A DNA stretch of 64,000 nt, from assembly GCA_051047955.1 (NCBI GenBank), contig JBPGPT010000010.1, forward strand, positions 62,001-126,000. Direction: 5' to 3'. Made by a program: the position numbers and the translations under genes. Under the pieces are notes generated by a model. The model made no database searches, was not told the DNA's origin, and saw nothing but the letters and a program-made list of their open reading frames with translations. This DNA is from Cystobasidiomycetes sp. EMM_F5. Its lineage: Eukaryota. Shown one piece after another: positions 1-64,000 of the stretch. Every line of letters starts with the position of its first letter. Positions within the stretch are counted from its first letter, which is position 1.

Positions 1-896
1 GCGATACATAACGCAATTACTGAGTATCCAGGTGTGCTGGGAATCTCTCGGCTATTATCAATCACTGATCATCATTTCAACAGTCTTCATCGGGCTTGGT
101 GCCCTCATCTCAATCGCTTAGCGCTCACGGCTACGTTCAACTGCTGCCTACTATATGGGCGTTGTTGTCAAGTGCCGGGGAGAGGCACTTGACGGGGGAA
201 CAGGTGCAATCAGCTATCTGGCCGTCTCTGTTGGAGCACTACTTGAGCTTGTCTGCCGCATCTGGAACTAAGAAGGTGGCCGTACAAGCGATATCTCAAT
301 TTGTTCAGGTTGGTGGACATCATACTCTCACAGCATCGAGGCATAGCAACTGAAGCAGCAGCTTATCGTTACATTGCAGTTGCAAAATCGTCCAGACTAC
401 ATTGGGTCGTTTGCGTTGAAAAAGCAGATCCAGACTGCAGAGGCTTCAGCAGCTTTTGACCAGTGGTGCTTGTCTCTTCCAAGGTATCTATGGGAGCTCG
501 GGAACAAAGATTCAGCGACATCCGCCGTAAGTGCTGCTCCTACAGCGGTAGCCTGTGTAGGCAAAGCTGACTATCTGTGTTCGGCCGTAGATCATCATTG
601 CGCAAATGAAACATCTGACGCTAGCTGGTCTCCTGTCCGAGGATATCTCTGATCAATTCTGCAGTTTCCTGGCCGCTTTCTTCTTTTCCAACCATCCGCA
701 GCGCGGCGAAATTGCTGGGCCCTGGACAAAGCTTGCACACTTAGATCTACAAAAGGGTGCTCTCGAGCTAGCTTGGTGGATGCAATCTCTTAATGTTCCG
801 CCGGAGACGCTTCGTCTTGCTGTCGACCAAGCTGTCGCGCATCTTGACGATATCAACCTGAGATTGCATTGGCAGCGGCTGAATGCAATCATTTAA
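1..896 (+). CDS. 3' part of a multi-exon gene, probably pre-rRNA-processing protein Ipi1/TEX10-like (5'-truncated by window edge)
   Basis: Exons in ORFs 96-353, 374-652 and 606-896 joined by GT-AG introns. Motifs WCLSLPRYLWELG and FFFSNHPQRGEIAGPWTKL resemble my recollection of basidiomycete Ipi1 C-termini; unverified. Confidence 0.45.
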
Positions 897-1108
897 TCGT
901 TTAAGAGTTTATGTAACGGTCTTCCAGAGTGGCAGTGCAGCGCAGTATCCGTGTGTCGTTGTATATACTACGCATCATGCAGATTTATAACAACTGCCAA
1001 CCGGCTTCTCCGCTCTGAGTGGCTTTCGTTTCCTCAAAAGCCTGGACAAACAGAACATGTGGAAACTCCTGAACTACTGTGCACTGCGGCAGACGCAGTA
1101 TATCAGAT

Positions 1109-2719
1109 ATGCCGTCTACTCATGGAGATGTCACGCTGCTGCTTCGCCCACCAGCAGGGAACCGTCGTCAAGTTTCGGCACGGACCTTTACATGCAGCCG
1201 GTAAGACAGCGAGACGAGCAGCAGATACAACCCTTTCAACATTTGCTGTTAGGTGCGGATGGAAGACACAGGACAGTGGTCGCTATAGAAAGCATGTCGA
1301 GCATTATTACTGCCAGATTGGAATCTGTTGCCGATACTGTCAAACTACTGTCAAGAACGAGGCGGCGCTTAACTCAGTATGTGAGACTGCAAACCGCTTT
1401 TCGTATCCTAATGGGCAGTCTGCAGCATATCCGGGATTCACCTGAGCATACTGGACACCCAGGCAATGTTTACAAACCTCGCTCACTGGCGAAGTCTGGT
1501 AGGGTGCCAATGAGATACAGTGACCAAATGCTGAATAGGGGCCGTTATCTGCAGAAACCAATAACGCTGAATCGTGTGCCAATCATCCCAGCAACGCAGA
1601 AGACAAGTCTGCCTGCAAAACCATGGTTCCACAGTGTTCATCGAGCAGCACTAGTGCAAGAGAATCGGAGCAGTCACATAAGACTAGCTCACCTAAGCCA
1701 TCTGAGGCTGTGCCATCATTGAAGATAGCTAGCGGAAGACGAAAGTCGAAAAAGGTGGAGAACACGGTTCAGATAGATGCGATCAGCGGGTCCCTTTACG
1801 AAACGGATGATACTGGCTGCGTAACGTGCAAGCCGTGTAAGAAGACCTTCACATCGTTTCAAGGCTTTCGTCACCATTATTTGCAAGCACCGATCCACAC
1901 CATGCAATCGGAGATTCGCGAAGCCGTGCCTGACATATCACCTGCTTTGACGGTGCCAGCAGTGACTCCACCTCCGCCCTCAGCCCCAAAGATCAGTAGT
2001 GCGACGTCAACAGCAAACTCGATTGTCCGGTGTCACAAGTGCAATTTCATTTTCCCGCATGAGCAGAGTCTACACGGGCACAGGTCTGGCAATCCGAAGT
2101 ATCATCCATTCTACTGTAGAGTTTGCCGTCAAGATTATCCGAATGCCGACGACTACTCTGCTGTAAGGTAGTCTTCATATGTAAGGCTGTACGCCTGACG
2201 TTTACATTCTTATCCAGCACCAAGCATTGTCGCAGTCGTGCTCTGCTACTATGCCTGCGTCGGGCACCAGGCCAATCGCCGCGCTAAAATCCCCTGTCGC
2301 AGATTCTCCTGCATGTCCGGAGTGGCAAGCACAAACTTCGACGGTTACAATTCCCGCGGTACCAATTGCGTCGCAAAGTGGTCAATTTAGAAACATAAGT
2401 TCTGGAAAGCGGCCGAAGTCATCTTTGGCACCCGGAGTACCAGTCTGCCGGATTTGCGAGTTGCCGCTCATGGATGGAAGTGCTTCTGCGACATTTTGCG
2501 GGTATGTGCATTCAGTTTCATCTTTTCGTCGTACGGAATCAGTGCTGACAGAGCCGGCAGTCACGTATTCTGCACGCCATGTATTGTTGCTCACCTAAAA
2601 GTCAACGAACAATGTCCAAGATGCTGTTCATTCATAAATAATGCTATGATATGTATGTCAGCCCATTCGTGTTCAATTCCATTGCACTGACACTTCCTTC
2701 AGTTCCGATCTACGTATAG
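1109..2719 (+). CDS. Multi zinc-finger (C2H2/C2HC) protein with C-terminal C3HC4 RING finger (putative E3 ligase)
   Basis: Spliced: MPSTHG..TCSR|CGWKTQDSGRYRKHVEHYYC, CRYCQTTVKNEAALNS|HIRDSPEH, CKPCKKTFTSFQGFRHHYLQAPIH, CHKCNFIF..HGH, CRVCRQDY; RING CRICELPL..TFCG|HVFCTPC..CPRC. Last exon ends at TAG 2717-2719. Confidence 0.8.
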
Positions 2720-2804
2720 CTGTGATCGAAGAGCGTGATGCAGAATGCACTTTTGGGACTTTGCTATTTTGCAATCCTTTCCATAAAATCTAATTCCAAC
2801 AAGC

Positions 2805-4806
2805 TCATGTTCTTTTAGCCGCAGAAGCACGCGCGGTTTCGTCATCTGTCTCCATTTCAGACATGTGCCCCCTCAGTTCCCTTTGCACTGCCTGTGGCAT
2901 ATTTGGCAGGATATGTGCGCCTTTATCTGACTCTCGTTTCGCATGTCTTCTTTGCGCTGTAATTGCCTTTTCGTCGACTCCGGCTGCTTTCGCTCGCGCA
3001 AGCTGCATCTTCCGTAGTGGACCTGGCAGGACGAACTCGAACAATACAAAAGGTACGAAAATGGCGAACAGGCCGTAGAAGTTGACGTTTTTCCAAGCCT
3101 GCATTGTAGGTCCTATTTCGAGCAGCAGGAATGGGGCGACGATGAAGTTGAGCGTTAGCTGGACCGCGAAGAACGACGCGATATCGTACGCCCTCTTGAT
3201 GATGGTCGACTCGACGTCCTTTTGCGCGTTAGGCGAAAGCGCCATGAAGTCTGCTGGCAAGAAGAGTGGCCGCAGATTCGTGCGGATCTTGCGACCCAGT
3301 GCCTGCAGAAAGCCTCCCAGTACAAATGCTGAACGAGCCTGAGTCAGACATTTGACACCGTGTTGGCAGCCCAAACGAAGCTTACTCAAGAAGTATGTTG
3401 GGTTGAAGCCGTGCCAAAATGCACTCGTCAAGAATGTAGCCATCGTGCTTTTGAAGCCTGGTTTACGACCCGTTCTCGCAAGGCGTTTGTATACACATTC
3501 GCGTAGCCAGTAATTAGTCCCGCAATTCCACGCATCCAGCAGGACTTTGTAATTTTGAGCAGTTCTGTTTGAATGCGATAAGCTGACCGCACTATGCGAA
3601 CAGAACGTAATACGTACTCTATTGTGAAGATCCTGACGTTACGGCCCCCGTCCCACTTACCAGACTCCGGGTTGTAAGCAAGACCTGAGATAATCATAGC
3701 GCATTCTGCAAAGTTCCACACGGCATAGTACTTTGTGCGTGCAATGAGACCTGCGACTTGCATGAAGAGGATACTGCAGACTCTTGAGCCCAGAATAGTA
3801 ACGTCATGTAGACTTGACCTACTTTTGTAAAGCTCCATATGACTTTCGCTGAGCAAGCTGCGTATAATCGTATTTTCCGCCAAAGACTGCATAGACGCCG
3901 AGAAACACGGCTGCGATAGCCAGTCGCTGCATAGCTTGACTGATCCGCCCTGGGGGCATGCGTATCACCCGCTCTTTGCCCTTGCTGCTGAGATACAGGG
4001 AGCGGTTGACGTATGCGGCATAAGACTGGAATGTAAAGGTGGGTCCTGAGTGGATTTCAGGCGTGAGTCGTAATTCAACATGGCGAAAACCGTGTCCATA
4101 CCGGTCATGACCGACGCAAAAAAGAAGCTGTCGTGACGTTTGAGTGTGAATATGTTGGAATCTAACAAATCCAGGCAAAGAGAACCTACCAGTACCCGAG
4201 GAAAGGTAACAGACCAGGCATCTGGGTGAGCCGGTCGCGCTTCTGGACTGTATCTAGCTGTTCGGCAGGCCTGGCGCCGTCGTAGCATGACCAAGAGAAT
4301 AAGGACAGCTTCATGACGAGAACCATTTGCGATCCGGTGATTTCGATGATGTCCAACGGCGTCGTATCTATCCATCTTGTAAAGTGGTTGAGTGTGAGAA
4401 TGCCCATATTTCCTGCGAAAATAGCCCAGTACCAGGCTTTTGACTTGCGGGTCGCAAAGCAATAGCTGCTGGCATAATAAGTACCAATGCTTTGGCCAAG
4501 AAGCTGATAGAAGCCAGATGGAAGGTGTAGAATTTGTGTGTGGTATATCCACGCCAGGACAATAGAATATATATGCGTCAATGAACTGGACGGCGGGAGT
4601 TTGGAAATTGGGAGGGCTAAAGGAATTGAGAAGACGAGGATAGCAATAACCTGCGGTTGTGCGATCGCAAGTAAATCATAATGCTCTTCAATTGTCGCAT
4701 AAGTAATGCCCCGTACCTTTAGTTGATCCGGCGGCGTGCCAATGAGTCCACTGAGCGACTCAAATGCAGCGTCGACATAGCCGTGCAACATATCAATCAG
4801 TCCCAT
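2805..4806 (-). CDS. ALE1: MBOAT lysophospholipid acyltransferase (Ale1/Slc4)
   Basis: ITGSQMVLVMKLSLFSWSCYDG, RTKYYAVW, and catalytic TFLTSAFWHGFNPTY; multi-exon. Confidence 0.92.
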
Positions 4807-4957
4807 GGAAGTGGCTTGTCAGGTCAGAGTAAACCAGCAAACCGAAAGCCAGCTCGCCGCGACTTTCCGACGTCACGTTCTCATTTTGGGATCAGCGCGT
4901 TGAGCAGGCTGTTTTGCAACCAACCCATGCATTCATGACTGCGTTCGATGCAATCCA

Positions 4958-6543
4958 ATGTTTCTTCCGCTGGAAATGCTGTGGTGCGCCTTGACCTAGC
5001 AGAAGTGCCCGTTCGTCTGGCCAATCTTCGCGTCTTTCGCGTTATTTAGCCAATTGGTACTGTCCTACGAAACATACAAAGCCCTAAAAGCCGCTCCGCC
5101 TGCACGCAAGCGTAGAAAAGCTATCGAAGAGGCCCTTGGCACGACGGCATCTTCGCAGCATGCCGAGCAAGCACGAAAACGCCGTTTGAAGGTTATGATC
5201 AAGGCGTGGATCGTATATGTATGTCGCTGGCCGCGCATTGGAAAGAGCTTGACTTATATGCTTCTATAAAGATCATATGTCTGCGTCTAGAGTTCCTCGT
5301 TGACTACATCTGCGGATGGTGGCTCCCGCTGTACGGCACTTTGAGGTTCCTAACAGTCCTGGTTTTTCTTTTTCTGCACAAACAGGTACGCTCCCTTGCA
5401 CTCTTCTCGTGGAGGTTAGATGACTCATGCGCACCCAAGACATCAGAGGCAGCCTTTGCAGCCTTCATCGTACCTTGCCTCAAGCCATATGAACGCGTTT
5501 TGGATACCGTCTTATACGTCTCCAGTGAAGTCCTAGACATCAGCACATATATCATCGGCTCGCTTCTTTGGCTCCTTTGGAGTCCTTTCCAACAGATATA
5601 CCGCAAAATCCTGCAATTGCAACAACGCGTGCGACTGTTATTGACAAACAAGACAGCCATATCTACAGATTCTGTATCCAATGATGCGAGCGATGGTGCT
5701 ATAGTCACCAAAGAAGCAAAAGAATGCCTACCTCGAAAGACGCCCCGGCCTCGAAAGGTCGCAAAGCCACGCTTCTCGCAAATAGCTAGACCTCATATGC
5801 CGGGCCATCTTGTAGCAGAAGGTGTCTCTTTTCCACCAATACAGACACGTCTCCAGCCTGCCGAGCGCTCTTACGATCAGCTACCAGACTTTCGAGACGC
5901 CATGGACCGTGCACAGGCAGCTTTCTACGAAGCCGAGAGTCCTGTTAGGCGCAAACGTAGTCCTCATGCGGACATTCAGTCAGTCAATTCGACGGATGCA
6001 GTACTTGTTCTGCGAGAAGGCGAGGAGGATGCATCGACTCTGACTCTTCCGCGGCCGAGCAGGAAACGGCCGACAACCGAGAGGCCACCGGAAGGTATGA
6101 CCAGTTCGCCAAAGCGTCGACGCACTGTACCCAACAACACATCGGTCGAGAAGGGACAGCATTCGAAGGCATCGAAAGCGTTGATGAAGTTGCCGACCAC
6201 AAGCGCAGTCGGGAAACGGAAAGCGACAGTCATTGCGAAGGAAGCCGAGTATATTTCGCCTGCAACGCGCGTCACACGTACGAGAGTAGAGATCCCTTCT
6301 CGCGCGGAAGATATTCCGATAGCTGCCTGTGCACCGGCTACTACCACATCACGTTCGAATGGCACACGACCACCTGTTCCTGTCGCACTTAGCGGTACCG
6401 CCAAAGCCCACGGAGCAGTTGCCGTAACGCGGGAAACACAAGCTGCACGTCATGCCGCTTTGGCTGCTCGAAAGCAGCAAGTAAAACAGTCAGCGGCCGC
6501 AGATACGGCGAGCGCTGTTACAAAGCGAAAGAAACGGAGCTAG
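4958..6543 (+). CDS. TB2/DP1/HVA22 (REEP-like) membrane protein with long basic disordered tail
   Basis: YETYKALK, KAWIVY, EFLVDYICGWWLPLYGTLRF, FIVPCLKPYERVLD resemble the HVA22 domain; C-terminus ends in KRKKRS. Confidence 0.65.
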
Positions 6544-6598
6544 ATTGCTACAACAACCATGTATATGTCCACCTCATACAAAGTACTGTAGCCAGAGC

Positions 6599-7178
6599 CT
6601 AGTCTTCAGGGATGGAGGGGTTATAATCATCGTCAAAAATGTCCACTTCAGCGTCGGGAACTGCAATGACTGGTTCTGGGAAATTTCCTGAATATAGCCG
6701 TACTTTGGCAGTCAGAGAAGCATTGCAACGGGTAATATGCATGACATACCATCTTTCTCGAAGGAAACGCCAACAGTGTGACCTTGATCCAGTCCAGCTT
6801 TGTCGACTGTTGTCCGGTCTTCTAAGCCTTTCCACGCTTCATGTCCTTCTTCGGCACTGATGAGCTTCCACAACTTTATGTTATCGCTTGAGAGTGCTTC
6901 GCTCGTGTCATCTTCAGGACCTCTTGGATCATCGCCAGCGGAGACTGCTTCGAGGAACGCATCTTTGAGCTCGGCAACGGTCGTTATCGAATCCACCGGT
7001 ACCAAGACGGCCGCTTAGAATAATGGCGGATTAGTCCAATGTCTTGTCTGATTGCGATGCAGCTCACTCCGATAGCATTTCAGCTTGACCGAGATTGTGG
7101 TAATGAAGCCCTGAAGGCAACGATTTGAGCAGTCAGTCAAGCGTGCTTTATTAGCCATGACAGACTTACGGAAGGCAT
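6599..7178 (-). CDS. Small ubiquitin-fold protein, Elongin-B-like
   Basis: 4 exons: MPS|GFITTISVKLKCYR|TAVLVPVDSITTVAELKDAF..IKLWK..LEDRTTVDKAGLDQGHTVGVSFEKD|GNFPEPVIAVPD..; ubiquitin-like strand/helix pattern. Confidence 0.6.
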
Positions 7179-7348
7179 ATCGAGGGTCTCAGAAAGCTCC
7201 GACTCGCTGTCACCGCATTTGTTCGTGTGGATGCAAGGTCGTTCAGTCTCGTTGACCGACAGATCGCGGGTTTGTGCTTTCGTCAACTACTCTGACCGCC
7301 TGACGCTGAGGAGCTCTAGGGAGAGGCTTTCCTTACAAGTCTGCTACA

Positions 7349-8320
7349 ATGGCTACACACAGAGATGCAAAGTACGCGATAGTCTATAGCGCCGAGCTGC
7401 AAAGCTAGCTCAGAAACCGAAACTGGTCAAATCGGAGCCGCCAGCAAACGAATACATCACCTCGCTAGGAATAGTATACTGATGTTCGGACACTTCTGGT
7501 GTGTACTCTGCCCCTGCCAGGTTCCCGGATATCGACTATGTCGACCCGGCGCCAATGCCAAAGGGCACTCCGCACGTCGAGGAGCTCGGAGTGACCTCAG
7601 CCCCGCTCAAGAGCGCTGCCTTCTTCATTGGAGCGCACTGCAAGGATTTCAACGGTGAGTCACACCTCTGCGACAATCATCCTTGGCCTGTCTGATGCAC
7701 CGAGCTCCGATCATTGAACTACAACATAGAGGACTTCATGCTCTGCAAGGCGGAGAATGCGGACCCAGAGCATTGTTTGAAGGAAGGGAGGAGGGTTACG
7801 CGCTGTGCGCAGGAATTGTATGTACACATCCGGATCCTTGCTACCCAAGTCACTGAGCACCCTTGCGTCGCTTGATGGGTCTGGTAATTATATTCTACAG
7901 AGTCAGCAAGTTGAGGACAAGCTGCCTAGCAGAATTTGATGCGCATTGGAACTGCCTTGAAAAGAATAACCAGGTGAGCTTGGAGATCCCTGCATTCAGG
8001 CCAAGACCTGTTGAGCGGAAAAGCTAACGACGTTCTTACGCCAGGAATACTATTTATGTCGGAAACCTGAACGGACGCTCAATAGCTGTGTATTTGAAAA
8101 GCTGGTATGTCGCAACAATAATCTACTTGCCTGCTGCTAGCTGACTTGTCGTCACAGGGCTTGAAGAAGGAAATACCCGGGACACCCGAAGGGCAGTTAC
8201 CTATTCACGAAAAGAAGGTGGGTCGCGCTCGAAAATATATTGCAACTGACCGGTACACTGCATCTAACATTTTGCGTTTGATTCTCTCAGCGGCCGATCT
8301 ACAAGGCGATCCAGAAGTGA
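7349..8320 (+). CDS. NDUFA8: NADH:ubiquinone oxidoreductase 19/20.8 kDa subunit (quadruple CX9C)
   Basis: VEELGVTSAPLKSAAFFIGAHCKDFN|EDFMLCKAE..PEHCLKEGRRVTRCA..HWNCLEKNNQ|EYYLCRKPERTLNSCVFEKL; 7 exons. Confidence 0.95.
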
Positions 8321-8946
8321 CCGCCATGCCGGACACCGTTTTACACGACGTTGCGATCTATATACGTGTTGTGAGACAATGCCGCGCCGATCGGCGTGAA
8401 ATACATCGAGCATCCTGCTCAACGTGATGGTGGCTGCGGGTTGGCTCTCTTCGTCCCTCTCAAATCCTATGCCTTTCATCAACTCGAAGCGGCACTTTGG
8501 CCACTTGAATATTGGTCCACTCGTGTGGCGCACAATGTTCACATATCACGTCGCATCGCTGTCCTATGCATGCTGTCATTGCTTTCAATTGCTCTGCCAT
8601 CCTAATCTGGCGTCTCGAACGGACGAACACCACTATTGCTCCCGTTGCCAAGTACCACCCGGATTCCATTATGTGGAGTCACGGACAGTGAGCATGCCTT
8701 GTGTACCTTCTTTTAAGCTGATACTACTTGCAGACGCGGGAGACCAGCTCCACCTGCATGACCAGGCCATTTTTGCTACCACGTTGCCATCTGCCGAATA
8801 TCTGGCTCCAGAAGCTATATGAGACTGATGGCATAGTTTGCAGATATATACGCGCGCGGCATCTTTCGCAGCTTCCAGCAGGCCATCGCTGGTCGCTTGA
8901 ACGTCGCTTGGTTGCCGCATCCGTTGCCAGTCCTGGAGGTCTCATT

Positions 8947-8962
8947 ACGGTCACGTGACCGT
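8947..8962. promoter_or_regulatory. Perfect 16-bp palindrome ACGGTCACGTGACCGT containing the GTCACGTGAC E-box (Cbf1/USF/CLEAR-type bHLH site)
   Basis: Seen directly, about 320 bp upstream of the amidase start; function inferred. Confidence 0.4.
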
Positions 8963-9284
8963 TTCTCGCCCCGTGGGAATGCGTTCTGCCAACGGACAGA
9001 TGCGGGCTGACATTGACTGGAGAAGCTTCTCTGCATTACTTCTAGTATGGCGGACTTGGTGTCATCTCCTCGATGATCCAAACGCGTCATCGGAACGCGC
9101 CGAACTATCACAGATAAGGCTTAGCCTGGACTTTGTTGACCAGCGATAAGAAACTGGCTGAAAGTGGCAAACCGCTATCAAATGCGCAAGCTGCCCATGC
9201 CTTGCTTCCAAACAACAGCATTAACAACCCAGGCGACTCAATATACACGCAGAGTCGACTTTAAACACGCGTCATACCCATTTC

Positions 9285-12059
9285 ATGCGCTCGGAGAGCG
9301 CACACCGTCGCGACTACCGCACTTTCAGCAACGAGCAGCCTCCAGTACTCGAGAATGGCCAACTCGACCTCGACCTGGGAGGACTGCTCGATGGACCAGC
9401 AGTAACACCAGATAAACAACAACAGCATGCACTAGGGCTAGACTCGCGCGAAGGCGTTACAGCCGGTCTTCCTTTGTTTTCAGTTCGCTTCTCTTTGACT
9501 GGGCGTACCGCAAGAACACGCGTTCAACTGCTTCTGACCTTCCTTGCGGGGTAAGCGAGCCCGCTTCACTTACTGCTTTATCGCACGAGAATGCCGCCAT
9601 GCGCGCTTTTCCTTCCCTGCCATTTACGCAGTACCGGACATGCCGACCTACATTCGCAATGTGCTGACTGCTCTCTTTTCGGCGCCTGTCGCTGCTAGCA
9701 TCCTAGCGACACTGTTGGCCACCTCGCTTGAATGGCCTGCTCTGGAAGCGTTCGGCCTGGCCGATAGCTTCGACTTACCCGCGAGCGCTTCGTCACTTAA
9801 TCAAATGGGCCGGACTGTCGAGCTGGCGGGCATACACTACTATATCGTCAGTCTAGACTGATATTGCACGTAATGTCGTTCAGAAGCTGATCACGTGGTG
9901 CACGCGTGCCTGGTTCCAAACAGCCTGGCAAGCCGAAGGTCCGAGCGAGTTACATTCGCTTAAAGGCCGTCGTGTTGACTGTCTATTACGATTGATGCAG
10001 ACTCAGTTGAAAGTGCAACGCCCACCGTTGGCCTGGATCAAAGCCGACTTGTTCCCGCTGACTGTGCTGGCTTCTTCAGAACGGGCCCTGAATGAGCATC
10101 AGTCAGTCGTGTCAAAAGCGGCCTGCGAGCTTCGCGCTTATCACTTGTATCGCAGTGTCGAGCATGCTTTTGACAGCTATAGTCGCCAGGACGACGTCTG
10201 GACGCACGCATTCACCGAAAGTGGGCTAAAGCGCGTCGGTTCTGCCCACATCCTCTGATTTTTGGCTTGCAGACGTCCTACTACATTATACCGGAAATAC
10301 TTCAGCCACGTTCACTGACAAACATCGTGCATATAGCAATATCTCCTTTGCTGTATCCGGCTATTCGGTGCGGTACGGAAAGAAAGCTGTGAAGGCCGCT
10401 CTCATCGATCAGACCCTACCTTCTGGGCCATACTTCGCATCCGTATCCGACAGTGGCCTAATATCCGTCTATGAAGCCTGGAGATTATATGAAGATGTAG
10501 CGCGAGCTTGTCAGTCTTTTTGCAAACCGAAACGGCAACGTCCTAATGTTTATTAATTCTGTCAGTCTTCTACGGCACCGTGCCTGATACTGGAGACTCC
10601 GCAAGCTTCCGCGTTCTTCCAGCATCTATACCTCATACGAATGGCGCCGCTGCTATCGGGGTACCCTCGCGCTTGTACTACACGAAGACCGACGCCCAGC
10701 CGCTTGCTGGAGTAAGAATCGCTATCAAAGACTCTATAAGCGTCAAAGGTTTGAAGACCAGCATGGCCAGCCGAGCGTGGCTTTCCCTATACCCTGCCGC
10801 GACTTCGACCGCTCCCTCCATTCAACGTCTTGTAGATATGGGCGGCATAATCGTAGGCAAGACACGCCTAAGTCAATTCGCAACTGGCGCGTACGGTACC
10901 GCCGATGGTGTGGATTACGGCGTTCCACACAACCTGCGAGGCGATGGCTACCAGGAACCGAGCAGTTCCTCCTCAGGAGCTGGTGCCGCAGCCGGAGCCT
11001 ATGCTTGGCTCGACATGTCGATCGGTACAGATACGGGAGGATCTGTACGAGCACCTGCCGCTCACAACGGAGCTTTTGGATTTCGACCTAGTCAAGGCAC
11101 TCTCGGTATGGCTGGCATTCTCCCAAGCAGTCCTAGCATGGATACTATTGGCTTGTTGGGTAACGATGCTAAAGCTTTCGCAAACTACGGTCGGCATCTG
11201 TACGGAGGCAATGAGACACTTGGAAAGCCTGCAGCGCTTCCGCGTCAATTATTATACTTGGTTGATCCTCATCCAGAAGTCGGCACGCCATCTCCTGGCT
11301 TCTTTCCTACGCTCAATTCACTGGCTGCTCCAGTATTTGAAGCTTTCGTCGCGGACCTCGAAGGCTTGCTTCAAACGCAACGCATAGAAATCGACTTTTA
11401 TGAGCGCTTCCGACAATCTTTTGGCGTCTTGCCCCCGGAATACATCGGCAAAGCCTGGTCGTTGATAACCGCTTACGACCAGTGGCACGGTGTTGGCAAA
11501 CAATTCATAAGTGACTACCGTACTGCGAATGGTGGACATCATCCGGTTGTGGATCCTCCAGTTCTCCAACACTGGTTGCATGGTCAACGCGAAGTGACGG
11601 AGAAGCAACGTCATTTCTGGGGCAGACGGAAGGAACGTTTTCAGCGTTTCATTGCAAGCGAGCTTATGGACCGTAACTCTACCGTTACATGCTCCAACGC
11701 TATCACTGTATTTCCTACGAATGTTGGCATTCCCGCTTACAAGTCAGACTATCACGTTGAAGGTCCACTCTTTGAGGGGTGGAATCGATTTTCTATCGCA
11801 CAGCTTGGCCAAGTACCGGAAGTTGTTATACCCATTGGCCAGATACCCTATTTGTGAGTCACGACAGATCGTGACACTATCAGCAGCTAACGCGTCTTGC
11901 AGCTCCAAACTCACGCATACGACAAAGTACCTTCCCGTCAGTATATCTATCCAGGCTGCTGTCGGATGCGACTTTGTCCTATTCTCGCTGGTCGAGCAGC
12001 TCGCAGACGCAGGCATCATTCGCAACCCCACACCCGGACATGAGCTCACATTCGCTTGA
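9285..12059 (+). CDS. Amidase-signature family enzyme with N-terminal membrane anchor
   Basis: Catalytic IAIKDS, GKTRLSQFA, PSSSSSG and IGTDTGGSVRAPA. First exon 9285-9550 splices over intron 9551-9698 to give TM segment VQLLLTFLAG|ILATLLATSL. Confidence 0.85.
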
Positions 12060-12364
12060 ATTTGGCACAATCCGTAAACATTCGCAGATATACCCTCACT
12101 CAACATAGACTGGACTGAAAGTGGCATAGAATTTGGCAGGGAGAAGGTGTAGCATAGCCGGTAACGACTTTTACGACGCAAAGGGACGTACTAGATTGTA
12201 TTCTAATCTTGTTGTGAACAATAGGCTAGAGTCAAAGCTGAGGAAAGCGTCTCTTTATACATTTCATCGTGTTCGTTGCCACCAGAACCTATTTCGGGAG
12301 CCCCGAGACCCAGACTCCAGACTCTCTGCCTCTGACTGCATACGAGTCCGGGCATGAAAGTACA

Positions 12365-13022
12365 ATGACGCGACCACTGACCAAGGCGGAAGAGGCCGCT
12401 CAAGATGTTCGTTTCCCTCGCATCCGGCCTCGCACAATTCCCGCTAATTTCAAATTGCACGACTCGACAGCGGGTTGCCGAGGTCGACGTTTTGCCTGGT
12501 TATCATGAATCGGAACTCGAAGCGGACAGACGGCACCGTCAAGATATGTTTAACGACTACGCTGTTCGTGCTCATCATCCGCTCCGCGAGATTGTTACTC
12601 TAGTTTCCCCGACTCACGTCACGGTGCCTGTTTCAGCGTCGTACCAAATTGCTCGAACAGCAACATACCGGATCATCTAAGCATCATGGACCTCCAGGAA
12701 AGTACGCTTGCGAGTCTACTATACGCTTGAGAGCTAATCTAACACGTACAACCTTGCCGGCAGCATCATAAGTGATGCCATACGCGCTAGTGTCAAGATT
12801 CGCAACAAGATAGGCGGTAAAGGAAAACAACGAGCTAACTCAGTGACAATCGAGGAGCAGCCTACTTCGCCCTTCAAGTCGCAATCTATTCACGCGTACT
12901 GGAGCCGGCCGCCGCCTTTCAAGGATCAGACAGAGGAGCATACGGCCGCCATTGCAGTAGAGCGCACAGACTCGCAAGTAGACTCAGCGCCCGTCGAAGC
13001 ACCACACGATCGCTCGGAATGA
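12365..13022 (+). CDS. Small 4-exon hypothetical protein (~150 aa)
   Basis: In-frame splicing via GTTCGT/GTACGC donors and CAG acceptors: MTRPLTKAEEAAQD|RVAEVDVLPGY..NDYA|RRTKLLEQQH..GN|IISDAIRASVKIRNK..HDRSE*. Confidence 0.55.
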
Positions 13023-13267
13023 TACGCCTGGGTGCAAAGAAGGACTCAAGCACAAACATGGATTCGCCAGTTAGCGTTCAATCAGCAGTACAGGGAAGTA
13101 TTGACATGATCGTCGTAGTTGACAGGCATGCGCAATGCAAGATTGTTGTTTATAGTAAGCCTTGACTTTGTGCGATACTAAATCTGTAGCATTCATCGCC
13201 TAGTGCGACGCGTTTAGCGCATCTGGCAATGCGTGGTCGTGTCCTTTCTTCATCCTGGGCAGAAAGC

Positions 13268-14196
13268 TTAGATGAATCTGACATCGACTTCCTCCTGCTT
13301 AGCTGACCAACATGCTGAATCATGAAGGTTTCGCTTTTTGGATACTGGACGATCGCGAATTCGTATAATAGTGCAACGCTGCTTGCGCATTACCCGCTGC
13401 CAAAGGCTGATATACGTATAACCTTCGTCATAACTTGCTACTTGGCGGACGATAAGTATCCGCTTTTGTGTGGCTTCCGACAGCGTATAGCTTTCCAGAA
13501 TCTCGGTCGAGAAACTGACAGTCAAGGACTAGTGAGCGCGTCAGCCATGTCACAGAAGATGATTGGTAGTCTTAGTCAAGATACGTACCGGACATGCGGG
13601 CTCCCAAGGACAAGAGACTCGATATGATTCTGGGGAGACCGGGAGATCAGTCAGTTTCTTCGAAGTGCGATAAGATTTAGTGGGATGTGTACTTGATCTT
13701 CGCGCCGCAGGGAATACCTTGGAGAAATGAGACGTTGTAGTTGACAGATACGCCTGTTGTACCCCAAGCTGTGCCGTCCGTGACGATCATCAAAGGCATG
13801 GATGACACGCTTTGCGGAAGTAAAAGATTAGGAGTGTCCAGAGCAGCACAGGAGGTATCACTGACGTATCGAGAAGAAAGCCAGTACACCCTCCGTGCAT
13901 GCTGCCCCCTGGATTGCACATCTCCTCGGTAACGTCCAAGTGTATCTCGACTGTCGCCCTCGCTTTCCCCTTCGCCGGCTTGAGGCAACCGTCTGTTGAT
14001 ACTTCAACATTGGTCGCAGTCACTCTAGCGATGGATAGCTTCTTGATGAGCCATCCGTTGTATGTGGTGCCAAGCAGATCCAGAGTATTCTAGTTTTGAT
14101 GGGCTAAAAGTGAGCTGCAAGTCGGTCGCGAGTCATTCTAGGCCTATAGCACACCTGAATCTGCTGTTTCCCTATCAGCTCAGCTTCTGAAGGCAT
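13268..14196 (-). CDS. Hotdog-fold PaaI/4HBT thioesterase (ACOT13/THEM2-like)
   Basis: VTEEMCNPGGSMHGGCTGFLLDT, GVSVNYNVSFL, and a C-terminal GQHTK-like segment; multi-exon. Confidence 0.88.
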
Positions 14197-14797
14197 TGTC
14201 AGAGTTCTGTTTCGCGTAAAGTGTCGGCCACCGATTCGGCACAACGCAGACGTGTTTGCCGGAGCGAACAGTCGAAGAGGACAAGCGGTTTGCACTCGCA
14301 ACTCGTGAACCGCTTGCGCAGACAGCTAATGATTACACCCTGCACGGCAGACATTCACAGCGTTATTCATTTGTAAATGCTTCTTGGACTAATTGCTGCG
14401 CGATGTTTGTTTATCGTGTAACCGTCGAGCAAACTACAGAGAGCGAGCATTTGCTCTTAGCCAGGCCCGACTGACACGATTCACGTCAAAGACCATTCAA
14501 GGCTGTCCGTGTTTGCCATGAAGTGCACCAAAAGCTATTGTTTATCGCTTTTTCAGGCTGCAAATCTCAGACAGCCCCGCCAACTTTGGTGAGGTATGCT
14601 ACGTGCGCACTGAAAGAGGGCAGGTCGACTGTGCCCAAACGACCAGCCATGGGCAAGGTGATGAAGTCTGCTAGACGCGGCCAGCCATCGATTCACAACA
14701 GATGAACCAAGAAACCTCTGTCCTAGAGCGCGACTGATATTGGCCATATTCCGCGACGCAATATAGCAACCCAAGCGAAGCGACTCTGGCTGCAACG

Positions 14798-17700
14798 ATG
14801 CTCCATCAATCAACGTCTGGCTTCACGCCCCGCCCTCGCCCGCCCAGATCAAGGTCTCATCAGCAGACGTTGAACAGCGCGCCGCCAGTCACTTTGCACG
14901 GGGCAAACAAGGATATTTCAGAGATGGTCAGACAGAGCATTCTTGAAAGTAGGGACGTAGGCATCGTAGCACTGGACACTCCGCAGTATACGCCGCCCCT
15001 TGGACAGCTGGAACAGCCAGCCCTAAGCTCGAGCACCAGCCAAAAGATCGGCAAAGAAGTCATGTTGCCCTCGGGTGACAGCAACACTTCGCTACCACGC
15101 TCGTCCAGCCAGCGTAGTATACGATCACCTGAAGAGCTGGAAGAGCTACTATACCAAGCTCACAGAATCATCCAAGACCGCGAACGAGGTGAGTTTGCAG
15201 TCGAGCCGAAACGTCACGTGCGATTGATTCTGATTCCACACATCATCTGCAGACCTGACACTGGCAGCCTCCATTGGCAAGTCCTTGCTCGATAACAACA
15301 CTGCATTACGTGCCAAGCAGGATGCACTGCTCCAACGAGTTCGACGAACATCCATATCGACCCAGGCTAATCAGGATCTGTTTGATGCATACGCCGAAGC
15401 GAGAGCCGAGTTTATCGAAGGACGTCCGCCTAAGAGTCCACGCACCTCGATGGTGACTGCCTCTCCGTCCATGCACGGAAGAAGCTGGTCGAATGCATCG
15501 CAGCCTGCCTCTCAGCATGGTAGTCCCGTGCGACGCAAGATACTGTCGCCTACAAACTCTCCTAGAACAACCAGATCTTTCGTTTTTCGTCAATCTGGAC
15601 ACTTCCAACATTCTCGCGATGGCGGATCTCTTGACTCTGCGGCATCGTCAATGTATGATGCGCCAAGCTTGCGACAATCTTCCCGTTCTTCAGCGGAACG
15701 CAACGAATTGCGATTCTCTCAGCCAGCTAAGACACTGAATCTCCAGCAGCAGGCGGCTCTTTATATGCAGAATGCAGAACTGGAGGACAAACTTACGGAA
15801 TTGGAGAATGAGCTCAGTCGGGCAAATGTAGCGGGAAAGAAGAAGTTGCGAAAGCTCAACAAGGAGCTCTTAGGCTTGCGTAGAGAACTTGATGACGCGC
15901 ATCTACACAACATCGAGCTCGAACAGCACCTGCATGCCGGCAATGGCCATACGACAGTACACGAACGACAGAAATGGAGCGTAGACCAACACAGCAAGGA
16001 CAGCCGTGATAGTGCAGTGTTCGACGACTCCATCCGCGATAGTATTCACGACACAGCTGCAGTGCCCCCGGACAATGATACTGACAGTCCAGAGCCGACA
16101 CATCACGAAGGCGGTAACGCAAGTATGATCTCAGACTTGACAGAGTGCAGCTCTAGCAATAGCGTTTCATCCCAGACTCACAGCGGGCCAGAACTCGCGG
16201 CGTTGTTGGCCAAGGTCGAGGAGCTTCAGCAAGCCAATGCTGAGATGACTGCGGCACGGGCAACTGCGGAAGCAAGACTAAGCGAGGCTGCCCAGCAATT
16301 CGACGAGATGAAGCGAAAATATCAGTTCCTCGAAGACCGAGTGATTGAGGCTGAGATGCGAAGTCATATGGTCATCGGCTGGGAGAGTAGGCGACCTGCC
16401 ATCGAATGGCATCCCGAAGGCCAAACTGTGAGCTGGGTACATTTTGTCTTAGCGTCATTGTCACTGATGTAGTTCGACAGGACGGATTGGGCGAAAGTAC
16501 ATCTACCGTAACTTCTTTACCTCGTCGAGCGCTAGGTAACCGAGCTCTTGTCGAGCGTCATCGCCGTTTCTCTAGTCTATATGGAGCACCTCATATCGTA
16601 GAGACGGGTAGACTGTCAGCTGCGCAGCTTGCAGCTCACGACGGGTCGTGCCATCAAACACCCTTAAACACGGTACATACGCCGGAGAAGCGCTCTCAGT
16701 CGGTGTCTAGATCATATGGCGAACCTCAGTTAACTTCGCCTACAGCATCATCGAAAGCTTCCGCCCGGAAGTCGGGTAGCACCTTTCATGATGACTGGTC
16801 GCCAAAAAGTCATCCGGGCAATGTACTGGATGCCTTAAGGCGAGTAGAGGAGGACGCAGCGGCCATGCGAGAATTGGGAAAGATGCAGGCAAAGGTCCGT
16901 GATACTAGCGAGGCTAGCTTGAATAACGTCGAGTCTGTGGAATGGAATTGCGTTCAACCGCAACGCTCCCGCTCCGCTTCGGCAACGCCTTCGCAACCCA
17001 CCGACGCACATCCAACCTCGCCCACGAGCCCGGGAAGTCTTCTCCGTAAACTTCAGTGTGTCGCAAGCGAACTGCAGTGCGTACCTACTCAAAGAGATTA
17101 CGGCGCTGGAGACTATAGCGCCGCTTCTTCCCTTGCAACTATCGGCCAGCGTTCGCATGATGCGGCGCGGGCTGCACAGCAGATTGTGGCTGCCATGATG
17201 GCGCTCCAGCTGCATAAGTCCGCTGAAGCGCCACAGGACGCTCTCCTGCCGCCAGGACCACCCAGTGCCGAGGCGTACGAGTTGCTGGAGCAAGCGCTTA
17301 CGGATCTCCCGGTGGAATGGGCGGATGACGACATACGTCTCATTCGGCAAAGCCTCCTGCGCGACATCGAGGCCGGAGAGTCTGGCGATCGTAGGCAGAC
17401 TCAAGGAGGTCTTGCATGGGCCTACGTCGATACTGAAGAGGACAACGACAAAAACGATCCATGGAAAGACGAAGGAAAGGGCAGGCCTGCTTTGGAGAAC
17501 GAGAAAATTGCGAATGAGCGGGAATTAGCGGAAGCTCGTGCCGCGAGAAGACAGCGCAGGCTTGCTGAATTGGCATCTGAACTATTGCAAGAGGAGGGTC
17601 CTGAGTATGCTTCGTCATTCGTACGCGATGTGCCACTCCAGCTACTGCGTTTTGGTTCAATGGATGCTAGCGAGGACAATTCCGCCGAACTTGCAGCTCA

Positions 17701-17998
17701 ACAAGATGACGCGCTCGCGATGGAATATGACAACATTGACGCAGAATGCGCACAAGGAGCTTCCGGTACAGACTACTGGCCAGTCACGCGCAGAGCTCGC
17801 TACATGCCATCCGTAGTCGCAGTGCGTGCACGAACCGCTTCAGCAGACTATGTCAATTCTTGGCTACTTTGGTCGCGCTTCCTCACCGCGCTTACTGTAG
17901 CTGTTGCAGTCAGCGTATGGCGAGGTCCCGAAGTCGGGCTTGGTCTTCCTGCTCGGCGCCATGCTGGTCGGCAGTTCCCTCGCCAGCGACGTCCATAA
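14798..17998 (+). CDS. Large coiled-coil protein with CC1-box-like motif and C-terminal transmembrane anchor
   Basis: 3 exons (introns 15189-15252 and about 16428-16480). Spliced ERDLTLAASIGKSLLDNN; heptad segments; C-terminal WLLWSRFLTALTVAVAVSVW followed by a 25-aa tail. Confidence 0.75.
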
Positions 17999-18208
17999 TG
18001 GACTGCAGATATGTGATATGTGCTAATCTTAACATGACCGTCATCGATATGCTATCTAGGGTTTACTGGTTCCACAGACTGCGAAATTGTATGATAGGCT
18101 ATTCAGAAATGACGAAATGGTAATTGCCCAAGCGAAAAGCTCTGTCTGATTGCTATCATGGTACAACGACAATACTATACTTAGGTCCCTCACCCTCGCA
18201 AGGTAATT

Positions 18209-20041
18209 CTACGACTGAGCAGCCAAAATCATTTCCACTTGGCCTTTCGTACTGGCTAGCGCGTCCTGCAACCTAAGCTCCAATGTTACCTTTTGTCTAA
18301 TCTTGCCGAACATTGCGTCTATTGCGACGCTCTGGCCTAAAGCAGGTTGGTACATTTCCATGATGACGTTGAGGACATTGCAAGTCAGGGTGTTGAAAGT
18401 TGGGTCTGCGATGAACCTGTGGAGGAACTTGAGGATAGGCATCAAGGCGACTTCGTTCCTAGCATTTAAAGCGATATGCAAACCGTCCCTATGCATGAGC
18501 TCGTTGATGAGCGCAAAAACTGGGGCTGGATCGTTTGTATGCAGGACGGCGTCTAGAGCATCTCCATAGCGGAAATATTTGAGCATCCGGTCCCATTCTG
18601 ATAGCCTCTTCTTCGACTTTTTGGCAACAACCTTGATTTCACCATTTGGTAAGCGCTTGCTTTCTGTATCGTTTGCCGCTACGCCTGTGTCATGCACAGT
18701 AATCGCATTTGCCGCAGCGATGACTGCAGCAGCAGCAGTCTCGGCACCACTGACCCGGCCAGACTTTGCAGCCGCTTGTTCAGTAGCTGACAGTTCCCTT
18801 TGACGGACCGTCAACTCGCCAGTCGATGATCCGACAAGCAAAGTCCCTTCATCGGGAGCCATGGCTAAGCTGAGCACGCTGCCAGACACTCGCATCGTCT
18901 TGCCAACTCGATAATCGTCATTGAGATCGTAACTCTTTACGAGGCCATCGAGACCAGCTGATAGCAGCCGCGTTTTGCTGTGTCCGGTGTACGTCTTTCC
19001 ATCGCCCCACTCCAGACAAGTGACTGTCTTCTGGTGATTTGACATAGCTCTTAAACATGAACCAGTAGAAAGCAGATCCCACACCCGGATCACCGGTCCA
19101 CCGGCAGAGACGACCTGAGTCCCGCTCGGATGCACCAGGATCCGCTCGACTGGATGACCATGTCTAAATGACATGACTTCCGCAGCCATCCCGTACTCGT
19201 CGCTGCCATCAATTGGCATCCCGTCATTAATGTTGTCGGTACTGCCTCCTATCCGTGTGTCCCATACTTTGATAGTGCCATCATACGATCCGGAAACAAT
19301 GAGAGATGGATTTGAAGGGACGTAGCTGGCCGTCCGGACGTAGTCGCTATGGCCTGCCAAATATGATAACTGAGACGATGTAGCAAGGTCGTATACTTTG
19401 AGGGTTGTATCATCGGATGCGGTCAAGAAGGAAGGGCTGCTACTGCTTGCGAGAGGGGAAAATGCTGTGGTATGAACAGGTCTGAACGCAGCAGCGATGG
19501 ATTAGCTTTGACATAACATACTCCACGAACGCCATGATATACTTCTCTTGACTTACTGTTTATGCGCTCGAATGGATCGCAGGACCGCCCTAGAATTGAT
19601 ATCAAAGACCTTTTGGAGAGTGAGCTATGAGCGAACCCAAGCATATGTCTGGTCTCCTCACTTGTACCAAGCCTGAATCGTCTGCCGCTACGATTAGCTT
19701 TCCGTCATCTCGAATATGACCGCTCCTTGCGATTTCCTTGAATTTGCTAATAGTTTTGACTACTCGGTTAGTCTTGCTGGAGTATATCTGTATCCGCGTT
19801 CCAGAAGTGACAGCATAGCGGTAGGGCGATGTTTGCGAAAAGTGCAAGTTCACAATTGGAGCATACGACTTGACGAAGATGGAGGACTGCCAGCCGGAAC
19901 GTCAGAGGTCTGGCAAGCAGCCACAACCTTGTATAGACGCACTCGAAAGCTCTTCCAATATCGCTCCTCGACTTTGTTTCGAGCTGAAAATGTCGCGCTG
20001 ACTCTGGCTCTTCTTTGCGGTTGCGTCGCCTGGAAGTCCAT
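18209..20041 (-). CDS. UTP15: U3 snoRNA-associated protein 15 (WD40 + UTP15 C domain)
   Basis: RYWKSF, YAVTSGTRIQIY, GHSDYVRT, NHQKTVTCL, WDRMLKYFRYGDALDAVL, ELMHRDGLHIAL. Confidence 0.93.
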
Positions 20042-20349
20042 CCCCGACAACCCACCGCAGATACAGGCACCAGCCTCGAGACGCTGATGATAACGCAGTA
20101 ATCAGATATTGCAGTCAAGCTTTGTGTTGGTCGCAGAATGTCGTAAAGTGCAGCTCGAATTTTCAGAGTCAAGCAAAAATCACGTGTTTATATACTCTTT
20201 GCAGAAAACAACGACGAAGCTCTCGGCTGACAGGTCGCTACATAGTCATTCGTGGAGACAGCTTCATGCGTCTAGGCATTGACATTGCTCGGACTTCGGA
20301 TGTGCAATTTCATCGCGCTCGCCCGGGCCACGGCACCGGCATATGTATG

Positions 20350-21533
20350 TCATAATCTAGCTGCTTCACGAAGAATCCTGGTCGAGTCCTGCTGTATCTC
20401 GCGCGTAATATCTGCGGCAGACTTGATGTCTTTGATGAGACCGATACCCGTGCCAGACCATATGACTGCTCTGGATGTGGCATCTCCGCCAGCTGCCGCT
20501 TCTTTGAAGCGTTTTTGGACTTCTTCCATGCTTTGCCCACTCTTCAGATCCCTGTAGCTGTTCGTAATTATTGCTCTTCCGTCGTAGACCGATGGCCAAT
20601 ATCCTGTCCCACGGACATCATCGTGCTGAGCTGACTTGACAGTCGATACACCTCCGTCGCTCGTCTCAACGTATACTTGCTTGACGCTATCCTTTATCGG
20701 GCACTCCTCACTAGCTACGTAGCGTGTGCCTAGAACAACACCATCTGCGCCCAACGTCAACGCCGCGGCGGCTCCTCGTCCGTCCATAATGCCGCCAGCG
20801 GCCAGAAGTGCGACCTGCCGGTTTGCAAACTCGGTAGCCAGCATGTCCGCTATCTCAGGGACGAGCGAGATGATTCCTGCGCCTTGAGCCCATTGGTGTC
20901 CGCCTGCATCGACACCTTGAGCGACAATGATGTCTGCTCCGTGTTTCGCAGCATCTCGGGCAGCTGCTACGTTGCCGACCTGGACTATGAGACGCAGCCC
21001 TTTGTCGAGATTTTTGATTGCTGGAATAAGCTTTGCATGCGGTGATGGGTCAGATGGAGCAAAGAGCCAAATAGCAGCAGGTTTGTGTAGTTGTATGAGT
21101 GGAGCTATCGTATTCGCGAGTTTGCTTGCAGATGCGTGGAAGGTAAGGAACCCTACACCAATAGGTAGACGCTCATCCTCTGGTATCGACAGAGCTTGTC
21201 GTGCTTTGCGCAGGTTGTCCAGAAGCGGATCCAGACTTTCCGGCTTTGAGGTGTCGAGAACGCCGGCAATGTGACCTGGATCTTTACTTTAAGCTCCTCC
21301 ACGCTGCTATCTGTACGCTGAGACTCACCCAGACCACCAGCTTTAGATACTGCTGCTGCCAGGATGCCCTACATATTTATGGTTGCCCGTATAAGCGTCT
21401 ACTCCGCGCGTACCGAGACTGAACGTCTGTTCACATCTGCGTGTCCTAGCATGGGTCCATTGGCAACAAAGGGCGTAACCGTCGTCGGAAACCATTCTTT
21501 CAGGAGCTGTCTGCCTAGCACCCGTCTTGACAT
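20350..21533 (-). CDS. Nitronate monooxygenase / 2-nitropropane dioxygenase family flavoprotein
   Basis: WFPTTVTPFVANGPML, LAAAVSKAGGLG, IVAQGVDAGGH, LAAGGIMDGRGAAAALTLGADGVVLGTRY. Confidence 0.9.
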
Positions 21534-21582
21534 TTTATTTACAAGCGACAGACTTGGTTGAAAGCCAAGGAATAAGACTCAC

Positions 21583-23375
21583 TCACGCCGAAGATGCAGC
21601 TACAAATTTGCGCATTTCTCCCGTCACTCGCTTGTCCATGCTCACGTTGTCTACCAACTCAGGCCAGCTAGCCACAGCAGTAGCGGCGTCATTCCGGATG
21701 AAATGGCCTTGTAGCGCTGCCATGCTGACAGACTGCCCGGCTTGCTTGCTCTTCTCTAGCATACTCTCCAGCTGTCTGCTGAGTTCCTGCAAATCCTCCC
21801 CTGGTAGACTGCCATTATAAAATCTTGAGAAAAGAGTACGGGCCTGGTACGCTGAAGTGTCGTCAAGGAGTTCTTTCAAGTCAACGCGTCCGGGTCTTAT
21901 CAAGGCTGGATCCAAGCGATCGATGTGATTGGTCGTCATGAAGAGTATACGCTGAGACGTCGAAGATGCAACACCGTCAAGCGCGTTCAAAAGTCCAGAA
22001 AAGGTCACGTTGCCACTAAATCTGTAACGAGATTCAGTCAAAGCAAGAACGTAAGGTATGACGAGGACATACCCATGTTCGTCGGCTTGTTGACGGCCTG
22101 AAAATGCTGCATCTATATCTTCGAGGAGGATGAAACTCCGTTCCGGTGCATTCACTAAGAGGTGGTTGAGCTTGTCATCGGTCAAGCCGCGTTCGGACAG
22201 GTTTAATACACATATGTTGTACTCTAGCGAGCCAGCCAGTGCTTGAATGAAGGATGACTTGCCAGAGCCTGGCGGACCATGTAAGAGAATGCCTCGCCGG
22301 TAAGGTATGCCTGCGAGTACAGAGACGAAGTTTAGAGAGTTTGGGCGCAACAGACTGATGCATGACTCACCTCTTTCAGCATACCATTTACCACGCTCCA
22401 TGAAATCCGTCACGTCTTTCAGTATCCGCTCCTTTACGCCTTGATCCAAAACGACGCTATCAAGCAATCGACGTGATCTCGGTTGTCCAAACGGCCGCCA
22501 TTCAGGACCCCAAGCGGTGTATATGACAATTTTCCCTTGCTGTGATTCCTTTGCTAATTCTTGTGCCTCTTCCAAGAGCTCTCTGAAGAGGCTCCTGTCT
22601 TTGGAAAGAGCAGTGAGGGTGACAGTCTCGAAAGGCGTTCCAGTCGTAAGATCCATCATCTTGCCATCTCGCTCTCGCTTTAGCTGGAACCAAGCTTTGT
22701 TGAACTTGAAGAAATGTGTGCCCGGTCCCGGAACTAGGCTGAAGCTTGTATGCGTGCTACCATCGCTTCTCTGTTCTTTCACAGTCTCAACAGCCAATTC
22801 ATGGCTTCGGATCCGGCCAGCTAAGCCAGACATGGCACTCTGCTTGGCTGAATGCGCAGACATCCATTGTAGAAACCATATGTACGATGGGTCCTTTGAT
22901 GATATTTCTAGCGAGACGAGTAATCGCCGACGACCTAGGTATGCTGCCTGAACTGCCGATTTCCGGAGGATTGCCAGAGCTGCTCCTACGCCCTTACAAA
23001 GGACAATTTCAGACACTTTATGAGGCCTCTGCTCGCGAGCTACGCACCATCAAACCGAAGCCAGCAGAGAAATATGGACTGCAGCCAAATTTAACCGCGT
23101 TAGCAATACGGCTTGACGTCAATCCGATGCGGCGCTCACTTCTGCTGCAACATGTTTGACACCGTTCCTCGAATACCTCCAGTCTGCTTCTGCTTCTCGC
23201 CATCGCTGGTAATCTCAACGGGTGACCGCCTTTCCGCATTGTTCAGATCTTCTATTGTAGTCTGACTGGTCGATGCTATTGGAGCATGGTCCCTACAAGC
23301 ATCTGGCGTATTGTCATTCGTTTGCTGTCGGGCAGATGGACTCGCAGAACGTCCAAAGCCGCCAATGGCTGGCAT
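21583..23375 (-). CDS. BCS1: Mitochondrial AAA chaperone Bcs1
   Basis: PYFSAGFGL, WGPEWRPFGQPR, Walker A HGPPGSGKSS, LLEDID, FSGLLNALDGV, FMTTNH, DPALIRPGRVD. Start codon approximate. Confidence 0.95.
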
Positions 23376-23743
23376 CACTACAGGTTGTGACAAAGTAACC
23401 CGCGAATATTGGATTTGACAATGAATCATGTGAAGCTCGATTTAGATACAACCGTCACAAAGCCTGCTGTTATAGCTAACGCTATCCAAGCAACCTGTAA
23501 ATACCTGCGATACATTCACGCTTGTGATCTCTTCCGGACCTATCTATCGTCTTCCGGCGGCTGATGTAGCGACATCGTGCCCAGAACAGCGGGACCAACA
23601 ATTATTGCGATGAAGAGATCATCATTACTTGCTGTAGTGATCTTCGTAGTATATTAAACTGGTATTGATAGACGTTGCGACGTCACATAGGTGTGCTTTG
23701 GCATCGCTGCCGAACAAGCATCTCAGCCGCGGCAAGCATGTTC

Positions 23744-24642
23744 TCATAGGTTGACAGGCCTCCTCGGCATAGGCATCGGCTGTAAATCGACATCCGGCAC
23801 CGCTGATCCGCCTAAAGGATTCGCAGGTGGCACGAAATCTGGACACCGTGAAAAGAAGGCCGCGAGCGTCCGCCGACGAATAATGCTTTCCACTGGATGT
23901 CGCAACGGAAAGACGCAGTATGTCAGTCAAGGTTCCTTCCATGCCCCTTCGATTAGATAAGGAAAGCTACCTGATAATTCGTTGTGTAATTGTTGGCGCT
24001 GTCAAAGCAGTCAGAATCAACCAAGCGGATGGCAGGGCGCGGATATGTTGTGGCTCACCTTTACTTGCTCACTAAATAAATCATCCCTAGCTGCTCGCTC
24101 AATGCGGTCCGCATTCAATCTGTCATAATCTTGTGCGCTCGATCTAGAGGATGCGGCTGAGCTCGATGCAGGCGTCACTTGTTGAAGTAGACGATCCTTT
24201 TCGACGACTTGTTCGTCGACTACGGACACGCAATATCTAACGACCGCTTCGCGACGTTTCCAGGATTCTGGAATGCATACGTCAGTCATATTAGATGTTC
24301 TGTAGGTTCCTCTCAACCAGGCGCACCGAGAATATCAGCCCAAATGTGTGTACATGTCGCTCTTTGATTCTCTTGCCGGACATCGAGCACTCCGCTTGGT
24401 AATTCGCCTTTTGCTCGTGTATCTCTTCTTTGTAGGGCGTTTTCTCGATTCAGTCTGGTTGTGATAGCATCATCTAGTGCTCTGTACCGCCTCAGAGTAT
24501 TCTTGAATAGAGAAACGTTGAAACACAGAGATGGGTTCAGCTCCGATGGCGACGCCGGTGGAATCGCAGATTCGGATGTAAGATATGCAGAACCGAGTAG
24601 GGGACTGCCATATGCACGACTCGACTGAGATGTGCTCGCCAT
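23744..24642 (-). CDS. MIX23: Mitochondrial IMS protein Mix23 / Cid2 family
   Basis: LCFNVSLFKNTLRRYRALDDAITTRLNR, WKRREAVVRYC, VESIIRRRTLAAFFSRC. Confidence 0.82.
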
Positions 24643-24929
24643 GATGTGACTGAAGTGGAAGAGTTAGTCGGTCAGCTGGAGAGACGAACAGCCACCAAAT
24701 CATGACGCGGACTCCAAAATATACGTATATTATACCAAAAGTTGCCCTATTCCTGCTTGGCCTCGATATGCCTGTTACGCGCTACCAGAGGTAAACTGAC
24801 CAGTTTAAATTGGAAAAGAGCTACATTTGCATCTCGTGCTATGTCGATACAAATGGGGGTACTGCCTCTAAGGAACGGAAAGTATCATATATCTATCCAC
24901 TCGACCAATCCCGGGCTTGCGTAATTGCA

Positions 24930-25995
24930 TCACTTCCCGTCATCGCCATTCAGCGTATCCCATTCTTGTTTTATTACCTTGACGAAATCACTTGGTTCGT
25001 GACCGCTAGGGCATTGCTTCCATCCTCCATCGTGGACACATACCAGTCGGCCGTTGACGTAGATGGAGCAAGAGGTAGTGATACTGTACTTGTGCGACCG
25101 CGCAACTGAAACTTGGTATATCAGTCGTCTTCTCTAAATCCTCTGCTACGCACTTACCAGACTCTTGCAATAAGCGTCTACCCTCCTTCCCAGTGTAGCA
25201 TGCCGAGAAATCATCGTCCCACGAATAGTGGATGACATTTGCACATTTTCGAGCTAGACTCAGGTCGCCAATGCTGAAAAGTGAGACAGACATCAGACCA
25301 ATCCTGACAATAGCGTCAATGGGGATCAGTTCACCGGCCGACGTTGTCAAAGTTCTGACACAGGATGAAATTCCACCAGTCACGCTGCTCCTTGACATGC
25401 TCTCGGACGCAGAGTTGCTGCACATTCCCGTCGCACTCCGAAGGGCCGTGTTTGCTGCAGGTTATGCAGAATACGTTTTAGCCAGAGAGCCAAGCGATCC
25501 GAGAGTAAGAAACATGCCATGTCACGCCATAAGGCGAAGAGGACTTGTTCAAGCTGCCGATGTATACCGTGTCGAGGGCTACGAGGTCGGATACACTTGA
25601 TAAGGCTTTATCAATGACAGATTCGCAAATCTATAGGTCCCATGTTAATGGTGAGATAAAGTGGAGACGCTGATGCCACGTACTCCCGCGTCTGGACATC
25701 TGAGTTCGCGTTAGTTCAGCTTGGCCTAACATTGACGTATTTCAGAAAGCGCTTACTTTGACATGACACCTAGAGTGAGGGGAACGAGGACCTGATGCCC
25801 GTTCTGCCGCCCACCGTCGACATCGAATGCAATTTGGGGTGTGAATCCTTGCGAGCCGTAGAGATGCATCGTCTTCTTCGACGCAACATCTGCCACACCG
25901 TTCGCTTGAATATCTTGATTCGCCGGTAGGATAAGCATGGCATTTCTCCCTTGAATCGCCAAAGCCAGTCCAACCAAGAGAAGCTCGATAACCAT
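24930..25995 (-). CDS. GILT-like (gamma-interferon-inducible lysosomal thiol reductase family) secreted/vacuolar protein
   Basis: Signal peptide MVIELLLVGLALA; spliced LGVMSK|CPDAG, GVTC|KHGPSECDGNVQQLC, SCSIYVNGRLVCVHDGGWKQCP. Confidence 0.88.
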
Positions 25996-26214
25996 TGTAA
26001 GTCGTGACGATGTCAGTCTTCGCATGCTGGATGTTAGACAATCAGCCAGCTAGCTGCAATCAGTGCGGTTCCAAGCTCATCGCCACCTGCTGGCTGATCA
26101 AGTTATAGGCCGCGTTGGCTCATCGAGGTTGGCTTTGACCAGGTCTGCCTTTACAGACTGTCTTCAACTACTGCCACTCTGGATATCATTCCGTAAGCTG
26201 CCATCGACGAGGCC

Positions 26215-27793
26215 ATGTCGACTTTGCTGTGGACGTCGCCCAGGTCGTCGCCTGGTCCAGCCGGAGCTGCTGGTTCAGCGAGTGCGGCCTCAGCCAGCAG
26301 TCTGCTCGATATGCCGCACCCGTACCACCACCAGCATCCGCACCACTCTCATCAGGTATCTTTTGGCCAGGCAGCGTCGCCGTTCAGTCAGCTGCGAGCG
26401 GGCAGTCAGTCTTGGACCGGCTCAGGAGGACCGAGCGGGCAGGCTGCAGTAAGTCGCAGTACCGCCAGTGGGTCTGCCAACAGCTTTGGCTTTGGATTCG
26501 GGTATACTTCACCCTCCAATGTCACTCCCTACGGCGGTGTAGCCTCGACAAGTGCCTTCCCATTCCCATCAAGCTCGACCGTTCGCAGTTCAAACAGTTA
26601 CACTTCAACAAGCCAACTAAACAGCAGTCCTACCAAGCGCAGAAAGAGGAGATCAGAGTCTCCAAGTGATAATGGCTACATGCAAGAAGATGGTGCGAAT
26701 GAGCCCAATGACGACGAAAGGTTGCAGTCTGGCAAGCGTGTCAGAAGGGTGTTGCGACCGCTCAAGGGCCAAGTCGGAACGAGTGCTGCAGGTCACCTAT
26801 CTGCATCGCCGCCTCCGTCAAGCGAAGTCGATGTTGGCAAGGTGCTAGGTGCGTACAGTATCGGTTACTCAATAACTGCTGAAGCTGAGTGTCTTTCCCG
26901 TGCTAGCTTCTCTATCAAAGCCTGCTCTGTTGGGCATTCTGCACTCTTTACTCTCGCAACAGCCCGATCTCAAAGCTGTCATTACTTCACTCCTACCGGC
27001 ACCATCAATCGAAGCATTCACAGGCGCTTTAGCCGTAGCAGAGAGGAAGGTTCTAGACGCATTACCAGTCGGTAGTAACCTCCGCGATGAATACGTCTGG
27101 TCTCGCATTCGCACTCCACTCGAGGAATATGTTGCAGAAGCTCGAGCAGCACTCAGTCAATTCTGCATTCCCATATCTGCTGGCAGTACATCTACATTCC
27201 CGAGCGGGGACGAGGCATCGGCAGCGATCCATCCAGCGACCACTTTCAATTTCCTATTCGAGCTCACTCAGTCCGTACGCAAGCTAGAGGTGATCTTACC
27301 GAGAGCTCCACTACCCTTTGGCTCGTCATACGCTACAAACGCCACTTGCATTTCGTCATCGCCTCAGCCGTCCATCAACAATCCTTCGACACTCAACCCC
27401 CGAGATCCGCTCATCTCGTTCCTCCCTCCTCTCTTCAACCAATGGCACGTCTTAGCTACTCGATTATCCACTCTCGTCAACCAGAATGGCCACGTGCTCT
27501 CGGCAGACACGGTCAGACAATGGTTCAGACAGCTAGACGCCCTCGTTCAAGGTTCCGGCGGGTCACATGGTCACGTATCCCACTCTGACAATACTACCTC
27601 CATCGGTCGAAGAGCTTCCGAAGCCGTTCGGGAACGATTTGTCCGTGAACTCGGATGGCTGATTGGGCTGCGCTCGACTGTAATTGGGACGGCACAAGCA
27701 GCCGCTCCAGTTATACAGTCTGTAGCAAATCAGTTGCAGGACTCAAAGATGATGATGGGCACGGAAGATGATAATTCCGATGAGGAGTTGTGA
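26215..27793 (+). CDS. STS1: Nuclear proteasome tethering factor Sts1/Cut8
   Basis: NLS KRRKRRS; LASLSKPALLGILHSLLSQQPDL..LPAPS, RDEYVWSRIRTPL, ERFVRELGWLIG; one intron near 26849-26907. Confidence 0.8.
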
Positions 27794-28145
27794 TGCAGTT
27801 TGGTGGAGTCAATGTTGTCATTATTCTTAGTGCTGTCGTTGCTTGAACGAGATGCTGTGCATACATTTTGGACACGATGGCCAAGATGACTAGCACGTTG
27901 ACAGGCTACAAGTCAAGCATGGTGTGGGAAAGACATCGAGCAATTTCGCAGGCTGCTGCAAGCATAATGAGCAGAGAAAGCAGATGGCCCAGAGGGTATC
28001 CTTCAGTTGTTGAAGTCGAAGATGAGGGTGCAGTTTGACTGTCATGTTGGTACAGTGAAGCAGTCTGCGATCCTGCGCAGGATCAATATGCAAGACTTGT
28101 ACCGGTGTGAATGCGCTCGCGAGCTCCTCTCGAGTGATATACTAA

Positions 28146-30028
28146 TGCTGTCTGAAAATCATGGGACGAAAGCATTGCCGGGCTGCATCGAGCTTCGCAG
28201 ACTTACATGGGTGGAATGCAACAACCCCACGTTCCCGCCTGGCAGTGTCGCTGCGCGACTCAATCTGGATGTATGGCTGCAGATACTGAATCTTCTCAGC
28301 TGGCAAACGCACGACTTGAAAAACGTCAGCTTGACCTGTCGAGCTTTCTATCTGAGTCAGTGACATTGGTGGTAGGAGCGATAGCATGGCTTAGATTGAA
28401 TCTATCATCCAGTCACGCTCAGAATTGCAGTATGTCTCGATCTTGACACATACGACTTCAGCGAAGACGCTGTCGTCGAGACGCCAGACGACGATGATCA
28501 TATTGTGTCTCCTTATGTGTCACCTCGATGTCAATCAATACGCTTTCTGCGCTTCGCAAGCTTCGATTTCGAGTCTGATTTACTGCGGCCTGATTTGACT
28601 GGACTCCAAGGCTGGCTACTGGATCTTGTGCCACACTTGAACCCTTGGGCACGTCTGACCATAATCATCAATTTGATGGTTCCGTTCACAGGTGATTCCG
28701 CCAGCTTGGCTAGTATCCTAAGCTTTCTGTTTGGTCACCCTCACTTTGGATCAAGTCGCTTCATGATCCATATACGGACGTTCGAAAGTGACGCTGTACC
28801 CGAAGACGTTGCAGCAGCGATGTCAGGATTGATGACCTTCGACTCGGAGATACAATTGGATACACAGTACGACGAGCCAGACCCTGTGGATCTCTGCTGT
28901 CGCTGGCTGCAAGCCGGAGTACCGTTCGAGTTGTTGCGCTTATCCGGTGACAATCATATAGGGCTATATGGCGATCGGGGCCCAGGCTACGCTACTGCAA
29001 TGTGGTCAGTGACCGAAAGAGTGACATTGCGTCGCTGGCCCCTTCTAGATGGCACTGGAGGGGCCCCACGTCTGTCTGTGCTGCATTTAGACGAGCTTTC
29101 CGGCACCGAGTGTGCCAAACTCATGCAGACCCTTGTTGCGCCGCATCTAAGGTGTGTCAACGTCAAGCTACCCTTTGCGGACTTGAACGACTTTCTCGGC
29201 GCTCCGAGCAACCGTTGCCAAGTCGTGGGCGGATATCCCGGCTGTCCTCGCATCTCTTTGCTGAGCGTAAATCTTGGGCTGTTTGCAACTCTACCTCCAG
29301 ATGTGTTGAACGAAATTGGACAGAAGTATGCCACTTGGAGGGTACAGTCAACACAGCGCGGAGTGGAAGGCATGGTCTGTCTCACTTCGGAACTCCGGCT
29401 CTTGTCCCAGACGCTGCAGTATCCCAGCTTGTCCGCGTTTCGAAATGACCTCGTACGTGTAAAAGTCAAATACGACAGTCGCATCCATACTCTCGCCACC
29501 TTCTCGAAGCAGCCACTGTCATACGATTTGCTCCGGGTTTTCTGGGTGGATTTTCGGTCATTCGTTACAGCTGCCGGTACCGAACTCGACGCCCTCATGC
29601 TCACCGCAAGCGAGCAGCTGCGACGTATATCTGCGCCTCAGATGGTTGAGATAAGACTCGTAGTGTTTTTTGTGCCCAAACCATTGATGGAGAAGATCTG
29701 CCGACTTGTATCCGAAGCGATTCCTGTACTCAGACAGAATGCCATCTCATTACGGAGGATCGACCTATTTGGCATACTTCAGACAATGTCTGCGGAAGAA
29801 GCTCGGCAACTGACCGTTGATCTGAGAACGCGTCTCTGGCACAAAGGAATAAGACTTTCGCTCGGCTCGGACGCAGATGGGATGTCTGTCAAGTACGATG
29901 AGGAAGAGGAAGACGACGATGAAACACGACATCCTATTCTCCTCCTCAACAAAGGGCTCAAGGCACAGCCAACGTCAGACGATTTCCCCGTGGAACACTT
30001 GCCAGAGAAATTGCATGCACGCTTGTAA
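28146..30028 (+). CDS. F-box-like domain protein
   Basis: RLNLDVWLQILNLL..DLKNVSLTCRAFY (F-box), spliced over an intron at about 28356-28412 into the long ORF 28505-30028. Start codon uncertain. Confidence 0.65.
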
Positions 30029-30094
30029 CGGAGTGAAATTTTGGCACGAAAGTAGTCGAGAAATTGATTGGCGCATGTAGACGAGATTTCTTCA

Positions 30095-32242
30095 TTAGAC
30101 TTCCTGTTCGTCCTCCCACAATAATTGATGAGCATAACCTCGGGCCATGTTCCACACTCCCTTGCGCCTCTTCTCGACGCCGAGGATCTGGTCGCGGATC
30201 TCTCCAAGCCGATCTTGATACTCCAAGCTATCCGCCAAAAACTTGGTCAGATCACTAAGGCACGATTGTATAGTTTGCCTTTGTTGCATTTCGTCTAGTC
30301 TTAGGAAATGCTCTGCAACAGACTCGTTGTCGTCCAGTGGTTGCAGTACTGTGCTAGCCGTCCCATCGGCGCCTGTAGACGGAACATCAATGCTACCCGG
30401 AGTGATGAAGAGCCTGTCAACGTAAGGGAGGGGATTTGAGATCCTGTACACAGCAGGAGGTATCCGAGCAGTGACGAGCCTGCGTTGACTGTCGGCATCC
30501 TGATCCACCGAGTCACCAGATTCATCTTCGTCCTGGCCATCTCCGTTCGTTTCGATGTTTGCGTCGGCCTCTGGATCGTTGGTATTCTCAGCACTTTGCC
30601 CTGCCGCATCACCGTTCACGCCATTGACTTCAGCGTGCTGGGCATTTGCACCATCCGTGATTGTTTCGGGTTTCTTGTGCCCATTGATGACCGGTACAGA
30701 TTGCTCCGTTGTCTGTGCGGAAGCACCAGGCATGCTTTCAACGTGGCCATTTGGCCCATCTGACTGCTTAGCATCTCCGTTGATGCCTTTCAGTAGATTG
30801 CCATTTTCGATGCTCGTGTCTACCTGCTCAGACTTGATATGTCTGTCTTCCGAATTAATCGTCGTATCGATGGCCATATCATCTTGAGCTGCGACAGTTT
30901 CAGAAGCCGCGTTCTCTCCAGATTGTGTAGGCTGTTCAGCTTGATGCGTGTCAGAATGTCCGTTCGTAATTACGTTTGGCTGTGAATCATCGAGAGCCTC
31001 TTCGTCATTGACTTCTGCCGCTGCTACATACGGTTCATCGTCTCCGCTGAATGGCAAGCCTACGAGGCCGTCCGCACCAGCAACGGCTGTGCCTCGTAAA
31101 AAGTCTGTCAACCTCGTAAGAGCCCGAACCAGAGGCACATCCTGCTCGATCAGATCAGTAGTAGCCACCCCTAATTTTTCGAGTGTACGGTTCTTTGGCG
31201 AAAAAGTACGCGAGATTATGGAGGAAGTGACGAGTTCGACTGGATTTTGCGGTGGAAGAGGGATATAGGCACGGACGGGGATAGTCGTGTACGGTGCAGA
31301 AGAACCAGACGTCGTCGCGAGAGAGTCGTGATTGTGGAAACGCTTCCTTTTTCGTGATAGACCAGCTACTACATTGGTTGCTGCAGAGGTGACGTTTCCG
31401 TTTTCATCGAGATGAGATGTGAGTTGGCTGTATGGCGTTATGACCTCTCGATGTGTCGGTCTGTCTTGTCTCGCTGCCGTAGCGCTGTTTGAGGGAACGA
31501 GCGTGAGTGACGGAGTGATGGGATATGCATTAATCGGCAAGCGTCTATCTGGCAATCCGCCGTTGCCAGAGTTCTCCGTCGCCGAAGCACCTCGTGGAGC
31601 AGTCACCGACGGACTCGCAAAAGTCGACGTAGAGTGGAGCGGGTAGGAATTGTTTGATGGAAATGGTGCACGTGACTCGAAGACTTCTAGATTTTCCCAC
31701 CCTCCCATACGCCCTTTGCGAACAAACTTGCTGCCCGACTGCAGCTTGTTGCCTCTGTTTGAGAGTTTTGGTTGGCGGAGTATTCCGATATAGTCTGCGT
31801 CGCCGTCGTTGAAGCGGGATGCGGGGTTGTGCGAGTTGGCGGCAGTCGAGTAGGATGCGTCTACATCGTCCAGCGCGTACGCAGACGTGTATCCAACCGG
31901 ACCAGGATCATACCAAGCTTCACGGTCGTGCGAGGGGAGTGACAGCAGAAAGTGCTCTTCCTTTTTGGATCTCGGCGGATTGACGCCGTTTGCATTAGCG
32001 GCACTGATGTTGGCGTTGGCGTTTGCGCTGGATGCAAGGTTTCCGGAAGCGACTGCCGGTGTGGACGGGAGTGCGTGGTGGTGATGGTGGTGCGAGTGAT
32101 GGTGGTGGTGTCCAGCTTGAGGTGCATTATGTGCCCCAGGTGACGCTGGCGGCTGTCTATTCGAACTAGGCGTGGCCGCTGCTCCGACAGCTGCACCTTG
32201 GACAGGCTGGGTCGATACTGACTGTCTACGTTGGTGCTGCAT
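30095..32242 (-). CDS. RXT2: Rxt2-like Rpd3L histone deacetylase complex subunit
   Basis: 715-aa ORF with RXT2_N-like SNRGNKLQSGSKFVRKG and C-terminal EYQDRLGEIRDQI..RRKGVW; poly-His tract. Confidence 0.65.
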   Translation of the reverse strand: MQHQRRQSVSTQPVQGAAVGAAATPSSNRQPPASPGAHNAPQAGHHHHHSHHHHHHALPSTPAVASGNLASSANANANISAANANGVNPPRSKKEEHFLLSLPSHDREAWYDPGPVGYTSAYALDDVDASYSTAANSHNPASRFNDGDADYIGILRQPKLSNRGNKLQSGSKFVRKGRMGGWENLEVFESRAPFPSNNSYPLHSTSTFASPSVTAPRGASATENSGNGGLPDRRLPINAYPITPSLTLVPSNSATAARQDRPTHREVITPYSQLTSHLDENGNVTSAATNVVAGLSRKRKRFHNHDSLATTSGSSAPYTTIPVRAYIPLPPQNPVELVTSSIISRTFSPKNRTLEKLGVATTDLIEQDVPLVRALTRLTDFLRGTAVAGADGLVGLPFSGDDEPYVAAAEVNDEEALDDSQPNVITNGHSDTHQAEQPTQSGENAASETVAAQDDMAIDTTINSEDRHIKSEQVDTSIENGNLLKGINGDAKQSDGPNGHVESMPGASAQTTEQSVPVINGHKKPETITDGANAQHAEVNGVNGDAAGQSAENTNDPEADANIETNGDGQDEDESGDSVDQDADSQRRLVTARIPPAVYRISNPLPYVDRLFITPGSIDVPSTGADGTASTVLQPLDDNESVAEHFLRLDEMQQRQTIQSCLSDLTKFLADSLEYQDRLGEIRDQILGVEKRRKGVWNMARGYAHQLLWEDEQEV

Positions 32243-32315
32243 GCTGTGGATGAATAAAATGCCAGCTCTTCAGTGCCGTCACTCTGAGCTCGAGCCAGAC
32301 TGCATAGGACGCGGT

Positions 32316-32335
32316 AATGCAATGCAATGCAATGC
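32316..32335. repeat. (AATGC)4 microsatellite
   Basis: Seen directly; lies within a probable 5'-UTR intron (about 32244-32343) of the Rxt2-like gene. Confidence 0.8.
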
Positions 32336-32580
32336 CAACTCACCTGCGGCTTGGCTGGCAGAACAGCGTCGCCGTATGCAGCAGTTTTCAGAGATGTATC
32401 GTCCAAAGCTGTCCCGATATCCAGCTGGGTGTACGGATTCAAGCTCGAAGCGGCCCCTTATACGCCGGCAGAGGCCTGATCAAAGCTCAATCGTCCAAGT
32501 AGCCGCCGTGGAAGACACAGAATTTTGCCAGACTCGTCTTGCTTTTCATTTCACTCACACGCCTGATTGCACTCCAACAC

Positions 32581-35297
32581 ATGTCCCGCTCTCCCTCGCA
32601 GCTCCCGCCCGACCTCGTTCTCGTCACTGCTCTCTCGATCGACTCGCTGACGCTGAGACCAGCTCCGTGGGCAAACACTGGCAAATCTCAGCCAGCTCTC
32701 CTCGACATCTACATCTCCACTGACGTGTCCGCAGCGGGAGCTTCGGAAGATCTTACAAAGAGCATAAACTATTCCTTCATTTCAAAGGGACTTCGAAGTT
32801 TCTTCAGTCAACCAGCACAGACAGAGAGAGTATTTGATGTGCATGAACTAGCATCCACAGCTGCACAAGCCTGTCTGTATCATTTCGACACTCCTCTGCA
32901 AACCATCCAACAGATTCGTATAGTCGCAACACTCCCAGACGCGCTTCTCCACGGCGGAAAGCTGTCATCGAGTGCTACCCGTACATATAGCGATTATTTC
33001 GTTCAAGACAAGCATATCACTATCCTACCTTCATCCTCAAACCTTCGTCTTGACAACCTTCTCATCGAAGATCTGCAAATACCCACCATTCTCGGACTGA
33101 ACGACTGCGAAAGAGAGATTGAGCAGCCGCTCTGGGTAACGGCAGAGACTTGGCCAAACGACAGCGGAGTATTAGACAGTTCCAGTATGTCTTGGTGTGC
33201 AAAGACTCTGCAAGACACGATATGGCAGGTCCGTTACAATGATCTGTTCACAATTCACATGTCTGACAGGCGTCGATAGCACGTCCGCAAGACTAACCCG
33301 CTGCTTCTAGAGACGTTTTCTCCATCGTTGGCACAAGCCATCGTTGCGCGAACAGGCACGCCCAAAGTAAGGGTACGACTGGACAAGCCGAAAGCGAATC
33401 TGTGGACGAGAACGACGGGCGTACAAGTCACGCGGACAAAAGACTACTTTCTCCGTAATCCGCAAGCTGTACATGAGTCGTTCAGGACACTCGTCTCCAG
33501 ATCGACAGATAACGCAGGGATAGCATCTTCTGATAACATCGAGAAGAGTAGGCCTAGAGCCGATGGAGAACTCAACCACCCTCATACCGCTTATATAGCC
33601 ATCGGAGCAAATGTCGGAGATAGAGCGAAACACATCCGTCGAGCATTGAGATATCTGAACGATGCTAGACTGATGCAGTCAAGCTCGTCAGCCGGCACAT
33701 CCAAAGCTACGGAAGCATTCATAGCCGGTTCGATGGCTAGCACGCCAGTAAAGTCAGAGAATGACACATCACCCGTCAATGCGTCACTCCTATCACAAGC
33801 GCTGCAGAAGACGGCCAATGCTGTCAAGAACGTTGCGGGAAATGCCAATGAAGCCGGAAGGGTGGCCAGAGTTTCTGATTCAAGTTTCTTGTACGAAAGC
33901 GAGCCGATGTATGTGCTCGACCAGGATCGCTTTCTCAATTGCGTAGTCAAGGTATGATTATCACAACTATGCCCTACGTCGTGCAATGCTAACATGCCTC
34001 GTAGATCTCGACATCTCTTACCCCACAGCAGCTCCTCAAGCTCTGCAAGTCCATCGAGGCGCATATTGGACGTCGCAAAACAATCAATAAAGGTCCGCGG
34101 GAGATTGACCTCGATCTTTTACTATACTACGAAAATGGGTATCAACCCGTCATCCTGCGTGACGATGAAGTCGACCTTACGCTCCCTCACCCACTCATCT
34201 CCGAACGCGAGTTTGTTCTACGCCCGCTGGCCGACATTGACGAAGGACTCACAATTCCACAAAGCGGAGCATCCATCCGAGAATTGCTTGAGCGTCTTAT
34301 TGCCAAGACTGCGGGGCAGCCCAGTCAGTTGCGACAAGTAACGCCTGTGTCACTGTCGCAAGACACAAACGAGCCTTCTTTACCACTCCATCTATCGCTC
34401 TCATCACGGACACTCATCATGTCAATTCTAAATGTTACCCCAGACTCCTTCTCAGACGGAGGATCTTACTCATCCATCGATTCAGCGGTAGCAGCCGCAT
34501 TGGAGCACGCCAGAAGCGGAGCAGACATTATTGATATCGGCGGTGTCTCCACTCGACCTGGATCACAGCATGTCACTGAAGAAGAAGAATTAAAACGCGT
34601 CATTCCCGTCATCGAAGCTATTCGCGTTTCTGGGAGTGGTGTTCTGCTAAGTGTGGATACGTATCGAGCGAGCGTAGCCCGCAAAAGTATCGAAGCTGGA
34701 GCGAATATCATCAATGACATCTCCGGCGGTCTGCACGATCCTCTCATGCTCGAAACGGTCGCAGAGTTGGATGTTCCGTTCATTCTGATGCATATGCGGG
34801 GCAAGCCAGAAGAAGTAAACGTAGCTGCACACGCAGAATACGATAACGATGATCCTGTCAGTGGGGTCCGCAGAGAGCTGGCTGAAGCGGTCCGTAAAGC
34901 ACTTCATGCGGGTATCAAAAGATGGAATATTATTCTGGATCCAGGTATTGGATTCTCCAAGAACTTACAAGGCAATCTAGCTCTACTTCGCGCTCTACCT
35001 CAGGTCACCGGCAGAACATCATCAAATAACCTACTTTTACCGTCCGCCAGCTCACAGCCGGCGATGGATGATGCGGATTCTGCTCTTCTTCGCGGCTTTC
35101 CGGTACTAGTCGGTCTATCCCGTAAGAAATTCATCGGCACAATCACGGGACAATTAGACCCTAAGGAACGTGAGTACGGAAACGCCGCTCTGCACGCTAT
35201 AGCCATAGCCAATGGGGCCAACATCATCCGCGTCCATGACGTGCGAGCGGCAAAAGACGCAGCGGCTGTCGTCGATGCTCTTTATGGACGAACGTGA
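32581..35297 (+). CDS. FOL1: Trifunctional folate synthesis protein (DHNA-DHNA-HPPK-DHPS)
   Basis: DHNA DLTKSINYS and ILGLNDCEREIEQ; HPPK AYIAIGANVGDR, LYESEPMY, GPREIDLDLL, PHPLISEREFV; DHPS ILNVTPDSFSDGG, ILDPGIGFSK, GLSRKKF, IIRVHDV. Confidence 0.96.
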
Positions 35298-35326
35298 TTC
35301 ACGCGGCTGGGTATTCTTTCCGTACG

Positions 35327-36566
35327 TCAAGGCTTGGACGCGGCTTTGGTAGCGTACTTCGAATAGAAGGCATTGATGCTACCCCAATACCTATCGATGC
35401 CAAGATCAGCTCAAGCGCCTCCCTTGCAGCTGTTGCAGGGTCCTTACCGCTCCGGATCAGTTCTGGCATGAGCGACATGAGGACTCTTCCCAAACGCCTC
35501 CGTCTCGATAGTGCATCCATCCTGTCTCGCTCTCGCAATATGCTCTTCGATGTACTCCGGCGGCATCAGCTCATCCGTTTGTGAGTAGATGTACAACCTC
35601 GGCGCAACGACAGGTAATAGCTCTGGATTTCTCAAATCCAACTCTACTTTTCTCACGCCGTAGGGTTTCGGACGTAAGAGGTGGTAGTAGGCTTGTTCAG
35701 ACAGCCAGATGAGGACAATGATGGCATAAGCAGGATAGCGAGAGAATGGGCTCTTGAGGCCCGTTGTGAATGCGCGAAGAAAGCCGCGCAGAGCAGCCCC
35801 GCCCGGTAGAGAATCCATGACAAACGTGGAAGCCGGAAGAGGGCCCGCCAATTCTTGTTGGGTTTGCAGGAATTGAATGAGAGAGATAAGCTGTATAGCA
35901 CCACCATTGCTGAATGTATGCACATGAAGCCTTGGCGACCCGGATGAGCGCGTCAGACCTCGAGAGACAAGTTGCGTTATGACTGGCTGGAAGAAGGCTC
36001 TGTTGTCCTTTTCCGATTTCCAAAAGATGTCTGGAGATATGCTAGTCAGGCACACGGTCACTGCAAAAGCGTCTTGACTTACTCGACTTTGACATGACTA
36101 GTAGGACTTCGGACTGCGGAAAGAGCTTCTTGTACTGCTCTGTGTACTTTTGAACGTGGCTGCGGGGCGTGATCTGATTAGTTCGCGCAGGTGGAGACGC
36201 GATCAGAAGCTAAAGCTACTTGATCTTGCCATTCATCCAGCCAAATACTAGCACGAGCTGGACATACAAATCAGCATTTGCGCGATTGAGACTATTGTCG
36301 CTTACATCCGGGTCTGTCGTATCGCTCCTTCTCGCTATGGCGGCTTCTTGCAGCCATACATCGTTTCCCAGCTTTATCAACTGGTTTGATCTAGACCCTG
36401 ATGCTGTAGAAGTGGCCATTGTTTTGTACCGTCTCGGCAACGTATACGTATAAGGGCTTTGAAAGGCCACAAACTTGAGGTGAGCCGGCTGTTTGCAGTA
36501 AGGAACGCAGGGGCGATACGAGGATGGGATGTGTGAGAGCAGTCGATGTGAGTGTGACCGGAGCAT
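35327..36566 (-). CDS. DUF829/TMEM53-family alpha/beta-hydrolase-like protein
   Basis: LVFGWMNG, HVQKY, VHTFSNGG, MDSLPG, PRLYIYSQTD, FGKSPHVAHARTDPER|YW. Confidence 0.88.
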
Positions 36567-36921
36567 GCGATGATAAAGCGAGTGAGGAGTGCCCGGTACT
36601 CGGTGACCAAGAGTGCGATAGCGATATATGGCCGAAGTCGCGAGTATGCCAAAAAGCGATGGCGGAGACGCAAGCTTCAGGTTTCAACAAGGGCACATAC
36701 GAGCAGCATACGATATTGGTACAACGTATGGATGTCGTCAACAGCTTTGCAGCTTATCGTGCTTGCATCGATCAGGAGCACTGCAACTAATTCGTTTACA
36801 CGGAGAGACATGCCCGACTTTCCCGCTGTCTGAATTGATTAGCAATGCCGTAACGAGGATGCTGCAAACATATCCTGACCATATGCTGAAGTAATACCAA
36901 GATATCCTAGCAATATTGACA

Positions 36922-39900
36922 ATGGCTTCTGCCAGCCCAGTCCTCGGAGGAAGCAACAGTCAATTCCCGGCACAGCTTCGACGAGACTCTGTGCAGCCCA
37001 GCATGGAGCAGCAGCCTCAGCATCCCATTCCCAAGCGGAGAAGGCTGGCGTACGATGCGACTGGAGCTGCCAAACAGACGTCGAGCTCAAAGACTGCGAC
37101 TGCGACTGCTGTCTCTCCCGCTGCCTTCGCAACCGAGTCCCGTCGACCGACTTCGACGACGAGCAATGGGAGCAGTCACCACGTATTCCGCAATATGGAG
37201 AATGCGTACTTGGATACTCAGCTGCGGTCGGATGAGGGAGCTTATAGAGCGAGCAACAGTCTGAGCAGCACAAGTTCTGCGACAATGCAAGCTGGAGGAG
37301 AGTATGTCTTTGACAACAATGCGACGAGCCCGGCCTTTGAGGAAGACCGCGCTCCTGGGATGCAGGACGATGTCATGCAGCACCAGCAATCACCCACGAC
37401 AGACGGTCAGCCTCGGAAGAAGAAGATTACGCGATTGAGGCCGTTGAGGTCGTGCGTTGATTGTAATAAACGGTGAGTCTGTATCATCGTATACCTCACA
37501 CGCTCGGCAATTGACGGTCGAATGGATGGTTTAGCAAAATCAAGTGCGACCGCAAAGCGCCTTGTGGACCCTGTGAGAAGCGAGGCGAAGGAAACAAGTG
37601 CACGCTTGGCGTATCTGCAGACTCGACTACTGGGTGAGTGCTTCCTCCGTCCTCGGCCGTATAGCGGGCGTGCAGTTGCATGTGTTTTGCCTAGCAACGG
37701 TCACTCAGGCTGACCTACTGCCTCTGCATCCGCACAACAGCATCAATAAAGCCATACTAGATCGCCTGACGACTCTCGAAGCCAGAGTCGACGACCTGGA
37801 AGCTGCAGGTGCCAGCGATGGTATAGCTAGTCCCGACCCGAGCGATCTTCAAACCGGTACAACGGGCGAGAATTATGGGCGATCCACCACTACACCTCGA
37901 GCTTTGCTTCCCTCTGGACCTGTGACGCCTGCTGAAGGACCAAATCACGTATCCAACAAGTTGGACACCATGTCTCTCAAACCAGTCTTACCGCCACTGA
38001 TTCAGAAGTCGAGCATGGATGGCATAACTCTACCCGGCATGTCTGCTCTAAGTCAGAAGAAGGTCGCAAATAACGATGCGACGGAAGAAGCTGCTCTAGC
38101 GCTCGAATCCCTCTGTCGACCGAATCTAACTGGTCAAGTCAACGCTCAAAGCGTGCCGGTAAGTCTGCCTTGTCTTTAGGCTAAAGCTCGAACTTGCCCT
38201 GAGATATACCATAGCAGACTGGATCTTCTTCTAATAGCGGGGAAGATGCCCGTACGCGCTCATCAACCATCCGAATAGAAGCCGCAGTCTCCGACTCGTA
38301 CCTCGTCCAACAATCCCAAGCTATCCGTCTTCGCGTGCTGCAATCTCCCATGTTCCCTTCTCAAGCTTTATCCGACCACCTCGTCTCGTCCTATTTCCGA
38401 CAACTCGACCCATACTGGCACGTCCACATCAACCAATTCTTTGATGCCGAATACGCCGATTTCTGGCGATTGCGCAAAGAAGGTCGACATCTCGAAATTG
38501 ATCCTGCTTGGTTGGCTCTATACTTTGTGACGCTCGCTCTGGGCATGCAAGTCACGGAACAGCCACTCCCTGCGCACATTATGCGTCCCGAATGGACGAG
38601 CACCGATGCAGTGCTCGGCATGTCGGATATATGGGTCGATATGGCTGAAGAGATGCTGAAAGCGGCGGATTGGATAAGGAAACCCCAGGTCAGAGCGCTG
38701 CAAGCTGTGATACTCATCAATGGATACCAAAGCATGTGTAGTCTGGTGGACCCGTCAGGAGCAGCATTCAATGCTGCAGCAGTCAGAATAGCACAACTGA
38801 TGGGATACCATGAATTGGCGGAGGGATCCGACAAAATGCCGCCTGATGATCCTGCCGTTCCCAGCGGAAACAACAAAGTAAAGGTACAGCTTGCTAGACG
38901 ATTGTGGTTCTCGCTGGTTGTGCTCGAGCACGTATATGCGTGAGTAGAAATGCTTGATGTCGACGTGCTGCGGAATACTGATGCTTACGTGAAGAGCGAG
39001 AATGGGCATGACTCTCCCCTCTGCCTCGACGCCTTATACCACTACCTTCCCTGCCAATGTCAACGACATCGATCTCACTAAAGAGGGTCCGTTGGTTGAA
39101 AAGCCGATATGGCAACCTACCTCTACATCCTCTTTACATCTTCGCTGGATCCTTGCCAAGACGTACAACGAGCTTCTAGCACTTCCTGCCGAGATGCCAG
39201 CCGCCGAGAAATACAAGCACGTACTCTCCGTCGATGCCGAGCTGCGCAAATGGTTGGCGGAAATACCGGCTGATCTCCTTTCTACTCAAGTAGGAGGTTA
39301 CGATTCGTACAAGACTGCAGTATGGAAACATTGGTCGGCCCTTGCGGATGTGCATGGTCAACTGTTGCATCTGCACAGACCTTATATGGTTAGGGGCTAC
39401 ACAGACTCGCGATTCAGCCTCTCTACCCAAGTCTGCCTAGACAGTGCCAAAGTCATTTGCGAGTCTAGGCAATACCTTCAGGACAGCTTGGTCGACGAGC
39501 GTTTCTGGTGGACGACAATGAGATGGCTATCTGCGTGTATCATCATATTTAGTGAGTGATAATCACAGATCAATGGACGGGACGTCACTGAGATTGTCAC
39601 CCAGTCGACTTATATCAATCTATTGATGCCGGAATGCCGGCGGAAGCGCTGCGGCGGAAGAAGGCAGAGATCCCGCATATTTATGCTGTCTTCCAAGCGA
39701 GAGTGAAATCACCATATCCAACCACTCGTGCGTTTGCTGGAGCTGCACTCAGGGTTGTGGATAATCTGCTTGAAGCGGAAAGAGCAAAGCATGCTGCTGC
39801 TTCACGACGAAACAGCCTTCCTGCAGGCGCTGGAGAGGCAACAGAATCCGTCGGCCATGTCTTTCAAAGGATTGCCAAGCATATGCGATCATCTACATCG

Positions 39901-40690
39901 GTCACGGCAAACAATTCTCCTGAAGTCTTTGCTACTCCGGCAATGCTGGACCAGGATGCAGCTGCTCGCATGATTGGACATGGGTCAGGTCATGTAATGT
40001 CAGACAGACGAACAAGCCAGACCACAACGCAACCCATCGGACTGCATGCTGAAGCTGCACTCGCTCAAGGCGTCCCTCCTCCCGACGTAGCTTCGCACAT
40101 GTTGACTCCCGTTTCCAACGTCTTCATGGACTTGGATTCTCGAGCGAGCTCGAGCTCTACCTCCGGCTTCAACTCGGCTCCTCCGCAGACACTGCATTTC
40201 AAGAATCACTCCCAATCCCTCGGACCGATGCTATCAGGACCTCTACCTCGCGATATGTCCATGGGAGCCCCGCTGCAACGATCCAATCCTTTCCCTCCGG
40301 ATCACAGCGTAGCACCCGGATCATACACTTTTGGCGGACCACCATCGGGCGTTGGCGGAGCAATGTCTTCTGGTCAAACCCTCTTTCCCTCTGATTCCGG
40401 CATGCCGTCCCATATGCCAATGATCGGTCAATCGGACCCACCCTTGCATCCGATGCCGCCACCCATATCTTGGGATACTTCGCATTTCTTCCATCCTGAT
40501 CCTTCTGTCTTGTTGCGTGACATGGGCTATAACGCTCCGCCGGCCGCGCCCGAGCTACTTTTTTCGGACCCGCCGGTCTTTGATTCGATGAATGCAGACT
40601 GGTAAGCTATACTTTGGCTTTTGCGCCTCAACACATCTAATGACCCATGTCTGCAGGATGAACGGCTATCCTCCCACACACAGGCCCTGA
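36922..40690 (+). CDS. Zn(II)2Cys6 fungal transcription factor with middle homology region
   Basis: Spliced SCVDCNKR|KIKCDRKAPCGPCEKRGEGNKC; DPAWLALYF, RRLWFSLV, FPANVNDID, LHRPY. Confidence 0.92.
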
Positions 40691-40912
40691 TCTATCCAAA
40701 AGCCACTCTACCGCCCTATTTACATATCAGATCTATGTGGGCTGTGCTATGCTCGCTTGGCTCGTAGTTCAGTACTCTTGTAAGATGTCAGTCTGTGCCA
40801 TCAGTACCGTATCAGTACCTTCGTAGACGTGCTTGGCAATAGTCGTGTCACAATCCGGAATGCCTTCGCATAATGGGTTGACTCTCAGTATACAACGAAC
40901 ATGTACATTCTA

Positions 40913-43900
40913 CTACCAGCCTGAACTCGCTATGCGAGTATTTTCCAATTTCTTCATGACTTCGCCAATGTTTCGACCTAATTCTCCGGCAATGGCTGCT
41001 TGAGCTTGTTGAGGTAATTTCGCGTATGCTTCACACAGATCGCCATCTATCGTAGCTTTTTGCGGAGCGTAGTCTGTGCACGCGACATTTGCTTAGCTGT
41101 AATGTACGTCGGCGGACATGAAAAAGGAGCTTACATCCTCTGTACATCAGATGGTCCCGCCCTACTAGCGAAGGTTGCGGAACGCCAGTCGTAGGGTCGC
41201 CGCGCATTTGCATTTCGAGCGTTTGGAAAAAGTCAATATCTTCTCGGGTTGACAGCGGAACGAGCATGCCGACGGTCCCACTAATGCCAGTGTACACGAG
41301 CACATCTCGACCACCGGCAACGAGCGGAGTCTTGATGATTGATGTGACGATATCGCCAACGTTGAAGTGAGTAACGAGGCTGACTTTGTGCGGCGCTCCA
41401 TTGTATTGCCCCTTATCGTGGAGGAGGCCAGCTCCAGTTGTATCGATATCGACTTTCTCGGAGACACCGGTCGGTAAGCGAGTGATGAAAATGTTACCAA
41501 ACTTATCGGCGCCAGCGATCGTTTCGTAATCAACAAATGTCGATGCCGTCGTCCATCTTTGTTGGAAATCATCCGCAAACACGATCAAGCGATTATCTTG
41601 CGCTTTGTAGACAGCGAATTGGCAAGAATCTTGCTGGTCTCCGACAATGATCCGGGTACCCATGGTAGTCAGAGTAACGATGGCATTTTGGAAAGTCTTG
41701 TTCTCCACTTTCCGCAGTAGCTTTCTTCGACCGAGTTCGTAAACTCGTAGGACCTTACCGACGCCCGCAAGCAGTCGGCCCTGGAAGGCTGTCAAAGCTG
41801 TTGGCACGTCTTCCACCTCGGTCTGTACGCACAGAAAGATCAGCTACCCCCACGTGGCGTTCTACCCCTGTCCGCGCAACGTACCTTGTGCAGTAATTGT
41901 AAATTCCGGCCATCAGGCGAAATTGTATACGTGTGTATATATGCTTGTCGGCATGCCCTCGGTGCCAGGACCGTCTCTTTCGCAGTGCCGACAACGAGAT
42001 GTGGCGCTCCTTGAGCAGCTGCAAAGGGCACCACGGCTATACTGAAAGCGGCTTCATTATCTTCTAATTCCAAGCGGGATATCAATGGCGACTGGCAATT
42101 TTGCTCAATTAGCATCGCCGAGCGCCCAAAGATGTCTCTGCCTACCTCCAGATTGGTCGAGTCGTATATGCTTATGCAGGATGCCCAATTGCCTGCTTCC
42201 GCCCTAGGTCGCCCGAATTGGTCGATAGGCAAATCAAGCACTTCTTGATTGATTCTGCTGGCGGGCTGAGAGTACGTTATCAAAATTAGTACGGTAGTCG
42301 CAGGAAACAAATGAAGATCCACCCACCATTTGACTGAGTTTGGCTTGTTGGGCGGAAGGTGAGAGGACGCGGTGGTCAGATTCGGCGGTATAGAAGAATG
42401 TATTATTAGGATGAGTCGCAATCTTGCGTGGTGTGTATGATAGAGGAAGTGCCGTTTGTTGGACTTTGACATCCAATCTCGGTAAAGTGAAGATTCGAAG
42501 CGTGTTATCGGTAATAGCAATGATGCCATCCGGACACAGCTCAGCTGAGAAACCGCTAGCAAAGTCAAGAGCGTCAAAGATGAGTGGCGCAAATTGGAGC
42601 ATGCCATGTTGTGGGTAGTTGAGCCAGCTTCGACTGCTCATAGCCAATACACTGCTCTCCCCACCAACCTTCATCCGCCTTAGTCCAATCTGTCTTGTTC
42701 CAAGGAAACGCGTACGTGTATCTGTCAGTTCGCCGTTCGCGGCGTCTAAGACCGTCCTCAGCAGGACACCAGTCTGTAGTCCGATGTTGACGAATAACGT
42801 TGGATGCACTTTGTCAATGGACGTATCGAGCATGTTGATCATGCATAGAGATGATGGAGGAGCGGTAAGAGCTTGGATAGAGAGTGTCTCCAGGCAGTTT
42901 TCAAAGTCGAGGGATAGAATACGGACTGTCGAGTCCTCGCAACCCACGGCCTGCAGACCTTGTCAATTGGCGTAGCTTTATACGAGTCATATTGTACCTA
43001 CCAAGTACGGCGTAATCAAGCGCCCTTCTGGTAACTCCGCAATGCTGATAGCCGTAATACCGACGCCCATGTCCTTCGTTTCTGAGAATTCGGTGAGCTG
43101 GCCTTCTTGTAGGAGATAGTATGCCAATTCGCCTGTACTCAAGGCAACCACAATTTGACGATCGTTACTCGCTACGCTGACAGCTTGAGTCCCTCTCTTG
43201 ACGGGTGTTGGTGTTCTTCTCCCATCGGGGTGAATCAGCTCCAGACCACGAGGATGAACCTGTACCAGCGTGTTATCCGCTAACAATTGTATGCCTAATG
43301 TCCGGACATCCGGTCGGATACCCGTATTATCTACGGTCTCTATACTCTCGCCAACAGAGAAAGTGAGTGTCGCGTTCGGTGCAGAGAGAATGACGTATGA
43401 ATCGAATGAATCTTCATGTTTGGCTTTTGTTGACCAGATACCATTCGGCCTGAAACTCAGCTCCTGTTGCGCAATCTCGGAAACTTCCAGACCGTGCCGT
43501 AGTGTTCGTAGAGTACTTCGTGTTCCTCGTCCACAGGCAGTATAGATTTGAGGCGTGTCTGCGGCGATGAGGTTCAGGACGCGCGCATCGATGATTGGTG
43601 CTAAAGAGTCCATGTCGTCTACCAGGTTGAGATTCTGTAAAGGCCGTGGTATGAATGTCTGGGTCGGGAGATCGCCTTCTATAACACCTAATTCCGGGAA
43701 ATCAGTCGATGAAATCTCGCCTCCGTCTTCGCCGAGCGATTCGAATTGGTACACTTGGCTGTAGATTAAAGTCAGCCAACCGTCTCCACATGCAAACAAT
43801 CAACATACTGATTTCCAAACTCGCTCGCGACAAACAAGAATCCGCTTCTGAGAATGCACAGACTGGTCGCAGTGGGAATGGTATCGAAATACTTGATCTT

Positions 43901-45073
43901 GAGCGCTTGCAGTTCCTCTTCATCCCTGTCCATGGTGACCTTGAAGATATCACCATCCTCATTCTGAAGCAAAAAGAAGAATCCACCTCTCGCTTTGTAC
44001 ATGGCAAACGAAGTAATCATGATTCGTCTTTCAGGGTCTGCTAACGGATGATCACGGCGGGGAATGGGAACACGATGCTCTTTTTGTCCTTGGTGCTTGT
44101 AGATGATGTGATCTTCTGTGCAGATAATGACACCAGATGGTCCGTCGAAGGATTCAGAGTTGGCAGACTGTCCGCCCGGAACTGTCCATTCACCATGGTC
44201 AGCATGGATAAATTGCATACTTCAGTAGCAACTCACCAGGAATGAGCATATTCGCACGCGAATCTGTCGCTTCACTCCACTTCCGGACGACGTGATTCAA
44301 CCCAAGATCCAGCTCGTAGTAGGTTAACATCTTTTCCGCATTTTCAAAGGCCGCTCCAGTCGGATCCTGATCTGCTTCAGAGTAGTCGACCTCAAGACAC
44401 GCGAATAGAGGGTTCTCAAAGCCGACGTCTACACCGACTATGCTATGGATAATGGTATGCGCCTTGTGTGCCTCGAGCGGTGATGAGATTGTCAGGTTGG
44501 CCGCAGAGTCGCGGTTGAGAATGTACACGCTGCAAGTATTGTCAGTAATGCGTGTATGCATTGTGAATATGACGTCGATTATGCACTCACAACTTGCTCT
44601 TTTCGATGGCACCAATCATTACGCTTCGTCCTTTGGGATCCACAGCGACGTGCTGCCCCGGCACTATTCTCCTACTCCCCGACTTGCCGTAAGTCTCCTG
44701 ATGCAGCTTCTTCCAGCTGTTTGACGGTGCATCATACTCGCACACGACGATTCTGCCAGAATCCGAGCCGATAATTAAGAAGTCTGGGAGAGAAAGCGTC
44801 AGGAACGAGACTTATCCACATGGAGACTATCACAAACACACCCTTGCTACTCCCCGTGAGCCTGAACGGCTGTATTGACCGAACTGTCCCAAAAACTTCA
44901 GTAGCCAGCAGAGAATTGACCTTTCCCGTCTCCTTGTCAAGGGTGAGCAGCTCTATCCTCTGCGACCCGCGGACTACGCAAATCTCCTGAGTGCGAGTCC
45001 CGCTAAAGTTGCCGATGACTGCCTGGGTGATGCTCGAGGGCGGCAGGAGTGTCAGGTTGTAAAGGTGTACCAT
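40913..45073 (-). CDS. RSE1: Pre-mRNA splicing factor Rse1 / SF3B3 (SAP130)
   Basis: [74 protein letters not shown]. Confidence 0.97.
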
Positions 45074-45368
45074 CTTTGCAGGACTGCGAGCAGGGTACGA
45101 GGAACAGAATGGCTGCCCGTCTCAGCCAAGAGCGGACTAGCGAGCAAGATGGACAGTCCAGTATTGGTGGAATAGCGAGAAGCTGAAGACAGACTGACTT
45201 GAATGCCGAGTGGACGCTGATCGAGATATTTTATAGCAGCTGCGTTTACACGCTGCCTTTGCATCATTCTGCAGCATATGACTATTGCATTTCGCTATCC
45301 ATGATCCTGACACTGCAATAGCCCGTCTTGCGAGATTCGCCTACAGAGCATTCTCGAGAATTGTAGTC

Positions 45369-46242
45369 ATGTCGGGCGTTCTCGAAGTAGGCTCGACGGA
45401 TGCGCTAGGCGTGTGCTAGTAAAAAAAAGTAGCCTGGTATCTGCTAATGAGTAATATGCAGACCGCGACATTGGCTTGTTTGCGACCTGGAGCGTGTCGT
45501 CGAGCAAACCTGGCTTCGAGGTACAACAGCTCACAGACCCCTCGACGGCGACATTCTGGCAGTACGTCGCATATGCATATTCACATATACTGCTCTGAAG
45601 TAGATCCGAATATCCACAGGAGCGAAGGACCGCAACCTCATCACATCAACATCCAATTTCCTCGCAGAATGGCAATCAGTGTCGGTTATCTCTCACACCC
45701 CTCCTCGTTTGTAACAAGCTGATTTCTTCACTCAGCAAATATCAATGTTTGTAGATATTGGACTAGACGACTCCTACACTCCTCAGAAGATCTCAATACG
45801 CGCTGGGACCCATCATGGAGATTTACAAGAAGTCAAGTTTGTAGAGCTCGATAACCCGCATGGATGGGTGCACTGCTTCTTGGGAACTTACGTCGAGGGA
45901 GAAGAGGAGGACCTTACGGATCCAGAAGCGTGAGCGATCCTATACTCTCATGATTTGATGCGTTCATCTAACTATGGCGACAACAGCCTCGGCATACGCG
46001 CAAATATCGTCCAACTGGCCATAATTGCAAATCATCTGAATGGAAAGGATACACACGTTCGGCATATACGTATATTTGCGCCAAAGAAGTGAGTATATTT
46101 GTACGCTTCAAACCTGCGATGAATAGTTCTGAATTTTGGCCATAGGTATCCAGTCGAAGCGGCAGATCTGGGTGAAGATAGTGCGGAACATCTTGGGCAG
46201 TGGAAGACGGAAATAATGAAGATGCATCAGACTATCCGGTAG
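45369..46242 (+). CDS. APC10: Anaphase-promoting complex subunit 10 (Doc1)
   Basis: ATWSVSSSKPGF, WQ|SEGPQPH, DDSYTPQKISIRAGT, NHLNGKDTHVR, and C-terminal IR tail (HQTIR*). Confidence 0.93.
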
Positions 46243-46532
46243 TCGACGTACCATTCAAGCACGCCAGGCACGCAGTTCATCAAAAAGTCATACCAACGAA
46301 CAGTCATGTAAGACTCAAGTGCATATCCAACACTTTCGAGTTCTCAGCCTCTGCATACATGAAAGTATTGCTGCGCTTCCGCTGCTATTCTTCGACGAAC
46401 GGGGATGCCATACCCCCTCGCCGGCCAAAAATAGGGGTCGATCAGGCAGTATACTATACCGAGTCAGCCATTGCTTCTTCTCTCCTTGACGAACAGCTAT
46501 TTGACACCAGCAAAATCCATAGACACGGCAAG

Positions 46533-48232
46533 ATGCCTTGCCTTTCGAAACGGACCACTGAGTTGGCAAACAGTGCGGATCCGAGGCTAGAAACGCTGAT
46601 TCGGCGATATGGACCGCAAGTGAGGGCGAGCATCTATCTGATGATGCGGATTGCTGAAAGTAACACGCTAGTATTCAGAAGACTATCCGGAGGGAGTGAT
46701 CAACCTCGGCATTGCTGGGAATGTATGCGGATTGACACTCGCATTCGGCATGCACTGAACAAATCCCATGTAGACTTTAATGGCTGATTGGACGTTGGAG
46801 CATTTCAAAGAGCTCCCACTGACACGTGCAGATCTAACATACGGCGACGCTATTGCTGGATCGAAACGGTTGTACAAAGGTCTGGGTCGATTGTTCGAGA
46901 AATATTTCCATCCGATAACACCAGTGACGGAAGAGCATATGGTGTACGGAGTAGGTCTTAGTGCTTGCATCGATCAGCTCGTTCAGAAAATCTGCGATCC
47001 TGGCGATACTATCCTTATATCCAGGCCATATTACAGTCAGTCAGTACACCCTTGCCGATCCGAACCAGGAGCTGATCTTTGATGGACGGTAGACGGCTTT
47101 GACAGAGATGTATCGGCACGTTCTTCCGCTCGTATGGTCGGCGTAGACATCGGGAACGTGGATCAAACAAGTCCGGATACGCTAGATGCGTTCGAAAGGA
47201 CGGTAAAGCTAATGAAACACAAGAACGAGCCGATGCCCAAAGCCATTCTATTATGCAATCCTCATAATCCTCTTGGTCATGTCTATCCGAAAGAGACAGT
47301 ACTCGCATATTGTCGTTTTGCAGAGAAGCACGATTTGCATTTGTGAGTATTGCCTCTGCCTTTACTCCTTCACATGCCCAAAGTTGGCTCATGTGGATAC
47401 GACAGGCTAGTGGACGAGATATACGCTCTGTCGCTCTTTGAGAATAAGGGTGAGTTATGCTTTCGAGGCCTGTTCATCCACTCATAATACTGCTGTTACT
47501 AGACGTCCTGTCTAGACCGACTTTTCAGTCTGTACTCTCGATGGATGTTTGGAAAGAAGCGCAGTGCAATCCTGCAAGAGTGCATGTGCTCTATGGGTAC
47601 GAGAGGTTTCCGCTTTTTTTCAGCATACGCTAACGCATACGTTTGCAGAATGTCCAAAGATTTCGGTGCGAACGGGTTACGCGTTGGTGTAATTGTATCG
47701 CAGCACAACCCGGAACTCATAAAGTCATTCGCGGCGAGCGCGATACTCATGAAGCTCTCCTCGCCATCGGTACGTACTCAGCACACACAGGCCGCTCCGG
47801 GTGGTGTCTGACATCGGAATATGACAGGACGCATTATGGTCTAAGATTCTGCTCGATGCTGAACTGCTCTCCTCATACCTCATCAAAGCACACGCGGCCG
47901 CATCAGACGCACTCGAATTTGCAGTAAGCTGGCTCGACAAGATGCGCATTCCATACGCCAATCCTTCAGCTGGCCATTTCATATGGTGCGATTTCACCGG
48001 CTACCTCCCTTCGCACGACAAGAGCGGCAAAACACTAGCTACAAAAGCTGAAAGGGAATGGGAGCTCTGTGTACGGTTGCTGGAGGCCTGTAATGTCTAT
48101 ATTGGACCGGGGTCTCTCTATCACGCTGTGGAACCGGGCTGGTGCAGGCTTACTTTCACTGTCGAAAAGGAGTATATTGCTCTTGGATTCCAGCGGATGG
48201 AGAAGCTGTTCCAGCAGCTGGCGTCGAGTTAA
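46533..48232 (+). CDS. ACC-synthase-like PLP-dependent aminotransferase (class I/II), copy 1
   Basis: LTYGDAIAGS, RPYY, LCNPHNPLG, DEIYALS, PLP-Lys MSKDFGANGLRVG, PGWCRLTF; multi-exon. Confidence 0.88.
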
Positions 48233-48558
48233 ACGCACTTCTTGGTATGTTTGGCCTTTGCTGCGTTCCGTTCTTCGGAACGGACTTGGCTAGACATGGG
48301 CTTTTCGCAAATGGAGTGAATTGTGGCGCTGAGCACCCAATTCGACGTAGACGTGCCTTCTGGCGACAGCTGGTTTGGACAGACCGAATCTATTTCGCAT
48401 TTTCGCATGTAATTCACAAGCACTGGATGTGGCCCGTCCTGAGCGATCTTGCTAATCCGAGCGGGCAAGTGACAGAAGTTGTCGACATGGTGTCGAGCCA
48501 TAAGTTTGCATGGCCGAGTGCATCACCTGCGTTGGGTTCGACCTTCCATGCGAAATGA

Positions 48559-49084
48559 TTACATTGATAGAACGGCTTTTTGCAATCTTGGACGGATGGA
48601 GAGACTTGCGCACATGACCCTGTACTTTGAGCGTATTGACAGCATGAGGGCCTCTAGATCTCGCTCGGGCGATGTCGCAGCATTACTGTCGTTGTTGGCT
48701 GGATATTTATCAATGAGCGAAATGAGCTGAGTAATATTCTGCAGAGCTCTTTATACATAGTCAGTGGAGTTCAACAGCAGAGGCTGCCATGGTGTTCACC
48801 TCTTCTTGCTGTCGTCTGCTTGTATTACTGCGCTCCAGAATTCGGCCTGCCCGCGATAGTATCCCAACTCTTCCCATATCTCAAAGCCATTCTCCTGACC
48901 CATTGCCCGTCCTTCGAATATACCATGTAGCTTGCCATGTTCAAAACCAGCTTCATAGCCTGAGGAGTAGAAGCTGCCGTTGTCATTTCAGCCAATATTC
49001 TCCGAAACTGTCTATAATATCAAGGTACTCTGCTTCGAGCTGGTTGAGCGTAGACAGGTCTATATCATCTTTGACGTCGGTCAT
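48559..49084 (-). CDS. LTO1: Lto1/ORAOV1 (Yae1_N/DUF1715) CIA adaptor
   Basis: 3 exons: MTDVKDDIDLSTLNQLEA|DFYSSGYEAGFEHGKLHGIFEGRAMGQENGFEIWEELGYYRG (GX3 repeats)..|..IRSKYRVMCASL. Confidence 0.85.
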
Positions 49085-49210
49085 GCTCAGCGTTGGTGAT
49101 AGGCTAGAACTGAAATACTCCTGCACTCGGCTTGAAGCTAGCCGATCGGTCGTCTCTAGGTCAATCAGCTGAAGCACGCAGCGTTCACTCTGTCCAATAC
49201 GCTGACAATC

Positions 49211-50957
49211 ATGACCCAGCAAGCAGAGCTGCCTCCTTCCTCGAATGCCCCTACGCTGTCGAAAAGAGCCATCGAGCTCGGCAAGAGCGCAAGTCCGATA
49301 TACGAGGCACTGTTTGCGAAACTGTTTGGCAAGCAGGTGAGACGATAGCACATATGATGGTGTTTATACATAGTCTAACATATCAATAGTATTCTCCCGA
49401 GAATCCAGATGGCCTGCTGAACCTCGGTGTGGCGGAGAACGTAGGCTATGTCATCATATCCTCCTTTACAACGGCTGAGTGAAGATACACCACGACAGTC
49501 TCTCATGGCAGAGTGGACGCTCGACACGTTCAAAGAAGTTCCCTTGACGCGAGCGGATTTGACATACGGAGACGCGCTAGCCGGTTCACAAAGACTATAC
49601 AAAGGACTAAGCAGGCTATTCGAGAAATACTTCCACCCCATCACACCAGTCACAGAGAAGCATATGGTTTGCGGCGTGGGCGTGAGCGCTTGTCTCGATC
49701 AGCTCGTCGAAAAGATTTGCGATGTGGGCGATACTATCCTGATTTCAAGGCCTTACTATAGTATGTCCAGCATTTTCATGTCTTCCATATCTTTCCACTA
49801 ACGTGTTCGTCAGATGGATTCGATGGAGACGTATCCGCGCGCTCAGCAGCCCGACTTATCGGAGTAGATCTTGGAGAAACAGACCAAACGAGTCCGAAAA
49901 CGCTAGACGCCTTCGAAAAAACAATCAATGATATGGAAATGAATGGCGAAAAACCACCGAGAGCGATTATATTATGTAATCCTCATAATCCGCTTGGTCA
50001 TATTTATCCGAAAGAAACAATCATCGAATACTGCCGATTCGCGGAAAGACACAATATTCATCTGTACGTATACTGTGCGGCCGAGTGTCGCGAACCAATC
50101 TGAAACTATATGGCAGTATTGTTGACGAGATCTACGCACTATCTTTGTTCAAGAATAAAGGTCAGGGCGATTTCTTAAGTTGGGGACATGACACACGCTG
50201 ACTTGCGTGACGGTAGACGTCGAGACGCAAATTCCCTTCCAATCTATACTCTCCATCGATGTGAAGAAAGAAGCTCAATGTAATCCAGCCAGAATCCACG
50301 TTTTATACGGGTAAGTCCCGCTTCGGCTTCTTTTTGAGGGTGTGTTGCTGAAATGAGTGAAACTCAGCATGTCCAAGGATTTTGGTGCCAATGGCTTGCG
50401 CATCGGCGTCATGGTCTCGCAGCATAACAAGGACTTGATCAAGTCATTCATGTCGAGCGCTATCCTAATGAAGCTTTCTTCGCCTGCGGTAGGCACTTGA
50501 GTCTCCGTATTATACTTCTGTATTCTGATGAGTGATGCTTCAGGATGCTTTGTGGTCCAAGATCCTGCTCAACGATGATCTGCTATCGTCATACATCGTG
50601 AAAGCACAAAGTCGAGCAGCAGACGCCTTAATATTCGCCGTAGAATGGCTTGACAAGATGAAGATTCCGCATTCCTATCCTTCAGCTGGTCATTTCATAT
50701 GGTGCGACTTCAGCCAATACCTGCCTCACAAAGACAGGGACGGGAAGAAACTCAAGACGGCTGCTGAGAGAGAGTGGGAACTGTGTAGGCAATTGCTGTT
50801 TGATCATAATGTTTATGTCGCGCCCGGTAGTATCTACCATTCGACAAAGGAAGGCTTTTTTAGACTTACATTTACGATACAGAGGGAGTGGATGACGGTG
50901 GGATTGGCAAGAGTAGAGAAGTTGCTGAAGAAGTTGAAGGACGAGTCCTCCGAGTGA
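49211..50957 (+). CDS. ACC-synthase-like PLP-dependent aminotransferase (class I/II), copy 2
   Basis: NPDGLLNLGVAEN, LTYGDALAGS, LCNPHNPLG, DEIYALS, MSKDFGANGLRIG, GFFRLTF; same intron positions as copy 1. Confidence 0.9.
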
Positions 50958-51045
50958 CGATAATGTATATACTGTAAATGGTTCCCACGGTCATTATGGG
51001 CAATTTGTCTAGCTGCTGTCTAATGTGCATTTGCGCGTATGCCAA

Positions 51046-52296
51046 TCATGAGATTTGCGTCTCCGCTTTTGCTGATTCTCGCTTCTGCTGCCAGGCTCTG
51101 CCGTAGCGCTTCAGCGATTCGTAAGTTGTCATACCAATTGCATTTGCCGGTACCTACAACCGCCGTCAGCTTCTCAAGCCACCGTTCATAAGCCATCCGT
51201 ACTCACGGAATAGAATACTCGGATGCCAGTTCCTCGCAAGAATGCTTTCGCACCCCCTTCTCGCCATAAATGCCTGACGATGTTGCCGATAGTCCCTTCG
51301 CTACTTGTCGCAAGCCCTTCATTCGTGATCTTACCCCCACTCGTCTGCCACCGGGTTTGCACGATATCTACCGGATTCGTTGCGATCGTGCTTATCGCAC
51401 ACGCGCCAACAGAGCAAGCCGTATATGTTAAAGTAGTCTTCGAGAAAAAGTCGTGCGTAGGCGGAGGTTGGTCTTTCGATGGCCCTTGTGCGGCGACATA
51501 ATCTGGTATATATCGTGTCTTGAAGGATTCGTATAACATCCAGTATATGGATACATAAGGTCCGAATTGTGCTAGAGAGAAGAAATAGCCGCGCCATACA
51601 CCGCGATACCCTTCGTCCCGCCAGATTTGCTTGATTAGCGTGGGCGCAGATTTCGTCTTTTCTTTCCCTGTTTGTAGGCGCTGTTTCAGAACGTCCATAG
51701 GTGTCCTACAGGGAAGTAAATCAGTAATGTTTGATATGGCAGTATTGTCCGATACTCACCATATCGCTCCAGAGGCCACTGTGATGCAGCATCAGCGGAA
51801 TGTCAGTAATATTCGGAAAAACGAAATCGCAGCGCTTACGCTCCGCAGCCAAAGCAGCAGAGACAATCAACGGCGCTTGTGCCAGTAACGTTGGCGGTTT
51901 CCCATCTGGCGTCTGTTTCAGTAGATATGGTCGGAACCCATTTTTACACGCTTCATAGGTTGTCAAGTAGAAGCATGATCCTGGCACGCTGGTAGCTATC
52001 TCAGCTGAGATCCAGGATCCCATTGCATGCGGACATACTTGAAAGCTAAAGCAATTGGAAGACCAGCATATAATTGTGTCCACGGTTTTGGGATGATCTG
52101 CCGTAATCTAGGTCGGCCGCTGCCTTGTTTCGTTTGTATCCGGACTCTTAGAGTGTCGACTACATATTCGTATGTGTCAGAGCGCTTGCACTGATATGAA
52201 GCTCGAAGCTCCCTCACGAGGATGTGTTGACAATCTTGCCACCAGCGCACTGCCAGAAGAAGCGACAATCGTTACGCCGTCCAGCCCGCCCGACAT
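51046..52296 (-). CDS. Mitochondrial carrier family (SLC25) protein
   Basis: Three PX[D/E]XX[K/R]X[K/R] signatures: HP|xDTLRVRIQ, TPMDVLKQRLQ, NPVDIVQTRWQ. Confidence 0.92.
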
Positions 52297-52714
52297 AACG
52301 ACAGATATGCAGCAGAATGGGGAATCAAATGGACGACGAAAAGGTATTGACAGAGAAATCGCAAGAACCCGTTCCCATCTTTTTTCTGAGTATCGACGAC
52401 GATCAGGAACAAAATGAGACATGTCAACGACAAGTGTACTGCAGCTGCAGAGAGCTTTTGGGCGATTATTTTGATCTTACAACAGTTCTAGACAGTTCTA
52501 GGGCTGAACAACAATGAATGACTTCTAAACAATCTACCCGAAAAATACATGTTAGTAGTAGACCTACAGGAACAATTACAGCGGGACAATGGGCGGGGCT
52601 GCACCAGATGGCTGAAATTGATCTAGGAGCAATCCATAATTTGAATCGATTGAACGCTGCTCTGTAAGATGCGACAAGATCGTCAGCCACATCTCGCAAC
52701 TTCGATGATTCTGC

Positions 52715-53787
52715 TCATGAAATACCTTCCGCGAAGAGATTGAAAGGCTCAAAGTAGCCTGAGTCTACGCGACTACAATTATCGTAGCTATCGAAGTTTT
52801 GCAATTGCCTGAGGTTCAACGTCAGCTTTTCCGGCGTTAGGCTCAAGCAGTTTGCACTCACAAGGCGAAATCCTCGATGACCGGAATATCCTCATTGTCA
52901 CTGCTTTGCATTGCCACCCTAGGCTTTTTGTACAAGGATGGCTTCCGTGAGCCTTTGCTTGCAGGTCTTTCTGCTTTTGATGGCTTCTGATACGGTTGGG
53001 CTTTTGTCCTCGCAGCCGACCGTTGGCGAGGACGGTGCGGTGGCGTGGACGGAGGGGGTGTAGGCGATGAGCGGGAGGAGCAGGGTGAGGAAGAGCTGTC
53101 GACGAGTGAAGGAGGGACGGAGTATTCCTGTATGAGTTCGTCGACCCAGTCACCGACCTTCTTGCGCTTCGGTCCAGCAGAAATAAAGTCGCGTACAGCT
53201 TGCACGGCTTTGCGCGCTTCCGGGTCGACCATCGTTGACAGGACAGGGTCGTCTACTTGTTGCATGAAATGGTGCATCGTCTCTTTGTCGCTCTCGCCGT
53301 ACTTGCGGAATAGGTCATTCCAGCCTGAGCGCTTTCGTTTATTGACGAACCAAGTAGTGAGCTGAGAAGGGCTATGGTCCGGTATCGACTGCAACAGCCA
53401 ATCGCGTCCTGCATCCGATACATACGGCCATTCCAAATGAGCTATAAACCAGGAGGACCAAGCGCAGTAGGAGTCGACACCTCCCCTTTGCGAAGCGGAA
53501 GAGGTTAGGGTCTGTTGGGTTTCATTCCTATACTTCCGTTCTGCATCGACGCAGATGTTTTGTGCCAAAATGTACGATTTAGCGATGGTTCTAATGTTGT
53601 TGAGTATTTCGTTTACGGCGGACAAGCCATCAATGTCAGGGCTCGAAACGATATGATGTAACCAATCTGCCTCCCAGCGTTTCAGTCGTAGTGATATATC
53701 CGATAGAGCATAGCCAGCTGGGATCTGGCAAGTGTCGTGGTGGATAGCTAGTAGCCGATTAATCGCGTCGTCAATGCTGGTGCACAT
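52715..53787 (-). CDS. HD1: HD1 (bE-like, TALE-type) mating-type homeodomain protein
   Basis: WFIAHLEWPYV..QLTTWFVNKRKRSGW; N-terminal helical variable domain; intron 52809-52861 and short last exon. 3' end tentative. Confidence 0.88.
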
Positions 53788-53961
53788 GGGTCGGTTGTGT
53801 GGTCTGATTGTAAAAGAAGACTTCAGTTCGGAGGGCGCATCGAAATGCGGGTGAGGCCCGTGCATACAAAAGCCATTCAATCGCCTGTTATATTCGCCAC
53901 AAGCCGGAAAGGTGCAGATGAGTCTCTTACCGTACACTGCATTCAGCATTCTGACAAAACA
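53788..53961. promoter_or_regulatory. Short bidirectional promoter between HD1 and HD2
   Basis: 174 bp between the inferred divergent ATGs; typical basidiomycete HD locus arrangement. Confidence 0.6.
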
Positions 53962-55478
53962 ATGGAAAACATTCAACCGTGGTGGGACGTTCTTTCGATT
54001 TGCAGAGAGGCCCTCGATCTGTTCGGGCCTCTCAGTGCTGGTCCCGCATACTCACCCCAAGAGGTTGATGAGCAAATGGGAATGATGCGACTTGATCTAG
54101 CTGCAAGGATCGATTCTGTTACCGGCATATACCTGGCAGAAGGCGTGGATTTGCGGATGGCCATTGCACTAAACGCGGAATATCTGGCAGCGCTGTCTAC
54201 TGCAGCCGACCAGCTTGAGCAAGCATTCGCAGCAGCATTTAGGAATGTCAGAGGCGACGAGGGGCAGCTGCATCCAATCAGAAAGGCTCTATGGAGTAGA
54301 TACGTGGAGGCTTTCGAACAACTGAAGCAAGATACTGCCAAGGATCAGTTGTGTGCGATTAAGAAGCATCTGTCGCCTAGCGTAAAGCCGCCATGCGAGC
54401 CAACAGCCGTCCTCGAGACAGCCTACTCTCACTGCACACACCCTACTCCCGCCGAAAAGGAGCGTCTCGCTCGAGCTTGCGGCCTAACTGCTCGTCAGGT
54501 TAATACATGGGTGCGCTCAGGCCATTCTCCGACCGTTAGAAGCTTTTGTCAATGACTGTTATACCATGCTTCATGCCACTTCAGTTTGCAAATCATAGAC
54601 AGAGAAAGGGCGCCATCAAGTCGGGAAGCGACAAAGCAGCATCCTCGAAAAAGCGGCACACGAGCACGCCCCGCAAATCTTCCTCGGCTTCGGTGGCGTC
54701 ACTCGCGTCTTCGAGCTCGAGCATCCAATCTCTTTCATGGTCCGCAGCGAACTCTCCCTGTCCATCTCTTGCTACTTCCGTGTCCAGTTCCTCTCTTCCT
54801 ACATTGTCAAGATCATCCTCCAACACTTCTTCATGGACAGAATCCCCACCAAGAGATACCACGCCGGACGTGTCATCATCTTTCATCAACCCTGAATATT
54901 TGGACCTGAGCTACTCCAACTCTTGCATTCAAACAATCGAGCCTGCCCTTTCCAGCGAGGGAGCGCACCATGATATTCTCTCTCGTATATCGCCGTCAAG
55001 TAACTGGCTTAATCACCTTCACACGTCCGATGTGGATGCCAGTCACAAGGACAGCATTCAAAGCTACGATGTATCGCAGTGGTCCACCTTTGGTTATGTC
55101 CCCCGTGAAGAAGTCGCTCCTCTCGCTTCTACCTCGTCGAACATGTTCGACCTTGGTAACAGCTGGGCCGCCCCAGCGGAAGGCGCTGCGGCGTGTGCCG
55201 TGCACGGCAGCAAAGATAGCACTGATCAAGACTACTGGACATGTCTCATGCAGTCCGTCGGCATTGATACGGAGGGTACAGCTTTTCTGCCCATTGATTC
55301 GAGCCTCGCATACGGTAGCGGGACTCTCCCTCTACCCGGACCCACGACCGACAATAGTAATACGCTTGACAACTTATTAAGCGATATCGATGCTACACTG
55401 TCATGGTTCCAATGCCCTCCTCTAGCCCAGTTGGAAATGGCCCCGCAATCCGTTCCAGTTCGCCCTAGTCAGCCGTAG
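53962..55478 (+). CDS. HD2: HD2 (bW-like) mating-type homeodomain protein
   Basis: TAVLETAYSHCTHPTPAEKERLARACGLTARQVNTW|FANHRQR (intron 54511-54584 between W and F); Ser-rich and acidic C-terminus. Confidence 0.88.
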
Positions 55479-56041
55479 CGAGGACTTTGTTCGATAGAGC
55501 TTCCCGTAACATAGCTCCGAACGTATGTACATAAAGCATACAGTACTTACAGCCGTGCGACTGTATGAACACTGCTTCGAACGCATATTGAGGCTGCTCT
55601 TTACGTCACCCACGTTCGCTTTCCGCGGCTCGCCAGCAGAAAGTCGATCGCGGATGGCCAGCATGAAATCCAAGCGCGATGGCGTTTAAGCGAGAGGTAG
55701 ACAAGCTGTCCAATCAGGCTGAAGCAGAGCTATCGTAGCGAGGGAAGACTCGTATTTCTCCTTTTTTTAGCTGAAGGCTCGCTTCTGAAGTAGCTCCTCC
55801 ACGCTTTTCGAGTACGAGGCAGCACAGCACCTATTACACTCTGAGCACAGGTAGTGCGTGTACTGGCGTTCCTCGGGCATCTTATCAGATAAGATTGCTG
55901 TCCAGCTGTCAGTCTTTTCATTTCTCCCGGAAAATAGGGGAAATGACACAGAATACTGACGAGACACAATACAGTGTACACCAGGTGAAGCATCAAGCAG
56001 TCTGTCTTCTTTGAACAGTACTGGTCGCAGCACGCTTCAAT

Positions 56042-58167
56042 ATGTTCGGCAAGCTCCTCGGTTCTGCGAAGATTGTCGACATCGACCAGTCGTCGTCGAT
56101 TAACGATGAGGAAGATCTAGCCCGCTTGGGCTACAAGAGCGAGTTCAAGCGAGAATTCACAAACTTGGGTACCATCTCGTTCGCTTTCTCTATCATGTAA
56201 GGTAGCTTCTGGCGGTCTCCTCCATTGATGTCGAATTGACATTTCATTTGCATTATCGACAGGGGTGTCTGTTCGTCAGTCTCGACCACTTTCGATACGC
56301 CTATGCTACTGGGAGGGCCGGCTTCCGTAATCTGGTGCTGGATCATGGGAGCAACAGGTTGGTCGAGGTTCGCAGTGGAGACAGAATACATCCTGATTGC
56401 CCGTCTGAACAGGTTGTTTCTTCATTGGTACCTCTATCGCTGAACTCGTATCCGCGTATCCTACTTCTGGTGGCCTCTACTCCGCTTCTTGCTATCTCGT
56501 ACCTGCCAGGTACAGAGGACCAGTTGGATATGTCAGTAAGTGGGATCTATTGCTACCCGCAGAGACTGTCGCTGATCTACACGTTCAGCCGGATGGATGA
56601 ATCTCCTTGGTCAAGTTGCAGGCGTTGCGAGTACAGAATTTGGTCTCAGTCGCATGATATGGGCGGCGGTAAATGTCTACTACAATGGCGAAGTAAGTTC
56701 AGGTCGCACACAACGCAGTACAGCATCTATGTCTGATTTTCGGAGCAGTACGAAGTGACTAACGAAAAGCTAGTCGGACTATTCATCGGTCTGCTTGCCA
56801 TTCATGGGTTGCTCAACACCATATCGACCAAATACCTCGCTCCAGTCACACAGTCATTTGTATTCATCAATCTCGGAGCCGCATTCGCAATCATGATTGC
56901 ACTGTTGGCGACTACTAAGGAGAAGAATACCGCAGCCTACACCTTCACTGAGGTTGTCAATCAGAGTGGATGGAGCAGTGATGGCTTTGCCTTCCTTCTC
57001 GGTCTACTGTCTGTACAATGGACTATGACGGACTGTAAGTGGCAGAGCGAAATAGCCACAATCCAATCTGACGTGATAGACAGACGATGCCGCTGCTCAC
57101 ATTTCCGAAGAAGTCCGCCGAGCGTCTATCGCTGCGCCTGTAGCCATTTTTGTTGCTGTAATGTGGGTATAATATGGTCGTAGCGTTGAAGATGTGGGCT
57201 GACTTCGATAAACAGTGGTACCGGTATCATTGGTTGGCTCTTCAATATCGTCCTCGTACTTTGCTCAGTTGACATTGGCGATCTCCCTGGACCGAGCGGC
57301 ATGAGCGTGCCTACCATTATCGCCGCTCGAGTTGGGAATGCTGGATTCTACGCACTATGGGTCTTCGTCTGCTTCACCGCTTTCGCCGTCGTCCAGACAG
57401 CCCTACAAGCGAATGCACGAACGTTCTTTGCGTTCAGCCGAGAGTAAGTCCTGTTCGTTGACAAATAGTCAACGCTCTCTGACATAGCTCTGCAGCGGTG
57501 GCTTACCAGATAGAGGTCTTTTCGCTAAGCTGGCGCCAAATCAAGTGCCGATCTGGAGTGTCTGGCTCATTGTGCTTATCAGTATAGCCATGGGTTGCTT
57601 ACAATTCGCATCGGCCGCGGCATCGAATGGTGAGCGAACATTATTCATGCGGGCTTTCACCGCCTGACATCCACCCGCAGCCATTTTCTCCTTGTGTGCC
57701 GTAGCTCTCGATACTTCCTACATGATTCCGGTGGTACGTTTCAAAGCCTGTTGTACATTGTTACGAGTCTAATCGACGGTGAATAACTACAGGCCTGCAA
57801 GCTGTTCTTCCGCGATCATCCGGAGGTGAATTACAAGCCTGGACCATTTGACTTGGGTCGAACACGAGGAGCTATCGTCAACGTTATTGCCATTTCGTGG
57901 ACAGCTTTCGAAGTGATAATTTTGGTAAGTCAACCTGATGGTTGCCGGTCGCACCAAACCTTCAGGTCTGACTGTATCCCGCAGATATTACCAATCAACT
58001 ATCCAGTCACCGCATTGAATATGAACTACAGTTGGGTCATCACCGTTGCTGTCATGCTGCTTGCGGGTCTGTGGTACTGGCTCAGCGCAAGAAAGTACTA
58101 CGACGGCCCCCGCCAGACTGTGGATCCACAGTATCTCGGAAGTACGGAAACAATTGATGAGAAATAA
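56042..58167 (+). CDS. APC-superfamily amino acid/GABA/polyamine permease (UGA4/TPO5-like)
   Basis: LARLGYKSEFKREF, GGPASVIWCW, AELVSAYPTSGGLY, QWTMTD|YDAAAHISEE, PGPFDLG; many exons. Confidence 0.93.
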
Positions 58168-58696
58168 GAAGGGACAACCTTCCCGGTGGGGTGAACGCGT
58201 AGACCTGTACGCTCAACGCGTAGTCTCAGGCTGTAAATTCATAGGTCTTCGTACGGATCTGGCGCAAGTGACTTTTTGGACAAAGGGTGTATAAGTATTT
58301 TGTATATACGTAGATAGCAGGCTCAATGATACGTCGTCACCACCTCAAGCTTAAGCTCTACTGCTGCTTCCGCCAAATTGCCAATTTTGCCACATTTGGC
58401 TTGCCCCGCCTCTCTGCGACACGACCTGCTATATGCGTCCTTCCATGTAGCTGGCGATCCGAACGGAGATCAGCATTATGAAAGTATGCTCATTCACGGA
58501 AACAACTGAAATTACAGCTGCTGTCTGGCAAATTGCAGCCTCACCGCGAATGTCTTGAAAGCTGACAACAATTAGACATGGGCTGTCCGAACGGAGAGAC
58601 TGACAGAGTCGCGAACAGAGAGTCAACGAAGTGATATGCTCTGACTTCTACACACTCACACTTCCCATCTCGACATCGTAGGTTGTCCTCCCTATC

Positions 58697-60089
58697 ATGC
58701 AAAGCATATCGCATGTGGGGCTAGACTACCTCGACTACGCTCGAACTTACAACTCGGCCATCCTTGGAGTGGTAGTATGGGTGAGTTCCATTGTTGAAGT
58801 ATCGCCTTGAGAGCAGCTTATGGATGCGCGCTTCTCCTGCAGGATTGGCTTACATCCCTGGGTAGCGAATACAGCGTCATCTGGCGGAGTGAGAGGGCTC
58901 CATACTGGGGAAAACCGCAATGATGCTAATCTTTCCCTTCTCGAACCGCAGAACCCTGGAGTCTGACGAAAGCGCTCTACATCGCCGCCCGCTACGTGTG
59001 TCTGTGCTTGGTCGGCGTCCTGTACTCGGTCTACTATGCGCGACATACTGTCTCACAATGTCAAACACTGCTTCGACTAAATTGTGTCGCCTTGATTGTG
59101 ATACAAATGACGTGTAAGTATATCTGCAAATACCGCCGGCGACGCCGTCGCTGATATACTTAGGTACAGCAATGACAATCTTGACGCAACGGGCATACTT
59201 CGTGTCAAGAAAGCGGAAATTGGTGTTGGGAGTTCTGGCCTTCCCAATAATAGCTACACTGGCGACAGGTATCGCCCATGCAGCGGTCACAATCCAAGTC
59301 GCGACAGCTCCGATGTATTCGGGCGTTTGCGTCAACGAGGCATCGAATGAAATGCTCCCACTCTCGCTGGGTGGGTCACCTCCCGCACCTGTATGGATAT
59401 GTAGACAGCTGACGTCGCTTGTAGTGTTCTTTGGACTACCAATTCTTGGACACACCCTTGCCATCTGTCTCATAGTTTACCATGCATCGCGCGACTTGAA
59501 GAGTACATCCCGGCTGCGCCGAATACTCATCATTGATGGCGTGGTGTACCTGTTGTCAGTCAATGGCATTGGCTTCGCAAATTTGTGAGTACGAGAGGAC
59601 GTAATAACAAGCAGCTCACTCCCTGATGTTTCACTCGGTTAGCATTTGCGCACTTCTAGCTGTGAAGGCATCTAGACTTCGATCTCTGAACGAGACGGCC
59701 TTGCTGTCCTTAACAGCCGTCCTTTGCTGTCGACTGCACGTGAGATTTGGCATAACTTGCTTATTATAGCTAATATTGACTTCTTCCTCAGCATCTTGCA
59801 TGTCAAAGTACAAGGTCAACAAGTCATTGTAAACCCCATCGGCACGGTGCCAGAAGTCCGCCTCACCTTGCCCGGCGCACGAAACTCTCAGCTGCTCAGT
59901 CGTTCTGGGGACAAAGGCAAAGTCGTCGTAACCGACGCTAGTGATCTGCAGCACATCAATCTCACGCTCATCCCTAGTCCCGCCATTACGTATAAGGCTT
60001 TCACAAATCTTCAGGTCGAAGAGCCGAGCGAGGACGAGCGCGACTGGCTCGAGAAGCATCCCAGCGATCCTTTCAGCCACCTGCGTTAG
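58697..60089 (+). CDS. DUF6533-type multi-pass (GPCR-like) fungal membrane protein
   Basis: Spliced VVVW|DWLTSLGSEYSVIWR|KPWSLTKALYIAARY, ILTQRAY, LRRILIIDGVVY; several hydrophobic helices. Confidence 0.7.
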
Positions 60090-60205
60090 CGATTGTCAGT
60101 ATCTGTACATTAGATGGTCTGCACGATGTAGCTGTAGTGTGCGGAGATAGGTCAATGGTATTGCGGAGTTCGCGACAACAACAGCAACAGCAGTTTGCAA
60201 AGTAG

Positions 60206-63200
60206 TCACAATTTCGCGCTTTCATCGTCGTGCAACTTTTCGACGGCAATCACTGCCACTTCCCCTGTCCCTGCGAGAGGTCCGGCTGCGGCCTGTTGTG
60301 TTTCGACCGGCCTAGCAGGTAGAGCAGGCGGCATAGTGTGAGTAGACGCGGCTATCTCAGATGACGCGACCTTTTCTTTGTCGATGTTTATCGATGTTTC
60401 TGCAAGTATAGGATGCGAATGAAGGTCCGTCGCAGGAGGAGGCACGTCCGCTTGCGTAACGACCACCGAAGCGACAGCAGGATTTGGTGAATCTCCGATG
60501 ATATTCTCCTGTTGCTGCAAGCGAACAGTGCTGGCTAGTAGTGATGACGAGACAGCTTCAGGCCGCATTGGCAGAGCAGGTGGGGTAGACGCGCGTAGCT
60601 CTTTTGCGGCGGACGAGCCAGGCGAGGTACCTCCACCATTGTATGAGCCGCTTGAACTCGCGGCGAATCTCCGAGATTCGTCCATTCCGGGGATCGCCAT
60701 CATAGCAGCCGGGCGATAGCCCGTCATGTCTGCCGTCCCAGACTGCCGCCTGTTGTGAATAGAATGTGCAGGATGCACAGGTACAGCTGACGGCGGTGGT
60801 ACGCGTCGAATGGCCGTAGGATTTGCCGGAGACGGGGAAGAAGGCAGTGTAACGGCTTCTGCCGTAGAAATCGAGGTAGTGGGCAGAGCTATACTAGGCT
60901 GGAAGTGGGAGAAGTTGCTTGGCGAGGTTGATGTTTGTGACTCGGATTTGGCATTCCCATCTAGACTGCCTGCACGTTCTGGCCTCGGCGAGCCATGTTC
61001 GTTGGCCTTGCGTGCCATACTAGACATGCCACCCAGCTCAGGAGTTCCGTTGAGATTACCGAACGAGCTGTGTGAAAGGGTCTCCTGCACAGCTTCCGCG
61101 GAGCCGTCGGGTTGAGTAAGCTTTGCGCTCTTGTATGCTTGCCAGCGGTTGCTCCATTTATTCATGGCATCTTTAGCTTGAGTCATCCCTTGATTGACAC
61201 TGGCCTGTATGGCTTGTTTATCGCTCGCTTTCGCCTTCCAGGCGTTGAGCAGCTGACTCGTGGTGTGAGTGGTAGTAGCTGAGGAGGAAGCAGAACTCGA
61301 AGCTGTCTGAGAAGTCGTACTGGGAGCAATTGATCGCAAGCTGGATGCGACCGATTTTTCCGATGTTCGACTTGCTACTGAGGGCGCGATCGACGGTGTC
61401 GGAGATGTTGTCCGCTCAATGAATTGTGCATCAGCGATAATCACATCATTCAAAGTGTCAGTCCCCGTTATTTGCGTTTTCGTGGTCGGTGCAGATACTG
61501 AAGAATCGGCGCCAGGAACATTCACTCCAGCTGCATTCTCGGGGTTTAGGGCAGCAGGGAAGGTTGCAGGGTGGGTATCCGGTACTTTACGTACACCGAT
61601 AGATTCTTCCGATGACGATGAAGCCCGAGCTCTGCCGTTTTCGAGTATGCCACGGAGGCGGTCTGCAGCCGTATCTGAAGCATCGCCACTGACTGTACTT
61701 AGCGTATCAGTGTATCGTGTGGATGACGAAGCTAGACGATACGACCGGCTTGGCTCATCCGCCTTCAGGTCAGTACGTGACTTCCGGGGTCGCAGGTCTT
61801 TATTGATTAGCGAAGGTAGATTCGGCTCGCTGTCTGCTGCATGAACTTTTGTTTTGGTAGGCGAGGATGAAGATGTGGTCCCGAACCATGCTCGCTTCCG
61901 AATTGGATCGCTTTCCTTCTCTGCACTGCCTTCCGGCGGCGCAGATTGAGTGCTCTTCAATGAGGCATCAGACGTTCTTCGAGCACTAGGTGTGTGTTGG
62001 TGTAGATTGCCGGTATCTTTCTCGTCGCTGAGCTTCGGGTTTGGCACTCCAGGTGGTATGCGTGGGGTTTCCTCATCCGCGTCGAGATCGTCTGTCGGAG
62101 GTCGAGTCTCCTCGGAGAGAGGATCGCGTACCTCCCTCAAGCAGTCTCCAAATATTCCAGCCCGGTGAAGGTATGGCTTGGTATCGAAAAATGCGATATC
62201 ATCCATGTTTGGCATGACGATGGACTCGGCAACCTGTAATTGAATATATGTCAGCCTATAAAATACTTTGATGGCTGACGATTGCCATACAAGCTCGCGT
62301 AAACGAGATTCCATTGGCTTCGTAACCATTGACCACTTGATCTGCCTAGTCGAAACGACTGGCTCGACGCTAATGACCATTCTCGGCGCATGAGTAAAGG
62401 AAAACCACAGTCGATTAGAAGGTGGAGGGTTGATCTTGAAGACCATTGTGCCTTCAAGCTCTTTCAAGACTACAGCCAGTACCAAACTAACACTATATGA
62501 TTTGAAGCGGGTTCCAAGATCTGCAAATCCATCCCGTAAGTGTGAGTCATTATTCCTTGATAGCGACGTTGCTTACTCAAGGTAGCAACTGTACCTATAG
62601 TAATACGAAACTCGCCGACATACTTGACATGCATTTCCATGCTTGCCGAACCATCAGACTTGAGCTCGCGTAGTAACGGCTTGCTGAAGAATGGTGTTGT
62701 GACTCCGACGTTGGCTTCCTTAACGACAATATCGCTCAAGAAGCTGGGCTTGTTGACTTTGTTGAGCTTCCGGACTAGCTTGCGGATAATGTAGTTCTCC
62801 ACAGCAGATGTTCCTGGCAAGTCCAGTCGCATCAGCCAACCATACAGTTCCGTGTGGAGGTGAAAAAGAGGCGTACTATACACAGAAAAAAACAAGCGGC
62901 CGATCATGGCATTCAGCCAGCGGGTCGGTATAGGATCCGGTTGTTGGTCAATAGCATCAACAAGGCGAGTCATGTCCGTTGGATCAAACAGCAGCCTGTC
63001 CTTGGCCAGATCTTCGGGATGTTCCAGCCGTGAGGCATTCAGGAGGTGATGATACCAGTCTTCTTTCTGGTGCGTGTATGTAGTCCAAATGTACCAATTC
63101 TGGTTCTGCCCGTGTTCCGATGTGTCTGCGCCTGTACCAGCATTTTGACGATGCAGCGGATTGGAGCCATTTGATAGATACAAAGGATCGCGCGGTCGCA

Positions 63201-63813
63201 GGCATATCGCGTTGCGCTTCATGAAAAGCTCTCCTTCTATCAGTCCTTCCGGGTAAATGACGACATCACATAAAGTAAGCGGGATGGCTGCGCATATTTC
63301 CGCTTCGTGTTCGTCAGAATACAGGTATAGCGCTGTATCCTTCAAAACAGCGTAGTAGCGGTCCTTGTACTTTGCTCTTTTGGGATCTAGTTTACGGGAT
63401 TCCATAAATGACCGAGTAAACGAGTTGATGGATTCCATGTAAGTCCCTTTCGCAGCCGGTATATCCGCGGCGACACTGCTAGAAGAAGCTGCATTCGGTG
63501 CTGCCCCATTGCTAGCGACTTCAGTCGCATTTGCTACCGCCGTGGCAGCAGCAGCCGAATTGAATGTCCGGCGAGCTATTATCCAACCACGCGGAGCTCT
63601 ATTGGGGCTGCCCGCATCTTTCGTTACAGACGTAGCATCGAAGCCATCGTCGACCTTGTCCTTGCCGGTGAGAAAGTCACGGCCTCTGTCAATTGCAGGC
63701 CGAAACGACGTATGCCGGTAGTAGATGTAGACGAGCGACGCTGCAAGCAGGATGGGGAGAAGCGTCACACCGCCAAAGATGTAGGCCGCAATGAGAGTCC
63801 ATGGCAGTCCCAT
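60206..63813 (-). CDS. NVJ2: Nvj2/TEX2-like TM-PH-SMP lipid-transfer protein
   Basis: N-terminal TM AYIFGGVTLLP; PH YYAVLKDTALYLY..KEDWY; SMP TRWLNAMIGRLF, KINPPPSNRLWFSF, VMPNMDDIAFF; long disordered tail. Confidence 0.9.
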
Positions 63814-64000
63814 CGCATGTGTACAGTCATGGGCTGGTCATTTGGTAGTGACCTGTGAGACATGGACAGGCGTGGCAAACGAGCAATGACGGATTGGACC
63901 GTAGGCGTTGACACGCTTTGTACGGATTATGCCGGAGCAGACTCTTTCGTCTCTCATTATGCATTGCGAATACAACTACTACTCCTCGAACGTTGGACTC

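Follow-up and report, generated by a model that had tools for sequence, protein, structure and literature searches.

A three-exon gene at positions 14,798 to 17,998 encodes a membrane-anchored coiled-coil protein of 1027 aa that, judging from its sequence and those of its relatives, is probably a tail-anchored dynein-dynactin adaptor. The protein appears to be a tail-anchored member of a family built like the CC1-box dynein-dynactin adaptors, with the adaptor fixed directly in an organelle membrane, a reading given a probability of about one half. The window, which is the whole 64,000-nucleotide stretch of DNA analysed, is from Cystobasidiomycetes sp. EMM_F5 (assembly GCA_051047955.1, contig JBPGPT010000010.1, positions 62,001 to 126,000 of the forward strand); all positions given here are window-based and all features lie on the forward strand.

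The coding region consists of exons 14798-15188, 15253-16427 and 16481-17998, the last including the stop codon (17996-17998), and relatives can be aligned over its full length. The ATG at 14798 is supported as the start codon because the N-terminal M...PRPRPP is conserved (PRPRPP, aa 11-16, 14828-14845). Intron 1 (15189-15252, 64 nt, GTGAGT...CAG, phase 1) lies inside the CC1-box helix, and an earlier note on this DNA had claimed that its removal creates a CC1-like box. The sequence evidence bears this out, as the boundaries are canonical and the spliced helix across the junction, ending ...DLTLAASIGKSLL..., aligns without gaps to the same helix in 84 relatives. In three close relatives available as ORF-type calls (P0002, P0003 and P0009), similarity begins precisely at the DL that follows the intron 1 junction, which is what a conserved intron position predicts. 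Intron 2 (16428-16480, 53 nt, GTGAGC...CAG) is where two reading frames meet, with conserved blocks on both sides; a second in-frame donor at 16437 is possible and would add 3 aa. Although the box is present only after splicing, it is highly improbable that it reflects chance or an erroneous gene model and that no such protein is made, given these alignments and boundaries, the conserved blocks that run from M1 through the C-terminal RGP, and an ORF-type protein in a public library (P0001) that is identical to part of exon 2.

AlphaFold2 (AF2) was run on the exon-2 and exon-3 products separately. In the exon-2 product, confident helices were predicted at exon-2 residues 2-54, 158-230 and 311-378, with lengths of 53 (plus about 20 aa from exon 1), 73 and 68 residues, separated by linkers of 89 and 76 residues with pLDDT <50. 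The first of these, the CC1 helix (aa 110-165, 15125-15356, with intron 1 inside), is delimited by the HAP1_N match, the alignment of family profiles to TRAK2 and BICDR1, and AF2, with block-mean pLDDT values of 90-96 over exon-2 residues 1-30. Heptad-like segments were found at aa 294-355, 444-504, 635-664 and 863-892; coiled-coil segment 2 (15741-15926) contains a conserved basic run, GKKKLRKL, at 15834-15857, and segment 3 (CC3, 16191-16373) contains the family motif ALVxQLLxKIxELEETN. The disordered interruption of the coiled coil noted earlier is real, however its size of ~140 residues is revised to 90-100 on the basis of the two AF2 linkers, which also reveal a second break. The exon-3 product has no globular domain (mean pLDDT 58.8, pTM 0.25) and holds only short conserved blocks, including a degenerate Spindly-like block, VASEL (aa 716-720, 17060-17074), the block ...YELLEQAL..LPVEWADDD (aa 786-806, 17270-17332), helical in AF2, and the pre-anchor block GTDYWP....ARYxPxxV (aa 951-975, 17765-17839). 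CC1-box adaptors have a coiled coil of ~200-270 residues from the LIC site to the Spindly motif, and the coil of the compact Glomeromycota and Mucoromycota relatives is more contiguous than that of the window protein; coil breaks are described for known adaptors too. Relative to its family, the window copy is expanded, having long disordered inserts and, in VASEL, a weakened Spindly-like block.

Searches with exon 2 matched 114 proteins at E<=1e-3, the named relatives belonging to Pucciniomycotina, Ustilaginomycotina and Agaricomycotina. Compact forms of ~500 aa occur in Glomeromycota and Mucoromycota (77 listed, query included), and profile-profile comparison joins the two groups with a probability of 99.7% and E=5.5e-27 across the CC1 helix, CC2 and CC3. 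No ascomycete is among the named relatives returned for either group. The Protein Atlas has a basidiomycete cluster of 312 members with no Pfam family assigned. Two ascomycete clusters also appear there with a score of 0.88, as leads only. A search for homologues of exon 3 among longer proteins gave no match. By these sequence matches, the window protein is a member of a large and old family of uncharacterised proteins that is present in Basidiomycota, Glomeromycota and Mucoromycota. Literature searches for a fungal adaptor of the CC1-box, HAP1_N or TRAK-like type found no paper, and PMC2262911 and PMC5064798 mention none, which agrees with the suggestion that the protein may be a new fungal adaptor.

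The AAxxG pattern of the CC1 box is present in the N-terminal helix of the window protein as AASIG, within the core DLTLAASIGKSLL (aa 131-143, 15188-15290). Two family profiles, one basidiomycete and one from Glomeromycota and Mucoromycota, were searched against the PDB. The basidiomycete profile matched seven distinct sequences at E<=1, of which TRAK2 (9dgv) ranked first at 6.9e-6 and three BICDR1 sequences ranked second to fourth at 1.9e-3 to 4.1e-3, all four aligned on the CC1 box. With the Glomeromycota and Mucoromycota profile, the top four of 31 matches were BICDR1 (1.7e-10 to 8.3e-7, residues 104-143), and TRAK2 was matched at 1.4e-3. A PDB search with the window sequence alone had no adaptor among its matches up to E=10. 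Judged by these comparisons, the CC1-box resemblance goes beyond chance for the family profiles and not for the window copy taken alone, so that the TRAK/HAP1/BICD-type box described by the earlier note is real at the level of the family, its profiles giving significant E-values to the CC1-box regions of BICDR1 and TRAK2. The similarity to known adaptors covers about 40 residues and a five-residue motif.

The Pfam HAP1_N profile (PF04849), the sole recurrent Pfam match of the family, gave a divided result. Exon 2 of the window matches profile positions 79-109 with E=0.024 and 14.3 bits (cut-off 33.9), and a match at positions ~70-113 recurs in 20/21 and 23/24 relatives in two scanned sets, extending over 100-230 further profile positions in seven of the 24. 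The gathering cut-off was reached by none of the sequences scanned, the best relatives scoring 32.9 and 32.2 bits; the proposed profile check is thus answered by a recurrent match in relatives that remains, like that of the window, below threshold. Precomputed database labels give PF04849.19 for many relatives.

Conservation of the box is likewise uneven. While the membrane helix is kept in relatives, A[AS]xxG is kept in only 43 of 85 aligned boxes, so that the expected conservation of both features holds for the helix and in half of the boxes; in a further 32 boxes the residues are small but different, mostly TSxxC, and ten boxes have neither. In the aligned Glomeromycota and Mucoromycota forms the box is near-invariant, as KERDLxLAAEIGKSLLENN. 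Changes of Ala to Val in Spindly and BICD2 abolish LIC binding, as reported in PMC5379953. The 42 boxes without A[AS]xxG, in a helix that otherwise stays conserved, are what would be expected if the protein were a membrane-anchored motor adaptor whose N-terminal helix serves mainly a function other than LIC binding, for example, as in Milton/TRAK, the recruitment of kinesin-1 or self-regulation, with dynein binding absent or secondary in many lineages and perhaps here. Milton, whose alanine loss parallels the TSxxC forms of the fungal family, lacks the CC1-box alanines and is described in PMC13545989 as carrying out only plus-end (kinesin-type) transport; the same source places kinesin-1 binding by the TRAK coiled coil at residues 205-260, and a non-significant second HMMER domain puts the family CC3 motif on TRAK2 238-303. 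However, the window copy retains the canonical AASIG, TRAK2 is not among the matches of a CC3-only profile, no kinesin-binding motif was found, and the conserved Spindly-type block downstream points to dynactin, making this alternative quite unlikely. The equation of CC3 with the kinesin-binding part of TRAK was rejected, as a 20-sequence CC3 profile gave 35 PDB matches up to E=10 with TRAK absent, and eight CC3 pieces matched only generic coiled-coil entries in Pfam, with HAP1_N in 1/8 (E=0.005). A match of the CC3 profile to NDEL1/NDE1 in the PDB (E ~0.1) was judged to be due to chance.

The likeness to CC1-box adaptors extends to a second motif that had been missed earlier, a Spindly-type block downstream in the family. 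Among Glomeromycota and Mucoromycota forms of at least 400 aa, L[LS]xE[LF] is found in 57 of 76, within (K/R)xTLLSELENEW, and 38 have LLSEL; in these forms the block is located between the coiled coil and the membrane anchor. LLSEL is the Spindly motif of BICD2 (residues 336-340), the consensus, formerly L-hydrophobic-x-E-hydrophobic, having been updated to JxxE-hydrophobic (bioRxiv 10.64898/2026.04.25.720804). The Spindly motif of BICDR1 is LLSEI (L347, L348, E350), according to preprint text. Basidiomycete-type forms have LGSEL in 46/112, the Puccinia forms listed have LLSEI, and the two proteins closest to that of the window, P0004 and P0008, have LASEI/LASEL. In the window copy, VASEL places Val at the key Leu/Ile position ~580 residues downstream of the CC1 box; Spindly motifs often come after coiled-coil breaks or long loops, as described in preprint text.

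The conventional heavy-chain site was not found. This site 1, or CC2 box, consists of QxxH/Y and an acidic patch ~34 residues past the first Ala, and the window protein has no Q..[HY] in the 60 residues after the box; when offsets of 32-36 were searched, QxxH/Y occurred in only 2/41 basidiomycete-type and 4/71 Glomeromycota and Mucoromycota box-bearing proteins. Since atypical heavy-chain sites exist in some adaptors, for example NIN (bioRxiv 10.64898/2026.04.25.720804), the missing QxxH is compatible with adaptor function. It is also a feature that would suit a tail-anchored tether or scaffold (golgin-like, at the ER or spindle pole) without a motor role, in which the CC1-box and LxxEL motifs would have arisen by convergence. 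The shortness of the adaptor similarity (~40 aa and 5 aa), the coiled coil broken by long disordered linkers, the C-terminal half with short conserved blocks in place of a globular domain, and the database names seen for relatives, all 'hypothetical' except where HAP1_N had been assigned automatically, agree with such a protein. A tether is nonetheless unlikely, as the PDB entries ranked highest by the two independent family profiles are CC1-box adaptors, aligned exactly on the box, rather than generic coiled coils, and the two adaptor motifs occur in canonical order and are near-invariant in the aligned Glomeromycota and Mucoromycota forms.

The membrane anchor would place the adaptor-like region on an organelle. 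Among 19-residue segments, the most hydrophobic begins at aa 983-984 (Kyte-Doolittle 1.63), and aa 983-1002 (17861-17920) form the sole strong hydrophobic segment, followed by the RGP motif and a 25-aa tail with seven Arg (17921-17995); the last 26 aa, including the preceding Trp, have a net charge of +6. Over exon-3 residues 441-480, which span the pre-anchor region and the membrane helix, block-mean pLDDT values are 86-97. The hydropathy peak, the AF2 helix and its conservation in relatives agree with the C-terminal TM and short Arg-rich tail proposed by the earlier note, and the protein is, by sequence prediction, tail-anchored, with a single C-terminal helix within ~30 residues of its end. 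Both the membrane helix and the RGP motif are kept across phyla, whereas the tail differs: its median charge is +5 for basidiomycete-type forms against -1 for Glomeromycota and Mucoromycota forms, it is 70-100 aa long in rust fungi, and its end varies across the family. Because the basic tail is a lineage-specific feature, the assignment to mitochondria or peroxisomes that had been drawn from it is weakened.

A comparable arrangement is known from the outer nuclear membrane. KASH5 and ZYG-12 begin with a module that binds LIC, continue as a coiled coil and end in a membrane helix with a short tail, a layout that the window protein appears to share. ZYG-12 binds LIC through a Hook domain. In KASH5, LIC is bound by EF-hands, whereas the fungal family has a CC1-box-like helix instead; KASH5 is counted among the activating adaptors in PMC10071310, which also assigns it a putative Spindly motif. 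KASH tails usually end in PPPX, according to PMC6034078, and the 25-aa tail of the window protein ends in basic residues and not in PPPX, with no match to the Pfam KASH profile; this test is weak, however, because fungal KASH proteins have no common sequence motif, as the same source states. An improbable extension of the adaptor reading is that the family acts in Basidiomycota and in Glomeromycota and Mucoromycota as the missing KASH-like protein that pairs with Sad1, the SUN protein, from the outer nuclear membrane, and is a TRAK/BICDR-type CC1-box adaptor linking nuclei or spindle pole bodies directly to dynein, and, in a broader form, that a tail-anchored CC1-box adaptor was the ancestral opisthokont design behind the soluble TRAK and BICDR proteins. 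On the KASH-like reading, the migration of nuclei by dynein in these fungi would have an explanation, and luminal contact would be made through the conserved GP motif just past the membrane helix.

Among solved structures, BICDR1 (BICDL1; PDB 6f1t, 6znm and 6f1u) is the best match of a family profile, on the CC1 box at E=1.7e-10. BICDR1 and the family share the order of box, coiled coil, break and Spindly motif, the last being LLSEI in BICDR1 and LLSEL/LLSEI in fungal relatives. As a soluble protein, BICDR1 binds Rab6 cargo, while the window protein has its own membrane anchor. The coiled coil of BICDR1 is continuous and BICDR1 has a CC2 box (Q150/H153); the window protein has long disordered inserts and lacks QxxH at that offset. 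TRAK2 is the top PDB match of the basidiomycete profile, again on the CC1 box, and in TRAK1, as in the window protein, the first coiled coil is very short and ends at a break (bioRxiv 10.64898/2026.04.25.720804). The Miro-binding Milt/TRAK domain (PF12448) was absent from the three exon translations of the window (E<=1) and from 21 relatives (E<=0.1), and while TRAKs reach mitochondria via Miro, the fungal family is itself predicted to be membrane-inserted. HookA and Hok1 are the established fungal coiled-coil adaptors that link dynein to membrane cargo, as described in PMC3998801 and PMC8730729. Hook proteins bind LIC through the Hook domain and endosomes through FTS/FHIP, without a CC1 box or membrane helix.

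Taken as a tail-anchored adaptor, the protein would be inserted post-translationally into its membrane by the C-terminal helix, leaving ~980 residues in the cytosol; the later coiled-coil segments would run along dynactin, and the downstream JxxE-hydrophobic block would touch dynactin p25. The earlier proposal of an organelle-embedded dynein-dynactin recruiter is favoured by the CC1 likeness at family level, the tail anchor and the Spindly-type block, and is tempered by an AAxxG that is kept in half of the boxes. The features counting against an adaptor are the weak scores of the window sequence alone, the half-kept A[AS]xxG, the lack of a conventional heavy-chain site, the broken coil, VASEL, the short extent of the adaptor similarity and a basic tail that differs between phyla.

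The fungal dynein cargo adaptors described in the literature consulted are Hook/FTS/FHIP complexes on early endosomes, other organelles hitchhiking on these endosomes. If the adaptor reading is true, a conserved membrane-embedded protein that combines a CC1 box with a Spindly motif would represent a second, direct route of dynein recruitment in fungi. Should ascomycete model fungi really lack the family, this would account for its having gone unnoticed. The AAxxG and TSxxC forms would offer a natural experiment on the limits of CC1-box drift. In Cryptococcus, no KASH protein could be identified according to the account in PMC6034078, and the candidate described here may bear on this missing protein.

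The candidate gene lies on the positive strand, its coding region running in three exons from an ATG at 14798 to a stop codon at 17996-17998 and encoding a 1027-aa product. Intron 1 (15189-15252, +, GTGAGT...CAG, 64 nt) is followed by intron 2 (16428-16480, +, GTGAGC...CAG, 53 nt), for which an alternative donor at 16437, likewise in frame, would add three residues; both donors are possible. Splicing of intron 1 fuses ...RIIQDRER to DLTLAASIGKSLL..., as the earlier note had described. Homology supports the predicted three-exon model: the spliced helix aligns without gaps to the equivalent helix of 84 relatives, similarity to three close relatives with ORF-type calls (P0002, P0003 and P0009) ends exactly upstream of DL, where a shared intron 1 would place the break, and conserved blocks span the whole product, from the first Met and PRPRPP motif through to the last residues. 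That the CC1-like box is an artefact of the gene model is scarcely conceivable.

The neighbours are ordinary housekeeping genes, including UTP15 (18212-19501, -), BCS1 (21586-23049, -), nitronate monooxygenase, Cut8, a FolB-HPPK-DHPS folate enzyme and an RSE1/CPSF_A-type propeller protein, and are uninformative on the function of the adaptor candidate. The three consecutive ORFs with FolB, HPPK and pterin-binding (DHPS) domains (32503-35294, +) appear to be parts of a single trifunctional folate-synthesis gene split by introns, the usual arrangement in fungi. Two homeodomain ORFs, at 52861-54051 (-, Homeobox_KN E = 8.8e-7) and 53755-54552, perhaps to 55475 (+, Homeodomain E = 1e-6, Homeobox_KN E = 2.5e-6), are divergently oriented within 52861-54552, an arrangement we take for that of an HD1/HD2 (bE/bW-type) mating-type locus of basidiomycetes. 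An ORF at 62473-63837 (-) with PH-domain (E = 4.4e-4) and MMM1/SMP-like (E = 7.5e-3) matches, both under Pfam cut-offs, may encode a protein that transfers lipids at membrane contact sites.

Judged from the window copy alone, the evidence for a CC1-box likeness is weak. Pfam HAP1_N places residues 1-31 of exon 2 on profile positions 79-109 at E = 0.024 and 14.3 bits (cut-off 33.9 bits), and a single-sequence search of the PDB returned no adaptors up to E = 10. An exhaustive HMMER search identified 114 proteins matching exon 2 at E ≤ 1e-3, about twenty of them with alignments that start at the box's first residue, and HAP1_N was matched in 20 of 21 box-aligned relatives at profile positions of approximately 70-113 throughout; no score reaches the cut-off (best 32.9 bits). 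When a profile built from 17 full-length relatives was run against the whole PDB sequence set, seven sequences scored E ≤ 1, headed by TRAK2 (9dgv, 6.9e-6) and three BICDR1 sequences (6f1t, 6znm; 1.9e-3 to 4.1e-3), each of these four aligned precisely at its own CC1 box. The resemblance that the earlier note read from the window copy is significant in the family profiles and weak in that copy alone.

Named long-form relatives come from rusts (Puccinia, Melampsora, Phakopsora and Cronartium), Rhodotorula, Ustilaginomycotina (Violaceomyces, Parajaminaea and Sympodiomycopsis) and Tulasnella; all are labelled "hypothetical", one bears the automatic name "HAP1 N-terminal domain-containing protein", and automatic pipelines already attach the HAP1_N label to some family members. 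From the compact homologue P0112 (505 aa), 76 further proteins of about 450-600 aa were found in Glomeromycota and Mucoromycota. Profile-profile comparison matched the long and compact groups with 99.7% probability (E = 5.5e-27), in an alignment that takes in the CC1 helix, a second coil bearing a basic K/R-rich run, and a third coil. The CC1 box is almost invariant among aligned compact forms (KERDLxLAAEIGKSLLENN), and their profile retrieves BICDR1 as the top four of 31 PDB matches (E = 1.7e-10 to 8.3e-7, residues 104-143) and TRAK2 at 1.4e-3. HAP1_N was matched in 23 of 24 compact forms scanned, all just below the cut-off (best 32.2 bits), seven of the matches extending 100-230 profile positions further. 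On these sequence comparisons, the window copy understates how old and how clean the family is. The named matches included no ascomycete, in searches that were not set up to demonstrate absence; two Protein Atlas clusters of ascomycetes at 0.88 are leads only.

Between coiled coil and membrane anchor, the compact forms conserve a (K/R)xTLLSELENEW block, with L[LS]xE[LF] in 57 of the 76 compact proteins of at least 400 aa and exactly LLSEL in 38 of those 57, identical to the Spindly motif of BICD2 (residues 336-340, "after a long unresolved loop"; excerpt of bioRxiv 10.64898/2026.04.25.720804). The Spindly motif binds dynactin p25 and has the consensus L-hydrophobic-x-E-hydrophobic, with L347, L348 and E350 in BICDR1 (excerpt of preprint 10.1101/2022.03.17.482250), where the sequence is ...TSLLSEIE...; the consensus has been updated to JxxE-hydrophobic (same bioRxiv excerpt as for BICD2). 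The basidiomycete-type block is LGSEL in 46 of 112 by regular expression, a few coiled-coil false positives included, LLSEI in the listed Puccinia forms, and LASEI/LASEL in P0004 and P0008, the relatives closest to the window copy. The window block, VASEL (aa 716-720), keeps S-E-L with Val at the key Leu/Ile position and is, by its sequence, a weakened Spindly-like block.

Several findings argue against a canonical activating adaptor. The AAxxG motif, whose conservation the earlier note proposed to check, persists as A[AS]xxG in only 43 of 85 aligned boxes and is absent from 42; in 32 of these 42 its place is taken by different small residues (TSxxC in most), the proteins being shorter forms of 650-950 aa, and 10 have neither pattern. 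The nearest Protein Atlas cluster of one TSxxC-type form is basidiomycete, and we infer that these shorter forms are Agaricomycotina. In many of the 650-950 aa homologues among P0022-P0111, T-S-x-x-C stands in for the alanines and glycine of the CC1 box, and conservation is otherwise retained in the helix, in the LGSEL block and in the anchor. Spindly and BICD2 no longer bind LIC once Ala is changed to Val (PMC5379953, in part), and Milton, lacking the CC1-box alanines, drove plus-end transport only (PMC13545989, in part); the TSxxC forms are a natural "Milton-like" variant that could reveal which helix function is selected. BICDR1 and TRAK2 have the conventional QxxH/Y heavy-chain site 34 residues past the first Ala, whereas it was not found in the window protein and is rare in the family (2 of 41 basidiomycete-type and 4 of 71 Glomeromycota/Mucoromycota forms). 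That the protein is instead a TRAK/Milton-like adaptor, its helix serving kinesin or regulation, is quite improbable. A TRAK likeness of the third coil was not upheld, the resemblance stopping short of it.

AlphaFold2, given a 30-row alignment, predicted three confident helices in the exon-2 product (exon-2 residues 2-54, 158-230 and 311-378; block pLDDT up to 97) separated by low-confidence stretches of 89 and 76 residues. The coiled coil is interrupted twice, which is less damaging than the earlier note feared, since in TRAK1 a break comes directly after an "extremely short" first coil, and Spindly motifs are commonly preceded by breaks (bioRxiv 10.64898/2026.04.25.720804, in part). No globular domain was found in the AlphaFold2 model of the exon-3 product (mean pLDDT 58.8, pTM 0.25), which has isolated helices; the last (exon-3 residues 443-481; block-mean pLDDT 86-97 across 441-480) takes in the membrane segment. 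After the sole strongly hydrophobic stretch, aa 983-1002 (Kyte-Doolittle 1.63), come RGP and a 25-aa tail that contains seven Arg, giving the protein a tail-anchored layout with about 980 residues cytosolic. At the other end, (T)PRPRPPA(K/R)xRR is kept less than about 20 residues from the N-terminus of basidiomycete forms (window copy at 14828-14845); an SH3-type or other domain docking site is a guess.

The membrane helix and the GP motif immediately after it are kept across phyla, a pattern that hints at some specific contact in the lumen or within the membrane. In basidiomycete-type forms the median tail is 22 aa long with a net charge of +5 (the last 26 aa of the window protein, which begin one residue ahead of RGP, score +6), and rust tails are 70-100 aa long. 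In Glomeromycota/Mucoromycota forms the median tail is 11 aa long with a net charge of -1, and a basic stretch rich in Trp/Arg lies ahead of the helix on the cytosolic side instead. The charge flanking the anchor is reversed between compact and basidiomycete forms, and this may reflect a change of target membrane between phyla. The window tail is basic, as the earlier note observed in favouring mitochondria or peroxisomes, but the feature is lineage-specific, and a nuclear-envelope (KASH-like) location is as possible as either. No KASH protein has come to light in Cryptococcus (PMC6034078, in part); against a KASH-like reading, however, the family's tails lack the PPPX end and are long in rusts.

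The best reading, with a probability of about 0.5, makes the protein a tail-anchored adaptor or recruiter for dynein-dynactin, in which LIC would dock on the AASIG groove of a dimeric first helix and p25 of dynactin would bind further downstream, at the JxxE-hydrophobic block; a coiled-coil tether with no motor role is unlikely. Full processive activation of dynein is less certain, because no HBS1 was found and the Spindly block of the window copy is weakened. The literature searched contains no account of a fungal adaptor of the CC1-box, HAP1_N or TRAK-like type. CC1-box adaptors are already known; what sets this candidate apart as new is that it is an integral membrane protein conserved in three fungal phyla.

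Follow-up and report, generated by a model that had tools for sequence, protein, structure and literature searches.

The window (the whole 64-kb stretch of DNA that was analysed) carries two divergently transcribed homeodomain genes, namely HD1 on the minus strand (ATG at 53787) and HD2 on the plus strand (ATG at 53962). This is the arrangement described in the initial annotation, and both gene products give Pfam homeodomain matches above the cut-offs. The two start codons lie 174 bp apart and, judging from this arrangement, the spacer between them is presumed to be a shared divergent promoter. The genes of the window are intron-rich and eukaryotic, and the neighbours of the pair include RSE1-like and FOL1-like genes. 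The features are listed below, with the basis for each in brackets.

51186..52107, minus strand: mitochondrial-carrier gene, flanking and not part of the locus proper (Pfam Mito_carr, E-value 2.9e-28)
52715..52808, minus strand: putative HD1 exon 2, 30 further residues ..SGYFEPFNLFAEGIS plus TGA, 31 codons (open frame)
52809..52861, minus strand: putative HD1 3′ intron of 53 nt, GTGAGT .. CTGAC .. CAG (sequence form)
52858..53787, minus strand: first and possibly sole HD1 coding exon (ORF and ATG, 309 codons plus TGA)
52861..53118, minus strand: Ser/Pro-rich disordered tail of HD1 with the motifs KPSLY and DIPVIEDFAL (pLDDT below 60, alignment)
53119..53316, minus strand: conserved helical region of HD1 past the homeodomain, residues 158-223 (identity to relatives, model helices)
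53317..53475, minus strand: TALE-type homeodomain of HD1, residues 105-157 (Pfam Homeobox_KN)
53476..53787, minus strand: N-terminal helical domain of HD1, residues 1-104 (AF2 model, conservation, predicted interface)
53788..53961, no strand: spacer of 174 bp between the start codons (distance between the ATGs)
53962..54510, plus strand: HD2 exon 1, 183 aa, with the N-terminal helical domain, the first two homeodomain helices and the beginning of the third (Pfam, alignment)
54511..54584, plus strand: HD2 intron of 74 nt in phase 0, separating W from F in helix 3 (GTGCGC..TTCAG)
54585..55478, plus strand: HD2 exon 2, 297 aa plus TAG at 55476-55478, in which FANHRQRKG completes helix 3 and is followed by a basic stretch and a tail rich in Ser

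The open frame of HD1 extends from the ATG at 53787 to an unspliced stop (TGA, 52858-52860) and codes for 309 aa. This start is supported by the N-termini of 24 relatives, which align there. An alternative ATG is present upstream at 53949 and is used by database entry P0001, in which case the gap to the HD2 ATG is just 12 bp. The assignment of HD1 to the TALE type, made initially from the motif WFVNKRKRSGW (53320-53352), is borne out by a Pfam match to Homeobox_KN with an E-value of 8.8e-7 (29.1 bits, cut-off 24). Residues W146, N149, R151, R153 and W156 of this homeodomain are invariant across 25 aligned sequences, and its WPY loop aligns with the NPYP loop of PBX. Counted from the sequence, the stretch from F in helix 1 to W in helix 3 is 33 residues long and exceeds that of the canonical homeodomain by four, the canonical spacing being the basis of comparison for both HD1 and HD2. 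Within residues 158-223 there is a basic cluster, KRKK (53158-53169), which may act as a nuclear localisation signal, while the tail motifs KPSLY and DIPVIEDFAL align with the closest relatives (P0002, P0003, P0005, P0006, and P0015). A Pfam scan of HD1 at E ≤ 1 returned Homeobox_KN alone, with no match to Mating_N (PF12731) or Ustilago_mating (PF05722), for which reason the protein is not assigned to either of these two families, though relatives of it are.

Of the limits originally given to the locus, the end at 55478 is indeed the stop of HD2, whereas the start at 52715 is the stop of the putative second exon of HD1 and not its unspliced stop. A 3′ intron in HD1 is plausible from the sequence, as its form resembles that of candidate introns (50-62 nt) of the neighbouring RSE1-like gene, and if it is spliced the putative exon 2 is in frame with exon 1, which would give a protein of 339 aa in total. 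No significant tblastn match to this exon was found in 17 related loci, and a single weak match on the same strand (L003/L004) falls past the stop of the HD1 gene there.

HD2 has a total length of 480 aa. As claimed initially, an intron splits its helix 3 between W and F: exon 1 ends with ..RQVNTW and exon 2 (coding 54585-55475) is an open frame starting with FANHRQRKG, 37% of which is Ser, Thr and Pro. The 74-nt intron is of the GT..AG form and its length is not a multiple of three, with read-through reaching a stop after 14 codons, so that the helix-3 motif is invisible in the ORF track. Once the intron is removed, WFxNxR is present in HD2 as it is in HD1. The Pfam scan of HD2 covered exon 1, the remainder of helix 3 being read from exon 2, and gave a match to Homeodomain (E-value 1e-6; 28.9 bits, cut-off 22.9) over profile positions 12-47 of 57, which stops at position 47 because the intron cuts the homeodomain there. 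The spacing is the canonical 33 residues, L16 to W48, counted from the sequence. Exon 1 matches the homeodomain of Exd with an E-value of 5e-4 and that of MATa1 with an E-value of 0.14, and it aligns with six relatives from related loci. These loci were the source of its relatives, as none was found at E ≤ 0.01 among 2113 candidate longer proteins.

A phmmer search with HD1 among 1.84 billion representatives identified 103 relatives at E ≤ 1e-3, of which 34 reached E ≤ 1e-10. An E-value of 1e-25 or better was reached by five alone (33-37% identity), and these five closest relatives make up a subgroup that is marked by KPSLY and D[IV]PV[IF] in the tail. The closest relatives are 30-37% identical, with 37% for the best. 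The sole named relative is from a Microbotryomycetes species (26-29% identity), and it was the one named protein among the three matches that an alignment-profile search, which was crowded out, gave from 8000 scored candidates. Among 25 aligned family members, Pfam detected Homeobox_KN in all 25, Mating_N in five and Ustilago_mating in one. The nearest Atlas clusters (0.90-0.92) are labelled 'Homeodomain transcription factor HD1 family' and 'Ustilago B locus'. Basidiomycota is given as the commonest group for each of the four top-ranking sets, and the top clusters carry Mating_N, with one carrying Ustilago_mating. By these sequence comparisons, HD1 is homologous to recognised HD1 mating-type proteins.

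The variable N-terminal domain that had been ascribed to these proteins is evident at the level of species. Mean identity of HD1 to its 24 relatives is 13% over residues 1-104, 40% over the homeodomain and 28% over residues 158-223, the N-terminal domain being the least conserved region of HD1 in this between-species comparison. Residues 1-104 are presumed to be the dimerisation and specificity domain.

Seventeen metagenome loci encoding HD1 relatives (labelled with an L and a number below; best identity 36%) were used for comparison, and none of these is a near-identical locus that might represent a second allele. An HD2-like gene lies upstream of HD1 on the opposite strand in 13 of the 17; three of the remaining four extend no more than 510 nt upstream, and in L017, which extends 1533 nt, no HD2 was found. 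The W|F intron occurs at the identical position in nine of the 13 HD2-bearing loci (L002-L010), while WFQNRRNR is uninterrupted in L012, L013, L014, and L016. Weak tblastn matches to the start of HD2 exon 2 were obtained in L002, L003, L004, and L006, situated one intron length below the exon-1 match, with a gap of 76 nt between the two matches in L003 and L004. With regard to the position of this intron, the literature provided just the legend of Fig. S1 in PMC2916851, according to which HD1 and HD2 of Sporidiobolus salmonicolor are divergent, their 5′ regions are variable and HD2 contains an intron. It was also considered whether L009 and L012-L016 could be alleles of one species. This was rejected, as their flanks are likewise just ~73% identical and these loci therefore come from different taxa; L012, L013, L014, and L016 are mutually 95-97.5% identical throughout.

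The mitochondrial-carrier gene is directly downstream of HD1 in the window, on the same strand, and a carrier gene takes this position and orientation in L002, L003, and L004 also (tblastn E-values 4e-32 to 3e-27). No further homeodomain ORF, and so no second pair, was detected in the 64-kb window when all 358 ORFs (stop-to-stop, 70 aa or longer) were scanned. The same 358 ORFs gave no match to a STE3-type receptor in Pfam, at thresholds spanning E ≤ 1e-5 to E ≤ 1 according to ORF set (E ≤ 1e-3, E ≤ 1e-5 or E ≤ 1). A scan of the window for CAAX pheromone precursors gave two short ORFs, both antisense within other genes. The search for pheromone and receptor genes, which would lie close to the HD pair in a fused (bipolar) MAT locus, reached 52 kb from the HD pair on one side and 8.5 kb on the other.

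The AF2 model of HD1 (mean pLDDT 79.5) has three long N-terminal helices, at residues 5-20, 26-48 and 52-100 with pLDDT mostly above 84, followed by the homeodomain, and then further helices at 156-223 and a Ser/Pro-rich tail with pLDDT below 60. The model superposes on MEIS1 (0.9 Å over 48 residues) and on MATalpha2 (1.0 Å over 50 residues). A Foldseek search of the PDB gave no match at E ≤ 1e-3, with TALE homeodomains at the top of the list (E-values 0.5-2); these E-values may be weak owing to the matching of a 309-residue query to domains of ~50 residues. A sequence search of the PDB with HD1 gave nothing below an E-value of 0.15.

Complex prediction with HD1 residues 1-160 and HD2 residues 1-183, a pair from the same haplotype, gave ipSAE values of 0.79, 0.79 and 0.74, while the best of three controls scored 0.00. 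In calibration, 51 of 78 solved complexes but two of 108 mismatched pairs attained the ipSAE mark used. In the predicted complex the partners have pLDDT of at least 73 and the runs have at least 90% of contacts in common; supplied alignments did not enter the prediction. The interface runs from N-terminal domain to N-terminal domain, involving HD1 residues 19-95 and HD2 residues 2-26 and 66-136, so the two N-terminal helical domains of this same-haplotype pair are confidently predicted to dock together. It should be mentioned that it was the same-haplotype pair that was folded and that in a heterothallic species this pair should not bind. The predictor is blind to self versus non-self, with close cousins of the true partner passing in 10 of 12 calibration cases, and since it cannot tell which family member binds, a pass supports the capacity for dimerisation at family level only.

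Passages in PMC2916851 and PMC10977897 describe divergent HD1/HD2 pairs and state that dimers form only between non-self subunits and that the variable N-terminal domain is required for heterodimerisation. In Ustilago maydis, where bE is the name of the HD1 class and bW that of the HD2 class (in a passage of PMC10977897), the b locus has the same make-up as the pair described here: two divergent homeodomain genes with a short spacer between them, and N-terminal domains that precede the homeodomains. The likeness extends to the Ustilago_mating match in one of the 25 HD1 family members and to one neighbouring Atlas cluster; however, HD1 itself has no Ustilago_mating match at E ≤ 1. Both bE and bW are longer than the proteins of the window (309 or 339 aa for HD1 and 480 aa for HD2). 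With the Pucciniomycotina yeasts (S. salmonicolor and the red yeasts), the pair shares the divergent order and the HD2 intron, and the sole named relative of HD1 belongs to the Microbotryomycetes, but this relative is just 26-29% identical and the five closest relatives form a separate tail-motif subgroup.

The A locus of the Agaricomycetes, with which Mating_N and the name 'mating-type protein beta 1' are associated, has the same two homeodomain classes in a head-to-head layout, and Mating_N is found in five of 25 HD1 family members and in the top Atlas clusters. Mitochondrial intermediate peptidase (MIP) and the beta-flanking gene are the usual neighbours of the mushroom A locus. Unlike that locus, the window has a single pair rather than several, its HD1 lacks Mating_N, and neither MIP nor a beta-flanking gene was seen among the window ORFs. 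The MATalpha2/MATa1 system of Saccharomyces cerevisiae (PDB 1yrn, 1akh, 1mnm) also pairs a TALE-like homeodomain with a canonical one, though sequence matches to the window pair are not significant (E-values 0.14-0.6). The two yeast genes reside in different idiomorphs and their products make contact through the C-terminal tail of alpha2 and the homeodomains, whereas the window genes are side by side and the contact predicted for their products involves the long helical domains at the N-termini. Phaffia rhodozyma, described in a passage of PMC4915694 as homothallic with a single divergent HD1/HD2 pair in which both genes are required, resembles the window in having one such pair, apparently unlinked to pheromone or receptor genes. 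In Phaffia, homothallism has been documented.

The gene pair very probably represents a basidiomycete mating-type locus of the HD (homeodomain) type. The initial annotation had named it an intact basidiomycete b/HD locus, and this agrees with the domain classes of the two proteins, the 103-member family, the Atlas neighbours, the conserved order in 13 of 17 loci and intron in nine of 13, and the predicted heterodimer. Both genes are intact, with open frames and WFxNxR retained. In such a locus, HD1 and HD2 proteins brought together by cell fusion would bind via their N-terminal helical domains, and the heterodimer would then enter the nucleus, bind DNA through its homeodomains and turn on post-mating (dikaryotic or filamentous) development. 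In a heterothallic species, an HD1 would pair only with an HD2 encoded by a different allele. This restriction to non-self partners, import into the nucleus, the developmental programme that is targeted and polymorphism of the locus in the species are inferred here by analogy with known systems.

A different role for an HD pair of this kind would be one in which it does not act as a polymorphic self/non-self switch, the organism being either primarily homothallic, with HD1 and HD2 of one haplotype dimerising and driving development as has been proposed for P. rhodozyma, or recently asexual with its genes still intact. The ipSAE of 0.79 obtained for the same-haplotype pair could be read in this way, as could the single pair required in Phaffia and the presence of one HD pair in 64 kb with no pheromone or receptor gene nearby. 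The retained sexual potential suggested in the initial annotation is consistent with intact genes, but most asexual red yeasts have also kept functional HD homologues according to a passage in PMC3236058. However, the score comes from a predictor that also passes close cousins, and most basidiomycetes are heterothallic (as stated in part of PMC4915694). The low conservation of the N-terminal domains between species also fits diversifying selection, though relaxed selection gives the same pattern. Altogether we regard such a role as unlikely, if worth keeping in mind. A narrower form of it, in which HD1 belongs to a deep and thinly sampled subgroup, its same-haplotype partner truly binds it and the pair is self-compatible in a primarily homothallic basidiomycete, appears distinctly improbable.

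Multi-pair HD loci are known in the Agaricomycetes, and the pair could be one of two or more pairs or sub-loci, as with mushroom A alpha and beta, which alone would not define HD specificity. HD sub-loci are usually near one another, and against such a case the 358 window ORFs contain no other homeodomain and the related loci checked have one pair each within the ~5 kb of flank examined per side. There are three HD genes in Agaricus bisporus (per a passage of PMC8305134), but for the window we consider a further pair to have little probability. That the two genes are unrelated homeobox transcription-factor genes and chance neighbours with no role in mating might be argued from how common homeodomains are and from the moderate Pfam E-values of ~1e-6. 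This is very hard to reconcile with the head-to-head order in 13 of 17 related loci, some of which also have the intron position or the neighbouring gene in common with the window, with the presence of Mating_N and Ustilago_mating proteins among the relatives, and with the predicted binding of the N-terminal domains to one another.

In basidiomycetes the HD locus acts as the compatibility switch at which self and non-self are told apart after cell fusion, and every sexual basidiomycete is expected to carry one. The pair described here is an ordinary HD mating-type locus of this well-known kind, from a lineage for which few relatives of the HD proteins have been sequenced. Being intact, it is a marker for strain typing, for working out whether the breeding system is bipolar, tetrapolar or homothallic, and in the search for a sexual cycle; beyond this use, the locus is as would be expected in any basidiomycete genome. 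The comparison of related loci also marks out the W|F intron of HD2 and the neighbouring mitochondrial-carrier gene as conserved landmarks, which help to find HD2 genes that are missed or truncated by ORF-based or intron-blind gene callers.

The locus consists of two genes lying head to head, a TALE-type homeodomain gene on the minus strand (HD1, ATG 53787) and a canonical homeodomain gene on the plus strand (HD2, ATG 53962), with 174 bp between their start codons. The initial annotation had described such a divergent pair, correctly wherever the sequence can show it, and its end point of 55478 is the final base of the HD2 stop codon, while its start point of 52715 rests on a putative second exon of HD1. 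The features of the region are as follows.

51186-52107, minus strand: mitochondrial-carrier gene, downstream of HD1 and on the same strand (Pfam Mito_carr, E-value 2.9e-28)
52809-52861, minus strand: putative HD1 intron, 53 nt (GTGAGT, CTGAC branch site, CAG)
54051 to TGA 52858-52860, minus strand: HD1 open frame
53320-53352, minus strand: WFVNKRKRSGW motif of the HD1 product
ATG 53962 to 54510, plus strand: HD2 exon 1, 183 codons, ending GLTARQVNTW
54511-54584, plus strand: HD2 intron, 74 nt (GTGCGC to TTCAG)
After the intron to TAG 55476-55478, plus strand: HD2 exon 2, 297 codons, starting FANHRQRKG

The HD1 start is the third ATG of its frame (MCTSIDD), giving a protein of 309 aa, and the N-termini of the 24 best full-length relatives line up with it in an alignment of 25 members (A1). 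The database prediction for the same gene (P0001, 363 aa) starts at ATG 53949, 12 bp from the HD2 start; compared with the relative-supported start it carries 54 codons of extra 5′ sequence (53788-53949, minus strand), and it ends at the unspliced TGA. The 5′ splice site of the putative HD1 intron overlaps this in-frame TGA, and splicing would lead to a stop at 52715. In form the intron resembles the candidate introns of an RSE1-like gene at 41-45 kb (50-62 nt; 5′ GTGAGT, GTGTGT, GTATGT or GTACGT; 3′ CAG). The 30 residues added by the putative exon have no significant match across 17 related metagenome loci, and the HD1 relative of one of these (L004) is a single ORF without interruption. HD1 is accordingly either 309 or 339 aa in length.

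The TALE assignment of HD1, drawn earlier from its WFVNKRKRSGW motif, is borne out by Pfam Homeobox_KN (E-value 8.8e-7, 29.1 bits against a cut-off of 24 bits). This was the only Pfam match in the protein, with none to Mating_N or Ustilago_mating; its N-terminal domain is thus unrecognised by either model, and HD1 is not filed under either family. When 1.84 billion representatives were scanned in full by HMMER with HD1 as the query, 103 relatives passed E ≤ 1e-3; 34 passed 1e-10 and two passed 1e-30, the latter being the window's own entry and P0002, with 37% identity over nearly the full length. The sole named relative is hypothetical protein OIO90_001016 of Microbotryomycetes sp. JL221 (Pucciniomycotina; 26-29% identity). 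In the language-model Atlas, HD1 lies next to clusters (scores 0.90-0.92) that bear the names "Homeodomain transcription factor HD1 family protein" or "Homeobox KN/Ustilago B locus mating-type protein", and in all of them Basidiomycota is the commonest group. The host is thus probably a basidiomycete.

Homeobox_KN was found in all 25 members of A1, Mating_N in five and Ustilago_mating in one. Their consensus is PYRxWFLxHxxxPYP...TWFxNxRRRSGW, with P121, W146, N149, R151, R153 and W156 invariant. Mean between-species identity is lowest in the N-terminal 104 residues (13%), reaching 40% in the homeodomain, 28% in the stretch that follows it and 22% in the tail, where the motifs KPSLY and D[IV]PV[IF] are common to HD1 and its five closest relatives.

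The HD2 intron lies between the W and F of homeodomain helix 3, as the initial annotation had proposed. Exon 1 matches Pfam Homeodomain (E-value 1e-6, 28.9 bits; cut-off 22.9) at profile positions 12-47 of 57, so that the match breaks at the intron, and unspliced read-through meets a stop 14 codons in. No full-length HD2 protein was present among the database matches seen. Both P0001 and the representation of HD2 in databases seem to reflect gene calling that ignores introns, HD2 being an example of a helix-3 intron concealing a gene from ORF-based annotation.

The 17 metagenome loci with HD1 relatives (L001-L017) were obtained by scanning metagenome contigs with the A1 profile, and were searched for HD2 by tblastn and a small HMM of HD2 homeodomain segments. 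An opposite-strand HD2-like ORF lies upstream of HD1 in 13 of them (L002-L010, L012-L014, L016); none was found in L001, L011 or L015, with at most 510 nt upstream, or in L017 (1533 nt upstream). Nine of the 13 (L002-L010) have a GT..AG intron exactly at the helix-3 W|F position, of 52-76 nt in the seven measured and roughly 90 nt by eye in L002 and L006. These last two also have a second intron within the HD2 homeodomain, after NTKQ and a little upstream. In L012, L013, L014 and L016 (mutual identity 95-97.5%) WFQNRRNR is uninterrupted, which independently confirms the expected spliced product of HD2. These four share about 73% DNA identity, flanks included, with L009 and L010, where the helix-3 intron is 76 nt; the intron has been lost or gained between these close taxa. 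A same-strand mitochondrial-carrier gene also lies downstream of HD1 in L002, L003 and L004 (tblastn E-values 4e-32 to 3e-27). Pair layout, intron position and one neighbour are therefore kept across fairly distant relatives, excluding chance juxtaposition.

In the AlphaFold2 model of HD1, predicted from A1 (mean pLDDT 79.5), three long N-terminal helices (5-20, 26-48, 52-100) precede a three-helix homeodomain (108-154); conserved helices then continue to residue 223, with a KRKK cluster, and the tail is disordered and rich in Ser and Pro. The top PDB matches in Foldseek are the TALE homeodomains PBX1, Exd, TGIF1 and MEIS1, with weak E-values (0.5-2), possibly due to the whole-chain query; superposition gave 0.9 Å over 48 residues for MEIS1 and 1.0 Å over 50 for MATalpha2. 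Complex prediction for HD1 1-160 with HD2 1-183 gave ipSAE values of 0.79, 0.79 and 0.74 (best of three controls 0.00), a mark attained by 51 of 78 solved complexes and by two of 108 mismatched pairs. The partners' pLDDT did not fall below 73, and the runs had 90% or more of their contacts in common. Residues 19-95 of HD1 and residues 2-26 and 66-136 of HD2 make up the confident interface, placing the predicted contact between the N-terminal helical domains and not the homeodomains. Since the pair is from one haplotype and a pass of the predictor does not identify which family member binds, the prediction supports a dimerisation-competent architecture and is uninformative on self versus non-self pairing. 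The interface fits the dimerisation described in passages of PMC2916851 and PMC10977897, through variable N-terminal domains and between products of different alleles only. HD1 and HD2 would accordingly dimerise through these domains, and, judging from the family, nuclear import via the basic cluster, DNA binding and then a developmental programme may follow.

The surroundings are ordinary housekeeping genes, including an amino-acid permease (starting near 56.0 kb), APC10, RSE1/SF3b3-like, FOL1, BCS1 and UTP15, and G+C is even along the window (48-56%). Every stop-to-stop ORF of 70 aa or more in the window, 358 in total, was scanned against Pfam (thresholds E ≤ 1, 1e-5, 1e-3, 1e-3 and 1e-3), and neither a further homeodomain nor an STE3 receptor was found, so the HD pair forms a compact 2.8-kb island. 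A CAAX scan of the window gave just two short ORFs, each antisense within another gene. Across the flanking 52 kb and 8.5 kb, the pair is not fused to a pheromone/receptor locus. Just upstream of the block formed by the mitochondrial-carrier and HD genes are two tandem aminotransferase class I/II genes (46686-48229 and 49445-50954, plus strand), which look like a local duplication: their exon layouts match, and the two exon ORFs compared have amino-acid identities of 61-68%. Consecutive ORFs at 32503-35294 (plus strand) encode FolB, HPPK and DHPS (pterin-binding) domains, in the arrangement of the trifunctional FOL1 of fungi, interrupted by introns. Open frames of 455-788 aa at 60209-63837 (minus), 28400-30025, 15234-17995 and 5116-6540 (all plus) had no Pfam match at E ≤ 1e-5.

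The divergent pair, its HD1 and HD2 classes and the homology to recognised HD1 proteins support the reading of the locus as an HD mating-type gene pair of the ordinary basidiomycete kind; the earlier assignment to the b/HD locus is likewise upheld by domain classes, HD1 homology and the pair layout conserved in related loci. The kind of locus is already known and not surprising, with HD1 coming from a sparsely sampled branch of its family. The pair is similar to those of Pucciniomycotina yeasts (HD1/HD2) and to the mushroom A loci, and at the homeodomain level to yeast a1/alpha2. By analogy it would work like the U. maydis b locus, where bE is HD1 and bW is HD2 (a passage of PMC10977897). Intact HD genes do not prove sexuality; most asexual red yeasts are reported to keep functional HD homologues (PMC3236058), and a homothallic yeast with a single HD pair has been described (PMC4915694). 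The HD locus is a useful marker for the breeding system of its lineage.
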